Source: an uncultured Actinomycetes bacterium (lineage in GTDB: Bacteria > Actinomycetota > Thermoleophilia > UBA2241). From it: a stretch of 64,000 nt of DNA. The notes beneath the pieces are model-generated. The model was not told the DNA's origin. It saw only the letters and a program-made list of their open reading frames with translations, and did not search any database. Every line of letters starts with the position of its first letter. The first letter of the stretch is position 1. Below, piece after piece: positions 1-64,000 of the stretch. Both the position numbers and the translations under genes were made by a program. The stretch is taken from contig CAVWIH010000036.1 of NCBI GenBank assembly GCA_963755025.1, positions 19,956 through 83,955 of the forward strand. Direction: 5' to 3'.

Positions 1-10
1 TTGATGCCAT
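1..10 (-). CDS. 5' end of a gene running off the window edge (product unknown)
   Basis: ATG at 10-8 preceded by AGGAGGT Shine-Dalgarno (plus-strand acctcct, 18-24). Confidence 0.5.
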
Positions 11-107
11 GCGCTCAACCTCCTATCGCCAAGACCGGTGATGGACGGGAACTCGATTGGTGGAACTGGCGCCGTCCGCGCCGCAAGCGTGTGCTACGTC
101 GTGCGCC

Positions 108-1055
108 TCAGCCGGACGTCAGCCGGTAACGCTTGACCTTGCTCTTGCCGTCGAGCTCGACGACGACGCCGGACAGCAGCCCCTCGACGTAGGAGCTCCC
201 CGGGTTGACCGCGAGCGTGCGCCCCAGACGCACCGCCGCGCGGCTCTCGTGGATGTGACCGTGCAGGGAAAGCAGCGGTTGGACCTCTTCGATCACCTCC
301 CTGACGGCCTTGGAGCCCACGTGAGCGGTGTCCTGCCCCTGGACCGTGAGGGTCTCCCAGTCGATCTTGGGGGCGACGTCGAGTGAGGTGTCGTAGGGCG
401 GTGCGTGCAGGCCGAGCACCAGGTGGTCGGGCGCCGCGGTGGCCTGGGCGACGATGGCCTCGATGCGCTTGCGCAGGAGGGGCTCGTCTTCTTCGCGTGG
501 GGTGTCCCACGGCGTGAGGTTGGTCCAGCCGCTCGAGACGAGCTGGTAGCCGCCGGGCATGTCGACGACGTTGCCCTCGCCCACGATGATCTCTTTGGAG
601 GTGGCGAGGATCTCGTCGATGTCGGCCTGGTCGTCGTTGCCGGGACAGACGATGCAGCGGATGCCGCTGCCGGCAAGGCGCTCGTCGGCCCAGGCGACCC
701 ACTGCTCGAGGGTGCGGCGCATCTCGCGCACGAACACGTCGTCGAGCTTTTCGGGAGTCGCGGTGTAGTCCTGGATCTCTTCGCGCGTCATGGGCACGGG
801 GTAGTAGCCGTGGTCCCGGATGAGGCGCTCGGCGGTGGCGAGCTCTTCTTTGCCGTCGATCTTGTGAGAGATGTCCTGCATCTGGAACTGCCAGGTGCGG
901 TCGCCGGTCTCGACGATCGGGATGATCGCCTTGCCGGTCATGTCGCCGCCCAGGATGAGGACGTCGACTTCGTAGTGCTTGGCCGAGTTTATGAACTTAC
1001 GCCAACAGACCTCGGACCCGTGTACGTCGGTGGCGAAGAAGAGTCGTACCTTCAC
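108..1055 (-). CDS. Icc-related calcineurin-like metallophosphoesterase
   Basis: Motifs DVHGS, GGDMTG, PGNDD, HAPP, LHGHIHE; GTG start at 1055 with AGGAGGT RBS at 1067-1061. Confidence 0.88.
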   Translation of the reverse strand: MKVRLFFATDVHGSEVCWRKFINSAKHYEVDVLILGGDMTGKAIIPIVETGDRTWQFQMQDISHKIDGKEELATAERLIRDHGYYPVPMTREEIQDYTATPEKLDDVFVREMRRTLEQWVAWADERLAGSGIRCIVCPGNDDQADIDEILATSKEIIVGEGNVVDMPGGYQLVSSGWTNLTPWDTPREEDEPLLRKRIEAIVAQATAAPDHLVLGLHAPPYDTSLDVAPKIDWETLTVQGQDTAHVGSKAVREVIEEVQPLLSLHGHIHESRAAVRLGRTLAVNPGSSYVEGLLSGVVVELDGKSKVKRYRLTSG

Positions 1056-1394
1056 CGAGCACCTCCTTCGTCCCTCGTGGTGTCCGCGTTCATCTGTCCA
1101 CCCGCTCCTTTCGTGCCACACGTCGGGAAAGGACAGCGACCCCGCAGCCGCTCCCCGATGTCTAGCTTAATCCCTGACGAATTGGTTGCCCAGTCTCGGA
1201 TTCGCACCGGCGGCCCGCCGCGCCGGCTGGGCGCGGCGTTGGTGCGCAACGCTTGCTCTGGCACGGACCGGTTCACGCGCCGTTCGCAAGGGGGGCGCCC
1301 CATGCGCTGGGGACGAGCAGCGGACGTACGTAGCACGTCGTCTGCGGCGCCCAGGGCGCTGGAGTCATTGCGAGCACGACACCCCCCATGCTGC

Positions 1395-1453
1395 CTGTTC
1401 GCGAAATCGAACAGAATCGAAAACGATCATAGGCTCAAGCCACACGCCGTCAA
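1395..1453 (-). promoter_or_regulatory. Sigma70-type promoter (TTGACG-16-TATGAT) with downstream palindromic operator candidate
   Basis: -35 at 1453-1448, -10 at 1431-1426; inverted repeat CTGTTCG-N6-CGAACAG at 1395-1414. Confidence 0.6.
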
Positions 1454-1603
1454 GTGCGACTGTGTTGGAGAACGTACGTTATCGGGTGGATGACTGCAAG
1501 CCGCCGAGGCGATCTTGCAAGCCCGATCGAGGTCGCCGGCTGGGTTGCGGCGGCGCAGCCGGCGCGCGGCTGAGGGCGAGCATGCGGCCGCGGCGCTGCT
1601 CCC

Positions 1604-3008
1604 CTAACGCACGGCGGCCAGCGCCGCGGCGAGATCGTCGCCCAGGGCGAGGCGGCCGCCGCAGGCGGCTGAGAGCTCGGTCTCGCTCACGTCGTCGAGG
1701 GTGCGCCCCAGCTCGGCCGGCAGGAACGGTGCGCGGCGCGAGCAGCCACTCACCCGTCGGCGAGCGGCCGCTCGCGCAGGGCGGCGAGCACCTCGCGGCC
1801 GCCCAGCAACCCGGTCACCGTGACGCGCGGGCCGAACAGCGCGTTGTCGACGACGAACGGCCGCACCGCCGCGCCGGTACGGGCGGTGAGCCGGCGGGCA
1901 GCCTCGGCCAGGACGGGCGCCGACGCCGCGCCGCCGAGCAGGGCCAGCGGCGGGCTCGTGGGGGCGATCGTCGAGGTCGTCGGCCTCGGCCAGCAGCGCG
2001 GCGCAGATGCCGATGCCGTTCTCGTACTGGGCGGGGGCGTCGCCGGCGGGCGGCAGGGCGCCCGTCGCCAGGTAGAGCTCGTCGGCGGCGTGCACGAAGC
2101 GCCGCCCCACGGCGGCCTCGGCGGCGGCCTGCGCGTCGGCCACCAGGGCGAGCACCGCCGCGGCGTCGGTCGGCGTGACACGCCGCAGGTCGCCGCCGGC
2201 GTGCGCCAGCGAGACCGGCACGACGCCCACGTCGACCACCCCGCCGCGCGCCCCGCCGCCGGCGGGGTCGGTCTGGGACGCGTTCGCCGCTGGCGCGCTC
2301 TGAGTCGTCGGTATCGTCCTCGGTATCGTCGTCGGGCGCGCTGGCGAGACCCAGCAGCTCGGTGACCGTCTCGCGCAGCACGGCGCCGTCGTTGATGCCG
2401 GGACACAGGACGACCTGCACGTGCATCTCGACGCCGTGGGCGGCCAGCCAGGCAAGGCGCTCGCGCGCGACGCGCGACGACGGCCCCATGAGGCGGGCGC
2501 GTACGTCGTCGTCCCAGGCGTGCAGCGAGACGAAGAGCGGCGACAGCCGCAGGGCCGCGATGCGCTCGAGGTCGTGCTCGTCGACGTTGGTGAGCGTCAC
2601 GAACGTGCCCTGCAGGAACGAGAGGCGGTAGTCGTCGTCGCGTAGGGCGAGCGAAGGCCGCAGGCCTGGGGGAAGCTGGTTCACAAAGCAGAACGAGCAG
2701 TCGTTGGCGCAGCGCCGGATGGGCACGCCCAGACCGTCGCGCAGAGCGATGCCGTGGTCTTCCCCACGCCGCGGCGTGACGCGCACCGTGAGCGGCCGCC
2801 CGGCGCGCTCCAGCGTGAGCTCGAAACGCCCGTCGGCGGCGGCCAGGGTGAGATCGAGCACGTCTTCGGGCGGCCGCCCGTCGATCGCCACGATCAGGTC
2901 GCCGGGGCGCACGCCGGCGCGCGCCGCGGCGGCGGCGACCTCGTCGACGACGAGGCCGCGGCCGGGCCGGCGGGCCGCCCTTCACGCGCGCCTGCCGCCG
3001 CGGCTCAT
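1604..3008 (-). CDS. PDZ + DUF512 radical-SAM-like Fe-S oxidoreductase (TIGR03279-like), split by apparent indels
   Basis: PDZ-like N-terminus, CANDCSFCF, RDDDYRLSFLQGTFVTLTN, PGINDG in one frame; HAADELYL..QYENGIG in another; ATG at 3008 overlaps the ispH stop. Confidence 0.82.
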
Positions 3009-3890
3009 GGCTCGAGCAGCTCGTCGACGCGCAGGGCCACGGCGTCGATCTCGTCGACCGGCGTCGAGGCCCCCGCGGTCACCCCCACGCGCCGCGCCCC
3101 GGCGAACCACGCCTTCTTGAGCTCGGCGGCCGTCTCGACGTGCCTGGTGCGCGGCTGGATGCCCCTGCACAGGCCGGCGAGCCGCGTGGTGTTGGCGCTG
3201 TTGCGTCCCCCGACCACGATCACCACGTCGACGCCGGCGGCGAGCTCCTGCGCGGCGGCCTGGCGGTTGCCGGTGGCGTCGCAGATGGTGTTGAAGATGA
3301 GCGTCTCGCGGGTCACCGGGGCGAGCCGCGCCGCCAGGCGCGCCAGGTTGTCGCGCGTCTGCGTGGTCTGCACGACCACGCCGACGCGCTGTCCGGTGAG
3401 GTCGTCGAGCGACAGCTCGTCGGCGTCTTCGACGACCACCGCCGTCGGGCCGGCCCAGCGCGACGAGGCCGACGACCTCGGGGTGGTCGCGCTCGCCCAG
3501 GATCACCGGCGTGTACCCCTGGCGGCGCAGCCTGTCGGCCTTGAGGTGGGCGACGGTCACGAACGGGCAGGTGGCGTCGATCACCTTGAGGCCGCGCGCC
3601 TCGGCGGCGGCGATGACCTCGGGGTCGACGCCGTGCGTGCGCACGATGACCGTGCCGCGCTCGGCCTGCGCCAGGTCGTCGATCGCCGCGATGCCCTGCT
3701 CTGAGAGGCGCGCGACGACCGCGGGGTTGTGGATCAGCGGCCCCAGCGTGTAGATCGGCTGGGCGAGCTCCACGCCCGCGTCTTCGGCCATGCGCAGGGC
3801 GCGCTCGACGCCGAAGCAGTAGCCCGCGTACGGCGAGACGACGACCCGGGGGCGCTCGTCGCCGTCCTGGTTGTCCTCAGAGAGACTCAT
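3005..3890 (-). CDS. ispH: 4-hydroxy-3-methylbut-2-enyl diphosphate reductase (frameshift near 3460)
   Basis: AGYCFGVERA, LIHN, DATCPFV, HPEV then QTT, TICDAT, SANT, GVTAGASTP in a second frame. Confidence 0.93.
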
Positions 3891-4513
3891 AGAGCTGCCG
3901 CGACGGCCCCTCGGGTGCGTTGTGCGGCCTGGGCGTACATGACGCTCTTCTTTCCCTCGAGGCCCGAAAGGTCAACGGCCGGCCCCACCTTGACGCGCAC
4001 CACCGGCAGGCCGGGACGGCCGTCGTGCACGACCTGGCCGCTGCCCTTGATGGCGACCGGGATCACCGGCGCGCCGCTGCGCGCGGCCAGCATGCCGACA
4101 CCCGGCAGGAACTCGTGCACGGCGTCGTCGCGCTTGCGATGGCCTTCGGGGTAGATGATGAGGGCCTCGCCGCGGGCCAGTGCGGCCAGGGCCGACTCGA
4201 GCGCCGAGCGGTCGCTCTCGCCGCGCCCCACGCGGATCGCGCCGAGCTCGGTGATCGCCCAGGCCAGCGCGCTGTTGCCGAACAGCTCGGCTTTGGCGAA
4301 GTAGCGCACCGGGCGCGCGAAGGCGTGGCCGACGAAGAACGGGTCGAGGCTGCTCTTGTGGTTCGAGGCGATGATGGCGGCGCCGGTAGCCGGCAGGTTC
4401 TCGGCGCCCTCGCAGGTCAGCCGGTAGGTCGCGCAGAGCGTGGCGACCGACAGGAGCCGCACGGTGCGGTAGAACCAGCGGTCGCCGGGCGCGTAGAGCG
4501 GTACGTTCTTCAC
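3887..4513 (-). CDS. plsC: 1-acyl-sn-glycerol-3-phosphate (lysophospholipid) acyltransferase
   Basis: NHKSSLD (HxxxxD), FAKAELF, YPEG motifs; cmk-plsC-ispH order. Confidence 0.88.
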   Translation of the reverse strand: MKNVPLYAPGDRWFYRTVRLLSVATLCATYRLTCEGAENLPATGAAIIASNHKSSLDPFFVGHAFARPVRYFAKAELFGNSALAWAITELGAIRVGRGESDRSALESALAALARGEALIIYPEGHRKRDDAVHEFLPGVGMLAARSGAPVIPVAIKGSGQVVHDGRPGLPVVRVKVGPAVDLSGLEGKKSVMYAQAAQRTRGAVAAAL

Positions 4514-5174
4514 CGCGTGGCGCCGAGCCGGGCCGCCACGAGGCGGCGCGCCGCTTCGACGACCTGTTCGACGTCGAGCCCCGAGGTGTCGAGCTCGACC
4601 GCGTCGTCGGCGCGGCGCAGCGGCGCCACGGCGCGCTGCGAGTCGTAGGCGTCGCGGGCGACGATGGCGGCCAGGGTCTCGTCGGCGCCCACGTGCTCGC
4701 CGCCGGCGATCAGCTCGCGGCGGCGGCGCTCGGCGCGGATCTCGGGCGAGGCCGTCAGGAAGAGCTTCACGGGCGCCCCGGAAAGACGACCGTGCCGATG
4801 TCGCGACCCTCGATCACGACGTCCTGATCGGCGCCTATGCGGCGCTGCTCGTCGAGCAGGACGTCGCGCACCTCGGCGTGCGCCGAGACCTCGGAGACCG
4901 CGGCCGAGACCACCGGCCGCCTGATCTCCTCGCTCACGTCGCGCTCGGCGGCGACGATGCGGCCGTCGGGCGTGAACGAGATGCGCGCCTCGCGCGCGAG
5001 CGCGGCCAGCGAGGCGCCGTCGTCGGTGGCGACGCCCTCGTGCAGCGCCAGGTAGGCGACCGCCCGGTACATGGCCCCGGTGTCCAGGTAGGCGAAGCCG
5101 AGCTTCGCGGCCAGCAGCTTGGCGAGCGTGCTCTTGCCCGAACCGGCCGGGCCGTCGATGGCGATCACCGTCAT
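4510..5174 (-). CDS. cmk: Cytidylate kinase (frameshift near 4775)
   Basis: MTVIAIDGPAGSGKST, YLDTGAMYR, EGRDIGTVVFP, then KLFLTASPEIRAERR..RDAYDSQR. Confidence 0.93.
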
Positions 5175-6472
5175 GAGGTCAGCACCTCCGCGAGGACGTC
5201 GGTGAAGTGGGGAAAGGACACCGCGGCGGCGCCGAAGCCGCTCACGGTCACGCCGTCGGGGCACACCAGGCCGGCGACGGCGCCGAGCAGGGCCAGGCGA
5301 TGGTCGCCGCGGCTGGCGAGCGCCCCGCCGCGCAGCGCGCGGCCGCCGATCGCCAGGGCGTCGCCCTGCAGTTCGGCGACGCCGCCCAGGGCCGTCACGA
5401 TCTCGACGATGGCCGCCAGGCGGTCGCTCTCTTTGGCGCGCAGCTCGGCGACCCCTTCGATGACCGTCTCGCCCTCGGCGTGACAGGACAGCAGCGCGAG
5501 CAGGGTGACCTCGTCGATCAGCGCGGGGACCGCCGCCGCGGGCACAGTGACGCCGCGCAGGGCCGAGGCCCGCACCTCGAGGTCGCCGCGCGGTTCGCCG
5601 CCGTCGGTGTCGGTCACAGTCCAGGCGACCGCGCCGCCCATGCGGCGCGCCGCCTCGCAGAAGCCCAGCCGGGTCGGGTTGAGCCCGACGCCGCAGATGC
5701 GCAGGTGCGAGCCCGGCACGAGCAGGGCGGCCGCCACCAGGAACGAGGCCGACGAGAGGTCGCCCGGCACGACGACCCGGTCGAGCGCCAGGCGCTCGGC
5801 GCCGCACACGCCCACCTCGGCGCCGTCGCGGCGCAGCGTCGCGCCGGCCGCCGCCAGCAGGCGCTCGGTGTGGTCGCGGCTGGGAGCGGGCTCGACGACG
5901 ACGGTCTCGCCGTCGGCCAGCAGGCCGGCGAGCAGCACGCACGACTTGACCTGGGCGCTGGCCACCGGCGACTCGTAGCGGATCGCGCGCAGCTCGCCGC
6001 CGTCGATCGTGAGCGGAGCGTAGCCCCCGTCGCGCGCCGCGATGCGCGCGCCCATGGCGCGCAGCGGCGCGACCACCCGCGCCATGGGCCGGGCGCGCAG
6101 CGAGGCGTCGCCGTCGAGCACGAACCTGCCGCGCTGGCCGGCCAGCAGGCCCGCCAGCAGGCGCATGCCGGTACCCGAGTTGACGGCGTCGAGCGGGGCC
6201 GCGGGCGGGCGCAGGCCGCGCAGGCCGGCGCCGCGCACCACCGCGCGCGGGGCGCGCTCGCCGAGGCCGTCGACGGCGACGCCCAGGGCGCTGACCATGC
6301 CGGCGGTCGCCAGCGGGTCGCCGGCCCACACGGGGTCGACGATCTCGAGCGGGCCGTCGCAGACGGCGCCGACCAGCAGGGCGCGTTGCATGATGGACTT
6401 GTCGCCGGGCACGCGCACGCTGCCGCGCAGCGGACCCGACGGGCGAAAGGTGATCGTGTCGGCGGCGCTCAC
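5171..6472 (-). CDS. aroA: 3-phosphoshikimate 1-carboxyvinyltransferase
   Basis: PGDKS, NSGTGMRL, LRARPM, SAQVKS, RDHTER, KESDR, GDHR motifs. Confidence 0.95.
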   Translation of the reverse strand: MSAADTITFRPSGPLRGSVRVPGDKSIMQRALLVGAVCDGPLEIVDPVWAGDPLATAGMVSALGVAVDGLGERAPRAVVRGAGLRGLRPPAAPLDAVNSGTGMRLLAGLLAGQRGRFVLDGDASLRARPMARVVAPLRAMGARIAARDGGYAPLTIDGGELRAIRYESPVASAQVKSCVLLAGLLADGETVVVEPAPSRDHTERLLAAAGATLRRDGAEVGVCGAERLALDRVVVPGDLSSASFLVAAALLVPGSHLRICGVGLNPTRLGFCEAARRMGGAVAWTVTDTDGGEPRGDLEVRASALRGVTVPAAAVPALIDEVTLLALLSCHAEGETVIEGVAELRAKESDRLAAIVEIVTALGGVAELQGDALAIGGRALRGGALASRGDHRLALLGAVAGLVCPDGVTVSGFGAAAVSFPHFTDVLAEVLTS

Positions 6473-6512
6473 TCGAGGCCGCGGCCGGTGGTGATCGTGT
6501 GGGCGGCGGCGC

Positions 6513-7634
6513 TCACTCGACGCCGCGTCCGGTGGTGACCTGGTAGCCGAGCAGGCCGAGCAGCTCGGCCGCCCGCTCGCACACGACGCCGCCGAGCACG
6601 TAGATCGGTCGAGCTCGCCGCCGAGCTCGGCGCTCATGTGGTGCATGGCGAGGTCCTCGATGTTGATGGCGGCGTCGCCCAGGGCCACGGTGATCTGCTG
6701 CAGCACGCCGGGGCGGTCGGGGATCTTCACCATGATGCGGAACAGCTTGTCGGCCGACAGGCTCTCGGCGGCCAGCAGGCGCTCGTGCTGGCGCGCGGCG
6801 CGGCCGACGAGGGCCGTCGAGACGGCCCTCGTCGGCCGCCTCGAGCGCCAGCGTCATCTCGTCGAGGCCCTGGCGATAGGCGCCCAGAGCGGACAGCAGG
6901 GCCTCGCGGTTCTCGAGGAAGATGTCGGCCCAGACGCGGGCGTTGCTGCCGGCGATGCGCGTCATGTCGCGAAAGCTCGGGCCGGCGGCCAGCAGCGGGT
7001 CGCGCGTGCCGTGGCTCTCGCCGGCCTGCGTCATGAGCACGTTGGCCAGCACGTGCGGCAGGTGGCTGACCAGGGCCAGCAGGCGGTCGTGCTCGTGGGG
7101 CTCGACCGCCACCGGGCGGGCGCCGATCTGCACGAGAAAGTCGTAGAGCTTCTCGAAGGCGACCGGCCCCACGTGCGTGCCCGGCGTGAGAAAGTAGGTG
7201 GCGCCCTCGTACAGCGAGGCCCGCGCGTTGCGCACGCCCGCCGTTTCGGAACCACAGAGCGGGTGGCCGCCCACACAGCGGCTCTGCTCGTCGGGGCTGA
7301 GGGCGTCCATGAGCATGGCCTTGGTGCTGCCCACGTCGCTCACCACCGCCCCGGGCGCGGCGGCCGCGTGGGCGCGGCGCACGTGGTCGAGCACCAGGCG
7401 CACCGGCGTGCAGACGAAGACGAGGTCGGCGGCGGCGGCGGCCTCTTCGAGGCTGTCCGCCGCCTCGGTGATGGCGCCCCGCTCGAGAGCGGCGGCGATC
7501 GTGGCGGGGCTGCGACTGTAGCCCACGACGCGCCCCACGCCGGCGAGCTCGCGCGCGGCGAGGCCGAGCGAGCCGCCCATGAGCCCGACCCCGATGACCG
7601 CGACCGAGCGTTCTGCCCCGAGAGGCGTGGCCAC
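6513..7634 (-). CDS. tyrA: Prephenate dehydrogenase with C-terminal ACT domain (compensating indels ~6600-6830)
   Basis: GVGLMGGS, DVGSTK, GGHP, HDRLLALVSHLPH, FRDMTRIA; ACT motif IPDRPGVL in the shifted frame. Confidence 0.9.
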   Translation of the reverse strand: MATPLGAERSVAVIGVGLMGGSLGLAARELAGVGRVVGYSRSPATIAAALERGAITEAADSLEEAAAAADLVFVCTPVRLVLDHVRRAHAAAAPGAVVSDVGSTKAMLMDALSPDEQSRCVGGHPLCGSETAGVRNARASLYEGATYFLTPGTHVGPVAFEKLYDFLVQIGARPVAVEPHEHDRLLALVSHLPHVLANVLMTQAGESHGTRDPLLAAGPSFRDMTRIAGSNARVWADIFLENREALLSALGAYRQGLDEMTLALEAADEGRLDGPRRPRRAPARAPAGRREPVGRQAVPHHGEDPRPPRRAAADHRGPGRRRHQHRGPRHAPHERRARRRARPIYVLGGVVCERAAELLGLLGYQVTTGRGVE

Positions 7635-7639
7635 GACTG

Positions 7640-8656
7640 CTAGGAGACCGTCTTGCCGGTCCAGCGGACCAGCTCGCCGACGCGCGCGGCGTACTCGGCG
7701 AAGGCGACCGGCGACAGCGACTGGGCCCCGTCGCACAGCGCGTGCTCGGGGTTGGGGTGCATCTCGACGATCACGCCGTTGGCCCCGGCGGCGACCGCCG
7801 CCAGCGACAGCGGCAGCACCAGGTCGGGGCGGCCGGTGGCGTGGCTCGGGTCGATCAGCACCGGCAGATGGCAGGCCAGGCGCACGACGGGCACGGCGCT
7901 GATGTCGAGGGTGTTGCGCGTAGCGGTCTCGAAGGTACGGATGCCGCGCTCGCAGAGGATCACCTGGGTGTTGCCCTCTTTGACGATGTACTCGGCGGCC
8001 ATGAGCCACTCCTCGATCGTGGCCGCGAGGCCGCGCTTGAGCAGCACCGGCGCCGGGCAGCGGCCGACTTCGGAGAGGAGCTGGAAGTTCTGCATGTTGC
8101 GCGCCCCGACCTGCACGACGTCGGCGTACTCGAGCAGGTCGTCGAGGTCGCGCGGGTCCATGAGCTCGGTGACGATGGGCAGGCCGGTCTCGTCGCGCGC
8201 GGCGGCCAGCAGCTTGAGGGCTTCGACGCCGAGGCCCTGAAAGGCGTAGGGCGAGGAGCGCGGCTTGAAGGCCCCGCCGCGCAGCATGGAGCCGCCGGCG
8301 GCGGCCACCGCCCGGGCGGCGACCATGACCTGCTCCTCGGTCTCGACGGAGCACGGCCCGGCGATGACGGCGAAGTGGTCGCCGCCCAGCTTGACGCCGC
8401 GCACGTCGACCACGGTGTCGTGGGGGTGGAACTCGCGGCCCACCAGCTTGTAGGGCTTGAGGATGGCGACCACCCTGTCGACCCCGGCGCAGGCTTCGAG
8501 CGGCACGCCGGCCAGCTCTTCGCGGTCGCCGATGGCGCCGATCACGGCCACGCGCTCGCCGACCGAGATGTGGGCGCTGGCGCCGACCGCTTCGATCCGT
8601 GCGACGACATGGGCGATCTGCTCGTCGGTCGCCCCTTCGTGCATGATGACCATCAT
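7640..8656 (-). CDS. aroF: DAHP synthase (type I-beta, N-terminal regulatory domain)
   Basis: IAGPCSVE, GGAFKPRSSPY, QVGARNMQN, LLKRG, CERGIRTFE, DPSHATG. Confidence 0.95.
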   Translation of the reverse strand: MMVIMHEGATDEQIAHVVARIEAVGASAHISVGERVAVIGAIGDREELAGVPLEACAGVDRVVAILKPYKLVGREFHPHDTVVDVRGVKLGGDHFAVIAGPCSVETEEQVMVAARAVAAAGGSMLRGGAFKPRSSPYAFQGLGVEALKLLAAARDETGLPIVTELMDPRDLDDLLEYADVVQVGARNMQNFQLLSEVGRCPAPVLLKRGLAATIEEWLMAAEYIVKEGNTQVILCERGIRTFETATRNTLDISAVPVVRLACHLPVLIDPSHATGRPDLVLPLSLAAVAAGANGVIVEMHPNPEHALCDGAQSLSPVAFAEYAARVGELVRWTGKTVS

Positions 8657-8658
8657 GC

Positions 8659-9084
8659 TCAGTGTGGCCTCCCCTGGTCGGCGCGGGGCGAGGCGGCCCC
8701 GGCGTGAGAAGACGGCAAGTCGAGGCGCAGCTCGCGCGCCTCGTGCAGGTAGACGTGATGGCTCGCCGTCTCGGGCCGTCCGTAGCAGTGGATCAGCACG
8801 CGGATGCAGCGCTCGACGGCGCCGTCGACCGGGATCTCCTGGGCGCAGAGCAGCGGCGTGTGGGCCAGGCCGATCGCCCGCGCGGCCGCGGCCGGAAAGT
8901 CGGAGCGCAGGTCGGGCGTGGCCGTGAAGAGGATGCTCACGATGTCGTCGACCGCCAGGGCGTTGCGCTGCAGGAGCTGCTTGAGCAGCTCCTCGGTGCG
9001 CGCCTTGATGTCGCCCTGGGCGTCGGCGTCGACGGTCGTCGCGCCGCGCAGGGCGATCAGCCTTGAACTCTGAGCGTCGGCCAC
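8659..9084 (-). CDS. aroH: AroH-class chorismate mutase
   Basis: ALRGATT, SILFTATPDL, FPAAAAR, CAQEIPV, CIRVLIH, HVYL..A..LR. Confidence 0.92.
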   Translation of the reverse strand: MADAQSSRLIALRGATTVDADAQGDIKARTEELLKQLLQRNALAVDDIVSILFTATPDLRSDFPAAAARAIGLAHTPLLCAQEIPVDGAVERCIRVLIHCYGRPETASHHVYLHEARELRLDLPSSHAGAASPRADQGRPH

Positions 9085-9133
9085 AGCGCCTCCGGTCGCG
9101 CACGTGAAACGGACAGCCAGTATAGCCGATGAG

Positions 9134-10705
9134 CTACGGTCGCGGCGGCGCCTCGTCGCCTGCGGGGGCGTCGTCGGGTGCGGCCTCGCCTGCGTCGCCC
9201 GGTGCGGATGGGCCGGCGTCGGTGTCGAGCGACGCGTTCTCGGGCTCGACAGGCGCGTCCTGCGGCTCCGTCGGCGTGCCGGCCGGCTCGGCGGGCGCGT
9301 CGTGCGGCTCGACGGCCGTCGGCGGCGCGGGCGGCAGTTCGACGCGCTCGGCTGGAGCGCTGAACGGCGAGTCGCCGAGCGAGGCGGCGTCGTCGTCGGG
9401 GGCATCGCGCTCAAAGGCGGCGGTGGTCGGCGGCGCCATGTCGACGGCCTGGCCGGGGTCGTCGCCCAGCAGGTTGCGCTCGACCTCTTCGGAGGCGCGG
9501 CGCAGCGCTTCGATCTCGTCGCCCGACAGCGCGCGCCAGGCGCCGATCTTGAGGTTCTTGTCGGACAGGGGGCCGTAGCGGCGGCGATGCAGCTCTTCGA
9601 CCGGCAGGCCGAGAGCGGCCAGCATGCGGCGCACCTGGTGCTTGCGACCCTCGTGGATGGTGAGCTCGAGCAGCGTGGTCTTGTTGCTCTGCTTCTCGAT
9701 GCGCGCCTCAGCGGGAGCGGTGCGGCCGTCTTCGAGCTCGATACCGGCCCGCAGCTCGGCGAGCGCGCGCTTGCTGGCGTGACCCTTGACGCGCGCGCTG
9801 TAGGTCTTGGTGACGCCGTAGCGCGGGTGCATGAGCCGGTTGGCGAGCACGCCGTCGTTGGTGAGGATGATCAGGCCCGTCGTCTCGACGTCGAGCCTGC
9901 CCACCGGAAAGAGGATGCGCCCGTCGGGCACCAGGTCGACCAGCACCCGCTCGGCGTGCGGGTCGCGGCGCGTCGAGGCCACGCCGCGGGGCTTGTTGAT
10001 CAGCAGGTAGCGGTACTCGCGCGGCGTCACGACCTCGCCCTCGAGGGCGACCTCGGCCTTCTCCCCCACCTTCTCGCGTGGGAACGTGACCACCGTTCCG
10101 TCGATCGTCACCTTGCCGTCGCGGACGAGCTCGTCGCAGCGCCGCCGCGAGCCCACACCGCTGCGCGCCAGGTAGACGACGAGGGTCATGTCGCCGCCGC
10201 GCTCCTCGCCCCGCTCCGCGCCGCCGCGACCGCCGCCACCACGCTCTGCGCCGGTTTCGCTGCGCGCGCTCTGGTCGCCACGTCCACCGCCGGCTTCGCC
10301 ACGCCCGCCGCCGTACTCGCTGCGTCCGCCGCGCGGTTCGTTGCGGCCGCCGCCGGACTCGCCACGGCCGCTCTGCTCACCACGCCCGCCGCCGCGTCCG
10401 CCACGGCCGCCGCCGCGCCCGCCGCCGCGACGTCCGCGACGAGCGGTGCGCTCGCCGGTCGCGCCGGCCTTACTGTCGGGGCGCGCGGGGCCCTGAGCGC
10501 CGGGCTCGGAAGCGGCGCCCTCGCGAGGCGCGGCCGCACCGCCCGAAAGAGACTCTTCGCCGGGCGCGGCCGGGCCACTGGGCGCAGGCCGCGTGTCGGG
10601 CGCGGGCGGCTCGCCCGGGGTGGGCCGGCGGTCGCCCGAATGAGTGGCGTCGCCCTCGGGGCTCGTGTGGCCGTCGCGCTCGACGGACTCGCCGTCGTGA
10701 CTCAC
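9134..10705 (-). CDS. rluB: 23S rRNA pseudouridine synthase (RluB/RsuA family) with long low-complexity termini
   Basis: S4 domain (LARSGVGSRR), NKPRG, PVGRLD..TTG, EGRKHQVRRM; follows scpB. Confidence 0.9.
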   Translation of the reverse strand: MSHDGESVERDGHTSPEGDATHSGDRRPTPGEPPAPDTRPAPSGPAAPGEESLSGGAAAPREGAASEPGAQGPARPDSKAGATGERTARRGRRGGGRGGGRGGRGGGRGEQSGRGESGGGRNEPRGGRSEYGGGRGEAGGGRGDQSARSETGAERGGGGRGGAERGEERGGDMTLVVYLARSGVGSRRRCDELVRDGKVTIDGTVVTFPREKVGEKAEVALEGEVVTPREYRYLLINKPRGVASTRRDPHAERVLVDLVPDGRILFPVGRLDVETTGLIILTNDGVLANRLMHPRYGVTKTYSARVKGHASKRALAELRAGIELEDGRTAPAEARIEKQSNKTTLLELTIHEGRKHQVRRMLAALGLPVEELHRRRYGPLSDKNLKIGAWRALSGDEIEALRRASEEVERNLLGDDPGQAVDMAPPTTAAFERDAPDDDAASLGDSPFSAPAERVELPPAPPTAVEPHDAPAEPAGTPTEPQDAPVEPENASLDTDAGPSAPGDAGEAAPDDAPAGDEAPPRP

Positions 10706-11277
10706 GGGCGTCTCCTCTCGGCGTTCGACAGCAGCCGCGCGCGCAGCTCGTCGGTCTCGGCGGCCGACAGCGCGAAGGCGTCGAGGTCGTCTAAGTCGGT
10801 GAGGCCGCGCAGGCCGAACAGCTGCAGGAACCGCGCGCTCGTGGCGTACAGGATCGGCGCCCCCGGGGTGTCGGCGCGGCCGCTCTCTTCGACCAGACCG
10901 CGTTCGACGAGCGAGGTGAGCGCCCACTCCGACGAGACGCCGCGGACCTGGGCGACCTCGGCGCGCGTGGTGGGCTGCAGATAGGCCACCACGGCGAGTG
11001 TCTCGAGCAGCGCCGGCGAGAGGTCGTCGGGCCGCCGGGCGCCGGCGAACCGTTCGACGGCCGTTTCGCAGTCGCGCGCCACGCGCAGCGTGTAGCCGCC
11101 CGCTACCTGCGCCAGTTCGATGCCGTGACGCTCGCTCGCATACTCGGCGGCGAGGGCGGCAAGTCCCGCCTCGACCTCGACGGCGGGCTCGTCGCAGGCG
11201 GCGACCAGCTCGTCGATCGGGACGGGTCGGGGAGAGATGAAGATGACCGCTTCGAGGCGGCGGGCGATGTCGATCAT
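10702..11277 (-). CDS. scpB: SMC-Scp complex subunit ScpB
   Basis: LEAVIF, VAGGY, LETLAVVAYLQP.TRAEV..VRGV, PGAP.LYAT..FL..FGL. Confidence 0.95.
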   Translation of the reverse strand: MIDIARRLEAVIFISPRPVPIDELVAACDEPAVEVEAGLAALAAEYASERHGIELAQVAGGYTLRVARDCETAVERFAGARRPDDLSPALLETLAVVAYLQPTTRAEVAQVRGVSSEWALTSLVERGLVEESGRADTPGAPILYATSARFLQLFGLRGLTDLDDLDAFALSAAETDELRARLLSNAERRRP

Positions 11278-11325
11278 GAGACTCGGGGCTCGGGGAGTGA
11301 AGGACGCGGGCGCTACTGGAGCATC

Positions 11326-12138
11326 CTACCCCACGGCCGCGAGCGCGTCATCAGAGCGCGCATCGCGGGGGCCGGGCGCGCCGGTGCGCGTCACCGTGAT
11401 CTCGGCGAACGGCCGCGGCTGGCGCAAGCTCACTTCGCCGCTGTTGTGCAGCTCGAGCAGGGCGAAGAAGGTCACGGCCTTTTCGAGCCTGTCGCGGGGC
11501 GCCACCGCCGAGAACGTGAAGCTCTCGTCGGCGGCCAACAGGTCGCGCAAGCGGCGCAGCTCGGCGACCAGCGTGACGGCGATGTCGGTGATGTGGCTCA
11601 CGTCGGGCGCCGGCGGCTCGGTGAGCAGCACGCCGAGCGCCCGCGACAGCGCGGAGGGCGGCAGGGCCGGGCCGGCGCTCGCGGCGCGCGTGAAGCGCTG
11701 CGGCACGGGCACCGTGCGGTAGAGGCGGCCGGCGTGGTCGGCGAACAGCTCGCCGAGGCGGCCGGCGGCGCCCTTGAAGCGGGCGAAGCGCAGCAGCGTC
11801 TCGAGCAACTCCTCGCCGGCGGCCTCTTCGTCGAGCTCGGCGAGCTCGTCGACGAACGGGCTGCCGGCGTCGAGCAGGCGCCGCGACTTGAGCTCGAGCA
11901 GCGCCGCCACCAGCACGATGAAATGCGAGGTGGCTTCGAGGTCGAACTCTTCGGACTCGGCCAGGCGCAGGATGTACTCGGCGACGATGCGCGAGACGTG
12001 GATCTCCCAGATGTCGACCTCGTCGCGCAGGATGAGCGTGACCAGCAGGTCGAACGGGCCGTCGAAGACGTCGAGGTCGACGTGCAGCCCGTCGAGGGGT
12101 CCGCCCGGGGCCGCGGCGCGCAGCGCCGTGTCGCTCAC
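11326..12138 (-). CDS. scpA: Segregation/condensation kleisin ScpA
   Basis: FDGPFDLL..LI, LLELKSRRLL, VTFFALLEL, Q..PFAEI. Confidence 0.93.
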   Translation of the reverse strand: MSDTALRAAAPGGPLDGLHVDLDVFDGPFDLLVTLILRDEVDIWEIHVSRIVAEYILRLAESEEFDLEATSHFIVLVAALLELKSRRLLDAGSPFVDELAELDEEAAGEELLETLLRFARFKGAAGRLGELFADHAGRLYRTVPVPQRFTRAASAGPALPPSALSRALGVLLTEPPAPDVSHITDIAVTLVAELRRLRDLLAADESFTFSAVAPRDRLEKAVTFFALLELHNSGEVSLRQPRPFAEITVTRTGAPGPRDARSDDALAAVG

Positions 12139-12172
12139 CGCGCCGACCGGCCGCGGGAAGGGCGGTCGCAGG

Positions 12173-13378
12173 TCACTGGTCGGTCTGCCGCATGAACGGC
12201 GGTATGTCGAGGTCGGCGGTGTCGAAGCTCGGTGGCCGCTCGAAGGGCGTGCTCTCGGAGTCGGACGGCGGACGCCGCTCGCCCGACGCCGGGCGCTGGG
12301 CGCCGGGCGCCGTCGCCGTGGCCCGCGGCGTGGCCTCGGGGCCAAAGCCGGTGGCGATCACGGTCACGCTCATGAGGCCTTCGAGCCGTTCGTCGACGAC
12401 CGCGCCGAAGATGATGTTGGCGTCGTCGTCGGCCGCCAGGGCGATCTCGCCGGCCGCTTCGTTGACCTCGTAGAGCGACAGGTCGCTGCCGCCGGTGATG
12501 TTGAGCAGGATGCCGCGCGCCCCGCTGATGGAGGTCTCGAGGAGCGGCGAGCTGATGGCCATGCGCGCCGCTTCGTTGGCGCGCGCCTCGCCACGGCCGC
12601 TGCCGATGCCCATGAGCGCCGTGCCCGCCTCTTTCATGATGGTGCGCACGTCGGCGAAGTCGAGGTTGATGAGGCCGGGCACCGTGATCAGGTCGCAGAT
12701 GCCCTGGACGCCCTGGCGCAGGATGTCGTCGGCGTAGCGGAAGGCTTCGACGATGGTGGTCGTGCGGTCGACGACCTGCAGGAGCCGGTCGTTGGGAATG
12801 ACGATGACGGTGTCGACCGAGGCCCGCAGCTCGTCGATACCGGCGAGCGCCTGGGCTTCGCGCTTGCGGCCCTCGAACGAGAACGGCTTGGTGACGATGG
12901 CGACGGTGAGCGCGCCCAGCTCGCGCGCCACGGCGGCGATGACCGGCGCGGCGCCGGTGCCGGTGCCGCCTCCCTCGCCCGCGGTGACGAACACCATGTC
13001 GGCTCCCTTGAGGGCCTGCTTGATCTGGTCGCGCGATACCTCGACCGCCTGGCGGCCGACTTCGGGGACGGCGCCGCCGCCCAGGCCGTGGGTGATCTCC
13101 TGCCCCACGTGGATCTTGACGTCGGCCTCGCAGGTCTGCAGCGACTGCGAGTCGGTGTTGACGGCGATGAACTCGACGCCGCGGATGCCGGAATCGACCA
13201 TGCGGTTGACGGCGTTCGTGCCGCCGCCGCCCACGCCCACGACCTTGATGGTGGTGACGTAGGCGCGGCCCTGCACGACGGGGTCGTCGGCTTCGGAGCC
13301 CGGAGGCCCGTCGCCGCTCACGTCGGTACGGCGAAACAGTTCGGACAGACCGTCGCGCATGCTAGGCCGATTTGCCAT
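12173..13378 (-). CDS. ftsZ: Cell division protein FtsZ with ~35-40 aa N-terminal extension
   Basis: [27 protein letters not shown] tubulin signature, PFSFEG, INLDFAD T7 loop, C-terminal LDIPPFMR. Confidence 0.97.
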
Positions 13379-14120
13379 TCAGCACCTCCCGAGCGAGGCT
13401 GCGGTACGCCTCGGCGCCTTTGCCCCTGGGATCGTACTTGAGCACCGACGAACCCTGCACGGGCGCCTCGGCGAACTTGATCGTCTTGCGCACCACGGTC
13501 TTGAACACCAGAGGTCCGAAGTTCTCTTTTAAGATCTCGATGGCCTCGCGGCCGTGCAGCGTGCGCGAGTCGAAGAGCGTTGGCAGGATGCCCCTGATGC
13601 GCACCCGCGGGTTGATGTCTTCGCGGATCATCTCGAGCGTGCGCTCGAGCTGCAGCAGGCCGCGCAGCGAGAGGTACTCGCACTGCACCGGCACGATCAC
13701 GCCGTCGGAGGCGGCCAGGGCGTTGATGGTGAGCAGCCCCAGCGAGGGCGGCGTGTCGATGAGGATGTAGTCGTACTTGTCCTGCATGGGCTTGAGGGCG
13801 CGCTCGAGGGCGCGCTCGCGGCCGATCTGCGTGGAGAGCGCCATCTCGGCGCCGGCCAGGTCGATCGTCGCCGCGGCCACGTCGATCTCGTTGCTCAGGA
13901 TGACGTCGTCGATCGGCAACCGGTGGACGAGCACGTCGTACATGCTCTTCTCGAGGTTCTCGGGGTCGATGCCCTGGCTCATGGTCAGGTTGCCCTGCGG
14001 GTCCATGTCGACCGCCAGCACGCGCTTGCCCATCTCGACGAGCGCGACGCCGAGATTGACGGTGGAGGTCGTTTTGGCTACGCCACCTTTCTGGTTTGCG
14101 AAAGCCAGAACCTGAGCCAT
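13362..14120 (-). CDS. ParA/Soj-family ATPase (orphan; no parB in window)
   Basis: Deviant Walker [44 protein letters not shown]. Confidence 0.95.
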
Positions 14121-14265
14121 GGGTCATGCTCCTGTCTAGAGACCGGTTCTCGCTACCATTCTTGGCGAGCCCGATAAACCCTGCAAAGTCGAGGCTCGAC
14201 GCGAGCGTGTGCCAGAGCCCGCGCGCGGCCCCCGCGAGCGCGACCCGACCGCGCTCGCATGCGGC

Positions 14266-14314
14266 GAGGGGCGCGACGGGAGGGCATCTGCGATGCCCTC
14301 CCGTCGCGCCCCTC
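14266..14314. terminator. Perfect 23-bp-stem hairpin between yajC and parA
   Basis: gaggggcgcgacgggagggcatc-tgc-gatgccctcccgtcgcgcccctc; no clear U-tract. Confidence 0.55.
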
Positions 14315-14364
14315 CGCGAAAGCTGCCGGAGCCGCCTGCGAGGCGCCCTCGCCGCACTAAGTGC

Positions 14365-17901
<3,537 letters not shown>

Positions 17902-17908
17902 GGTGGCG

Positions 17909-17914
17909 ATTATA
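17909..17914 (-). promoter_or_regulatory. -10 box TATAAT 7 nt before the queH start (probable leaderless mRNA)
   Basis: Plus-strand attata 17909-17914; GTG at 17901; no SD. Confidence 0.55.
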
Positions 17915-18017
17915 GCGCCGCGACGACGGTCGGCACGCGGCCGCGCCGCGACGGCGACCGACGAGAGGCCCGGCGGTGGCGCCCCGAGGCGCCCGGACGT
18001 CGGCCCGGCAGGGCAGC

Positions 18018-19052
18018 CTACTCGAAGAGCTTGCCGGCCTTGGGCGCCGGCGGCACGTCGAAGCCGCAGTGGCGCATGCCCGACGAGGTGACGATACGGC
18101 CGCGCGGCGTGCGCTGCAGGAAGCCGCGCATGATGAGGTAGGGCTCGTAGACGTCCATCAGGGTATCGGACTCCTCGCCCAGCGCCACCGCCAGGGTGTC
18201 GAGGCCCACCGGCCCGCCGTCGAACTTCTGCACGATGGTCAGCAGGATGTCGCGGTCGAGCTTGTCGAGCCCTTCGTGGTCGACCTGGAACAGGTCGAGG
18301 GCGGCCAGGCAGATGTCGAGGGTGACGATGCCTTCGTGGCGCACCTCGGCGAAGTCGCGCACGCGGCGCAGCAGGCGGTTGACCACGCGCGGCGTGCCGC
18401 GCGCCCGGGCGGCCAGCTGGGCCGCCGATTCGTCGTCGATCGTGACGCCCAGGATGCCGGCCGAGCGGCGCACGATCGCGGCGAGCTCGTCTTCGGCGTA
18501 GTACTCGAGGCGCTGCCACACGCCGAAGCGGTCGCGCAGCGGTGTGGTGAGCAGGCCGGTGCGCGTGGTGGCGCCGATCAGCGTGAACGGCGGCACCGAC
18601 AGCCTGATGCTGCGCGCCGCGGGGCCCTCGCCGATCATGATGTCGATCTCGTAGTCTTCCATCGCGGGGTAGAGCACCTCTTCGATGGACGAGTTCAGGC
18701 GGTGGATCTCGTCGACGAAGAGCACGTCGCCCTCTTGCAGGTTGGTGAGGATGCCGGCGACGTCGACCTTGCGTTCGAGGGCGGGGCCCGAGGTGGTGTG
18801 TACGCTGACCTGCATCTCGGTGGCGATGATGCCGGCGAGGGTGGTCTTGCCCAGGCCCGGAGGGCCGGCCAGCAGCACGTGGTCGAGGGTCTCGCCGCGG
18901 TTGCGCGCCGCCTGCACGAAGATCTCGAGCTGCTCTTTGACGCTGGTCTGGCCCACGAAGTCGGCGAAGCACTTGGGGCGCAGCGACTTGTCGAAGTCGC
19001 GCTCTTCGGGTAGTTCTCCGGGGTCGGCGATGCGGCGCGTGTCGTCGGTCAC
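18018..19052 (-). CDS. ruvB: Holliday junction branch migration helicase RuvB
   Basis: [41 protein letters not shown]. Confidence 0.97.
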
Positions 19053-19056
19053 GGCG

Positions 19057-19656
19057 TCAGGCCGGCGCTTTCTTGGTGAGGGCGTAGCGCACGAGCTCTT
19101 CGAGCGAGGCGTCGTCGGGGGCGCCCTGCAGGGCGGCCTCGGCGTCGCGCAGCGGCAGGCCCAGGTTCTGCAGCGCGACCCGCGCCTGCAGGAAGGGGTT
19201 GGGGCCGGCGACGACGGCGCCCTCGGGCGAGGCCGGCGCGGTGTCGAGCGCCACCCCGACCTTGTCTTTGAGCTCGAGCACGAGGCGCTGGGCGAGCTTG
19301 TTGCCGATGCCGCTGATGGATTCGAAGCGTTTGTGGTCGCCGCGCACCACGGCCGTCTCCAGGTCGGCCACCGAATAGGCCGAGAGGATGGCCAAAGCCA
19401 CCTTGGGACCCACGCCGTTCACGCCGATGAGGGTGACGAAGAAGCGCCGCTCACGCGGGCTCTCGAAGCCGAAGAGCTGCAGGGCGTCGTCGCGCACGTG
19501 CAGGTAGGTATGCACCAGGACTTCGTCGCCCACGCGGCGCGACAGGGCCGCCGCCAGGCGGCCGGGCACGAGCAGGCCGTAGCCCAGGCCGCCGGCCTCG
19601 ATGACGACCTTCTCGGCGTCGGCGTCGGTGACCCGGCCGCGCACGGAGACGATCAT
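19057..19656 (-). CDS. ruvA: Holliday junction branch migration protein RuvA
   Basis: [36 protein letters not shown]. Confidence 0.95.
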
Positions 19657-19714
19657 GCGAGCCCCGCTTGCAGCGGGCTGGACGCGGCTGTCGGCCTGAC
19701 GCGCACGAACGGCA

Positions 19715-20209
19715 TCAGGTGGCGCGCAGGGTGCGCAACAGCGCGTTCGTGTGGACGTGCGTGATGGCCACGGCGAGGGCGTCGGAGGCGTGGTCGGGCT
19801 GCACGATCTTGGGCAGCGCCAGCAGCACCTTGGTCATCTCCTGCACCTGCACCTTGTTGGCCCTGCCGTAGCCGGTGACGGCCTGCTTGACCGCCAGCGG
19901 CGTGTAGTCGACGCAGGGCAGGTCGCGCTCGCCGGCCGCCAGGATGATGGCGCCGCGGGCGTGGCCCACAGCCAGCGCGGTCTTGACGTTGACGTTGACG
20001 AAGAGCTCTTCGAGCGCCACGACCGCCGGGTGAAAGCGGTCGATCAGGCTGAGGATCTGGTCGTGGATCTGGCGCAGCCGCTGCGGCGTCTCGGTGCGCG
20101 CCGAGGTGACGATGCAGCCGTGGCCCAGCGAGCGGATCTTGTTGCCCTGCTGCTCGATCACGCCCCAACCGGTGCTCGCCGTGCCGGGGTCGATCCCCAG
20201 GACGACCAT
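19715..20209 (-). CDS. ruvC: Crossover junction endodeoxyribonuclease RuvC
   Basis: LGIDPG, EELF..VN, GHARG, VKQAVTGYG.A.K.QV, DHASDALAVA. Confidence 0.95.
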   Translation of the reverse strand: MVVLGIDPGTASTGWGVIEQQGNKIRSLGHGCIVTSARTETPQRLRQIHDQILSLIDRFHPAVVALEELFVNVNVKTALAVGHARGAIILAAGERDLPCVDYTPLAVKQAVTGYGRANKVQVQEMTKVLLALPKIVQPDHASDALAVAITHVHTNALLRTLRAT

Positions 20210-20327
20210 GACTGATGCGTCGTGTCGCTGCTCTCGCATGACCACTCCCCTTGGGCTCCGGTCGCCGCCCACGGCCCGGCGCCCAGGCGAGGCGCCAGCC
20301 GTGCAGTTCTCGCGCAGTTCGTGTGGG

Positions 20328-21077
20328 CTACCCGGCGACGGCCTCGAGGACCTCGTCGGAGATATCGAAGTTGGCGTAGACCTCTTGCACGTCGTCGCTG
20401 CTCTCGAGCGCGTCGATGAGCCTGAGGGTCTTGCGGGCGTCGGATTCGTCTAGCTTGACCGTGGTCTTGGGGATCATGGTGAGCTCGGCCTGCTCGCACT
20501 CGATGCCCGCGGCTTCGAGCGCCTGGCGCACGGCGGTGAGGGCCGCAGGCTCGGTGACGACCTCGATGGTCTGGCCGTCGACGGTGACGTCGTCGGCGCC
20601 GCCTTCGATGGCGGCCTCCATGACGGCGTCTTCGCCGAAGCGCGTGGCGTCGACCGTGAGCGAGCCGCGGCGCTCGAAGATCCAGGCGACCGCGCCCGGA
20701 CCGCCGAGGCTGCCGTTGTGCTTGGCGAAGATGTTGCGCACGTCGGCCGCCGAGCGGTTCTTGTTGTCGGTGAGCACCTCGACGATGACGGCTACGCCGT
20801 TCGGGCCGTAGCCCTCGTAGAGGATGGCTTCGAAGTTGGCGCCGCCCTCTTTGCCGGCGCCGCGTTCGATGGCGCGGTCGATGTTGTCTTTGGGCATGCT
20901 GTACGAGCGCGCCTTTTCGACGGCGGCTGCGAGCGCGGCGTTGGCCGCGGGGTCGGCGCCGCCCTCTTTGGCGGCCACCATGATGGCGCGGGCCAGCTTG
21001 GAGAAGAGCTGGCCCCGCTTGGCATCTGCGGCGCCCTTCTTATGCTTGATCGTCGACCACTTGGAATGCCCAGACAC
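20328..21077 (-). CDS. yebC: YebC/PmpR-family protein
   Basis: MSGHSKWSTIKHKKG, YEGYGP.GVA, TDNKNRS, DDVQEVYAN. Confidence 0.96.
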   Translation of the reverse strand: MSGHSKWSTIKHKKGAADAKRGQLFSKLARAIMVAAKEGGADPAANAALAAAVEKARSYSMPKDNIDRAIERGAGKEGGANFEAILYEGYGPNGVAVIVEVLTDNKNRSAADVRNIFAKHNGSLGGPGAVAWIFERRGSLTVDATRFGEDAVMEAAIEGGADDVTVDGQTIEVVTEPAALTAVRQALEAAGIECEQAELTMIPKTTVKLDESDARKTLRLIDALESSDDVQEVYANFDISDEVLEAVAG

Positions 21078-21787
21078 TACGAGACCACCTCCTCGGCCGG
21101 CGCCACGGCGCGTACGCCGGTCGCCCCCGCTTCGTTGCGTGCGGCGCGCACCACGGAGAGGAACGCGTCATGCATCCTTGTATCACCGGTCAGCTCTGGG
21201 TGAAAGGCCGTGACCAGCACCCGGCCTTCGCGCGCGGCCACGGCGTGCCCCTGGTGGGTAGCCAGGACCTCGACGTCGGGGCCGGCGCGCTCGATCCACG
21301 GCGCGCGTATGAAGACAGCGCGCAGCGGCGGCGCCCCGAACAGCGGGACGTCGAGGTCGGCCTCGAAGCTGTGCACCTGACGGCCGAAGGCGTTGCGCCG
21401 CGCCACGATGTCGATGAGGCCGAGCACCGGCTGATCGCCCTCGGCGATCTCGCGGGCCACCACGATGAGCCCCGCGCAGGTGCCGTAGATCGGCATGCCG
21501 CCCTGGGCGCGCGCCTTGATGGGCGCGATCAGGCCGAAGTGGTTCATGAGCTTGCCGATCGTGGTGCTCTCGCCGCCGGGTATGACGAGCGCCTCGATGC
21601 CGTCGAGGTCGGCCGGCAGGCGCACCTCGGTGGTCGCCGCGCCCAGGCCTTCGAGCACGGCGCGGTGCTCGCGAAAGTCGCCCTGCAGGGCGAGCACGCC
21701 CACCCGCGGCGCCGCGGCCGCAGCGGCCGCGGGCCGGCGAAAGTCGGGCGACAGAATGGCGTCGCGACGCCGCACCACGCCGCTCAC
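21077..21787 (-). CDS. pdxT: PLP synthase glutaminase subunit
   Basis: GVLALQGDF.EH, PGGESTT, GTCAG, RNAFGRQ, FIRAP, FHPEL. Confidence 0.95.
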   Translation of the reverse strand: MSGVVRRRDAILSPDFRRPAAAAAAAPRVGVLALQGDFREHRAVLEGLGAATTEVRLPADLDGIEALVIPGGESTTIGKLMNHFGLIAPIKARAQGGMPIYGTCAGLIVVAREIAEGDQPVLGLIDIVARRNAFGRQVHSFEADLDVPLFGAPPLRAVFIRAPWIERAGPDVEVLATHQGHAVAAREGRVLVTAFHPELTGDTRMHDAFLSVVRAARNEAGATGVRAVAPAEEVVS

Positions 21788-21830
21788 GCCGCCGCCCGCA
21801 GGTACCCGGCCGCCGTGTGAGAAGACGCCG

Positions 21831-22715
21831 TCAACCGCGGTACTGGATCTTCTGCTCGGCCGTCATCTTGGCCGCCTCGATGCCTTCCATGGCGTCGCCC
21901 AGGCCGACCGACACCTCGGCGAGCACCGCGGGGTCGTTGTAGTTGGTCGTGGCCCGCACGATGGCCACCGCGCGGCTCGCCGGGTCGGCGCTCTTGAAGA
22001 TGCCCGAACCCACGAACACGCCCTCGGCGCCGAGCTGCATCATGAGCGCGGCGTCGGCCGGCGTGGCGATGCCGCCCGCCGAGAAGTTGACGACCGGCAG
22101 CTTGCCGTTCTCGGCCACCCAGCGCACCAGCGAGAAGGGCGCGCGCAGGTCTTTGGCGGCGGCGTTGTAGAGCTCGTCTTCGTCCATGGCGGTGAGGGCG
22201 CGGATCTGGCCCGTGATGGTGCGCATGTGGCGCACGGCTTCGACGACGTCGCCGGTGCCGGCCTCGCCCTTGGTGCGGATCATGGCGGCGCCCTCGCTCA
22301 CCCGGCGCAGCGCCTGGCCCAGGTCGATGGCGCCGCACACGAAGGGCACCGTGAACTTGAACTTGTCGATGTGATGAGCTTCGTCGGCGGGCGTGAGGAC
22401 TTCGGATTCGTCGATGTAGTCGACTTCGAGCGCCTCGAGGATCTGCGCCTCGACGAAGTGGCCGATACGCGCTTTGGCCATGACCGGGATGCTGACTGCT
22501 TCCTGGATCTCTTTGATCTTGAGGGGATCGGCCATGCGCGCCACGCCGCCGTCGCGGCGGATGTCGGCGGGCACGCGCTCGAGGGCCATGACGGCGCACG
22601 CGCCGGCTTCTTCGGCGATCCGGGCCTGCTCGGCGTTGGTGACGTCCATGATGACGCCGCCCTTGAGCATGTCGGCGAGTCCGCTCTTTACACGCATCGT
22701 CCCGATGTCGCTCAC
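21831..22715 (-). CDS. pdxS: PLP synthase lyase subunit
   Basis: [42 protein letters not shown]. Confidence 0.97.
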
Positions 22716-22853
22716 GGGATACCTCCGTTGTCTTGCTGGAACGTTGATTCTATCGCAGGCTCGAGACGGCTTCCAACGGTCGCTCGTCTCTAAAGTACCC
22801 GCAAATCGCGGCAAACCGGCAGAGCTCGGGGAGCCGTGAACTTTGGTCGGGAC

Positions 22854-22893
22854 AAAAAAACCGGCGGCGGGCCCGCTGAGGGGCCCGCCGCCG
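22854..22893 (-). terminator. Intrinsic terminator of the EF-G-like gene
   Basis: 13-bp GC stem (22862-22893) followed by T7 on the minus strand. Confidence 0.85.
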
Positions 22894-22902
22894 CCCTGCC
22901 GC

Positions 22903-24975
22903 TTAGCTCTTCTGGGCTTCTTCGCGGGCCTTGCGGGCCTCGTCGATCACCTTCTGGGCCATGTGGGCCGGCACGTCGTCGTACCGCAGGAACTCCATGT
23001 GATAGTCGCCGCGCCCGCCGGTCATGGACGTGAGGTCGGGCGCGTAGCTCACCATCTCGGCGAGCGGCACTTCGGCGGCGATCACGCTGTTGTGGCCGCG
23101 CGGCGTGGTGCCCAGCACGCGGCCGCGCCGCGAGTTCATGTCGCCGATGATGTCGCCCACGCTTTCTTCGGGCACGGTGACCTCGACGTTCATGATGGGC
23201 TCGAGCAGCACGGGCTGGGCCTTTTCGACGGCCGCCTTGAAGCCGATCGAGCCGGCGATCTGAAAGGCCATGTCGGACGAGTCGACCGGGTGGTACTTGC
23301 CGTCGTAGAGGGTGACCTGCAGGTCGACCAGCGGGTAACCGGCGAGGAAGCCTTCGACCATGGCCGCCCGCACGCCCTTTTCGACCGCCGGGATGTAGTT
23401 GCGCGGGATGGCGCCGCCGACGATCTTGTCGACGAACTCGAAGCCTTCGCCGCTCTGCCGGGGCGAGACTTCCATCCAGGTGTCGGCGAACTGGCCGCGG
23501 CCGCCGGTCTGCTTTTTGTGCTTGCCCTCGGCCTTGGCGTTACCGCGGATGGTCTCGCGGTACGGCACGCGCGGCGGCTTGAGCTCGACGTCGGCGTTGA
23601 AGCGCCGCTTCATGCGCTCGACGGTGACCTCGACGTGCACCTGACTCATGCCCGACACGATCATCTCGCCGGTCTGGTCGTCGCGCGCCACGTGCATCAT
23701 GGGGTCTTCTTCGGCGAGCCGCCGCAGGGCGCTGATGACCTTGTCTTCGTCGCCTTTGGTCTTGGCCTTGACGGCGAACGACATGAGCGCCGCCGGGTAC
23801 TCGATGGCCGGGAACGCAGCCGCGCCGTCGGCCGACAGCGTGTCGCCGGTGACGACCTCTTTGAGCTTGGCGACCGCGCCGATGTCGCCGGCGACGAGGG
23901 CGTCGGCGGGCTTGGTCTCCTTGCCCTGCTGCTTGAGCAACGCGCCGAGGCGTTCTTTGTGGGCATCGCGGGCGTCGGTGAGGTTGGTGTCGCTCGCGAT
24001 GGTGCCCTGGAAGACGCGGAAGATGTTGATGCGCCCGGCGAACGGGTCGGCCACCGTCTTGAAGACGAAGGCCGCCGGCGGCTTGGCGGGATCGCACTGG
24101 TACTCGACCTCGGTGCCGTCGGCCGTGAAGGCGATCGCCGGCGGCGCGGCGGCCGGCGACGGCGACAGCGCCAGCAGGTCGAGCAGCAGGTCGACGCCCA
24201 GCAAGTGCGTGGCCGAACCGACCGCGACCGGGAAGATCTTGGCGTCGCGCACGGCTTCGGCGAAGCCGCGCTGCAGCTCGTCTTCGGTGAGCTGCTCTTC
24301 GAGGAGGTAGGTCTCGGTGAGCTCGTCGCTCGATTCGGCGACGACCTCGACCAGGGCGTCGCGCAGCTCCTGCGCGCGCTCGGCCAGGTCGGCCGGCACG
24401 TCGCCTTCGACGACCTTCTGGCCGTCAAGCGTGTAGGCCTTCATCTTGAGGATGTCGACGACGCCCGAGAACTCGTGCTCGGCGCCGATCGGCAGCTGCA
24501 CGGCGACGACCTCGTGGCCGAAGGCCTCGCGCAGGCCGGCGAGACAGCGGTCGAAGTCGGCGCGCTCGCGGTCGAGCATGTTGCAGAACAGGATGCGGGC
24601 GCGGCCGGCGTCGGCGGCGCGTGTCCAGAGGCGCTCGGTCTGCACCTCGACGCCCATCACCGTGTTGACCACGACGAGGGCGGTCTCGACGACGCGCAGG
24701 GTGCCGATCGTGTCGGCCTGGAAGCTCGGGTCGCCGGGCGTGTCGATGAGGTTATAGGTGAGCCCGCCGTGCTCGACGTGGGCAAGCGAGGAAGCCAGGC
24801 TGAGCTGACGGCGCTTCTCGTCGTCGTCCCAGTCGCCGACCGTGCTGCCGTCTTCGATCTTGCCCAGGCGATTGACCACACCGGCGCGAAACAGGAGCGC
24901 TTCGAGGAGGGACGTCTTGCCGGTGCCGCGGTGGCCGACGAGAGCGACGTTCCTGATCTTGCCCGGTTCGTTCAT
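22903..24975 (-). CDS. Elongation factor G paralog (EF-G2/FusA2-like)
   Basis: Full five-domain EF-G layout ([39 protein letters not shown]), located outside the str operon, with divergent G motifs. Confidence 0.9.
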
Positions 24976-25262
24976 GCTGGTCTCCTCGGGTCGTTAGCGT
25001 GCAGACCGGGTCGCACAGCGCAAACGCGCGCGACGGTCGACTGTCGCGCGCGCAGAGGTTGCAGCCTCGTGGCAGCCGACTGGGCCCCCGTGTGCAGCGT
25101 ACCTCCGCGTCGAGCCGTCGTGCGTCGTGCTCAAAGTCTGTACGTCCTTTTGTGACCTGACCGCACGAACGCCCTCGACCCTGCCCGCGGCCCGCCATGG
25201 CGTGAACGACAGGGCGGTCGGGGCGCCGGCTTTGGGAGCTCGTGCCCACAAATGGGTGGAGT

Positions 25263-26441
25263 CTAGCACAAGCTCCTGCCCTTGGCGCAGGTGGCGGCCG
25301 GGCGCACGGCGTGGCGGCCGTAGCGGGCCCGCACGGCGTCGACCGCCTCGTCTAAGGCGAGGTCTTTCCAGCCGTCGTCGAAGGTGAGCTGGTAGGCGCC
25401 GCTCACGAGACCACTCAGCGTGACGCCCAGCAAACGGACGCGCCGCGGGCCGAGGTCGACGTCGGCGAGCAGGCCGGCGGCGGCGGCGTAGACGGTGCGG
25501 GTGCTCGTCGTGGGCCGCGGCAGGGTGAGGTGGCGCTCGAGCGTGTGGAAGGTGTTGTCGCGCACCTTGAGCGCCACGGTGCGCGCCGCGTAGCGCTGCT
25601 CGCGCAGCCGCGCCACGAGCTCGTCGGTCAGCGCGAGCAGGGTGGCGCGCAGGGCGAGGGGCTCGGCCGTGTCGGTGGCGAAGGTGGTCTCGTGGCTCAT
25701 GGACGAGGGCGCGGCGGCGGCGGGGCGCACGGGCGACAGGCTGCGCCCGAAGGCGAGCTGTTTGAGCGGCCGCGCGCCCCGGCCGAAGGCCGCGGCGAGG
25801 TACGGCAGGGGGACGTCTTGCAGCATGCCCACCGTGGTGAGGCCGAGGGCGTGCAGGCGCTCCTGGGTGACCGGCCCGACGCCGAAGAGCTCGCCCACGG
25901 GCAGCGCCCGCAGGCGGCCGTGGACGTCGGCGTCGTTCAGCACGCCTATGCCGGCCGGCTTGTTCAAGTTGGCGGCCAGCTTGGCGAGCAGCTTGTTGGG
26001 GGCGACGCCCAGCGTGCAGGTGAGGCCCTGCTCGTCGTAGACCAGTTCCTGGATGCGGCCGGCGATGGCGCGCGGCGGCCCGAAGAGGCGGCGGCTGCCG
26101 GCGACGTCGAGGACGGCTTCGTCGATCGACACCGGCTCGACTAAGTCGGTGAACCGCCCGAAGAGCTCGAGCAGTTCGGTATGGACGGCGGAGTAGGCCT
26201 TGAGGTCGGCCGGCAGGAACACGGCCTGGGGGCACAGCCGCCGCGCCTGGGCCACAGGCATGGCCGAATGAACGCCGCAGGCGCGTGCCTCGTAGGAGGC
26301 GGCGGCGACCACGCTACGCCGCTCGGCGCGCCCGCCCACGACCACCGGCCGGCCGCGCAACTCGGGGCGGCGCGCCTGTTCGACCGACGCGAAGAAGGCG
26401 TCCATGTCGATGTGGATGATGGCGGGAGCCTCTACGAACAT
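25263..26441 (-). CDS. dinB: DNA polymerase IV (Y family)
   Basis: HIDMDAFFASVE, ASYEAR, SIDEA, NKLLAKLA..LNKP.G, little-finger domain. Confidence 0.95.
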   Translation of the reverse strand: MFVEAPAIIHIDMDAFFASVEQARRPELRGRPVVVGGRAERRSVVAAASYEARACGVHSAMPVAQARRLCPQAVFLPADLKAYSAVHTELLELFGRFTDLVEPVSIDEAVLDVAGSRRLFGPPRAIAGRIQELVYDEQGLTCTLGVAPNKLLAKLAANLNKPAGIGVLNDADVHGRLRALPVGELFGVGPVTQERLHALGLTTVGMLQDVPLPYLAAAFGRGARPLKQLAFGRSLSPVRPAAAAPSSMSHETTFATDTAEPLALRATLLALTDELVARLREQRYAARTVALKVRDNTFHTLERHLTLPRPTTSTRTVYAAAAGLLADVDLGPRRVRLLGVTLSGLVSGAYQLTFDDGWKDLALDEAVDAVRARYGRHAVRPAATCAKGRSLC

Positions 26442-26456
26442 ACGTTCGTAAGTATA
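26433..26456 (-). promoter_or_regulatory. LexA (SOS) box overlapping the dinB start, next to a -10 TATACT
   Basis: TACGAAC-ATAC-GTTCGTA (26433-26450) matches the Gram-positive CGAAC-N4-GTTCG box; -10 at 26456-26451. Confidence 0.85.
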
Positions 26457-26485
26457 CCCGCTTTCGCGGACGCCACCCCCTAAAA

Positions 26486-27627
26486 TGTCCTATCCCCGAG
26501 TAGTACCGACACTCGGAGCTTTCTTGCTTCTCTTGTCTCACTGAGGTGGGGCGGCGCATCCTTTCTGCAAGGAACTGCCAGGTTCTCGCAGAAGGAGCGC
26601 CGCCCCATGACCAATGATGATGTCCTTTTCGCCTACCGTCTACGTGTGCTTGCCAGCGCCCGGGAGCTGGGATCGGTGGCCGCGGCCTGCCGCATGCACG
26701 GCATCCACCGCTCGACCTTCTACCGCTGGAAGGGCGCCGTCGACCGCTTCGGGCTGGAGATCCTGCGACCGCGCGAACGCCGCCGCCCGCAGATGCCCAA
26801 CGCCATCCCGGTCTTAGTCGAGCAGCGCATCGTCGCCTTCGCCCTGGGCTACCCGGGCTACGGACCGGCCCGAATCGCCTCCGAGCTGGCGCGCGCCAAG
26901 CACGGCGGCTTTACGGTCTCGCCCAACGGCGTGTGGCGCGTGCTGCGCCGCCATGGCCTGCACACCCGCGCCCTGCGCAACGCCCTGCTGGCCGGTTATG
27001 CGGCGCCGCCCGCACCGGCCCGCGAGCCCGCCCCGGAGCGCCACATCGCAGTCGACCACCCCGGCGAGCTCGTGCAGATGGACTGCTTTTGCATCGGGCG
27101 CCTGGCCGGCACCAAGGGCGTGGTGTGGCAGTACAGCGCGATCGACGCAGCCTCCTCTTTCACCTGGGCCGAGCTGCACACGACACCCAGAAACCCCGAC
27201 GTGCGCTTCTGCTCGCACCCGGCGCACCGCGTGGCCGGCGATCTGCGCAACGCCGGCTGGCGCCTGGAGCGCGTGAGCACCGACAACGGCTCGGAGTTTC
27301 GCAACCACGCCTTCGACGCCACCCTCGAGCGCCTCGGAGCCGGCCACACGCTGATCAGCCCGGGGCGCCCGCAGTCGAACGGCTTCGTGGAACGTGTGCA
27401 GCGCACCATCTTGGAGGAGTGCTGGAAGCCCTCCTTCGCGCGCTACCTGGTGCCCAAGTACATGGGGCTGCGCCGCGAGCTTGAGCGCTACCTCGAGCTC
27501 TACAACTACGACCGCACGCACAACGGGCGCCTGACTCGTGATCGGACGCCCGCTGAGGTGTTCGGTGCCGCTAAGATGTTCGAGTAGTGGCAGACGGGAT
27601 GCGTCGCTACATCTTGGGGTCAGTACA
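26486..27627 (+). mobile_element. IS481-family insertion sequence
   Basis: TGT...ACA ends; imperfect terminal IRs (TGTCCTATCCCCGAGTAGTACCGAC vs TGTACTGACCCCAAGATGTAGCGAC); flanks ccctaaaa/cgctaaaa match at 7 of 8. Confidence 0.88.
26607..27587 (+). CDS. IS481-family DDE transposase
   Basis: N-terminal HTH (ACRMHGIHRSTFYRW), PGELVQMD, TDNGSEF, PQSNGFVER, YN..R.H. Confidence 0.93.
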   Translation: MTNDDVLFAYRLRVLASARELGSVAAACRMHGIHRSTFYRWKGAVDRFGLEILRPRERRRPQMPNAIPVLVEQRIVAFALGYPGYGPARIASELARAKHGGFTVSPNGVWRVLRRHGLHTRALRNALLAGYAAPPAPAREPAPERHIAVDHPGELVQMDCFCIGRLAGTKGVVWQYSAIDAASSFTWAELHTTPRNPDVRFCSHPAHRVAGDLRNAGWRLERVSTDNGSEFRNHAFDATLERLGAGHTLISPGRPQSNGFVERVQRTILEECWKPSFARYLVPKYMGLRRELERYLELYNYDRTHNGRLTRDRTPAEVFGAAKMFE

Positions 27628-27631
27628 CGCT

Positions 27632-27683
27632 AAAAGAGAGGGGCGCGGCGGCGGCTTGCAAAGCCGCCGCCGCGCCCCTCTCT
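27632..27683 (-). terminator. Intrinsic terminator of the CAP-domain gene
   Basis: Perfect 23-bp stem (27635-27683), 3-nt loop, T-run on the minus strand. Confidence 0.8.
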
Positions 27684-27724
27684 GACACGAGAAGCCGTCG
27701 GGCGCGTAGGGCGCCCCGCGCGGG

Positions 27725-28240
27725 CTACTTCACCCGGCGGCCGAAGTCGACCGTGAACATGGACACCCCGGTAAGGCCGCGCAGCGTGCCCTTGAAGCGC
27801 CCCACCCCGATGTCGCGAAAGCTGCGCTGCAGGATGACGGCCCGATGCACGGGACTCTTCATCCACTGCCGAAAGACGCGCGCCACCGCCTTGGCGCCGC
27901 GACCATAACCGATGATCTCGCCGACCCTCCAGCTGGTGCAGCCCCCAGTCGAGTACCCGAACGCCCGCAGCCTGTTGGCATACGAGGCCCCGCCGTAGGA
28001 CAGGTGGGAGAAGTAGCCCCGCCTGAGCATGTCGCGGGAGTGCGCGCGCGAGCCGCGTTCGAGCGAGGCGACGACGCGCACGGCGTGCCGTCCGCGCGTC
28101 GTGCGGGCGTGGTTGATGAGGGCCAGCACGGCTTTTTCGGGGGCGGTCAGGTGGATGGCGGCAGCGGCGGGCGGCGCTGTCGCGGCGGCCCAGCCCCCCA
28201 CTGCCACGAGCACGCAGCAGACGAGGATGATCGACTTCAT
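27725..28240 (-). CDS. Secreted CAP/SCP-domain protein
   Basis: Signal peptide; LINHAR, AHSRDM..GYFSH, GEII, WMKSPVHRAVIL, IGVG. Confidence 0.9.
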   Translation of the reverse strand: MKSIILVCCVLVAVGGWAAATAPPAAAAIHLTAPEKAVLALINHARTTRGRHAVRVVASLERGSRAHSRDMLRRGYFSHLSYGGASYANRLRAFGYSTGGCTSWRVGEIIGYGRGAKAVARVFRQWMKSPVHRAVILQRSFRDIGVGRFKGTLRGLTGVSMFTVDFGRRVK

Positions 28241-28303
28241 GGTCACTCCCTCCCGTCGTCTCGACTTGGGCGACGGTGACCAGTTCGCCGGGCGTCCCCG
28301 GAA

Positions 28304-28828
28304 TCATCCTCGCGAAACGGCTGTCGCGGCGGCGGCGGCCAGTCCGCTACGTCTCAAGGGCGCCGATGCCTTCGTCGTCGCCGCTCGGGCGTGCGTGACT
28401 TCTTCGCGCGCCTGGGCCGCCGATCGACTTCGTCGTCGCCGCTCAGGCGTGCGTGACTTCTTCGCGCGCCAGTCGGCGGTATCGGGGTCGTCTGCCGCGA
28501 TGGGCACCCGGGGGACGTCGCGCCAGAGCGCTTCGAGGCGGTAGAAGTCGCGCGCGGCGGGCGTGAAGACGTGCACGACGAGGTCGAGGTAGTCGAGCAG
28601 GATCCATTCGGCTTCGCGCTCGCCCGCGGCGTGGGCGACGCGCACGCCCTGGGCGCGCAGCCCTTCGTTCACGGCGTCGGCGATGGCCTTGGCCTGACGG
28701 GTGCTGCCGCCGCTCAAGATGACGAAGTAGTCGGTGTAGCCGACGGCTTCGGCCATGTCGAGGACGACAGGATCGTGGGCTTTCTTGTCGGCGGCGAGTC
28801 GCACGGCCATGCGCACCAGGTCCAGCAC
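28304..28828 (-). CDS. rsfS: Ribosome silencing factor RsfS (true stop may lie near 28470)
   Basis: DKKA.D.VVLD, DYFVI.SG.STRQ, WILLDYLDLVVHVF, FYRLEALW. Confidence 0.92.
   Translation of the reverse strand: MLDLVRMAVRLAADKKAHDPVVLDMAEAVGYTDYFVILSGGSTRQAKAIADAVNEGLRAQGVRVAHAAGEREAEWILLDYLDLVVHVFTPAARDFYRLEALWRDVPRVPIAADDPDTADWRAKKSRTPERRRRSRSAAQAREEVTHARAATTKASAPLRRSGLAAAAATAVSRG
28361..28473. repeat. Two tandem copies of a ~57-bp unit (same family as 43461-43578)
   Basis: ccgccgatcgacttcgtcgtcgccgctcaggcgtgcgtgacttcttcgcgcgcc plus a diverged upstream copy. Confidence 0.85.
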
Positions 28829-28851
28829 TCGCTCGTTCTGCTCGCTCGCGG

Positions 28852-30006
28852 CTACTGCAGATCCTTTGCCTTGAGGTCTTTGCCGACGATGACGACCACG
28901 GTCGTATCGGGCAGCCCGCTGCCCGTGAGGACAACGCCGCCGCCGAGTATACCACGCACCTGATTGGCCAGGCCGAAGGCCTTGGCGCCGGCCAGGATCT
29001 GCGTGTCGGCGTAGTTGAACGACGCGGCGTTGGTCACCGCCGGCAGGTTGACGTTGAGGCCGGCGAGCCTGGTCACGACGAGCGCGCCCACGCCCAGGGC
29101 GCCGGAGCCGTTCTCGACCACGACCGTGTAGGGAGCGTGGAAGAAGCGGGCGTTGCGGGTGATCTGTGCCGTGATGGCGGTCGGGTCGGGGCGCCAGGCG
29201 AACTGTCCGTCGGCGACCTGGCCGGCCGAGGGCAGGCGGGTCACGGTCACGCGGCCCGAGGTGAGCGTCTCAAGCAGGTCGCGGGCGTCGACCACGGCGA
29301 GCCCCGGCTGGTGCGCCGCCAGCGTCGTGATCTGGGCCTTCTGGCGAGCCGCGGGCACCGCCGCGGCGCCGGCCAGGGCGGCCGCGAGAACGTCGTCCTG
29401 AGCCGTGGCCTGGTCGGTCTGGCCCTTGCCGGCGGCCGAGAGGACGGTCGCCAGCTGTCCGGCCGGCAGCGAGAAGCGCCCGTTGAAGAGGCGGATGGCG
29501 CCGTTCATCTGCAGGCTGAAGGGAGCCGCCGCGCTGACCAGCAGGTCGCTGCCGCCGGCGAGGCGGCCGAGGTCGGCGTAGGTCAGGTCGAGCCTGTAGC
29601 TGATGGGCGCGTGCGCGAGGCGTTCGAGGTAGGGCTTGAGCTGGCCTTCGGCGGCGACGTCGCCGGCCATCACGTACTCGCCGGCGGCGTTGGTGAGCAA
29701 CAGGTCGGGCGGGATCGTGTACAGGGTGGTCGTGGCGAGGCTCTCGCTGTGCACGAGCAAGGCCGCCGTGGGCTGCGTACCGGCGCCCCCGTGGATGGTG
29801 ACCAGCGCCAGATAGCCGGCGCTGCCCGGCAGCACGTGGTGGTGGCGCAGGCTGTGCGCGAGGTGCACGGCGCCCAGCACGGCGCCGAACGCGACCGCGG
29901 CGGCGAGGGCGTAGAGCGCGATGTTCTGCAACGCGCCCCAGCGCCGGTTGCGGCGGGCCGCGAGACGGCGGGCGCGGTAGCCTTCGGTCTTACGACTGCG
30001 TGCCAC
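28852..30006 (-). CDS. Membrane-anchored LCP-like protein with LytR C-terminal domain
   Basis: N-terminal TM; C-terminal VVVENGSG..G, NA.SFNY..TQI, VVVIVGKD; position between nadD/yqeK and rsfS. Confidence 0.75.
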   Translation of the reverse strand: MARSRKTEGYRARRLAARRNRRWGALQNIALYALAAAVAFGAVLGAVHLAHSLRHHHVLPGSAGYLALVTIHGGAGTQPTAALLVHSESLATTTLYTIPPDLLLTNAAGEYVMAGDVAAEGQLKPYLERLAHAPISYRLDLTYADLGRLAGGSDLLVSAAAPFSLQMNGAIRLFNGRFSLPAGQLATVLSAAGKGQTDQATAQDDVLAAALAGAAAVPAARQKAQITTLAAHQPGLAVVDARDLLETLTSGRVTVTRLPSAGQVADGQFAWRPDPTAITAQITRNARFFHAPYTVVVENGSGALGVGALVVTRLAGLNVNLPAVTNAASFNYADTQILAGAKAFGLANQVRGILGGGVVLTGSGLPDTTVVVIVGKDLKAKDLQ

Positions 30007-31168
30007 GTTTCTCCTTGTAGAGCGCCAGCATGAGCGGGTGCGGCTCGCGGCCGCGCGCCCGCAGTCGTTCGATGTCGCGTGTCACAAGCGTGAGCACGGC
30101 GGCGTCGAGCGACTCCATGGCCTCGTCGCGCACCTCGTCGACGCCCTTCCAGGTGCGGCCCTGGGCGGTGGCGTCGGCCACGAACAGGCAGGCGTCGAGC
30201 ACGGTCATGCGCGGTCCGCCCAGCGTGTGGCGGCGGATGGCTTCGGCGATCGGCGCGGCGAACCCTGCTTCGGCGACCTCGGCGGCCGCGACGCGTGCGT
30301 GCAACAACTGCACCGGGTACTCCTCCTCGATCGGCTCGATCGTCAGTCCGTGTCGCTGCGCCTGGCGCAGCACCTCGTCGGCGCCGAGCTCGCGGCACAG
30401 GTCGTGCAGCAGACCGGCGACGGCGGCGTCGTCGGGCGCCGCGCCCCAGCGCCGGGCGAGGCGCTCCGCTTGCAGCGAGGTCGCCCTGCAATGTGCTTCG
30501 AGCTCGGCCGACAGGCCGCGTTGTCTGAGCAATCGTTCGGCACGTTGGCGCTCGCCCATGAGCGATTCGCCTGGCGCGTAGAGCCCCTCTTCGCCGATGA
30601 AGCGCTCGACCGCGGGCGGCACCAGGTAGCGGATCGGCCGACCGGCGCGCACGCGCTCGCGCACCATGCTCGACGAGACGCCGATCGCGACGCTGGGCAT
30701 GACGGTGACCCTGCCCGCTCCCCACCTCGCCGCCTCGCGCGCCACGGCGGCGAGGTCGTCGCCGGGGCGCGGCGCCACCACCAGGTGCGCCAGCGCGACG
30801 ATCGCGTCGGGTTCGTGCCAGGTGGCGAACGACAGCAGGGTGTCCGACCCGGCGATGAAGGCAAGCTGCCTGTCCGGATAGAGGCGCCGAAACTCGGCCA
30901 GCGTGTCGCTCGTGAAGCGCAGACCCAGGTCGATCTCGGCGGAGGAGACGCTGAAGCGGTCGTCGCCCTCGACGGCCAGGCGGGTCATGTCGAGGCGCGC
31001 GGCGGCCGGCACGTCGTCGGCGATGTCCTTGTGCGGCGGGGCGCCGGCCGGCACGAAGACGACCCGCTCGAGGCCGAGCTGGGCGCAGGCGTCGGAGGCG
31101 ATGGCGAGGTGGCCGACGTGGGGCGGGTTGAAGCTGCCGCCCAGCACGCCGACGGGTCGCGGATCCAC
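29990..31168 (-). CDS. nadD: Nicotinate-nucleotide adenylyltransferase fused in frame to a YqeK-type HD-domain hydrolase
   Basis: GGSFNPPHVGH, PPHK, G.D, SSS.VR, then AGLLHD, LLHA, RRHT.G, FVAD. Confidence 0.88.
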   Translation of the reverse strand: MDPRPVGVLGGSFNPPHVGHLAIASDACAQLGLERVVFVPAGAPPHKDIADDVPAAARLDMTRLAVEGDDRFSVSSAEIDLGLRFTSDTLAEFRRLYPDRQLAFIAGSDTLLSFATWHEPDAIVALAHLVVAPRPGDDLAAVAREAARWGAGRVTVMPSVAIGVSSSMVRERVRAGRPIRYLVPPAVERFIGEEGLYAPGESLMGERQRAERLLRQRGLSAELEAHCRATSLQAERLARRWGAAPDDAAVAGLLHDLCRELGADEVLRQAQRHGLTIEPIEEEYPVQLLHARVAAAEVAEAGFAAPIAEAIRRHTLGGPRMTVLDACLFVADATAQGRTWKGVDEVRDEAMESLDAAVLTLVTRDIERLRARGREPHPLMLALYKEKRGTQS

Positions 31169-31182
31169 CGGCCGGCCGCCGC

Positions 31183-32433
31183 TCAGGTGCGCACCTGTCC
31201 GTCACCCCAGGCGACGTACTTCAGGCAGGTGAGCTCGCGCAACGAGATCGGTCCGCGCACGTGGAGCTTTTGCGTGGAGATGCCCATCTCGGCGCCCAGG
31301 CCGAACTGCCCGCCGTCGGTGAAGCGCGTCGAGGCGTTCACGTAGACGGCGGCGGCGTCGACCTCGCGGGTGAAGCGCGTGGCGGCCGACGAGGTCGGCG
31401 GTGACGATCGCCTCGGAGTGGCCGCTGCCGAACGTGGCGATGTGGTCGATGGCCTCGTCGAGCGACTCGACCACGCGTACCGCCATCTTGAGGTCGAGGA
31501 ACTCGGTCTCGTAGTGCGTGCGGTTGGCGCGCTTGAGGGGCTGGTCGGGCACGAGCTCGGCCGTGGGCCGGTCGACGACCAGCTCGACGCCGCGCCGCGT
31601 GAGCTCGGCCACCACGACGCGGCAGGAACGCGCGCGGCGACGTCGCGGTGCACGAGCAGGGTCTCGGCCGCGTTGCACACGCCGGGCCGCTGGCACTTGG
31701 CGTTGACCGTGATCGCGAGCGCCATGTCGAGGTCGGCGGCGGCGTCGACGTAGACGTGGCAGTTGCCGCCGGCGGCGGCGATCACCGGCACCCTGCTGTG
31801 CTCGGCGAGCAGCTCCTTGAGCTCCTCGCCGCCGCGCGGGATGACGACGTCGATCAGGCCCTTGAGGGCGACGAGCTCGAGCAGCGCCTCGCGCGGCCCG
31901 GCGATGAAGGTGACCGCCTCGGCCGGCAAGCCCGCCTCGAGCACCGCGCCCTGCACGACCTCGGCCAGCATGCGGTTGGAGTGCTTCGCCGCGCTGCCGC
32001 CGCGCAGCACGACGGCGTTGCCCGACTTCAGGCAGATCCCGGCGGCGTCGACGGTCACGTTGGGGCGCGCCTCGTATACGACGGCGACCACGCCGAGCGG
32101 CACGCGCACGCGGGTGAGCTCGATGCCGTTGGGCAGCCGGCGGCCGTCTTCGATCTCGCCGACGGGGTCGGGCAGCGCGGCGAGCTCGCGGATGCTCGTG
32201 GCGGTCTCCTTGAGCCTGTCCTCGTCTAAGTAAAGGCGGTCGACCAGCGCGGCGCTCAGCTTGTTGGCCCGGGCGAGTGCCACGTCTTCGGCGTTCTCGG
32301 CGAGGATCTCGCCGGCGCGGCGGCGCAGGGCCTCGGCGATGAGCTCGAGGGCCTCGTCTTTGCGAGCCCGCGACAGCGAAGCCAGCAGGCGCGAAGCCGT
32401 GCGAGCCTTGCGGACCTGTTCTTCGATCGTCAC
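31183..32433 (-). CDS. proA: Gamma-glutamyl phosphate reductase (compensating indels ~31390-31630)
   Basis: [54 protein letters not shown]. Confidence 0.95.
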
Positions 32434-33530
32434 CGCGCCTCCTCTTCGATCAGTACCAGATGGTCGCGATGCACGACCTCCTCGTCTAACTGCGGCACGA
32501 CCCGGCGCGCCTCGGCGCTGCGCAGCCCGGCCACGCGGCGCAGGTCGCGCGCCCCGATCGCCGCCAGGCCGCGGGCGATCTCGCCGCGCCCGGCGCGCAC
32601 CACCGAGACCGCGTCGCCTGCCGTGAAACTGCCGTGCACGCCGGTGACGCCCACCGGCAGCAGGCTGCCGCCGGCTTCGGCCAGGGCGCGCGCGGCGCCG
32701 GCGTCGACTTCGACCGTGCCGCGCACCGGTTTGGCGTAGCGCAGCCACAGCTTGAAGGCGGAGCCGCCTTCGCGGCGGCCCGGCACCGTGGTGCCGACCG
32801 GCACGCCGGCGGCGGCGTCGGCGATCACGCCGGGCCGCCCGCCGCGGGCGATGACCGTGCGCACGCCGGCGCCGGCCGCCATGAGGGCGGCCGCCGTCTT
32901 GCCGCTCATGCCGCCGGCGCCCCCGCCGGCGCTCCACGTGACGCCGTCGAGGTCGGCGCCCGAGGTGAGCTCGGCGATGGGGCGGGCGGCGGGGTCGCGC
33001 GACGGGTCTGAGGTGTAGAGGCCGTCGCGGTCGGTGAGCAGCAGCAGCAGGTCGGCGCGCAGCATGATGGCCACCTGGGCGGCCAGCACGTCGTTGTCGC
33101 CAAAACGGATCTCGTCGGTCGCGGTGGTGTCGTTTTCGTTGACGATCGGCACGATGCGCCAGGCCAGCAGGCGTCGCAGGGTGGCCCGCGCGTTGACAAA
33201 GCTGCGGCGCTGGGCGAAGTCGGTGCTGGTGAGCAGGACCTGCGCGGCCGTGCAGCCGTGCCGGGCGCAGAGCCGCGCGTACGCGGCGAACAGGCGGCCC
33301 TGGCCGACCGCCGAGGCGGCCTGCAGGTCGGCCATGCGCTCGGGGCGCTCGGTCAGGCCGAGGGCGCTCTGACCGCAGGCGATGGCCCCGCTCGAGACGA
33401 CGACCACGCGGTGGCCGGCTTCGGTCAGGGCGGCCACTTCGGCGATGAGCGCGGTCAGCACGGTGCGCCGCAGGCGCCCGCGGCCGTCGGCCACGGTGCT
33501 CGAGCCGAGCTTCACTACGATGGTCCTCAT
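32430..33530 (-). CDS. proB: Glutamate 5-kinase with PUA domain
   Basis: VVKLGSS, VSSGA, AVGQ, NENDT, FGDND, GGM.GK, SLLPVGV; -10 TACAAT 7 nt before ATG at 33530. Confidence 0.95.
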
Positions 33531-33546
33531 GGTCGCCATTGTAGCG

Positions 33547-34840
33547 CTAGCTCAGTTCGAACTCTGCATCGCCGATCTTCACCGTGTCGCCGTCGATGCC
33601 GCCGGCCTTGCGCAGGGCCGCCGAGAGCCCCGCTCGCTCCATGACCTCCTGCAGGTAGCGCATCGCCTCGTCGTTGCCCAGGTCGGCCTTGGCGACGAGC
33701 CGCTCGATGACGCGGCCGGTCACCCGCCAGCCCTCGTCTTCGCGCTTCACCGTGAAATCGCCGACGCGGTCGTCGCCCGGCCGCAACACGACGGGCGGCG
33801 CGACGGGCTCGGCGGCTTGCGCCTCGAGCAGCGCCGCCGCGACCTGCGCCGAGAACAGGCGGTCGAGCTCGCGCACGAAGTCCTTGAGGCCGGTGGACGC
33901 GGCCGCCGAGACCCGCACCACGGGACCGGCGAAGTCGCGCGTGACGGGCGCGAGGGCGGCTTCGACGGCGGCGGCCTCGTCGTCGTCGAGCAGATCGACC
34001 TTGTTCAGGGCGAGCATGCTGGGGTGGGCGGCGAGCTGCTCGCTGAAGGCGTGCAGCTCGCCGTGCACCGTGGTCACCGCCGCGAGGGCGGCGTCGGCGC
34101 CCAGCGACGGCGTCGACCACGTAGACCAGCACGACGGTGCGCTCGACGTGCGCCAGAAAGCGGTCGCCCAGGCCGGTGCCCGAGCTCGCCCCCTCGATCA
34201 GGCCGGGGATGTCGGCGATCACCACGACGCGCTCGCCGAGCTCGAGCGTGCCGAGGTTGGGTTCGAGGGTCGTGAACGGGTAGGCGGCGACCTTGGGGCG
34301 CGCCCTGGTGAGGGCCGCGAGCATCGACGACTTGCCGGCGTTGGGCAGGCCCACGAGGCCGATGTCGGCGAGCAGCTTGAGCTGCAGGTCGAGCCAGCGT
34401 TCTTCGCCCGGCATACCCTTTTCGGCGAAGCGCGGCACGCGGCGCGTGGAAGAGACGAAACAGGTGTTGCCGCGGCCGCCTTCGTCGCCGTGGGCGACGA
34501 CCACGCGCTGGCCTTCGGCTACCAGGTCGGCGACCAGCACGCCCTCGCGGTCGCGGATCTCGGTGCCGACCGGCACCTCGACGATGGTGGGCTCGCCGGC
34601 CTTGCCGTGGCGCTTCTGGCCCGCGCCGTGACCGCCGCGCTGGCCCTTGAAGTGCACCTTGTGACGAAAGTACGAGAGGTCGCGGAACTGGCGCGTGGCG
34701 ACGATGACGACGTCGCCGCCGGGCCCGCCGTTACCGCCGTCGGGCCCGCCTTTGGGCACGTGCTTTTCGCGGCGAAAGCTGACCGAGCCAGCTCCGCCGC
34801 TGCCGCCGTGCACGTTGATGAAGGCGTGATCGCTCAGCAT
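33547..34840 (-). CDS. obgE: GTPase ObgE/CgtA (frameshift near 34100)
   Basis: [37 protein letters not shown]-terminal GDTVKIG..EFE. Confidence 0.95.
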
Positions 34841-34873
34841 GACGGTTCCGGCCGGAACGGCCGGACGCCCGCT

Positions 34874-35128
34874 CTACGCCTCGGGTACGATCGAGACGAT
34901 GCGGCCCTGGCCGCTGCGCAGGAACTCGATGCGCCCCGTAGTGCGAGCGAAGATCGTATGGTCGACGCCGATGCCGGCGCCGGTCCCTGGACGGAACCGC
35001 GTGCCGCGCTGGCGCACGATGATCGAGCCGGCCGGGACGACCTGGCCTGCATAGGCCTTGACGCCGAGTCGCTTGGACTCGGAGTCGCGGCCGTTGCGGC
35101 TGGTGCCGGCGCCCTTCTTATGAGCCAC
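34874..35128 (-). CDS. rpmA: 50S ribosomal protein L27 (no N-terminal pro-peptide)
   Basis: [31 protein letters not shown]. Confidence 0.97.
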
Positions 35129-35471
35129 TCTGCTTCTCCTTCTGGCCCGCGATGTCGATCGCGTCGATGTCGAGACGCGTGAGGCGGCTGCGGTGTCCGC
35201 GCGCCTTCTTGAACGTCGACTTGGGCTTGTAGGTGAACACGTCGATCTTTTCGCCGAGCAGATGCTCGACCACGATGGCCTTGACCTTGGCGTGCGCCGC
35301 TTTACCGGCACGCATCTCGCCGCTTTCGTCGCGCACGGCGAGCGGCACGAGGTCGATGTGCTCGCCCTCGTCGGCCGCCACGCGGTCGACGACGATCGAG
35401 TCGCCCTTGGCCACCTTGTACTGTTTGCCGCCGCAGCGCACGATGGCGTACGGCGTCGTGGAATCAGTCAT
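35118..35471 (-). CDS. rplU: 50S ribosomal protein L21
   Basis: [26 protein letters not shown]. Confidence 0.95.
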
Positions 35472-35499
35472 GCCTTCTCCCGTAAGATAACGGCCCCCG

Positions 35500-35528
35500 A
35501 TGCTAGACGATAGGCTCAGGGCTGTCAA
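35500..35528 (-). promoter_or_regulatory. Sigma70 promoter of rplU-rpmA (TTGACA-17-TAGCAT)
   Basis: -35 at 35528-35523, -10 at 35505-35500. Confidence 0.8.
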
Positions 35529-35537
35529 CGCGGCGCG

Positions 35538-38500
35538 CTACGACAGGATCACCCCCATGGCTCCTGCCCGCGTGAGCGACGTTATGCGGACCTTGCGTTT
35601 CTCGCCCAGCGCGCGGCGGCCGTTCAGCACGATCAGCTGAAAGCCGTCGACGTGGGCCACGGCGTCGCCCGGGCTGTACGTCAGGGCGTATTCGAGCTCG
35701 ACCGTGACCTCCTGGTCTTCGTGCACCGGGATGCGGTGCGACTCGACGGCCTCGCGCGATCCCTCGGCCACTATGCGGTAGGTGTCGATCGGCAGGAGCT
35801 TGGAGCCCTCGAGGTAGAAGCGCTTGTCGGTGCCCTTCTCGAGGCGCTTTATGCGGCCTCCGGCCACGAGGCGTTCGGCGACCGAGGTGTTGACCTCGAT
35901 CAGCAGCGCCTTCGCCTGCGTGACGGCGGCGTGCTCGCCCAGCTTGCGCTCGATGGTGATCGCCATGGTCTCGGCCGACAGCACCCGCGCCTTGCCCTCG
36001 CAGGTCGGGCAGGTCTGGGTGAGGATGCCGCGCGCGCCGTCGGTGATGTTCTGGCGCGTCATCTCGACCAGGCCGAGCGGCGAGATCTCGACGACGTAGG
36101 TCTTGGTGCGGTCGGTCTCGAGCTCCGCCTGGAGCTTGGCCAGCACCGCCTCGCGGTTGCGGGCGAACTCCATGTCGATGAAGTCGATGATGATGATGCC
36201 GCCGATGTCGCGCAGGCGCAGCTGGCGCACGACCTCGCGGGCGGCCTCGAGGTTGTTGCGCGTGATCGTGTCTTCGAGGCCCTTGCCGCCGGTGAAGCGC
36301 CCGGTGTTGACGTCGATCACGGTGAGCGCCTCGGTGTGGTCGATGACGAGGTTGCCGCCGCTCGGCAGCATCACGCGACGCTCGAGCGCCTTGGCGATCT
36401 GCTCCTCTATGCCCTTCGCCTTGAAGAGCGGCTCGTCGCCCTCGTAGAGCTCGATGCGGGTGGCGAGCTCGGGGGCGACCTTCTCGAGGTAGGCGACGAG
36501 CTCCTTGCGGCGCTTGGCGTCGTCGACCACGACCGCCGCGAACGACTCGTTGTAGAGGTCGCGTGCGACCTGCAGCGAGACGTCGGCTTCGGCGTAGACC
36601 AGGCCGGGGGCCTTGACCTTGTCGGCCTTGGTCTTGAGGCGCGTCCAGAGGCGCGACAGGAAGCGCAGGTCGATCTTCATCTCCTCGACGCTCTTGCCCT
36701 CGGCGACCGTGCGCACGATCAGGCCCGCGTTCTTGGCCTTGAGCGACTTGCAGAGCTCGCGCAGGCGGTCGCGCTCGTCGCTGGGCAGGCGTCGCGAGAC
36801 GCCCACGCCGGAGCCGCCGGGCACGTAGACCAGGTAGCGCCCGGCCAGCGAGAGCTGTCCGGTGAGCCGCGCGCCCTTGCTGCCCATCGGGTCCTTGGAG
36901 ACCTGCACGAGCAGCTCCTGGCCCGGCTTGATCATCTGCGTGATCTTGTGCGGGCGCTTCTCTGAGTCTTCGGGGTCGGCGATGTCGTCGACGTAGAGAA
37001 AGCCGTTGCGCTCGAGGCCGATGTCGACGAAGGCGGCATCCATGCCGGGCAGCACGTTGTCGACCTTGCCGCGGTAGATGTTGCCGGCGTACGAGCGTTT
37101 GCCGGGCCGTTCGATGTAGATCTCGGCCAGGCGGCCGTCTTCGACCAGCGCCACGCGCATCTCGCCGGCGTCTTCGCTGACGAGGATCTCCTTGTAGGCG
37201 GGCAGGTCGGCCGTGACGCCCGAGTCCTTAGCGGGCTTGCGCAGGCGGCCGCCGCGCCGGCGGCCGACTCCTTCGGCCGGCTCGGCGGCCTTGTCGGCGG
37301 CCGCGTCGGTGGGCTCCTGGACGACCTTCGTTTCGACCTCGGCGGTGACCGCCGCGGCCGGTGCGGCGCCGTCTGCCACGGCGGCGGCGCCGTCGGCGCC
37401 GTCGGTGGTCGTCGCGGCGGCGTCGCCGCCACGGCGACGACCGCGCCGCCGCGAGCGGCGCGCGGGGGCGGGCTCGTCGGTGGCCTCGGTCGCCTCGGTC
37501 GCTGGGGCGGCCTCGCCGCCGCCGTCCACGGCCGGCGCCGCGTCTTCGGGCGCCGCGTGCCGCGGCGCGGGCGCCACCGTCGCTGCAGGCTCGGCCGGCG
37601 TGGCCTCGGGCGCCGTGAACGACGCCGGCGCGCCGGCGTCGGGCGTGCCCTCGCCGGTGGTCTCGTCGGCCGCGGCCTCGCCGGTCTTGCGGCGATGGCG
37701 GCGTCCGCCGCGGTGGCCGCGGTGGCGGCGTTTGGGACCCTCTTCCCCACTCTCGTCCTGCGCGCCCTCGGTGAGCTCGCCCTGCTCGCCCGAATCGTCG
37801 GCCGGACGGCCGTCCCGCTCGGTCTGCGCCAGATCGGGAGCGATCTCGATGGTGGCCTGGTCGCCCTGGCCGAGCGCCGAGGCGGCGGCCGACTGCGTCG
37901 GCTCCGCGGTCGCGCCGGCCGTGAGCGGTGCGGGCTCGCCCGCGGGCGGCGTCTGGGCCGCGGCAGGCTCAGCGGGTGCGACCGTGGGCGGCGGCTCGAC
38001 TGCGGGCGGCGCCTCGACGGCAGTCGGCGCAGGCGTGGGCGGCGCCTCGACGGAGGCGCTCGTGTCGGCCGACTCTGCTTCGGCGGCCGCTGCGGCGGCG
38101 GCTCCGCCGCCGCGACCGCGGCGGCCGCGCCGGCGGCGACGCGTGGGGGTGACTTCTTCGTCGGCCGCGGCCGCTGCCATCGCCTCGTCGGAGACGACCG
38201 CTGCCGAGCGCTCGAGCAGCGCCTCGTCGGGCGCCGCGCTTTCGACGATGACGTCGCGCTCGTCGTCGACGGCCGGCTCGGTCACCGATGCGGCTGCCGG
38301 CGGCTCAGCAAACGGTGCGGCGGTCACGGGGGGTTCGGCGACCGGCTCGGCGGCCGCCGGCGGCGCGGGCACGGGTGCGACGGGCGCCGGGGGCTCGGCG
38401 ATCTCCCGGGCGACCGGCGGCGGCGTGACGATCGGGTCGGCGACTGCCGGCGGCGCAACGGGGGCGTCGGCGGCCGCAGTGGGGTCGGTCGCGGTCTCGG

Positions 38501-38894
38501 CGGTCGCCGGCGGTGCGATCGCGCGCCGGCCGCGGCGCGCGGGGCGGCGCGTGGCCCTGACGCGGCGCGCATGGAGCGCGGCCCAGGCTCCGGGTTCGGT
38601 GGCCCGCGCCGCTTGGGCGTCGGGCTCGGCCTGGTCGCCTGCCCCGGCCTGGTCGGCCGTGCGGCCCTGAGCAGGCGGCGTCTCGGCAGGCGCTGGCTGT
38701 TCCACCGCGGGGTGCGGTGCGGGCGGTGCAGGCGGCGTCTCGACCGGTGCGGCCGCTGCGGCCGCGTCTGTCGGCTCTGTCTGTGTGGCGGGCGTCGCCG
38801 GGGCGCCGCTCTGGGCGGCCGCCTCGTCGACGTCGTGGCCATGCTGCGCTGCCTCTTGCGAGGATGCGCGCGGCGCCTCTTCTTGGTCGGTCAC
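35538..38894 (-). CDS. Rne/Rng-family ribonuclease with ~560-aa disordered N-terminal arm and C-terminal TRAM-like domain
   Basis: GNIYRGKV..VLPGMDAAFVDIG, KGARLT, IDVNTG, DIGGIIIIDFIDM, CPTCEG. Confidence 0.93.
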   Translation of the reverse strand: MTDQEEAPRASSQEAAQHGHDVDEAAAQSGAPATPATQTEPTDAAAAAAPVETPPAPPAPHPAVEQPAPAETPPAQGRTADQAGAGDQAEPDAQAARATEPGAWAALHARRVRATRRPARRGRRAIAPPATAETATDPTAAADAPVAPPAVADPIVTPPPVAREIAEPPAPVAPVPAPPAAAEPVAEPPVTAAPFAEPPAAASVTEPAVDDERDVIVESAAPDEALLERSAAVVSDEAMAAAAADEEVTPTRRRRRGRRGRGGGAAAAAAAEAESADTSASVEAPPTPAPTAVEAPPAVEPPPTVAPAEPAAAQTPPAGEPAPLTAGATAEPTQSAAASALGQGDQATIEIAPDLAQTERDGRPADDSGEQGELTEGAQDESGEEGPKRRHRGHRGGRRHRRKTGEAAADETTGEGTPDAGAPASFTAPEATPAEPAATVAPAPRHAAPEDAAPAVDGGGEAAPATEATEATDEPAPARRSRRRGRRRGGDAAATTTDGADGAAAVADGAAPAAAVTAEVETKVVQEPTDAAADKAAEPAEGVGRRRGGRLRKPAKDSGVTADLPAYKEILVSEDAGEMRVALVEDGRLAEIYIERPGKRSYAGNIYRGKVDNVLPGMDAAFVDIGLERNGFLYVDDIADPEDSEKRPHKITQMIKPGQELLVQVSKDPMGSKGARLTGQLSLAGRYLVYVPGGSGVGVSRRLPSDERDRLRELCKSLKAKNAGLIVRTVAEGKSVEEMKIDLRFLSRLWTRLKTKADKVKAPGLVYAEADVSLQVARDLYNESFAAVVVDDAKRRKELVAYLEKVAPELATRIELYEGDEPLFKAKGIEEQIAKALERRVMLPSGGNLVIDHTEALTVIDVNTGRFTGGKGLEDTITRNNLEAAREVVRQLRLRDIGGIIIIDFIDMEFARNREAVLAKLQAELETDRTKTYVVEISPLGLVEMTRQNITDGARGILTQTCPTCEGKARVLSAETMAITIERKLGEHAAVTQAKALLIEVNTSVAERLVAGGRIKRLEKGTDKRFYLEGSKLLPIDTYRIVAEGSREAVESHRIPVHEDQEVTVELEYALTYSPGDAVAHVDGFQLIVLNGRRALGEKRKVRITSLTRAGAMGVILS

Positions 38895-39625
38895 TACGAG
38901 TCATCTCCTTTTGCCCGCGGGCCTGAAGGTCCGCCGGGCGCTATCTGATCCGCCGCGACAGAGGGCCGCGGCGGTAAACCTTTCCATGTCACACGCAGGC
39001 GCGTGAGGTCGAGCACGACCGGCTCGATCCCCAACCGAGCGGCCAGCGCGCCGACGACTTCGTCGACGCGCGCCGAGCCACTGGCTTTGGAGCGCAGCGT
39101 GAAGGCGAGCCTCGTGCCGGCGTCGCAGGGCGACGCCGAGAGCTCGCATACGTACTCTTTCAACTCGATCGCCTTGCGACCTTTGGGCGACGCGCGAACG
39201 ATCGTCACCTCGGGCTCGGCCTCGAAGGCGGCAAGCACTTCATCGACGGCGGCGCAGGGCGCCTTGAGCAGGCAGTCGTAGGCGGCCGTCTCGGGCTGCG
39301 GTCGCGGCCGCTCGTCGCCGGTCACCACCAGACGTTCGATCGTGAGGCCGTCGGCCGACGCCTCGCGCAGCGCCCGCAGGCGGGCGCCCAACCGGTCGGG
39401 CGTCGTGACCTCGGCGACCTCGACCACGGCGAGCTCGTCGAGCGCGGCCGCGCCGGTGGGCAGCGGCAGCGGCAGTGAGAGCCGCGGCTTGGGGCGCATG
39501 CCCCGCGTCAGGGCGAGCTCGATGTCGGCGCGGGCGAAGGTGCGCTGCACGACCCGCATGGTATCGAGATGCGAGATGTAGCGCGCCGGGCCGCCGCGCG
39601 AGAAGCTCATGAGCCACCAGCTCAT
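38894..39625 (-). CDS. Radical SAM-associated protein (TIGR03936/DUF2344-like)
   Basis: RYISHLD.MR..R.F.RA, G..PKPRLS..PLP.G; follows a TIGR03960-type gene. Confidence 0.85.
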   Translation of the reverse strand: MSWWLMSFSRGGPARYISHLDTMRVVQRTFARADIELALTRGMRPKPRLSLPLPLPTGAAALDELAVVEVAEVTTPDRLGARLRALREASADGLTIERLVVTGDERPRPQPETAAYDCLLKAPCAAVDEVLAAFEAEPEVTIVRASPKGRKAIELKEYVCELSASPCDAGTRLAFTLRSKASGSARVDEVVGALAARLGIEPVVLDLTRLRVTWKGLPPRPSVAADQIAPGGPSGPRAKGDDS

Positions 39626-41412
39626 CGCACCAGCTCCATCTCGACCTCGCCGCCGCAGACGCCGCACGAAGTGCAGCTGCCGTCGCGGCAGTCGTCGGTC
39701 GTCTCGGCGCGCAGCGCGCGAGCGGCCTCTTCGCGCAGGAAGGCATCGTTCACGAGGGGATCGACGGTCAGCCACGGCAGCTCGTCGGTGTCGCCCCAGG
39801 AGCGGCCCCCGAGCTCGATGCCCACGTCGTCGGCGGCCCGCCGCCAGATGGCGGCGTCGAACGACTCGCTCCAGCCGTCGAACCGCGCGCCGCCGCGCCA
39901 GGCGGCTTCGATCAGCGCGCCGACCTCGGCGCCGCCCATTGCCATGGTGGCCTCGACGAGCGAGGTGCCCACGTCGTGAAAGCGCACCCTGATCTGCCGC
40001 GGCAGGCTCGAGCGCAGCAGCTCCTGGCGATGGCGTATGACGGTCTCGCCGGCAAAGCCGGCGCGCTCGAAGGGGGTGTGCGCCTTGGGCACGAACGACG
40101 ACACGGCGATCGAGACGCGCGCCCGACCGGGCGCCGCGGAGCGGGCGTCGGACAGCGCCGACGAAGCCATGCCGGCGATGGCCGCCACGTCGTCGTCGGT
40201 CTCGCCCGGCAGGCCCACCATGAAGTACAGCTTGAGGCCGCTGTAGCCGGCCCCGAAGACGCCTCGCACGGCAGCCGAGAAGGCCGGCTGGTCGACGCGC
40301 TTGTTGATGGCGTCGCGCAGGTGCTGGGTGCCGGCCTCGGGCGCCAGGGTGACCGAGCCGCGCTGCTCGCCGCCGAGGCGCGCCAGCACCACCGCCGCCG
40401 AATCGACGCGCAGGCTGGGCAGCGAGACGCGCACGTGGGGAAAACGCTCGCGGATGCCGGCGACCGCCTCGCGCACCCCGCCGTAGTCGCACGACGAGAG
40501 GCTGATCAGCGAGACCTCGTCGCAGCCCGTCGACCGCAGGGCGCGCTCGGCGGCGTCGATGATCATGGCGGCCGGACGCTCGCGCACCGGGCGGTACCAC
40601 AGCCCCGCCTGGCAGAAGCGACAGCCCGACGAGCAGCCGCGCATGACCTCGATCACGGCGCGGTCGTGCACGCCCTCGATCAGCGGCACGAGCGGCGCGG
40701 TCACCGGCGGCGTGCTCGCGAAGCCCATGAAGACCTGACGGCTGACGCGCGGCCGCGCGCCGGCCGCGGGCCCACCGGCGGCGTGCGGCAGCCAGACGCC
40801 GGGCACGAGGCCGAGCTGCTCCAGGCGCCGGGCGCGCGTGGGCGCCTCGAGCGCCGCCGCGATGGCGCCCAGACGGCCTTCGGCTTCGCCCACGAAGAAG
40901 GCGTCGAAGAACGGTGTGAGCGGCAGCGGGTTGGCCGAGCCCGGGCCGCCGCCCAGCACGATCGGGTCGTCCTCGCCGCGCTCGACCGCATGCAGCGGCA
41001 CCGCAGCGAGGTCGAGCATCTCGAGGATGTTCGTGTAGGTCAGCTCGTGCTGCAGGGTGAAGCCCCAGAGGGCGGCGTCGCGTACGGGCTCGCCGCTCTC
41101 GAGGCTCCACAGCGGCACACCGCGGTCGCGCATCAGCGTGGCCATGTCGGGCCAGGGGCAGTAGGCGCGTTCGGCGGCAGCCGGAGTGGCGTCGTTCAGG
41201 ACGGCGTACAGGATCTGCAATCCGGAATTGGCGATCCCGATCTCGTAGACATCGGGGTACGACAGCACGATCCGCGGCGAGGCGCCGGGCTTGCGTCGGA
41301 CGTGGAACTCGCCACCGACGTAGCGTCCGGGCCGCGCGACTCGCGCGAGGAGATCGATCAGGTCGTGTCGGAGCCGGTCCTCACCGTGTGAGTCCTTTGG
41401 TGATGTTCTCAA
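39622..41412 (-). CDS. TIGR03960-type radical SAM protein (start uncertain)
   Basis: PGRYVGGE, YPDVYEIG, YTNILEMLDL, RGCSSGCRFCQAG, APEAG, KAHTPF, C-terminal DCR..C..CGVC. Confidence 0.9.
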   Translation of the reverse strand: MRTSPKDSHGEDRLRHDLIDLLARVARPGRYVGGEFHVRRKPGASPRIVLSYPDVYEIGIANSGLQILYAVLNDATPAAAERAYCPWPDMATLMRDRGVPLWSLESGEPVRDAALWGFTLQHELTYTNILEMLDLAAVPLHAVERGEDDPIVLGGGPGSANPLPLTPFFDAFFVGEAEGRLGAIAAALEAPTRARRLEQLGLVPGVWLPHAAGGPAAGARPRVSRQVFMGFASTPPVTAPLVPLIEGVHDRAVIEVMRGCSSGCRFCQAGLWYRPVRERPAAMIIDAAERALRSTGCDEVSLISLSSCDYGGVREAVAGIRERFPHVRVSLPSLRVDSAAVVLARLGGEQRGSVTLAPEAGTQHLRDAINKRVDQPAFSAAVRGVFGAGYSGLKLYFMVGLPGETDDDVAAIAGMASSALSDARSAAPGRARVSIAVSSFVPKAHTPFERAGFAGETVIRHRQELLRSSLPRQIRVRFHDVGTSLVEATMAMGGAEVGALIEAAWRGGARFDGWSESFDAAIWRRAADDVGIELGGRSWGDTDELPWLTVDPLVNDAFLREEAARALRAETTDDCRDGSCTSCGVCGGEVEMELVR

Positions 41413-42313
41413 ATCTTCCTAACTGGCTGGACAGCCGGGGGAACCGGCTGGCCGTAAGCGGTGCGCCGTTTTCGAAGTAGGCCACCGCAGATCTGCCTAT
41501 CGCTTCGGTGCCGACGTAGCCGAAGCTCGCTTTCATGGCCCAGCCGAGGCCCGGCACGTACTCGACGGCGCGCCGGGCGAGAGCCCTCATGCCGAGGCCC
41601 GAGGCGATCACGCCCAGCATCTCGACGGTGCGCTGCAGGTCGGACCGGTAGCCGTAGGCCGCGCCTATGCGCAGCACCATCTTGAGCTGGTTCATGGTCA
41701 TCACGGGCATGTCGGCGCCCGGCAGGATGATGACCGCGCCCACCAGGGCGTTCTGCCGCGCGGTCGCCTGGATCGTGTGCTCGATCACCGCGGCGCGCAG
41801 GGCCGGCAGCGCCGCCGCGAGGGCAAAGCCGCCCTGGCCGGCGACGGCGGCGATGCGCCGCGCGAGGGCCGACTTGGCGGCCGGTGTGCCGCGCGTGTGC
41901 AGCACGAACTCTTTGGAGGACAGGCCCGCCAGGGTCATCCAGGCGTGCCGGTCGATGGCGACCGCCTCGGTGTCGCGCACGGCCGCCACGATGGCCGGCA
42001 GGTGAGCGGCCCGGCAGTACGCCAGGGTGGGGCCGAGCTCGGGCCTGACGGGAGCCTGCGCGTCTTCCAGGAAGACGACCACGGACCAGCGCGACAGCGC
42101 TTCGGGCCGGGTCGGAAAGTCGGCGCGCTCGAGCACGTCGAGCGCGCGGCTGACGCCGCCGTCGAGGGCGTCGTCGGCGCCGGCCGACAGCATGCGGGCG
42201 GCGTCGCCCAGCAGGCCGGCGGGGCCGACCAGGCAGAGGCGCGCCGTCGCCGGGGTGTGCTTGCGCACGTCGGACACGGCCTTGAGGATGTTACGGACCT
42301 TATAGGTTGCCAT
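41381..42313 (-). CDS. Uncharacterised protein with C-terminal DUF697/EcsC-like hydrophobic domain
   Basis: PGADMPVMTMNQLKMVL.IG.AYG, G.GMRALAR, PGLGWA; tightly coupled to both neighbours. Confidence 0.65.
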   Translation of the reverse strand: MATYKVRNILKAVSDVRKHTPATARLCLVGPAGLLGDAARMLSAGADDALDGGVSRALDVLERADFPTRPEALSRWSVVVFLEDAQAPVRPELGPTLAYCRAAHLPAIVAAVRDTEAVAIDRHAWMTLAGLSSKEFVLHTRGTPAAKSALARRIAAVAGQGGFALAAALPALRAAVIEHTIQATARQNALVGAVIILPGADMPVMTMNQLKMVLRIGAAYGYRSDLQRTVEMLGVIASGLGMRALARRAVEYVPGLGWAMKASFGYVGTEAIGRSAVAYFENGAPLTASRFPRLSSQLGRFENITKGLTR

Positions 42314-42318
42314 GGGCT

Positions 42319-43449
42319 TTAGCCGCCACTTCCCGCCAGCCGGCCTCGCAGGTGGATTCCCTCGAGCAGGCCGACCAGCATCAAGTCGGTGATCAGGGCC
42401 GCGCCGCCGTAGCTGACGAACGGCAGCGGAATACCCGTTATCGGCATGATACCAATTGTCATACCGATGTTCACAAACACCTCAAACAGAAAGATCGCCG
42501 CGATGCAGCCGGCGATCATGCTGCCGTAGAGGTCGCGCGAGATCGTGGCGATGCGCAGCGCCCGCCAGATGACGATCACGAACAGGCCCAGCAGCACGGC
42601 CGCGCCGATGAACCCGTAGCGCTCGCCGATGACCGCGAAGATGAAGTCGGTGTGGTGCTCGGGCAAGAAGTCGAGCACCGTCTGCGTGGCCTGGTCGCCG
42701 CGTCCGCGAAGCGCTCCCGAGCCCACGGCGATCAGCGACTGCGTCAGGTTGTAGCCCGACCCCTGGGTGTTGTGGCCGGGGTGCAGGAACACGAAGAGGC
42801 GCTGCATCTGGTAGGAGTGCACCACCCTGAGGCCGGCCATGGGCAGCACCTTGAACACCAGCACGGCAAAGACGGCGGCGGCCGCGAACAGGGCGGCGAA
42901 GTGCGTCCAGGGCGTGCCGTAGAAGAGCAGCAGGGTGAGCGCCAGGATGGTGAAGACCATGGCGGTGCCCAGGTCGGGCTGGGCGAAGACGAGCGCCGCC
43001 GGGAGGGCCACGTAGAGCAGCGCGAAGAGCGTCATGCGGCGCTGGCCGATGGCCGGCAGGCGGTCGGCCAGAAAGGCCGCCAGGGTGACCGTGACGATGA
43101 CGAGGGCCAGCTCCGAGGGCTGGAAGTTCACGAACGACAGCGTGATCCAGCGCCGCGACCCGCGGGTCACCGGGCCCAGGGCGAACACGGCTGCGATGGA
43201 GAGCACGACGAACCCGTAGAGCGGCCACTGCCAGCGCCGGTAGTGCTCGTAGTCGACCAGCGACAGCACGACGAGCGCGGCCACGCCGACCGCGGCGAAG
43301 ACGATCTGGTTGCGGGCGTAGTAGAACGGGGTCGCCACCGTGTCGTGCCGCGTGGCGAAGTAGATCATGGTCACGCCGAAGAAGAGCAGCCCGCCGGCCG
43401 CCGCCAGCAGCAGGTAGTCGAGATGACGCAGGTAGGAGCGCAGGTCCAT
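42319..43449 (-). CDS. rodA: Rod shape-determining SEDS glycosyltransferase
   Basis: GSRRWI, FQPSE, QPDLGTA, FLPEHHTDFIF, GIPLPFVSYGG. Confidence 0.95.
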   Translation of the reverse strand: MDLRSYLRHLDYLLLAAAGGLLFFGVTMIYFATRHDTVATPFYYARNQIVFAAVGVAALVVLSLVDYEHYRRWQWPLYGFVVLSIAAVFALGPVTRGSRRWITLSFVNFQPSELALVIVTVTLAAFLADRLPAIGQRRMTLFALLYVALPAALVFAQPDLGTAMVFTILALTLLLFYGTPWTHFAALFAAAAVFAVLVFKVLPMAGLRVVHSYQMQRLFVFLHPGHNTQGSGYNLTQSLIAVGSGALRGRGDQATQTVLDFLPEHHTDFIFAVIGERYGFIGAAVLLGLFVIVIWRALRIATISRDLYGSMIAGCIAAIFLFEVFVNIGMTIGIMPITGIPLPFVSYGGAALITDLMLVGLLEGIHLRGRLAGSGG

Positions 43450-43460
43450 AGGCGTCAGGT

Positions 43461-43578
43461 CCGCCGATCGACTGCGTCGTCGTCGCTCAGGCTTGTGTGA
43501 CTGCGTCGCACGCCTAGTGCCGCCGATCGACTGCGTCGTCGTCGCTCAGGCTTGTGTGACTGCGTCGCGCACGCCTAG
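43461..43578. repeat. Two tandem ~59-61 bp units filling the mrdA-rodA gap
   Basis: ccgccgatcgactgcgtcgtcgtcgctcaggcttgtgtgactgcgtcgc(gc)acgcctag x2. Confidence 0.9.
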
Positions 43579-45557
43579 TCGCTCTGGGCGGAGCCGGTGG
43601 CCTGGCCACCGGACACGTGGAACAGCGAATCGTAGATCATGCGGGCGGCGGGCGCGGCGGTCACGCCGCCATGCCCACCCTGCTGGATCATGACGACCAC
43701 GACGTACTTGGGGTCGTTCGCGGGCGCATAGCTCGCATACCAGGCGTAGTCGCTCTGCCCCAGCACCTGAGCGGTCCCGGTCTTGCCGGCCACTTGCACG
43801 GGATAGTCGCCGAACGTGGCGTACGAGGTGCCCGACGGCGTGGTAGCGGCCAGGTGCAGCGCGTTCTGCACGACGCCGATGGTCTCCTGAGAGATGCCCA
43901 GGGAATGCGGCTGCGTGTACGGCAGGCGGCGTACCAGGTCGCCCTGGGCGTCGACGATCTTGACGCCGACGTGCGGGGTCACGAGGTAGCCGCCGTTGGC
44001 GATGGCGGCGTAGGTCACGGCGGCCTGCATGGGAGTGGTCTCGAGGTTCCCCTGGCCGATGGCGAGGTTGATCGAGTCGCCGGGCTTCCAGAGGCGGTCG
44101 ATCTGCCAGCCCTTGGGATCGGTCTTCTTGGTGAAGGCCGCGTGCTTCCAGTCGGGCGTCGGCACCAGGCCGCCGACCTCGCCGGGCAGGTCGATGCCGG
44201 TCGGATGGCCCAGGCCCAGGTTCCGCGCCCAGTTCTCGAGGGCGTTGCCCGGGCGCAGGTAGAAGTCGTAGCCGATCTGGTAGAAGTACGTGTCGGCCGA
44301 CTGCACGATCGCCTGGGTCAGGTCGATGGCGCCGTGGCCGTTGGGGTCCCAGTCGTGCCACAGCAGGCCGTGGTTGGTGTAGGTGGCGCCGGCTTCGAGG
44401 GTGGTCGATGGACTGATCACGCCGTCCTCGAGGGCTGCCACCGAATCGACCACTTTGAAGGTGGAGCCCATCGGGTAGACGCCCTGGATCGTGCGATCGA
44501 GCAGCGGCGTCGTTTTGACGTTGAGCTTCTTCCAGTGCTTGGCCGTCAGGCCACCCACGAACCATGCAGGGTTGAAATTGGGCTCGCTCGCCATGGCGAT
44601 GACCGCGCCGGTGTGAGCGTCGAGCACCACCGCGGCGCCGCCGTCGGCACGTAGCTCGTTGTTGGCGTGGGCCAGGGCGATGCCGTAGTTCACGGCGTTC
44701 TCGGCGGCGCGCTGCACCTTGGCGTCGATCGAGAGCTGCAGGTTGTCGCCGGCCTGCGGCAGCGTGCCGCCGGCCACCACCTGCTTGGGCCGCCCGCTGG
44801 CGTCGACCTCGACGCGCACCGAGCCGTTGATGCCGCGCAGCCACTTGTCGTAGGTGTATTCCACGCCCGACTGACCGACCACGTCGCCGGCTTTGTACCC
44901 GCGGAAGCTCGCCTCGGTGAGCTCGGCAGGGCTGATCTCGCCGAGCTGTCCGAGGAAGTGAGCGCCCACGACGCCGAGCGGATAGTCGCGCAGGTAGTTC
45001 TGACGCACCTCGACGCCGGGGTAGGCGGTGGTGTGCTCGAGCAGGTACGACACGATGGCGCGACTGGTGTCCTGCTTGATCGTGACGAAGTCGTACTGCA
45101 GGCCGAGGCCCGTCGTGATCTGGCTCCAGGGCACGCCCACCTGGCGGACCATCTCCTGGCGCACGGCGGCGGGCTTCATGGTGAGCACGCGGGCGAGGCG
45201 CTTGACGAGGAGGACGTGCCCGCCGGCGGGCACGTCCATGGGCCTGATGCCGACCGCGAGGCCCGGGCGGTTGTCGACCATGACGATGCCGTTGCGGTCG
45301 AGCACGGTACCGCGCGGCGCCAGGACCGCCACGGTGCGCAGCCGGTTGTCGTTGGCCTGCGCCACGTACTGCTGGGCCGACAGGATCTGCAGGAACCACA
45401 GGCGAAAGACGATGATTCCGATCAGGGCCACCGCGACGGTCGCCAGCAGCACGACGCGCAGGGCGACCGACGGCGGCTGCACGACGTCGCCGCCGCCGCT
45501 CGTGCGGATCCAGCGACGTTCCACGCCGGGCCTGTTACGTCTCTGATATGCGGACAT
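43575..45557 (-). CDS. mrdA: Penicillin-binding protein 2
   Basis: RLWFLQI, APRG..LDRNG, GSTFK (SxxK), SADTYFY, KTGTAQ. Confidence 0.95.
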   Translation of the reverse strand: MSAYQRRNRPGVERRWIRTSGGGDVVQPPSVALRVVLLATVAVALIGIIVFRLWFLQILSAQQYVAQANDNRLRTVAVLAPRGTVLDRNGIVMVDNRPGLAVGIRPMDVPAGGHVLLVKRLARVLTMKPAAVRQEMVRQVGVPWSQITTGLGLQYDFVTIKQDTSRAIVSYLLEHTTAYPGVEVRQNYLRDYPLGVVGAHFLGQLGEISPAELTEASFRGYKAGDVVGQSGVEYTYDKWLRGINGSVRVEVDASGRPKQVVAGGTLPQAGDNLQLSIDAKVQRAAENAVNYGIALAHANNELRADGGAAVVLDAHTGAVIAMASEPNFNPAWFVGGLTAKHWKKLNVKTTPLLDRTIQGVYPMGSTFKVVDSVAALEDGVISPSTTLEAGATYTNHGLLWHDWDPNGHGAIDLTQAIVQSADTYFYQIGYDFYLRPGNALENWARNLGLGHPTGIDLPGEVGGLVPTPDWKHAAFTKKTDPKGWQIDRLWKPGDSINLAIGQGNLETTPMQAAVTYAAIANGGYLVTPHVGVKIVDAQGDLVRRLPYTQPHSLGISQETIGVVQNALHLAATTPSGTSYATFGDYPVQVAGKTGTAQVLGQSDYAWYASYAPANDPKYVVVVMIQQGGHGGVTAAPAARMIYDSLFHVSGGQATGSAQSD

Positions 45558-46092
45558 GGCGTTCACCCCTCAGCCACCAGCGCGCCACCAGGTAGAGCGG
45601 CATGGCCAGCAGTGAATCGAGGACGAGCAGCGGGATGACCCAGTGGTCGACGAGGTAGACGAGGGGCACCTGGCGTCCGAACAGGAACTGGGTGAGCAGC
45701 GATATCGACTCGGCGATCAGGGTCGCGACGAAGACCGAGACGATCGGCGCCACGCTGGGCGACAGGTCGGCGGTCTCGGCGTAGCGACCCACCAGGTAGC
45801 CGACCGCGACCATCGACAGCGAGCGCACGCCCGGGGTCTCGAACAGGGCGATCGACACGATGCCGCCGGCGATGAAGCCGAACACGGCGCCGGTCTCGGC
45901 GCCGCGCAGCAGGGCGACGGCGACCACGAAGATCAGCACGAAGTCGGGGTTGGCGCCGAGCACGTGGATGTTGGCCGCCACGGCGGTCTGCAGCAGCGTG
46001 GCGACCACCAGCAGCACGAACAACCGGCCGACCTCGGCCGCGACGTGCGGCGCGTCGGCCGGGTTCTCGATGGCCGGCACGCGCTGCGCCAT
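45535..46092 (-). CDS. mreD: Rod shape-determining protein MreD
   Basis: Polytopic membrane protein, PDFVL, GAVFGF.AG; between mreC and mrdA. Confidence 0.85.
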   Translation of the reverse strand: MAQRVPAIENPADAPHVAAEVGRLFVLLVVATLLQTAVAANIHVLGANPDFVLIFVVAVALLRGAETGAVFGFIAGGIVSIALFETPGVRSLSMVAVGYLVGRYAETADLSPSVAPIVSVFVATLIAESISLLTQFLFGRQVPLVYLVDHWVIPLLVLDSLLAMPLYLVARWWLRGERHVRISET

Positions 46093-46919
46093 CAGAGCGC
46101 CACCATCACCAGATCGAGCGTGTGGAAGTCGACGTAGGGCGTGACCGAGATGCTCTGGTAGAGCTCGACGTCCTGCTGGGCGACGGCCGAGACGTAGCCG
46201 ATGGGGATGTTGGCGGTGAAGATCGAGCCCTTCATGCCGCTGGTGACCACGACCTGGCCGGCCACGACCTTCTCGGAGCGGTCGACGTACTGCAGGGTGA
46301 CGTCGCCGGTGACGCTGCCCGCCACCAGGCCCTGGGCGCCGGTCGGCACGACCTTGGCGTCGATGTAGCTGTCCTGGTCGACGATCAGGGTCACCTCGGA
46401 GGCCTCCGACGTGACCGCCGAGACGCGCCCCACGAGGCCCTGGCCGTTCACCACGGCGTCGTTCAGGCGCACGCCCTGGTCGCTGCCCGCGTCGATCGTG
46501 ATGGTCGAGTACCAGGCGGTCGTGGAGCGCGCGATGACGCGCGCCTGGGCAAAGCGCGAGCCCTGCGGGAACACCTTCGAGTCGCGCATCTTGATCATGC
46601 TCTTGAGCTCGGTGTCCTGCTGCTCGACGACGAGCTGCTGGGCGAGCTGCGAACGCAGCTGCTGCACCTGGGTGCGCAGGCTGCGGTTCTGCGACTGCGC
46701 GCTGAACAGGTTGCCGAACCAGTTCAGGCCGTCGCGGAACGGCTTGATCGCGCGCGCCGCGCCCGACTGCAGGGGCGACACGACACGCATCGCCGACGAC
46801 TCGGAACGGTGCACCGGTCCGTTCGCCGACTCGCGGAAGTAGACCGTGAGCAGAGCGACGGACAGCACGACCAGGATGGCGACGACGATGCGCCGCCGCA
46901 ATGCGCGCTTGCGAGCCAC
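46092..46919 (-). CDS. mreC: Rod shape-determining protein MreC
   Basis: TM + coiled coil, IDAGS.QGV, GLVGRV, VVTSG, IPIG.V. Confidence 0.93.
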   Translation of the reverse strand: MARKRALRRRIVVAILVVLSVALLTVYFRESANGPVHRSESSAMRVVSPLQSGAARAIKPFRDGLNWFGNLFSAQSQNRSLRTQVQQLRSQLAQQLVVEQQDTELKSMIKMRDSKVFPQGSRFAQARVIARSTTAWYSTITIDAGSDQGVRLNDAVVNGQGLVGRVSAVTSEASEVTLIVDQDSYIDAKVVPTGAQGLVAGSVTGDVTLQYVDRSEKVVAGQVVVTSGMKGSIFTANIPIGYVSAVAQQDVELYQSISVTPYVDFHTLDLVMVAL

Positions 46920-46934
46920 TAGAAGCGTTGCGGC

Positions 46935-47981
46935 CTAGTAACGGCCTCTGGACCTCGAGTTGCGCTTGCTGCGGGCAATGGCATCGAACTCCTCGAGATA
47001 CTTGCCGGACCCTACGGCGACGCAGGTGAGCGGCGATTCGGCAAGGTGGACGGGCATCTGCGTCTCCTGGCGCAGGCGCTCGGGCAGCCCTTGCAACAGC
47101 GAACCGCCGCCGGCCAGCATGATGCCGCGGTCCATGATGTCGCTGGCGAGCTCGGGGGGCGTCTTGTCGAGCGTGGCCTTGATCGCGTCCATTATGGCCT
47201 GCACGGGCTCTTCGAGCGCCGAGCGTACCTCTTCGGACGTGAGTACGATCGTCTTGGGCAGGCCCGTCACAAGGTCGCGCCCGCGGATCTCGGCCTGCTC
47301 CTCTTGGGGAAGCGGGTGAGCCGAGCCGATCTCGAGCTTGATCTCTTCGGCCGTCTGGCTGCCGATGAGTAGTTTGTACTCTTTCTTGACGTAGCTGATG
47401 ATCGCTTCGTCTAACTCGTCGCCGCCCACGCGGATGGACTGCGAGACGACGATGCCGCCGAGCGAGATGACGGCCACCTCGCTGGTGCCGCCCCCGATGT
47501 CGACGATCATGTTGCCGGTAGGCTCGGCCACCGGCAGCCCGGCGCCGATCGCGGCGGCCATGGGTTCTTCGATCAGGCCGGTCCAGCGCGCGCCGGCCGA
47601 GTAGGTCGCTTCTTCGACCGCACGCTTCTCGACACCGGTGACGCCCGAAGGCACACAGATGACGACACGCGGGTGAGCCCACTTGTTCTGGTTCACCTTG
47701 CGGATGAAGTGGCGCAGCATCTGCTCGGTCACGTCGAAGTCGGCGATGACGCCGTCTTTGAGCGGCCGGATGGCGCTGATGGAACCGGGGGTGCGGCCGA
47801 GCATGCGCTTGGCCTCGGCGCCCACCGCGTGGACTTCGCCGGAACGGTGGTCGATAGCCACGACCGACGGCTCAGACAGCACGATGCCGCGGCCGCGGAC
47901 GTAGACGAGAGTGTTGGCGGTACCAAGGTCGACGGCCACGTCGCGCGCGCCGAAACCCGTGAGGAAGTCGAAGAAACCGAT
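46935..47981 (-). CDS. mreB: Actin-like MreB (start is either ATC at 47981 or GTG at 47939)
   Basis: [46 protein letters not shown]. Confidence 0.97.
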
Positions 47982-48065
47982 GACCTGCTCCTTTCGATCC
48001 GGTTCAATCGTTCATACTACACGCCGCCCCGAGGGGAACCAAACGGAATCGAGCTGGAAAAACGC

Positions 48066-48677
48066 CTAGCCGGCGGCGCCCGGCAGGCCTCCGGCGAGCC
48101 AGGCGAAGGGCGCCACGCCGAAGTGGGCGAGACCTTCGAGCAGCACGGGCACCGGCAGGCCGACCACGTTCCAGTAGTCGCCCTCGACGGCCGTCACCAG
48201 GGCCGAACCGAACCCCTGGATGGCGTACGCCCCGGCGCGCTCGCGCCACTCGCCGGTCGCCACGTAGGCGGCCACGGCTTGCGGCGTGAGGTCGCGAAAG
48301 GTGACCGCCGTGCGTGCGTGGGCGCTCCAGCTGCGGCCGTCCTCGCCGATCAGGCAGAGACCGCTCGCGACCACGTGGCGGCGCCCCGCCAGGTCGTGCA
48401 GAAAGGCGCCGGCCTGCGCGGCAGAGGCGGCCTTGCCCAGCACGCGGTCGCCGAGCACCACGACGGTGTCGACGCCCAGCACGAGGTCGCCGAGCGCGAG
48501 GCCGGCGGCCTCGCGCTCGGCGACCTCGGCGGCCTTGCCGCGCGCGTTGGCCACGACGGTGGCCACGGCGTCGCCGGGCACGAGCGCCTCGTCGTGGCGA
48601 CTGGGCACCACGCGAAACGGCACGCCGAGCTGCTGGAGGATGGCGCTGCGCTGCGGCGAGCGCGAGGCCAGCACCAC
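48066..48677 (-). CDS. maf: Maf-family nucleotide pyrophosphatase
   Basis: LASRSPQR, DTVV, LGK, AGAYAIQG, NVVGLP. Confidence 0.92.
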   Translation of the reverse strand: MVLASRSPQRSAILQQLGVPFRVVPSRHDEALVPGDAVATVVANARGKAAEVAEREAAGLALGDLVLGVDTVVVLGDRVLGKAASAAQAGAFLHDLAGRRHVVASGLCLIGEDGRSWSAHARTAVTFRDLTPQAVAAYVATGEWRERAGAYAIQGFGSALVTAVEGDYWNVVGLPVPVLLEGLAHFGVAPFAWLAGGLPGAAG

Positions 48678-48706
48678 GAGGGGCGCCGGCGCGGCCGGCG
48701 GCGCGG

Positions 48707-49121
48707 TCAGACGAGCTCGTCCTCACCGAAGAACAGGCCGATCTCGCGGACCGCGCTCTCGGGGCCGTCGGAGCCGTGCACGATGTTCTGCTCCTTGGAC
48801 AGCGAGAAGTCGCCGCGGATGGTGCCGGGAGCCGCCTGCGCGGCGTCGGTCGCGCCCAGCATGACGCGCGCCACGGCGATGGCGTCGCGGCCTTCCCAGA
48901 CCATGGCGACCACCGGGCCCGAGGTGATGAAGGCCAGACAGCGACTCGAAGAACGGCTTGCCGACGTGCTCGGCGTAGTGGCGCTCGGCGAGCGCGCGGT
49001 CGATGTGCATGGCCTTGAGGCCGCGCAGGGCGAAGCCGCGGCGCTCGAAGCGGCCGACGACCTCGCCGACCAGGCCCAGGCGCACGCCGTCGGGTTTGAC
49101 CATGATGAACGTCTGCTCCAC
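48707..49121 (-). CDS. ndk: Nucleoside diphosphate kinase (frameshift near 48935)
   Basis: [20 protein letters not shown], then [15 protein letters not shown]. Confidence 0.93.
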
Positions 49122-49144
49122 GGGGTTCCTTTCGTTGCAAAGAC

Positions 49145-49190
49145 CGGGCGGCGGCGGCGGGCTCCTTGGGGAGCCCGCCGCCACCGCCCG
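49145..49190 (-). terminator. Long GC hairpin with short T-run between the zinc-ribbon gene and ndk
   Basis: cgggcggcggcggcgggctcc-ttgg-ggagcccgccgccaccgcccg. Confidence 0.6.
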
Positions 49191-49243
49191 GACGATCTCG
49201 CTTCAGGGAGGGGCGGCCACGGGCGACGGCCGCCCGCCGCGGG

Positions 49244-49762
49244 TCAGCCTATCTCGAGGCCCACGGCGTGTTGCTGGGGGATCTGCTTTTCGCAGTACGG
49301 GCAGATGCGCCAGCCGGGTTCGACCGGCCGGTGACAGTTGGAACACACCTCGCGCAGGCGCCGCATGCAGTGCGGGCACACGAGGTAGTCGTCTTTGACC
49401 GGCGTCTTGCAGTACGGACAGCGCAGGTCGCCGTCGAGCCGCTGCTCGAGCATGCGCAGCTCGAGCTCGCGTTCGCGGGTGTCTTCGAGGTACTCGGGCG
49501 GGCGCAGGATGGCGTAGACGAAGAGCCCGAACGGCCCGAACACAAGCCCGGTCAGCACGGCCACGATGATCACCACGCGATCGTCGATGCGCCGCCGGGC
49601 GTCTTTGTAGACCCAGTAGGCGCACGCCAGCCAGACGACGACGAGGAAGAACCAGAACATGAGCACGGCGAAGTGCCACGTCGACGATTTGAAGAAGTTC
49701 TTGATCGACCCGAAGGGGTCGGTCGAGTCGGTGGTCGCGGCGACGAGCAGACGGCTTAGCAC
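49244..49762 (-). CDS. Membrane protein with C-terminal zinc-ribbon (DZR) domain
   Basis: Two TM helices, WVYKDARRR, LRPPEYLED, four CxxC pairs; GGAGGAG RBS. Confidence 0.85.
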   Translation of the reverse strand: MLSRLLVAATTDSTDPFGSIKNFFKSSTWHFAVLMFWFFLVVVWLACAYWVYKDARRRIDDRVVIIVAVLTGLVFGPFGLFVYAILRPPEYLEDTRERELELRMLEQRLDGDLRCPYCKTPVKDDYLVCPHCMRRLREVCSNCHRPVEPGWRICPYCEKQIPQQHAVGLEIG

Positions 49763-49949
49763 GTGCACTCCTCCTGCCGCCGACGACCCGCCTGCACGGC
49801 GGTCGACCGCGACGGTCGCTTGATGCCCCCCGGGCGGTCGGTCGGCGGCCGACCACCACCGGCCGTAGTCGGCGTGGACCAGGGTGCGGCCCCCCGACAC
49901 GGACATCATACCTGAGGGAGCAACCTACGCCGAGAAACGAAGCTCCCGG

Positions 49950-50078
49950 CTAGAACACATGGGTCACCACGTACGGACCGATGAGGTAGCCCACGAAGAA
50001 CGCCACGACGGCGGCCGCCACCAGGAACAGCAGCCAGAGAAGCAATCGCACGATGAGGCTTGAGGAGCCTCGGGCCAT
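49950..50078 (-). CDS. 42-aa single-pass membrane protein
   Basis: MARGSSSLIVRLLLWLLFLVAAAVVAFFVGYLIGPYVVTHVF; GGAG RBS; -10 TATACT at 50118-50113. Confidence 0.6.
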   Translation of the reverse strand: MARGSSSLIVRLLLWLLFLVAAAVVAFFVGYLIGPYVVTHVF

Positions 50079-50110
50079 GGCCAACGTCTCCCGAGTCGCG
50101 GAATTGCGCG

Positions 50111-51463
50111 CTAGTATACCCCACCGCTCCCCGCCGCGTCCCCGCCCAGCAGGTCGGCGAGGTCGGCGAGCAGGTACAGCGAACCGGCGACCAGCACGGA
50201 GCCACGGCGGCCGGCCAGCCGTCGGGCGAGCGCGACGGCGGCGTGCGGGTCGGGCTCCGCACGCACGTCGAGCGACCCGGCGGCAAGCGGGCGCACGCGC
50301 TCGGCAAGCTGCTCCGCGGACAGGCTGCGCGGCTCGCTCGCCTGCGTGCAGACTACGGTGTCGACCAGCGGCACGAGCTGCGCCAGCATGGCGGCGACCG
50401 CCTTGTCGGCCATGATGGCGAAGACTCCCACGCGCGGCGCCGGCCGCTCGAGGCCGGTCAACGCGTCGGCCAGGGCGGCGACGCCGTCGGGGTTGTGGGC
50501 GCCGTCGGCCAGCAGCAGCGGCTCGCGGCCCACGACCTGCAGGCGCCCGGGCACCGCCGTCGTCGCCAGGGCGCTGCGCGCCGCGGCGCCGTCGAGGCCG
50601 CCCAGCAGCAGGCGGCAGGCCGCCACGGCGAGGCCGGCGTTGACGGTCTGGTAGCGCGCCGGGCTGGGCACCGAGAGGCGCTCGTAGCGCTCGCCGAGCA
50701 GCTCGACCGAGAAGTCGGCGGGCTCGCCCGCGACCACGACGTCGCGGCCGAACAGGTAGGCGCGCGCGCCGACGCGCGCGCAAGTCGACAGGGCCGCCCC
50801 CTCGAGGCCCTCGAGCGGCCCGAACACGGCCGCGGCGCCCGGGCCTATGACGGCCGCCTTCTCGGCGAAGATCAACTCGCGGGTGTCGCCCAGGACCTCG
50901 GTGTGCTCGAGGCCGATCGTGGTGAGCGCAACGACGGCCGCGCCGAGCACGTTGGTGGCGTCGAGCCGCCCGCCCAGGCCGGCCTCGATGGCGGCCGCCT
51001 CGACGCCTTCGTCGCGCAGCGCGGCGAAGGCGGCCACCGTGAGCACCTCGAACTGCGTGACCGGGCCGAGCTCGGCTGGCAGGCGTCCGCTCTCGTCGCG
51101 CACCCGCTCGACGGCGGCGCCCAGCGTAGCCGCCGCGACCGGCCGGCCGGCGACCAGCACGCGCTCGTTGAAGCCGGTGATGTGCGGCGACAGGTAGGCG
51201 CCGCTGCGCAGCCCGGCGGCGCCAAGCACGGCCGCCGCGTAGCGCGTGGTCGACGACTTGCCGTTGGTGCCGACCACGTGGATGGCGCGAAACGAGCGCT
51301 CGGGGTGACCGAGGCGCTCGAGCAGCGCCGCGACGCGCTCGAGGCCGGGGCGCATGCCGAACACCGCCAGCGTGTGCAGGTAGTCCTGCCAGTCGCCGTC
51401 GGGTTCGCCGCCGGGGCGAGGCCCTCCGGTCGGCGATCGGTCGCCGTCGGACGGCGCGCTCAC
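50111..51463 (-). CDS. folC: Folylpolyglutamate/dihydrofolate synthase
   Basis: HVVGTNGKSS, SPHI, EAGLGGRLDATN, PGRL, DGAHN, GSLYL. Confidence 0.95.
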   Translation of the reverse strand: MSAPSDGDRSPTGGPRPGGEPDGDWQDYLHTLAVFGMRPGLERVAALLERLGHPERSFRAIHVVGTNGKSSTTRYAAAVLGAAGLRSGAYLSPHITGFNERVLVAGRPVAAATLGAAVERVRDESGRLPAELGPVTQFEVLTVAAFAALRDEGVEAAAIEAGLGGRLDATNVLGAAVVALTTIGLEHTEVLGDTRELIFAEKAAVIGPGAAAVFGPLEGLEGAALSTCARVGARAYLFGRDVVVAGEPADFSVELLGERYERLSVPSPARYQTVNAGLAVAACRLLLGGLDGAAARSALATTAVPGRLQVVGREPLLLADGAHNPDGVAALADALTGLERPAPRVGVFAIMADKAVAAMLAQLVPLVDTVVCTQASEPRSLSAEQLAERVRPLAAGSLDVRAEPDPHAAVALARRLAGRRGSVLVAGSLYLLADLADLLGGDAAGSGGVY

Positions 51464-51474
51464 GCTACCGCTGC

Positions 51475-54102
51475 CTACGAGAGGCTGAGCAGCCGCGCGT
51501 CGAGCTCGGCGCGGTCGGCCAGGTAGCCGGCGAGCTTGGCGCGTTCCTTGTCGATGACCGGCTGCGGCGCCCGTTCGACGAAGCCCGTGTTCTCGAGCTT
51601 CGCCTGGGAGCGCGCGATCTCGGCCTCGAGCTTGGCGATCTGGCCGCGCAGGCGGGCGACCTCTTCGCCGCGGTCGACGGCCGGGGCGGCGACCTCGAAG
51701 CGCCCGCCGGGCGCCAGCACGACGGTGCCTTCGCCGTCGCCGGCCGCGCCGCCGACGGCGATGCGCGCCAGGGCGCGGAAGGCGTCGGCGAACGACTCGT
51801 AGAGGGCGCGCGTCGCGTCGGCGCCGTCGTCGGCCACGAAGGCCGCGCTCAGCACCTGTCCCGGCGGGATGTGCTGGTCGGCGCGGTAGGTGCGCAGGGC
51901 CTGCACGGCCGCCTGCAGCCGGTCGAGCGCCGCTTCGTCGTCGGGCCGCACGTCGGCGGCGGCGGTCACCGCGTAGACTCGCTCGAGCAGCGGGGTGGCG
52001 CCGTAGTGCGAGGCGATCTCCTCGGTCACGAAGGGCATGAACGGGTGCGCCAGGCGCACGACGCCGTCGAGCACGAACATGGCGTGGCCGGCGGCCGCGG
52101 CCCGCGTGGCTGCGTCGTCGCTGTAGAGGCGCGCCTTGAGGAGCTCGAGGTACCAGTCGCAGAACTCGTCCCAGACGAAGTGGTAGAGCTCGTCGACCGC
52201 CACCGAGAAGTTGCAGCCGGCGAGGGCTTCGCGCACCGCCGTCGTGGCGCGCGCCAGGCGGCTCGTGATCCAGCGGTCGACGAGGTCGTCGTCGGAGCGC
52301 ACCGCTGGGGCGCCGTCGGCCGCCAGCAGCACGAGCCGGCCGGCGTTCCACAGCTTGTTGGCGAAGTTGCGGCCCATGGCGACCTTCTCTTCAGAGAAGC
52401 GCACGTCTTGGCTGCTCGACATGAGCAGCAGGCCGAAGCGCGTGGCGTCGGCGCCGTACTTGTCGATCATCTCGAGGGGGTCGATGCCGTTGCCCTTGGA
52501 CTTGCTCATGCGACGCCCGTCGGCGGCCTGGATGACGGAGTGGATGTAGACCTCGTGGAAGGGCACGTCGCCGACGAACTCGAGGCCCATCATCACCATG
52601 CGCGCGACCCACAGGAAGATGATCTCGCGGGCCGTGCTCAGCAGGTTCGTCGGGTAGAAGTACTCGAGGTCGGCGTTGCGATCGGGCCAGCCCCAGGTGG
52701 CAAAGGGCCAGAGCGCCGAGCTGAACCAGGTGTCGAGCACGTCGGTCTCGCGGCGCAGGGTCGTGCCGCCGCACGCGGGGCAGGCCTGCGGCTCTTCTTC
52801 GGCGACGATGGTCTCGGAGCAGCCCTCGGCCTCGCAGTACCAGACCGGCAGCTGATGGCCCCACCACAGCTGGCGCGAGATGCACCACGGCCGCAGGTTC
52901 TCCATCCAGTCGATGTAGACCCGGCCCCAGCGCTCGGGCACGAAGCGCACGCGGCCGTCGCGCACGGCGTCGGTGGCCGGCGCCTTGAGCTCGTCCATGC
53001 GCATGAACCACTGCAGCGAGATGAGCGGCTCGATGTGGGTGCCGCAACGGTCGCAGGTGGCCACGCTGTGCGTGTAGTCGTCGACCTTCTCGAGCACGCC
53101 GGCCGCCCGCAGGTCGGCGACCACGCGGTCGCGGGCCTCGTCCAAGTCGAGGCCCGCGTAGGGGCCGCCCTCGGCGGTGATGCGGCCGTCGGGACCGATG
53201 GCCTGGATGGTGGCGAGGTCGTGGTCGTGGCCGATGTCGAAGTCGGTCAGGTCGTGGGCCGGCGTGATCTTGAGCGCGCCCGTGCCGAACTCGGGGTCGA
53301 CGCGCTCGTCGGCCACGATGGGCAGCTCGCGGCCGAGCAAGGGCAGGACCGCGGTGCGCCCGACGAGCGCGCCGTAGCGCTCGTCGCCGGGGTTCACGGC
53401 GATGGCCGTGTCGCCCAGCATGGTCTCGGGCCGGGTGGTGGCGATGGTGATGGCGCCGCCGCCCTGCAGCGCGTAGCGCACGTGATAGAGGTGGCCGGGC
53501 ACTTCGGCGTAGGCGACCTCGAGGTCGCTGATCGCCGTGCCGCAGCGCAGGCACCAGTTGACGATGTAGTGGTCCTTGTAGATGTAGCCCTTGGCGTAGA
53601 GCGCGACGAACACCTTGACCACCGCGCGCACGTACTGCTCGTCCAGGGTAAAGCGCTCGCGCTCGTAGTCGCAGGCGCAGCCCAGCCGCTTGAGCTGGCC
53701 GACGATGGTGCTGCCGTACTGCTCGCGCCAGGCCCAGACGAGCTTCACGAACTCGTCGCGACCCACGTCTTCTTTGCTGCGGCCCTCGGCGCGCAGCCGC
53801 TTTTCGACCACGTTCTGGGTGGCGATGCCGGCGTGGTCGGTGCCCAGCATCCAGCAGGCGTTGTCGCCCAGCATGCGGTGGTAGCGCGTCAGGGTGTCCT
53901 GCACCGAGTCGTTCAGGGCGTGACCCATGTGCAGCATGCCGGTCACGTTGGGCGGCGGTATGACGATCGAGTACGGCGGCCGCGACAGGTCGGGCTCGGC
54001 GTGGAACAGGTGCCGGTCGAGCCAGTGCGCCATCCAGTGGCTCTCGACCGGGCCCGGATCGAACCTGGTCGTAGCCTGCAAGTCTCTGGTCTGCTCGGTC
54101 AT
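51475..54102 (-). CDS. valS: Valine--tRNA ligase
   Basis: PPPNVTGMLHMGH, WCISRQLWWGH, DTWFSS, RMSKSKGN, C-terminal coiled coil. Confidence 0.98.
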   Translation of the reverse strand: MTEQTRDLQATTRFDPGPVESHWMAHWLDRHLFHAEPDLSRPPYSIVIPPPNVTGMLHMGHALNDSVQDTLTRYHRMLGDNACWMLGTDHAGIATQNVVEKRLRAEGRSKEDVGRDEFVKLVWAWREQYGSTIVGQLKRLGCACDYERERFTLDEQYVRAVVKVFVALYAKGYIYKDHYIVNWCLRCGTAISDLEVAYAEVPGHLYHVRYALQGGGAITIATTRPETMLGDTAIAVNPGDERYGALVGRTAVLPLLGRELPIVADERVDPEFGTGALKITPAHDLTDFDIGHDHDLATIQAIGPDGRITAEGGPYAGLDLDEARDRVVADLRAAGVLEKVDDYTHSVATCDRCGTHIEPLISLQWFMRMDELKAPATDAVRDGRVRFVPERWGRVYIDWMENLRPWCISRQLWWGHQLPVWYCEAEGCSETIVAEEEPQACPACGGTTLRRETDVLDTWFSSALWPFATWGWPDRNADLEYFYPTNLLSTAREIIFLWVARMVMMGLEFVGDVPFHEVYIHSVIQAADGRRMSKSKGNGIDPLEMIDKYGADATRFGLLLMSSSQDVRFSEEKVAMGRNFANKLWNAGRLVLLAADGAPAVRSDDDLVDRWITSRLARATTAVREALAGCNFSVAVDELYHFVWDEFCDWYLELLKARLYSDDAATRAAAAGHAMFVLDGVVRLAHPFMPFVTEEIASHYGATPLLERVYAVTAAADVRPDDEAALDRLQAAVQALRTYRADQHIPPGQVLSAAFVADDGADATRALYESFADAFRALARIAVGGAAGDGEGTVVLAPGGRFEVAAPAVDRGEEVARLRGQIAKLEAEIARSQAKLENTGFVERAPQPVIDKERAKLAGYLADRAELDARLLSLS

Positions 54103-54211
54103 GGGGTTCTCGCCTAGAGTCGCTTGATTCGTGCAGGGCATCGGGCGCTCGCACCGGCCGGACGCGCCGAGACAGTATACCCGCAGCCCCCGCACCGTGA
54201 CGGCGCGACGC

Positions 54212-54327
54212 ACGGAGCGCGGCGGCGCACGGAGCGGCGCGGCGCGAGGAGCGTCGCGGGCACGGAGCGGCGCGGCCAACGGAGCGGCGCGGCCAACGGA
54301 GCGGCGCGGCCAACGGAGCGGCGCGGG
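54212..54327. repeat. 17-bp tandem repeat (~7 copies, 3 perfect)
   Basis: ACGGAGCGGCGCGGCCA at 54262, 54279 and 54296, partial at 54313, degenerate at 54212, 54229 and 54246. Confidence 0.88.
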
Positions 54328-54339
54328 TCCACGGCGACC

Positions 54340-54374
54340 AAAAAAAGGCGGGGCGGCTGACGCCGCCCCGCCTT
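54340..54374 (-). terminator. Intrinsic terminator of clpX
   Basis: GC stem, 4-nt loop, T7 on the minus strand. Confidence 0.88.
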
Positions 54375-54417
54375 CTGTGCGGGTGCCTGTCGTTGCGCCG
54401 CCCGGAGCGGCCGCGCC

Positions 54418-55689
<1,272 letters not shown>

Positions 55690-55700
55690 TAGAGAACCTC

Positions 55701-56285
<585 letters not shown>

Positions 56286-56319
56286 TTCTCGATCCTCTCC
56301 TTTCGGTGCCCGGCCCGCG

Positions 56320-57780
56320 CTACTCTACCGGGGCATCGCTGCTGCTCTTTTTCGGACGCCGTTTGGGCGCCGAGGCCTTGGCGGCCGTCTTGCCGCTCTT
56401 GCCGGCCTTGCCGGCTTCGCTTTCGGCCTGTGCGGCCGCTTCGTCGCTTGTCGCGTCGGCGTCGCCGGGCTCGCTCGCGGCGGGCGCAGGGCTCACCGGT
56501 GTGGCGTGCTCGACCAGAAAGTCGATCGTCTTGGCGATGACCAATTCGTCGCGCAGCATGTTTTGCCTGCCGGAGGCGTAGACGTCGAGCACGAGCTGGT
56601 TGGGGTCGCGCTGCAACGCCTCGGCGTCTTCCATTATGCGCGCCCGCAGCTCGTCGTCGGAGACTTCGATCTTTTCGGCGTCGCGCACGGCAGCGAGGAT
56701 GAGGCCGCGGGTGACCTCGGATTCGGCCCGCGGACGCAGGTCGGCCTCGGTCTCGGCCTCGGTCTTGCCGAGCGCCTCGAGGTACTGCGCCATCTCGAGA
56801 CCGCGTTCGCCGACGGCCGACTCGAGCTCGTGGTAGAGCGCGTGCGCCTGCCGATCGATCATGCCCGAGGGCACCTTGACGGTGGCGTTGGCGACGACCG
56901 CTTCGATGACGCGGTTACGATAGTCGCGCTCGACGGCCTCTTCGCGCGCCGCCTGCAGGCGGGTGCGCATGTCGTCGCGCAGCGCCGCCAGCGTGTCGAA
57001 CTCGCTCGCCTGCGAGGCGAACTCGTCGTCGAGCGGCGGCACGACCTTCTCTTTGATCTCTTTCATGGTCACGGTGAAGGTGACGGTCTTGCTCTGCAGG
57101 TCTTCGGCCTGGTAGTCGGCCGGGAACTCGAGGTCGAACGCCGTCGTGTCGCCTGCCGCCATGCCTTCGAGGTGGTCTTCGAAGCCGGGAATGAGGTTGC
57201 CCTGGCCGATCTCGAGCATGTAGTCGTCGGCGCGCGCGCCCTCGAGCGGCGCGTCGTCGAGCGTGCCGGCGAAGTCGATCTGCGCGTAGTCGCCCTTGGC
57301 CGCCGGGCGGCCTTCGACCGGCTTTAAGCTGGCGAAGCGCTCCTGGAGCATGGCGAGCTGGGCGTCGACCTGGGCGTCGGTCACCTCAGCCGTGTCTTTG
57401 ACGACCTCGAGACCGGTGTACTGGCCGAGCACGGGCTCGGGCCGCACCTGCACCTTGGCGGTAAAGGAGAACGGCTCCTTGCCGGTGAAGTCGCCGAGGT
57501 CGATCTCGGGGGTGGACACCGGGTCGAGCTCGGCTTTGTCGACCGCGTTTTCGTACCACTCGGGCAGGAACTCGTTGAGGGTCTCGCTCAGGATGTAGTC
57601 CTCGCCGAGACGGCTCAGCACGATCTGCCGCGGCACCTTGCCCTTGCGAAAGCCGGGGATGGTCGTCTCTTTCGAAAGGCGGATGATGGTGCGCTCGATC
57701 TTGGACTCGACATCGTCGCGCGCTACCTCGACCGCGAGCTCGACCTCGTTCTCTGCAACCGGCTTGACCTCTGTCTTCAC
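56320..57780 (-). CDS. tig: Trigger factor
   Basis: [21 protein letters not shown]; precedes clpPX. Confidence 0.96.
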
Positions 57781-57871
57781 TTTAGAGTCTCCGTCTGTCT
57801 TCGGTTATTGCCCCCGCTCCATGAGCCGCGAACCCCGTTCGGGGCTCCCGGGCGCGTGGGGCTGAAGCGAC

Positions 57872-57956
57872 TGGTGCGGGTGAGAGGACTTGAACCTCCA
57901 CGGGCAAGCCCACCAGATCCTAAGTCTAGCGCGTCTACCAGTTCCGCCACACCCGC
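57872..57956 (-). tRNA. tRNA-Leu (TAG)
   Basis: Cloverleaf with long variable arm, anticodon loop CTTAGGA, encoded CCA. Confidence 0.95.
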
Positions 57957-57979
57957 AGGCGTTGTCGGCGAGGAGGTGC

Positions 57980-58056
57980 TGGGGTGAGGGACGGGATTCG
58001 AACCCGCGGCCGCCAGGGCCACAACCTGGAGCTCTACCAGCTGAGCTACCCCCACC
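57980..58056 (-). tRNA. tRNA-His (GTG)
   Basis: G-1, anticodon loop TTGTGGC, TTCGAAT loop, CCA. Confidence 0.95.
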
Positions 58057-58261
58057 ACGTGTTGTCCGCTGACGCTGTGGCGCCCGCTCCCCAAGGAAGC
58101 GGCGTGTAAGAATAGCACGTCGGCGGGACGAACGTCATGGCGGGCGCGAGGCTGACCGCGTGCCCCGCGACGAGGCGCCACGGTGCGCCCGCGACCCGCG
58201 AGCCGGCGGCGCCGCGGGGCGCATGCCCGGCGACCCGAGTCGGTCACGACAGGAGGCGACG

Positions 58262-58483
58262 ATGTCTCAGTGGAGCGACGAAGAACTGGCCAAGATGGCC
58301 GAGAGCCGCGCGCAAGCCGAGGCGCTGGCGAGCGCCTGGAAGGTCGGCGACATGACCGACACCCCTTACGGTCCGGCGAGGCTGGTCGAAGAGGAGTTCG
58401 GCGGCTTTCTCGTCGCGCCGGTCGACGGCGGCGCGCCCTTCCGCATGGAGAACGACATGCTGCGCAGGCCGGCGGCCGGCTGA
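58262..58483 (+). CDS. 73-aa hypothetical protein
   Basis: AGGAGG RBS; MSQWSDEELAKMAES..WKVGDMTDTPYGPARLV; host-like codon usage. Confidence 0.7.
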   Translation: MSQWSDEELAKMAESRAQAEALASAWKVGDMTDTPYGPARLVEEEFGGFLVAPVDGGAPFRMENDMLRRPAAG

Positions 58484-58534
58484 GCGGCGGCAAGCGCTGC
58501 CGCCACCGCCCGCCCATCCTTCAAGGAGAACCCC

Positions 58535-60496
58535 ATGAGTGAGCCCCAGCGCCCGATCGACACCGCGCTCTTCGACGCGGCGGTCGCGGCATCCGACGAT
58601 TTCTACCGCCACGTGAACGGCGGCTGGCTCGACGCCAACCCGGTCCCGCCCGAGTACGGCGCCTGGGGCGCTCCGCAGATCGTCAATGCGCGCAACCAGG
58701 AGGTGCTGCACCAGCTGCTCGACGACGCCGCGGCGCGCGCCGACCCGCGCGGTTCGGCGGGCCAGCTGGTGGGCGACTACTTCGCCGCCGCCATGGACGA
58801 GGCGGCGATCGCCGCCGCCGGGGCGCAACCCATCGCGCCGTACCTGGCGCGTATCGACGGCGCCGCGTCGGTCGCCGACGTGCGCGACATCGTGCGCGAC
58901 CTGCAGCGCTGCGGAGGGGCCCCGCTGCACTCGCTGGGCATCGCGCCCGACTTCGAGGACTCCAACGCCTACCTGGTCTACGTGGGCCAGGGCGGCCTCG
59001 GACTGCCCGAGCGCGACTACTACACGCGCGACGACGAGCAGTCGGCGGCGCTGCGCCGGCAGTACGTCGCCCACGTCGCCAACCAGCTCGGCAACCTCGG
59101 GTACGCCACGCAGCGTGCGCAGCAGGCCGCCGAGGCCATCCTCGCCTTCGAGACGCGCCTGGCCGAGCCGTCGTACACGGCCGAGCAGGAGCGCGACGTG
59201 CAGCTCACGCTGAACCGCTACGACGTCACCGCGTTAGACGAGCTCATGCCGGCCTTCGGGCTGAGCACGTACGTCGGCGAGCTCGGCGTCACCTCGGCCA
59301 CGGTCAGCGTCGACAACCCCGGCTTCTTCACGGCGCTCGACGGCACCCTCGCCGACACCCCCCTGGAGACGCTGCAGGACTACCTGCGCTGGCAGGTGGT
59401 CAGGGCGTACGCGGCGGCTCTCGCGCCCGCCTTCGAAGACGAGGCCTTCGACTTTTATGCGCGCACACTCGGCGGCCAGCAAGACAAGCAGCCGCGCTGG
59501 AAGCGCGTGCTGAACGCCGCCTCCGCCGACGTCGGCGAGCTGGTGGCGCAGCTCTACGTCGAGGCGGCGTTCTCCGCGCAGGCCAAGCGGCGCTGCGAGG
59601 AGATGGTCGACCATCTCCTGGCGGCGATGGGCCGCGCCATCCGCGGCGTCGAGTGGATGACCGACGCCACCCGCGCCGAAGCCCTGCGCAAGCTCGACGG
59701 TTTTCACTACAAGATCGGCTTTCCGGACGAGTGGCGCGACTACACCGGTCTCGTCATCGAGCGCGGCTCCTACGCCGAGAACCGCATGCGCTGCGAGGCG
59801 TTCGAGTACGACCGGCAGATGGGCCGCCTGGCCGAGCCGGTCGACAGACGCGAGTGGGCGATGCCGGCGCACACGGTCAACGCCTACTACCACCCGCTGC
59901 TCAACGAGATCGTCTTCCCCGCCGGCATCCTGCAGCCGCCGTTCTTTTACGCCGACGCCGACGACGCGGTGAACTACGGCGCCATCGGCGCGGTCATAGG
60001 GCACGAGATCACGCACGGGTTCGACGACCAGGGCAGCCACTTCGACGCCGACGGCCAGCTGCGTGAGTGGTGGACCGAAGCCGACCGCACCGAGTTCCTG
60101 CGGCGCGCCGAGGTGCTCGTGGAGCAGTTCGACGAGTACGCCGTCGCCGGCGACCTGCACGTCAACGGCCACCTCACACTGGGCGAGAACATCGCCGACT
60201 TCGGCGGCCTGAAGATCGCCCACGACGCGCTGCGCGAGGCGCTCGAGGGCACAACGCGCGAGGCAATCGACGGCTTCAGCCCCGAACAACGCTTCTTTCT
60301 GTCGTGGGCGACGGTGTGGCGCACGAGCTACACCGCCGAATACCTGCGGCTGATCGTCACGACCGACCCCCACTCCCCCTGCCGCGAGCGCGTCAACGGC
60401 CCGCTCGCCAACCTGCCGGCGTTCGCCGCCGCGTTCGCCCTCGACGGCGCCTCGCCCATGGTGCGCGGCGAAGCCGAGCGGGCGCGCATCTGGTAG
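58535..60496 (+). CDS. M13-family zinc metallopeptidase (PepO/Zmp1-like)
   Basis: VNAYY, FPAGILQPPF, GHEITHGFDD (HExxH), GENIAD, DPHSP. Confidence 0.95.
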   Translation: MSEPQRPIDTALFDAAVAASDDFYRHVNGGWLDANPVPPEYGAWGAPQIVNARNQEVLHQLLDDAAARADPRGSAGQLVGDYFAAAMDEAAIAAAGAQPIAPYLARIDGAASVADVRDIVRDLQRCGGAPLHSLGIAPDFEDSNAYLVYVGQGGLGLPERDYYTRDDEQSAALRRQYVAHVANQLGNLGYATQRAQQAAEAILAFETRLAEPSYTAEQERDVQLTLNRYDVTALDELMPAFGLSTYVGELGVTSATVSVDNPGFFTALDGTLADTPLETLQDYLRWQVVRAYAAALAPAFEDEAFDFYARTLGGQQDKQPRWKRVLNAASADVGELVAQLYVEAAFSAQAKRRCEEMVDHLLAAMGRAIRGVEWMTDATRAEALRKLDGFHYKIGFPDEWRDYTGLVIERGSYAENRMRCEAFEYDRQMGRLAEPVDRREWAMPAHTVNAYYHPLLNEIVFPAGILQPPFFYADADDAVNYGAIGAVIGHEITHGFDDQGSHFDADGQLREWWTEADRTEFLRRAEVLVEQFDEYAVAGDLHVNGHLTLGENIADFGGLKIAHDALREALEGTTREAIDGFSPEQRFFLSWATVWRTSYTAEYLRLIVTTDPHSPCRERVNGPLANLPAFAAAFALDGASPMVRGEAERARIW

Positions 60497-60543
60497 GCGC
60501 GGGGCCGGCCGCGGTGCGGCTGGTCTGGTCCTCGAAGGTATCG

Positions 60544-61426
60544 CTAGCGGCGGCGATACCACTTCGCGGCGCTGCTGCCGCCGGCGGTCGTCACTCGCAC
60601 CTTGACGCTGCCCTTGGGCGTTCCCGCAGGGACCTTGACCTCGATCTTCGTGGCGGACCAGCGCACGTACTTCGAGACCTTCTTGGCGCCGAAGGTCACG
60701 ACGCCGGCGCCGCGGGCGGCGCCGAACTCCCTGCCGGTGAGCGTCACCACGCTGCCGACGAGGCCGGCGGTGGGCGATACCTTGAGCAGGACAGGCTTGG
60801 GCGCCACGGTGAACACGACGCTGAGCGTGTGGTCGGCAGAGACGGCCGGGAAGGTGCACCTGTCGGCGCCGGTCAGGCTCACCCGGCCGCCGTCGACGCT
60901 CACCGTGCCGACCTGATAGCCGGCGGCCGGGGCGAAGGTGAAGGTCGGCGTGGCGCCGTAGCTCGCCGTCTGCGGGGCGCCCGGGCTGATGGTGCCCTTG
61001 CCGGCGGCGACCGAGGGCGTGATCGTCGGCGGCGAGACGACGTAGGCCGCACCCTGGATGCCGTTGTGGCCCCACGCGCCGATCAGGGCGGTCTCGCCGT
61101 CGAGGGCGACCGACCAGCCGAACCAGTCGTTCGCCGCGCCGTCGCCGGCGGTCAGTGCTCCACCCTGTTGGCGCCAGGTCGTGCCCGAGCGCGTGAAGAC
61201 GTAGGCGCCGCCCTGGTCGCCGCTCTGCGGGAACTCCCCGACCAGGCCGGTGTTGCCCGAAAGGGCGACGGACCAGCCGAGCATGTCCATGGCGGCGCCG
61301 TCGGCGGCGGTCAGCGCCTGGCCCTGCTGGGCCCACCCCGCGCCCGAGCGCGTGAAAGCGTAGGTGGCGCCCTGGTTAGAGTGGCCGGTGACGGTCTTGC
61401 CGGGCGCCCCGATCAGGGCGGTGTCG
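60544..61426 (-). pseudogene. 5'-truncated FG-GAP repeat / repeat domain / IPT-TIG surface-protein remnant
   Basis: FG-GAP repeats (DTALIGAP, GWSVAL, GAAY), then GSVVTLTGREFG..WSATKIEVKVP; starts mid-repeat with no signal peptide. Confidence 0.7.
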
Positions 61427-61513
61427 CAGTAGAGACCTCGGGGGGGGCGCTTCGGGAGCGCCGGTAGTCAGGAGACCGCGCGGCGATCCGGTGGGCGGTC
61501 GGCCGGCGGAGCG

Positions 61514-61900
61514 CTACCCGATACCGATCCGCCCGAGCGCCGCCAACGCCTCGGCCTTCGAGGAGTGGATGGTGAGGATGCAGTCGAGCGACGAGATGGT
61601 CAGGACCCTGAGGACGTGCTCGTGAGGTACGACGACGTGCAGCGCTGAGGGCCCTTTGCGACAGGCCCCGACGAAGACAGTGAGCCCGGTCGAGTCGATG
61701 AACGGGCATTTGCTGAGGTCCACCACGATCTGGGCGGTATTGAGCGAGAGCGCGTCGTCGACACATCTGCGGAACTGTTCGCCGGTCGCCATGTCGATCT
61801 CGCCCTCGACCGTCACGACAGCGCTGTCATCGCCGACGAGGTGGACGAAGCACCTGAACTCGTTCACGCGACGCTTCTCCGCTCTCTGCGCACCTGTCAT
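61514..61900 (-). CDS. STAS-domain anti-sigma factor antagonist
   Basis: VEGEIDMAT, VVDLS..FIDSTGL, RVLTI.SLD. Confidence 0.88.
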   Translation of the reverse strand: MTGAQRAEKRRVNEFRCFVHLVGDDSAVVTVEGEIDMATGEQFRRCVDDALSLNTAQIVVDLSKCPFIDSTGLTVFVGACRKGPSALHVVVPHEHVLRVLTISSLDCILTIHSSKAEALAALGRIGIG

Positions 61901-62041
61901 GTCCCCTGTTGCGTGGCATACCACGCAACTGACGCATGCCTAGGCGCTGCCCTGAGCCCGTCGCAGGTCTACCCGCCGCGCGATCCGGCGCGAGGGTGCG
62001 GCCGACGCCGCGTTGCGCTCGTAAGGCGCCTCGGAAGGGTG

Positions 62042-62118
<77 letters not shown>

Positions 62119-62148
62119 ACGCGCGGCGGCGGGAACGACCAGGAAAGG

Positions 62149-62225
62149 TGGAGCGGGAGACGGGTCTCGAACCCGCGACATTCAGCTTGGAAGGCTGACG
62201 CTCTAGCCAACTGAGCTACTCCCGC
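62149..62225 (-). tRNA. tRNA-Gly (TCC)
   Basis: Anticodon loop CTTCCAA, cloverleaf, CCA. Confidence 0.95.
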
Positions 62226-62307
62226 TCGATTCATGCTCCGGTCCGAGCGGCTTTTGGCAGGCGCGACTCCGTTGCCCGCCGGTCTCCGCCCGCACGCGGT
62301 GACGAGC

Positions 62308-62384
62308 TGGTCGGGACGGGCGGATTCGAACCGCCGGCCCCCTGCTCCCAAAGCAGGTGCGCTACCAGGCTGCGCCACGTCCCG
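62308..62384 (-). tRNA. tRNA-Pro (TGG)
   Basis: Anticodon loop TTTGGGA, cloverleaf, CCA; extended -10 TGATATACT at 62406-62398. Confidence 0.95.
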
Positions 62385-62564
62385 CGCTTGCGGCGGAGTA
62401 TATCACCGACCCGAACAGGCTCTCGGTGCGGCCCTTTCGGGCGGACGCGTCGCGAGATCGCCGTGCGATCCACGAACGAAGGGCGACGTGGCAACGGTGC
62501 GTCGCCCGCGTTACGGCCGCCTGGCAGGGGCGCGACGGCGGCGCGCCGAAGTCTGCGCCAGCTC

Positions 62565-63542
62565 ATGGATGCCACCGTCACCTCGTACAAGAACGGGCGG
62601 CGGGTCGCCGAGCCTCTGGCGCTCTCGCAGGCGCTGGCGGTCTCGCGACTGCCGGACACCTTTGTGTGGATCGACCTGCCGCACCCCCACGAGGACGTGC
62701 TGGAGTCGCTGCAGGCCGACTTTGGCCTGCACCCGCTGGCCGTCGAAGACGCGGTGCACGCCCGACAGCGCCCCAAGATCGAACAGTACGAGGGCTTCTT
62801 CGCCCTGGTCGCCTACACGGCGGCGGTGGCCGGCGAGCGCATAGAGCTGCGCGAGTCACGGCGTACATAGCGCGCGACTTCGCCATCACCGTGCGCCACG
62901 AAGAGGCCGACGACCTGGGAGAGCTGCGCAACCGCCTCGACCACGCCCAGCAGGAGCTCATTCACTACGCGGGCGGCTTCTTTGGCTACGCCTTGCTCGA
63001 CCACGTGGTCGACGGCTACTTTGTGGCGGTCGACGAGCTGCAGGACCGGGTGGAGACGCTCGAAGAGCGACTGGTGTACGGCCCGCAGGCCTCGACCGGC
63101 ACCGGACTCGAAGAAGCCTTTGAGGCGCGACGCGACGTCATTTTGTTTCGGCGCGCGGTGGCTCCGCTGCGCGAGGTGCTGAACGTGCTCATGCGCCGCG
63201 ACGAAGCCGTGCTGGCCGCCGAGCTCGACGACTACGTGCGCGACCTCTACGACCACGTGGTGCGCATAGCCGAAGACCTGGACACGGCGCACGACCTGAT
63301 CTCGGCGGCGCTCGAGGCGCACCTGTCGGTGGTCTCGAACTCGATGAACGAGGTAGTGCTGAAGGTGAGCGCCTGGGCGGCCATCATTGCCCTGCCCACG
63401 GTGATCGCCAGCATTTACGGCATGAACTTTGTGCGCATGCCGGAGCTGGGACTGGCACTTTGGCTACCCCTACGCCCTGGGCCTGATGCTGGCCAGCGCC
63501 GTTGCCCTGTACGCGTCGTTCAAGCGCCGCCACTGGCTCTGA
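62565..63542 (+). CDS. corA: CorA-family Mg/Co transporter (apparent indels ~62855 and ~63450)
   Basis: WIDL, FGLHPLAVED, QRPKIE.Y, DLYDH, PTVIASIYGMNF signature. Confidence 0.9.
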
Positions 63543-63651
63543 CAGGAAGGGCGGCGCGGCCGGAGCGGCGAGGCGAACGGTGTGCGGAGCCGGGCGGGTG
63601 ACCTTTGTGATGCCGCGCCCTTCTGGCGTGAGACGGACCGGTGCCCCGGGC

Positions 63652-64000
63652 CTAACCGCGACGATGGGAGCGTGAGCACCTGCCCGGGCTCAGGTGCGGC
63701 AATGCGTTGTCCATGGCGATCGCAACGTCGAAGCCGCACTCCGCGACTTCCTTGAGCGAGGTCAAATCGGAGACGCAGAACGAGATCGTCAGGCCGCGCC
63801 GCTGAGCTTCAAGCTGTGCGCGGCGGACCGCTGCCTCGCTCAGGTCCGACGCCACGACCTGGTGGCCCATGCGGGCAAGTCCGATTGCCTGCGTGCCGAT
63901 TCCGCAGGCGCAATCGAGAATCCTCAGCGGAGTTCCAACGCCCTGCAAGGTCAGCAGATGGTCCATGATTCTGGCCTGGCGCGCGATGGTGCTCTCCCAA
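63652..64000 (-). pseudogene. Class I SAM-dependent methyltransferase, cut by the window edge and apparently truncated at its C-terminus
   Basis: ILDCACGIGTQ motif I, SDLS, FDVAIAMDNALPHL, then an early stop. Confidence 0.7.

Follow-up and report, generated by a model that had tools for sequence, protein, structure and literature searches.

The locus described here raises the question of why an ftsZ gene lies between a parA and scpA, and of whether a ParA-type ATPase might act on FtsZ directly. The window, meaning the whole 64,000-nt stretch of DNA that was analysed, comes from a soil actinobacterium. All features of the parA2-ftsZ2 locus lie on its minus strand.

A full-length ftsZ overlaps an orphan parA

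The gene parA2 (13362..14120) encodes an orphan, non-Soj ParA-type ATPase of 252 aa (Pfam AAA_31 3e-60 and CbiA 1e-26; translation), and ftsZ2 (12173..13378) encodes a full-length FtsZ paralogue of 401 aa (Pfam Tubulin 6e-49 and FtsZ_C 5e-35; TIGR00065). By direct reading of the sequence, the parA stop codon (TAG, 13362-13364) lies downstream of the ftsZ start codon (ATG, 13376-13378), and the two genes overlap by 17 nt (13362..13378), an arrangement pointing to translational coupling; a GGGAGG Shine-Dalgarno-like run is present within the 3' end of parA. The next gene is scpA (11326..12138; Pfam SMC_ScpA 4e-19), for which a GTG start at 12138 is proposed, 34 nt past the ftsZ stop codon, the longest open reading frame reaching to 12345. 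It is followed by scpB (10702..11277; Pfam SMC_ScpB 3.5e-48) and, as a context gene, by an rluB-type pseudouridine synthase gene (9134..10700, start not fixed; Pfam S4 and PseudoU_synth_2 in the ORF 9134-10927). The upstream neighbour of parA2 is yajC (14365..14991; Pfam YajC 7e-19), also a context gene, with tgt and queA further upstream (Pfam TGT and Queuosine_synth).

The order given by the initial annotation, in which parA overlaps ftsZ by 17 nt and ftsZ is followed by scpA, scpB and rluB, was upheld together with the gene identities by Pfam and sequence reading. The same holds for its observation that ftsQ, mur, sepF, parB and ftsA are missing from the window: mur and ftsQ are on contig C33 of the genome, SepF matches on C18 and C30, and weak ParB_N matches on C11 and C13, and the sole FtsA-domain match in the window is MreB (46935-47939).

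FtsZ2 is a second, complete FtsZ

The ftsZ of the window had been regarded as either relocated or a second copy. It is a second copy, since a canonical ftsZ was found on C33 at the end of the dcw cluster (murE/F-mraY-murD-ftsW-murG-murC-ftsQ), and the window gene is not in the dcw position but between parA and scpA. FtsZ2 scored 433 bits against the NCBIfam ftsZ equivalog TIGR00065 (cut-off 295), and its Pfam scores (Tubulin 167 bits, FtsZ_C 120 bits) were above the curated cut-offs. The GGGTGTG motif, the T7 loop (NLDFADV) and the C-terminal peptide DLDIPPFMR (12188..12214), the anchor-binding peptide of FtsZ, are all present in the translation, as annotated initially. The columns of GGGTGTG and of the T7 loop N-x-D-x-x-D were invariant among 30 FtsZ2 sequences, and the AlphaFold2 model had a mean pLDDT of 82.8, with values mostly above 90 in the core (residues 43-345). 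The paralogue is complete, its GTPase motifs included. The C-terminal motif is kept in the FtsZ2 of six of seven families and missing in family f2; a link to the divisome may therefore not be universal.

Phylogenetic analysis placed all 24 FtsZ2 rows in one clade (support 100/96), which was recovered in 100% of 200 bootstrap trees, and the dcw FtsZ1 of Thermoleophilia in a separate clade (86/81), both within one actinobacterial group (100/96). In an even sample of the phylum, two ftsZ copies were present in all 16 Thermoleophilia genomes and a single copy in almost all of the 185 genomes outside the class. The literature search retrieved no paper tying Thermoleophilia or its genera to FtsZ paralogues, and the works consulted on FtsZ duplication make no mention of the class; supplementary files, which lie outside such a search, may hold relevant gene lists.

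The invariant unit is parA2-ftsZ2

Of 41 related Thermoleophilia genomes from seven families, 39 have a ParA gene immediately ahead of the FtsZ2-type copy (23/25 in the window's family, f1, and 16/16 in six other families); completeness is 61% and 74% in the remaining two. The same adjacency was observed in six named Thermoleophilia, Gaiellales and Solirubrobacterales MAG loci. By the gene starts assigned in this analysis, parA and ftsZ2 overlap by 4-71 nt in 43/43 loci, and by exactly 17 nt in 26 of them. The order parA-ftsZ2-scpA-scpB was found in 23/23 loci of the window's own family, and scpAB follows ftsZ2 in none of the 16 genomes of the six other families, where it lies elsewhere. Thus parA2-ftsZ2 is a two-gene cassette in all seven Thermoleophilia families sampled, and the invariant unit is this pair without the scpAB link. 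The earlier idea that ftsZ was recruited into a ParA-scpAB operon therefore holds in part: ftsZ2 does fill the slot between parA and scpA, but scpAB does not belong to the conserved module, and in the proposed survey of ftsZ neighbourhoods across the class it was the adjacency to parA that proved general, that to scpAB being confined to the window's family.

Short DNA contigs from two runs of different studies, one of which is possibly the window's own source, span the parA/ftsZ and ftsZ/scpA junctions. Because the same order recurs in the 23 family loci and contigs of two runs bridge the junctions, the adjacency is not an assembly artefact, and the concern that it might be unique or chimeric is contradicted.

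ParA2 belongs to the orphan ParA lineage

ParA2 carries the deviant Walker A motif KGGVAKTT of the ParA/MinD family in its translation, shares 64-93% identity with the other 29 members of the seven-family alignment, and is the only ParA-like match in its 84%-complete genome. There is no parB beside parA2, as a chromosomal ParA/Soj of a ParABS system would have; a separate parA-parB pair, 41-45% identical, is present in five few-contig relatives (G010, G011, G020, G030 and G036). In the ParA tree, where scpA- and X-linked ParAs (protein X is described below) stood for the orphan lineage in place of the named references Rv1708, PldP and ParH, the ParB-linked Soj proteins split off (100/99) from the side holding the X/scpA-linked clade (99/97) and the ftsZ2-linked clade (100/99). 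This position on the side of the scpAB-linked orphan ParAs of other Actinomycetota agrees with the initial view of the protein as an orphan ParA, and by phylogenetic placement ParA2 is a member of the non-Soj orphan ParA lineage of Actinomycetota. The ftsZ2-linked clade first joins a third, long-branched ParA clade (95/80) and then the X/scpA-linked clade, so that ParA2 need not be a strict orthologue of the X/scpA-linked ParAs.

An assignment of ParA2 to MipZ was rejected, with 44 bits for MipZ against 204 bits for AAA_31 and a clade apart from the ParB-linked ParAs. Among solved structures, PDB 8ray (deposited as 'ParA family protein') and 4pfs/5ihp (deposited as 'Cobyrinic Acid a,c-diamide synthase') come nearest in sequence. 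No paper naming ParH together with Streptomyces and ParA-like was retrieved by the literature search.

FtsZ2 carries a conserved N-terminal peptide on a flexible linker

Residues 1-18 of FtsZ2 (13325..13378) form a candidate ParA-partner peptide, proposed from conservation and from the hhalign comparison below, and residues 19-42 (13253..13324) form a linker, disordered by pLDDT, between this N-peptide and the GTPase core. Across 30 sequences of seven families, M1, L11, L14 and F15 are invariant, conservation reaches at least 90% at R4, S6, M7 and T18, and nearly every sequence has R or K at position 8. Residues 17-38 have pLDDT below 50, and the linker length, which differs between families, is estimated from the N-terminal stretches at roughly 20 to 170 residues. 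Both the N-peptide and the disordered linker are missing from dcw FtsZ1 (N-peptide, two copies read: G000 and G004). When the N-peptide profile was searched, its only strong match (E 3e-14 to 3e-9) was the FtsZ2 start, in 16/16 Thermoleophilia genomes. An extreme N-terminal peptide on a flexible region is the described layout of ParA/MinD activators (PMC7993993), and FtsZ2 shows this layout, with a conserved N-terminal positive charge, a flexible region and a gene overlapping parA.

A similar peptide is found on protein X behind the related ParA

In other Actinomycetota, a small uncharacterised protein, here called X, begins with the peptide M-x-R-R-A-S-L-P-G-A-D-E-L-F-R-x-T, continues with a disordered linker and ends in a small, helical domain. 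The search of 201 phylum genomes recovered X from 50, none of them belonging to the 16 Thermoleophilia in the set, and X had no match in Pfam, NCBIfam or PDB. In all 26 loci examined, the gene immediately before X encodes a ParA with 48-53% identity to that of the window; scpA and/or scpB come after X in five (both in four, scpB alone in L185). From its gene position, X is a candidate ParA partner.

The N-peptides of FtsZ2 and X were aligned by hhalign over 24 columns (probability 92.8%, E 4.1e-7), a single profile-profile comparison of alignments of about 30 columns, made after the likeness had been spotted by eye; the control comparison of the FtsZ2 N-peptide with that of ParB gave no match (probability 0.35%, E 0.17). 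Against six-frame translations of 41 Thermoleophilia genomes, the X N-peptide profile gave only weak matches (E 0.006-0.5). Eight of these, the overall top three among them, coincided with the start of an FtsZ2; for the window's own genome, FtsZ2 was not among the matches listed, and the best match (E 0.023) was elsewhere. Outside the class, the FtsZ2 N-peptide profile likewise gave only weak matches in the 201-genome set (E >1e-4), one of them on an X start in a genome flagged unpublished.

Proposed mechanism and alternative readings

The FtsZ core appears to bear a partner peptide of ParA2, so FtsZ2 may well be a direct partner or cargo of this ATPase, and the N-peptide lends indirect support to the direct ParA-FtsZ link raised in the initial annotation. 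The N-terminal peptides of ParB, ParG, MinE and PomX stimulate their ATPases. By the mechanism proposed here, the N-peptide would dock FtsZ2 on the ATP-bound ParA2 dimer and would stimulate the ParA2 ATPase. FtsZ2 filaments, which would display many N-peptides, could serve as the cargo that a ParA gradient along the nucleoid carries, ParA2 setting the location of FtsZ2. Through the shared C-terminal peptide and co-assembly of FtsZ2 with dcw FtsZ1, ParA2 might also set the site of the division ring. More tentatively, Thermoleophilia may possess a ParA gradient in which FtsZ is both cargo and activator, derived from an ancestral ParA partner (N-terminal tag, linker and small DNA-binding domain) whose DNA-binding domain was swapped for an FtsZ copy. 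The division polymer itself would sense directly where the nucleoid lies, with no need of Min, Noc, MipZ or Pom proteins, and the same tag would mark X as the long-sought partner of PldP/Rv1708-type ParAs in other Actinomycetota.

The likeness to the ParB N-peptide, a proven ParA-activating peptide, is not statistically detectable, which leaves some room, though we think it unlikely, for a reading in which ParA and FtsZ2 do not contact each other directly: FtsZ2 would have specialised as a divisome paralogue and merely be co-expressed with the ParA, its N-peptide serving ScpA/SMC, the membrane or a protease. FtsZ paralogues with divided labour are known (10.1101/2025.09.29.679267, in the part of that work cited here), with archaea and some Alphaproteobacteria as parallels, and the mycobacterial orphan ParA Rv1708 is reported in a section of PMC10482377 to bind ScpA and ParB, so the orphan ParA lineage has partners besides a tagged protein. 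However, ParA is the one constant neighbour of the peptide-bearing proteins (43/43 FtsZ2 and 26/26 X loci), scpA and/or scpB being next in just 5/26 X loci and in one of seven Thermoleophilia families. The peptide is also missing from two ScpA N-termini read where scpA directly follows parA (L155 and L157), and an extreme N-terminal peptide with a flexible linker is the activator layout (PMC7993993).

The gene pair, overlap and peptide that favour FtsZ2 as cargo would also fit direct but negative binding, in which nucleoid-bound ParA2 captures or caps FtsZ2 through the N-peptide and blocks its assembly over the chromosome, as nucleoid occlusion or a MipZ-like gradient inhibitor and not as a cargo motor. 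FtsZ-restraining ParA-like ATPases are established, MipZ and MinD among them (PMC10482377 and PMC9897490, in the portions cited), and ParA2 has a secondary Pfam match to MipZ. We regard this as distinctly unlikely: that match is far below the general ParA match (44 vs 204 bits), MipZ needs ParB whereas the ParA2 clade stands apart from the ParB-linked one, and an inhibitor has no obvious need of a dedicated, tagged second FtsZ. An artefact, whether through chimeric assembly of the MAG contig or decay of a duplicate, can practically be dismissed: although the genome is a MAG of 84% completeness and 5% contamination and its other ftsZ copy has four single-base indels, the parA-ftsZ2 arrangement recurs in 39 genomes, G030 and G036, each a single contig, among them, the junctions are spanned by independent DNA contigs, and it is the dcw copy that bears the indels, FtsZ2 being intact with invariant catalytic motifs.

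Discussion

Read as a direct ParA partner, FtsZ2 resembles several known systems in part. In PomXYZ of Myxococcus xanthus, the nucleoid-bound ParA/MinD ATPase PomZ positions a polymer-forming partner, the filament-forming activator PomX, which marks the division site. There, however, PomX/PomY make up the cargo, FtsZ being recruited later, whereas the Thermoleophilia peptide is on the FtsZ paralogue itself and an analogue of PomX/PomY would be unneeded; FtsZ2 has no sequence relation to PomX. In Caulobacter the division site is likewise set by a ParA-like ATPase, MipZ, through direct action on FtsZ, but MipZ inhibits FtsZ, depends on ParB and meets an FtsZ without a dedicated tag. Type Ib ParF-ParG of plasmid TP228 combines a small ParA with a small protein whose N-terminal tail is flexible and which also has a DNA-binding domain, and X has a like layout behind a small ParA. 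ParG is counted as an activator whose N-terminus is positively charged (PMC7993993).

PldP of Corynebacterium glutamicum and Rv1708 of mycobacteria are second, non-ParB-linked ParAs adjoining scpA-scpB, but in the window an ftsZ stands between parA and scpA. These scpAB-adjacent orphan ParAs have been tied to division-site placement in the cited parts of PMC10482377 and 10.1101/2025.07.02.662783. A second FtsZ kept outside the dcw cluster is also known from archaeal FtsZ1/FtsZ2 and the FtsZ paralogues of Hyphomicrobiales. Bacterial FtsZ paralogues are often truncated, according to the section of 10.1101/2025.09.29.679267 cited here; unlike those known, FtsZ2 is full-length, with an added N-terminal module, and ParA-coupled.

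Division-site choice in Actinomycetota is an open question. Min and Noc are absent from them, and the orphan ParA PldP is reported to have a partner not yet identified (10.1101/2025.07.02.662783). A conserved, full-length FtsZ paralogue with an apparent ParA-partner tag offers a concrete hypothesis, namely that ParA acts on FtsZ without intermediaries, and the X family would be a candidate for the partner that this ParA lineage has in other Actinomycetota. Movement of a tag between unrelated domains is the presumed origin of ParA/MinD activators (PMC7993993), and the two proteins may offer a natural case of a short ParA tag shifted in this way.

A ParA-type ATPase gene overlaps ftsZ in the window

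The window (G+C ~70%) is a piece of contig C36 of the 3.37-Mb genome G000 (39 contigs, 84% complete), and the named relatives closest to it are MAGs of Thermoleophilia. Pfam assignments on the minus strand gave the gene order queA, tgt, yajC, ParA-type ATPase, FtsZ, ScpA, ScpB, RluB-type synthase, DAHP synthase and prephenate dehydrogenase. The stop of the ATPase gene (parA2, 13362-14120, minus strand) overlaps the start of ftsZ2 (12173-13378, minus strand) by 17 nt, a Shine-Dalgarno-like GGGAGG is situated within parA, and scpA probably starts 34 nt past the ftsZ2 stop. FtsZ2 passed the ftsZ equivalog cut-off and contains GGGTGTG, the T7 loop and the C-terminal DLDIPPFMR. Gene order, overlap and FtsZ motifs thus confirmed the parA-ftsZ overlap and the adjacency of scpA, scpB and rluB described in the initial annotation.

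Because the genes overlap, parA and ftsZ2 are presumably co-transcribed. Contigs from two metatranscriptome runs fall inside parA and inside ftsZ2, being 90-95% alike and hence derived from relatives; contigs in an RNA library are not proof of transcription, and none of the contig pieces listed bridged the parA/ftsZ2 junction with 31 letters on either side. An Rfam scan of positions 9000-15200 gave no match, and a terminator scan found 2 sites versus 2.0 expected, none above chance. The only FtsA-domain match within the window was the MreB gene (46935-47939, minus strand; Pfam 6e-152), and a match to the same domain on contig C14 lies in an open frame of the same length (358 aa).

The dcw cluster carries a second ftsZ

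The linked gene had been proposed to be either relocated or a second copy, and the latter option was borne out: G000 has two ftsZ genes, the other (ftsZ1) terminating a dcw cluster on contig C33 in the order murE/F-mraY-murD-ftsW-murG-murC-ftsQ-ftsZ1. Compared with the closest relative, the GTPase domain of ftsZ1 (locus L003, 13239-14333) shows four single-base indels, and no single reading frame spans the gene in the present assembly. Since the dcw copies of relatives are intact and the match of ftsW, another gene of that cluster, to its own family is partial as well, the indels are likely assembly errors, with a real pseudogene as the alternative. Downstream of ftsZ1 lies secD-secF (L003, 15018-17125), and yajC (14365-14991, minus strand) sits between queA-tgt and parA in the window; the usual tgt-yajC-secDF neighbourhood seems to be divided between the two ftsZ loci. 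G000 also has two SepF-family genes, on C18 (20436-20651) and C30 (21192-21401).

The parA-ftsZ2 pair is conserved in every family sampled

The survey covered 41 genomes (G000 and 40 relatives) from 7 families and 24 genera of one class. FtsZ was present in 41/41, with two copies in nearly all. Within the window's own family (f1), the best FtsZ match had ParA upstream and ScpB downstream in 23/23 loci; a ParA-linked copy was missing from two f1 genomes, whose completeness is 61% and 74%. In the six other families, a second ftsZ was found directly behind a ParA in all 16 genomes. The parA-ftsZ2 pair is thus conserved in each of the seven families. The start of ftsZ2 overlaps the end of parA by 4-71 nt in 43/43 loci, with start codons assigned beside the conserved N-terminal motif; L018 and L020 escaped this rule, though both carry the peptide. 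Among named Thermoleophilia MAGs, two loci showed the complete queA-tgt-parA-ftsZ-scpA-scpB-rluB order, and parA-ftsZ alone was seen in four more MAG loci (one Gaiellales, two Solirubrobacterales and one "uncultured Actinomycetes", by title).

The proposed link of parA-ftsZ to scpAB is real in f1 (23/23), but scpAB does not belong to the unit common to the seven families: the ParA pairing held across the Thermoleophilia families sampled, whereas neither ScpA nor ScpB was found inside ~6 kb of the ParA-linked ftsZ in any of the 16 genomes outside f1. In five of these, scpB lies on a different contig, 15 kb off or 1.07 Mb off. A conserved third partner gene downstream of ftsZ2 was ruled out, since a gamma-glutamyltranspeptidase gene directly follows ftsZ2 in f2, f3 and f5 (L119, L126, L117) and other genes follow it in f4.

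In a phylum sample of 201 evenly spread genomes, two ftsZ genes were found in the 16 Thermoleophilia and one in nearly all others; the phylum tallies take in genomes flagged unpublished (G041, G057, G085, G117, G123, G152, G178, G204). The exceptions examined (G083, G124, G163, G214, G226; L144-L153), four from one family and one from another, have two tandem ftsZ copies with no ParA, which is a separate duplication.

ParA-linked FtsZ and ParA proteins form distinct clades

In the careful FtsZ tree (62 rows), all 24 ParA-linked copies formed one clade (100/96), recovered in 100% of 200 bootstrap trees, and the 26 Thermoleophilia dcw FtsZ1 rows formed a separate clade (86/81). Together with two Coriobacteriia, both belong to an actinobacterial group (100/96), within which the branching order of the three is weakly supported (58/32). 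A quick tree of 109 rows, for which the 14 omitted rows are named, agreed; near-duplicate and long-branched rows were omitted from the FtsZ trees. The coded families are each monophyletic within the FtsZ2 clade, and this fits vertical inheritance of FtsZ2 since the class ancestor.

The careful ParA tree (48 rows) split ParB-linked Soj (100/99) from a side with three clades, namely ftsZ2-linked ParAs (100/99), scpA- or X-linked ParAs (99/97; protein X is described below) and a further, long-branched clade grouping with the ftsZ2-linked ParAs (95/80). A separate parA-parB pair was found in five few-contig relatives (G010, G011, G020, G030, G036) and none within the assembled 84% of G000.

FtsZ2 starts with a conserved peptide

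All FtsZ2 proteins start with a peptide of consensus (K/R)-R-(A/P)-S-M-(R/K)-(D/E)-G-(P)-L-x-x-L-F-R-x-T. Across 30 sequences, M1, L11, L14 and F15 never vary, and conservation is at least 90% at R4, S6, M7 and T18. A linker of ~20 to 170 residues follows, and the AlphaFold2 model showed a short helix at residues 10-16, low confidence at 17-38 and a confidently folded core. In the dcw FtsZ1 copies read, those of G000 and G004, the protein start lies immediately ahead of the GTPase core. In some families the long FtsZ2 linkers (L115, L120, L126; L097, L111, L117, L128) have secondary conserved motifs, such as a TVEHV-containing stretch and an ERL-x-R-x-F-S stretch.

A profile of the peptide searched against the 201 genomes gave, in each of the 16 Thermoleophilia, a sole strong match (E 3e-9 or better), located at the start of FtsZ2 (E 3e-14 to 3e-9). 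One weak match (G090, C2) was rejected as an alternative frame of a putative methionine sulfoxide reductase-like gene. Another (G029, C18; L204 2679-2747) is a short frame in which stop codons come after the peptide; a GGDEF-looking frame lies downstream, no ParA was found in the 5.5-kb stretch around the short frame, and the latter may be a remnant. A ParB-type identity of the peptide was rejected because hhalign against nine actinobacterial ParB N-terminal peptides gave a probability of 0.35% (E 0.17).

A related peptide is found on a small protein behind orphan ParA

Of five single-contig outgroup genomes in which the region downstream of the closest ParA relatives was analyzed, two have a small ORF that overlaps the end of ParA and starts with R-R-(A/V)-S-L-P-G-A-D-E-L-F-R-x-T. 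The encoded protein, named X, was found in 50/201 phylum genomes and in 0/16 Thermoleophilia of that sample, and lies directly behind a ParA 48-53% identical to that of the window in 26/26 loci examined. Loci L194, L195, L199 and L201 (genomes flagged unpublished) were omitted from the locus set, the ParA tree and alignment A6, and L186 additionally from A6; the X count for family f9 (14/14) depends partly on genomes flagged unpublished. X has 112-192 aa; its peptide is followed by a basic linker of low model confidence and a helical C-terminal domain modelled with confidence. It had no match in Pfam, NCBIfam or PDB. Comparing a profile of the FtsZ2 peptide with one of the X peptide gave a probability of 92.8% (E 4.1e-7, 24 columns), in contrast to the ParB control. 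The X-peptide profile matched more weakly in Thermoleophilia genomes (E 0.006-0.5), where eight matches, including the three best, are FtsZ2 starts; FtsZ2 was not listed for G000.

No new cargo class emerged from two further searches. A word-based search using residues 1-40 of FtsZ2 gave 11 hits, each of them an FtsZ, and a "longer" search by X profile gave 17 (P0014-P0030), mostly singleton fused gene calls (ParA-X, X-ScpA, ParA-X-ScpA). One of the 17, a 1514-aa Streptomyces protein annotated as "SAV_2336 N-terminal domain-related", matched the X profile at 8e-57.

In 5/26 loci, scpA and/or scpB directly follow X, both in four and scpB alone in L185. Where both follow, the order parA-X-scpA-scpB parallels parA-ftsZ2-scpA-scpB of the window. 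This recurrence outside the class, together with the f1 order, fits an ancestral parA-partner-scpAB operon. With one study reporting that mycobacterial Rv1708 binds ScpA (PMC10482377), a functional link to ScpAB stays plausible.

Discussion

The simplest account is that the orphan actinobacterial ParA has a tagged partner encoded behind it, and that in Thermoleophilia the tag sits on an FtsZ copy instead of the C-terminal domain of X. For the orphan ParA PldP, a report describes the partner as still unidentified and the ATPase as not stimulated by ParB (10.1101/2025.07.02.662783). On these grounds FtsZ2 is proposed as a direct partner of ParA2, a reading towards which we lean slightly. A complex prediction with two ParA2, ATP, Mg and FtsZ2 residues 1-45, run without controls, scored 0.13 and 0.26, below the 0.32 mark, and is given no weight for or against this reading. 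It is possible that ParA2 acts negatively on FtsZ2 in a MipZ-like manner, and possible too that the two proteins make no contact at all. As direct partner, FtsZ2 would probably be the cargo of ParA2, which would set the site of FtsZ2 assembly relative to the nucleoid, and the C-terminal peptide, kept in 6/7 families, would join FtsZ2 to the divisome. We infer this mechanism as a whole.

Literature searches pairing FtsZ with Thermoleophilia or genera of that class (supplementary files outside their scope) found nothing relevant, those on actinobacterial FtsZ paralogues yielded nothing on a ParA-linked second FtsZ, and the FtsZ-evolution papers examined do not mention Thermoleophilia. The parA-ftsZ2 observation is real, holds in every family sampled, and is more specific than a reading of the sequence by itself could show.
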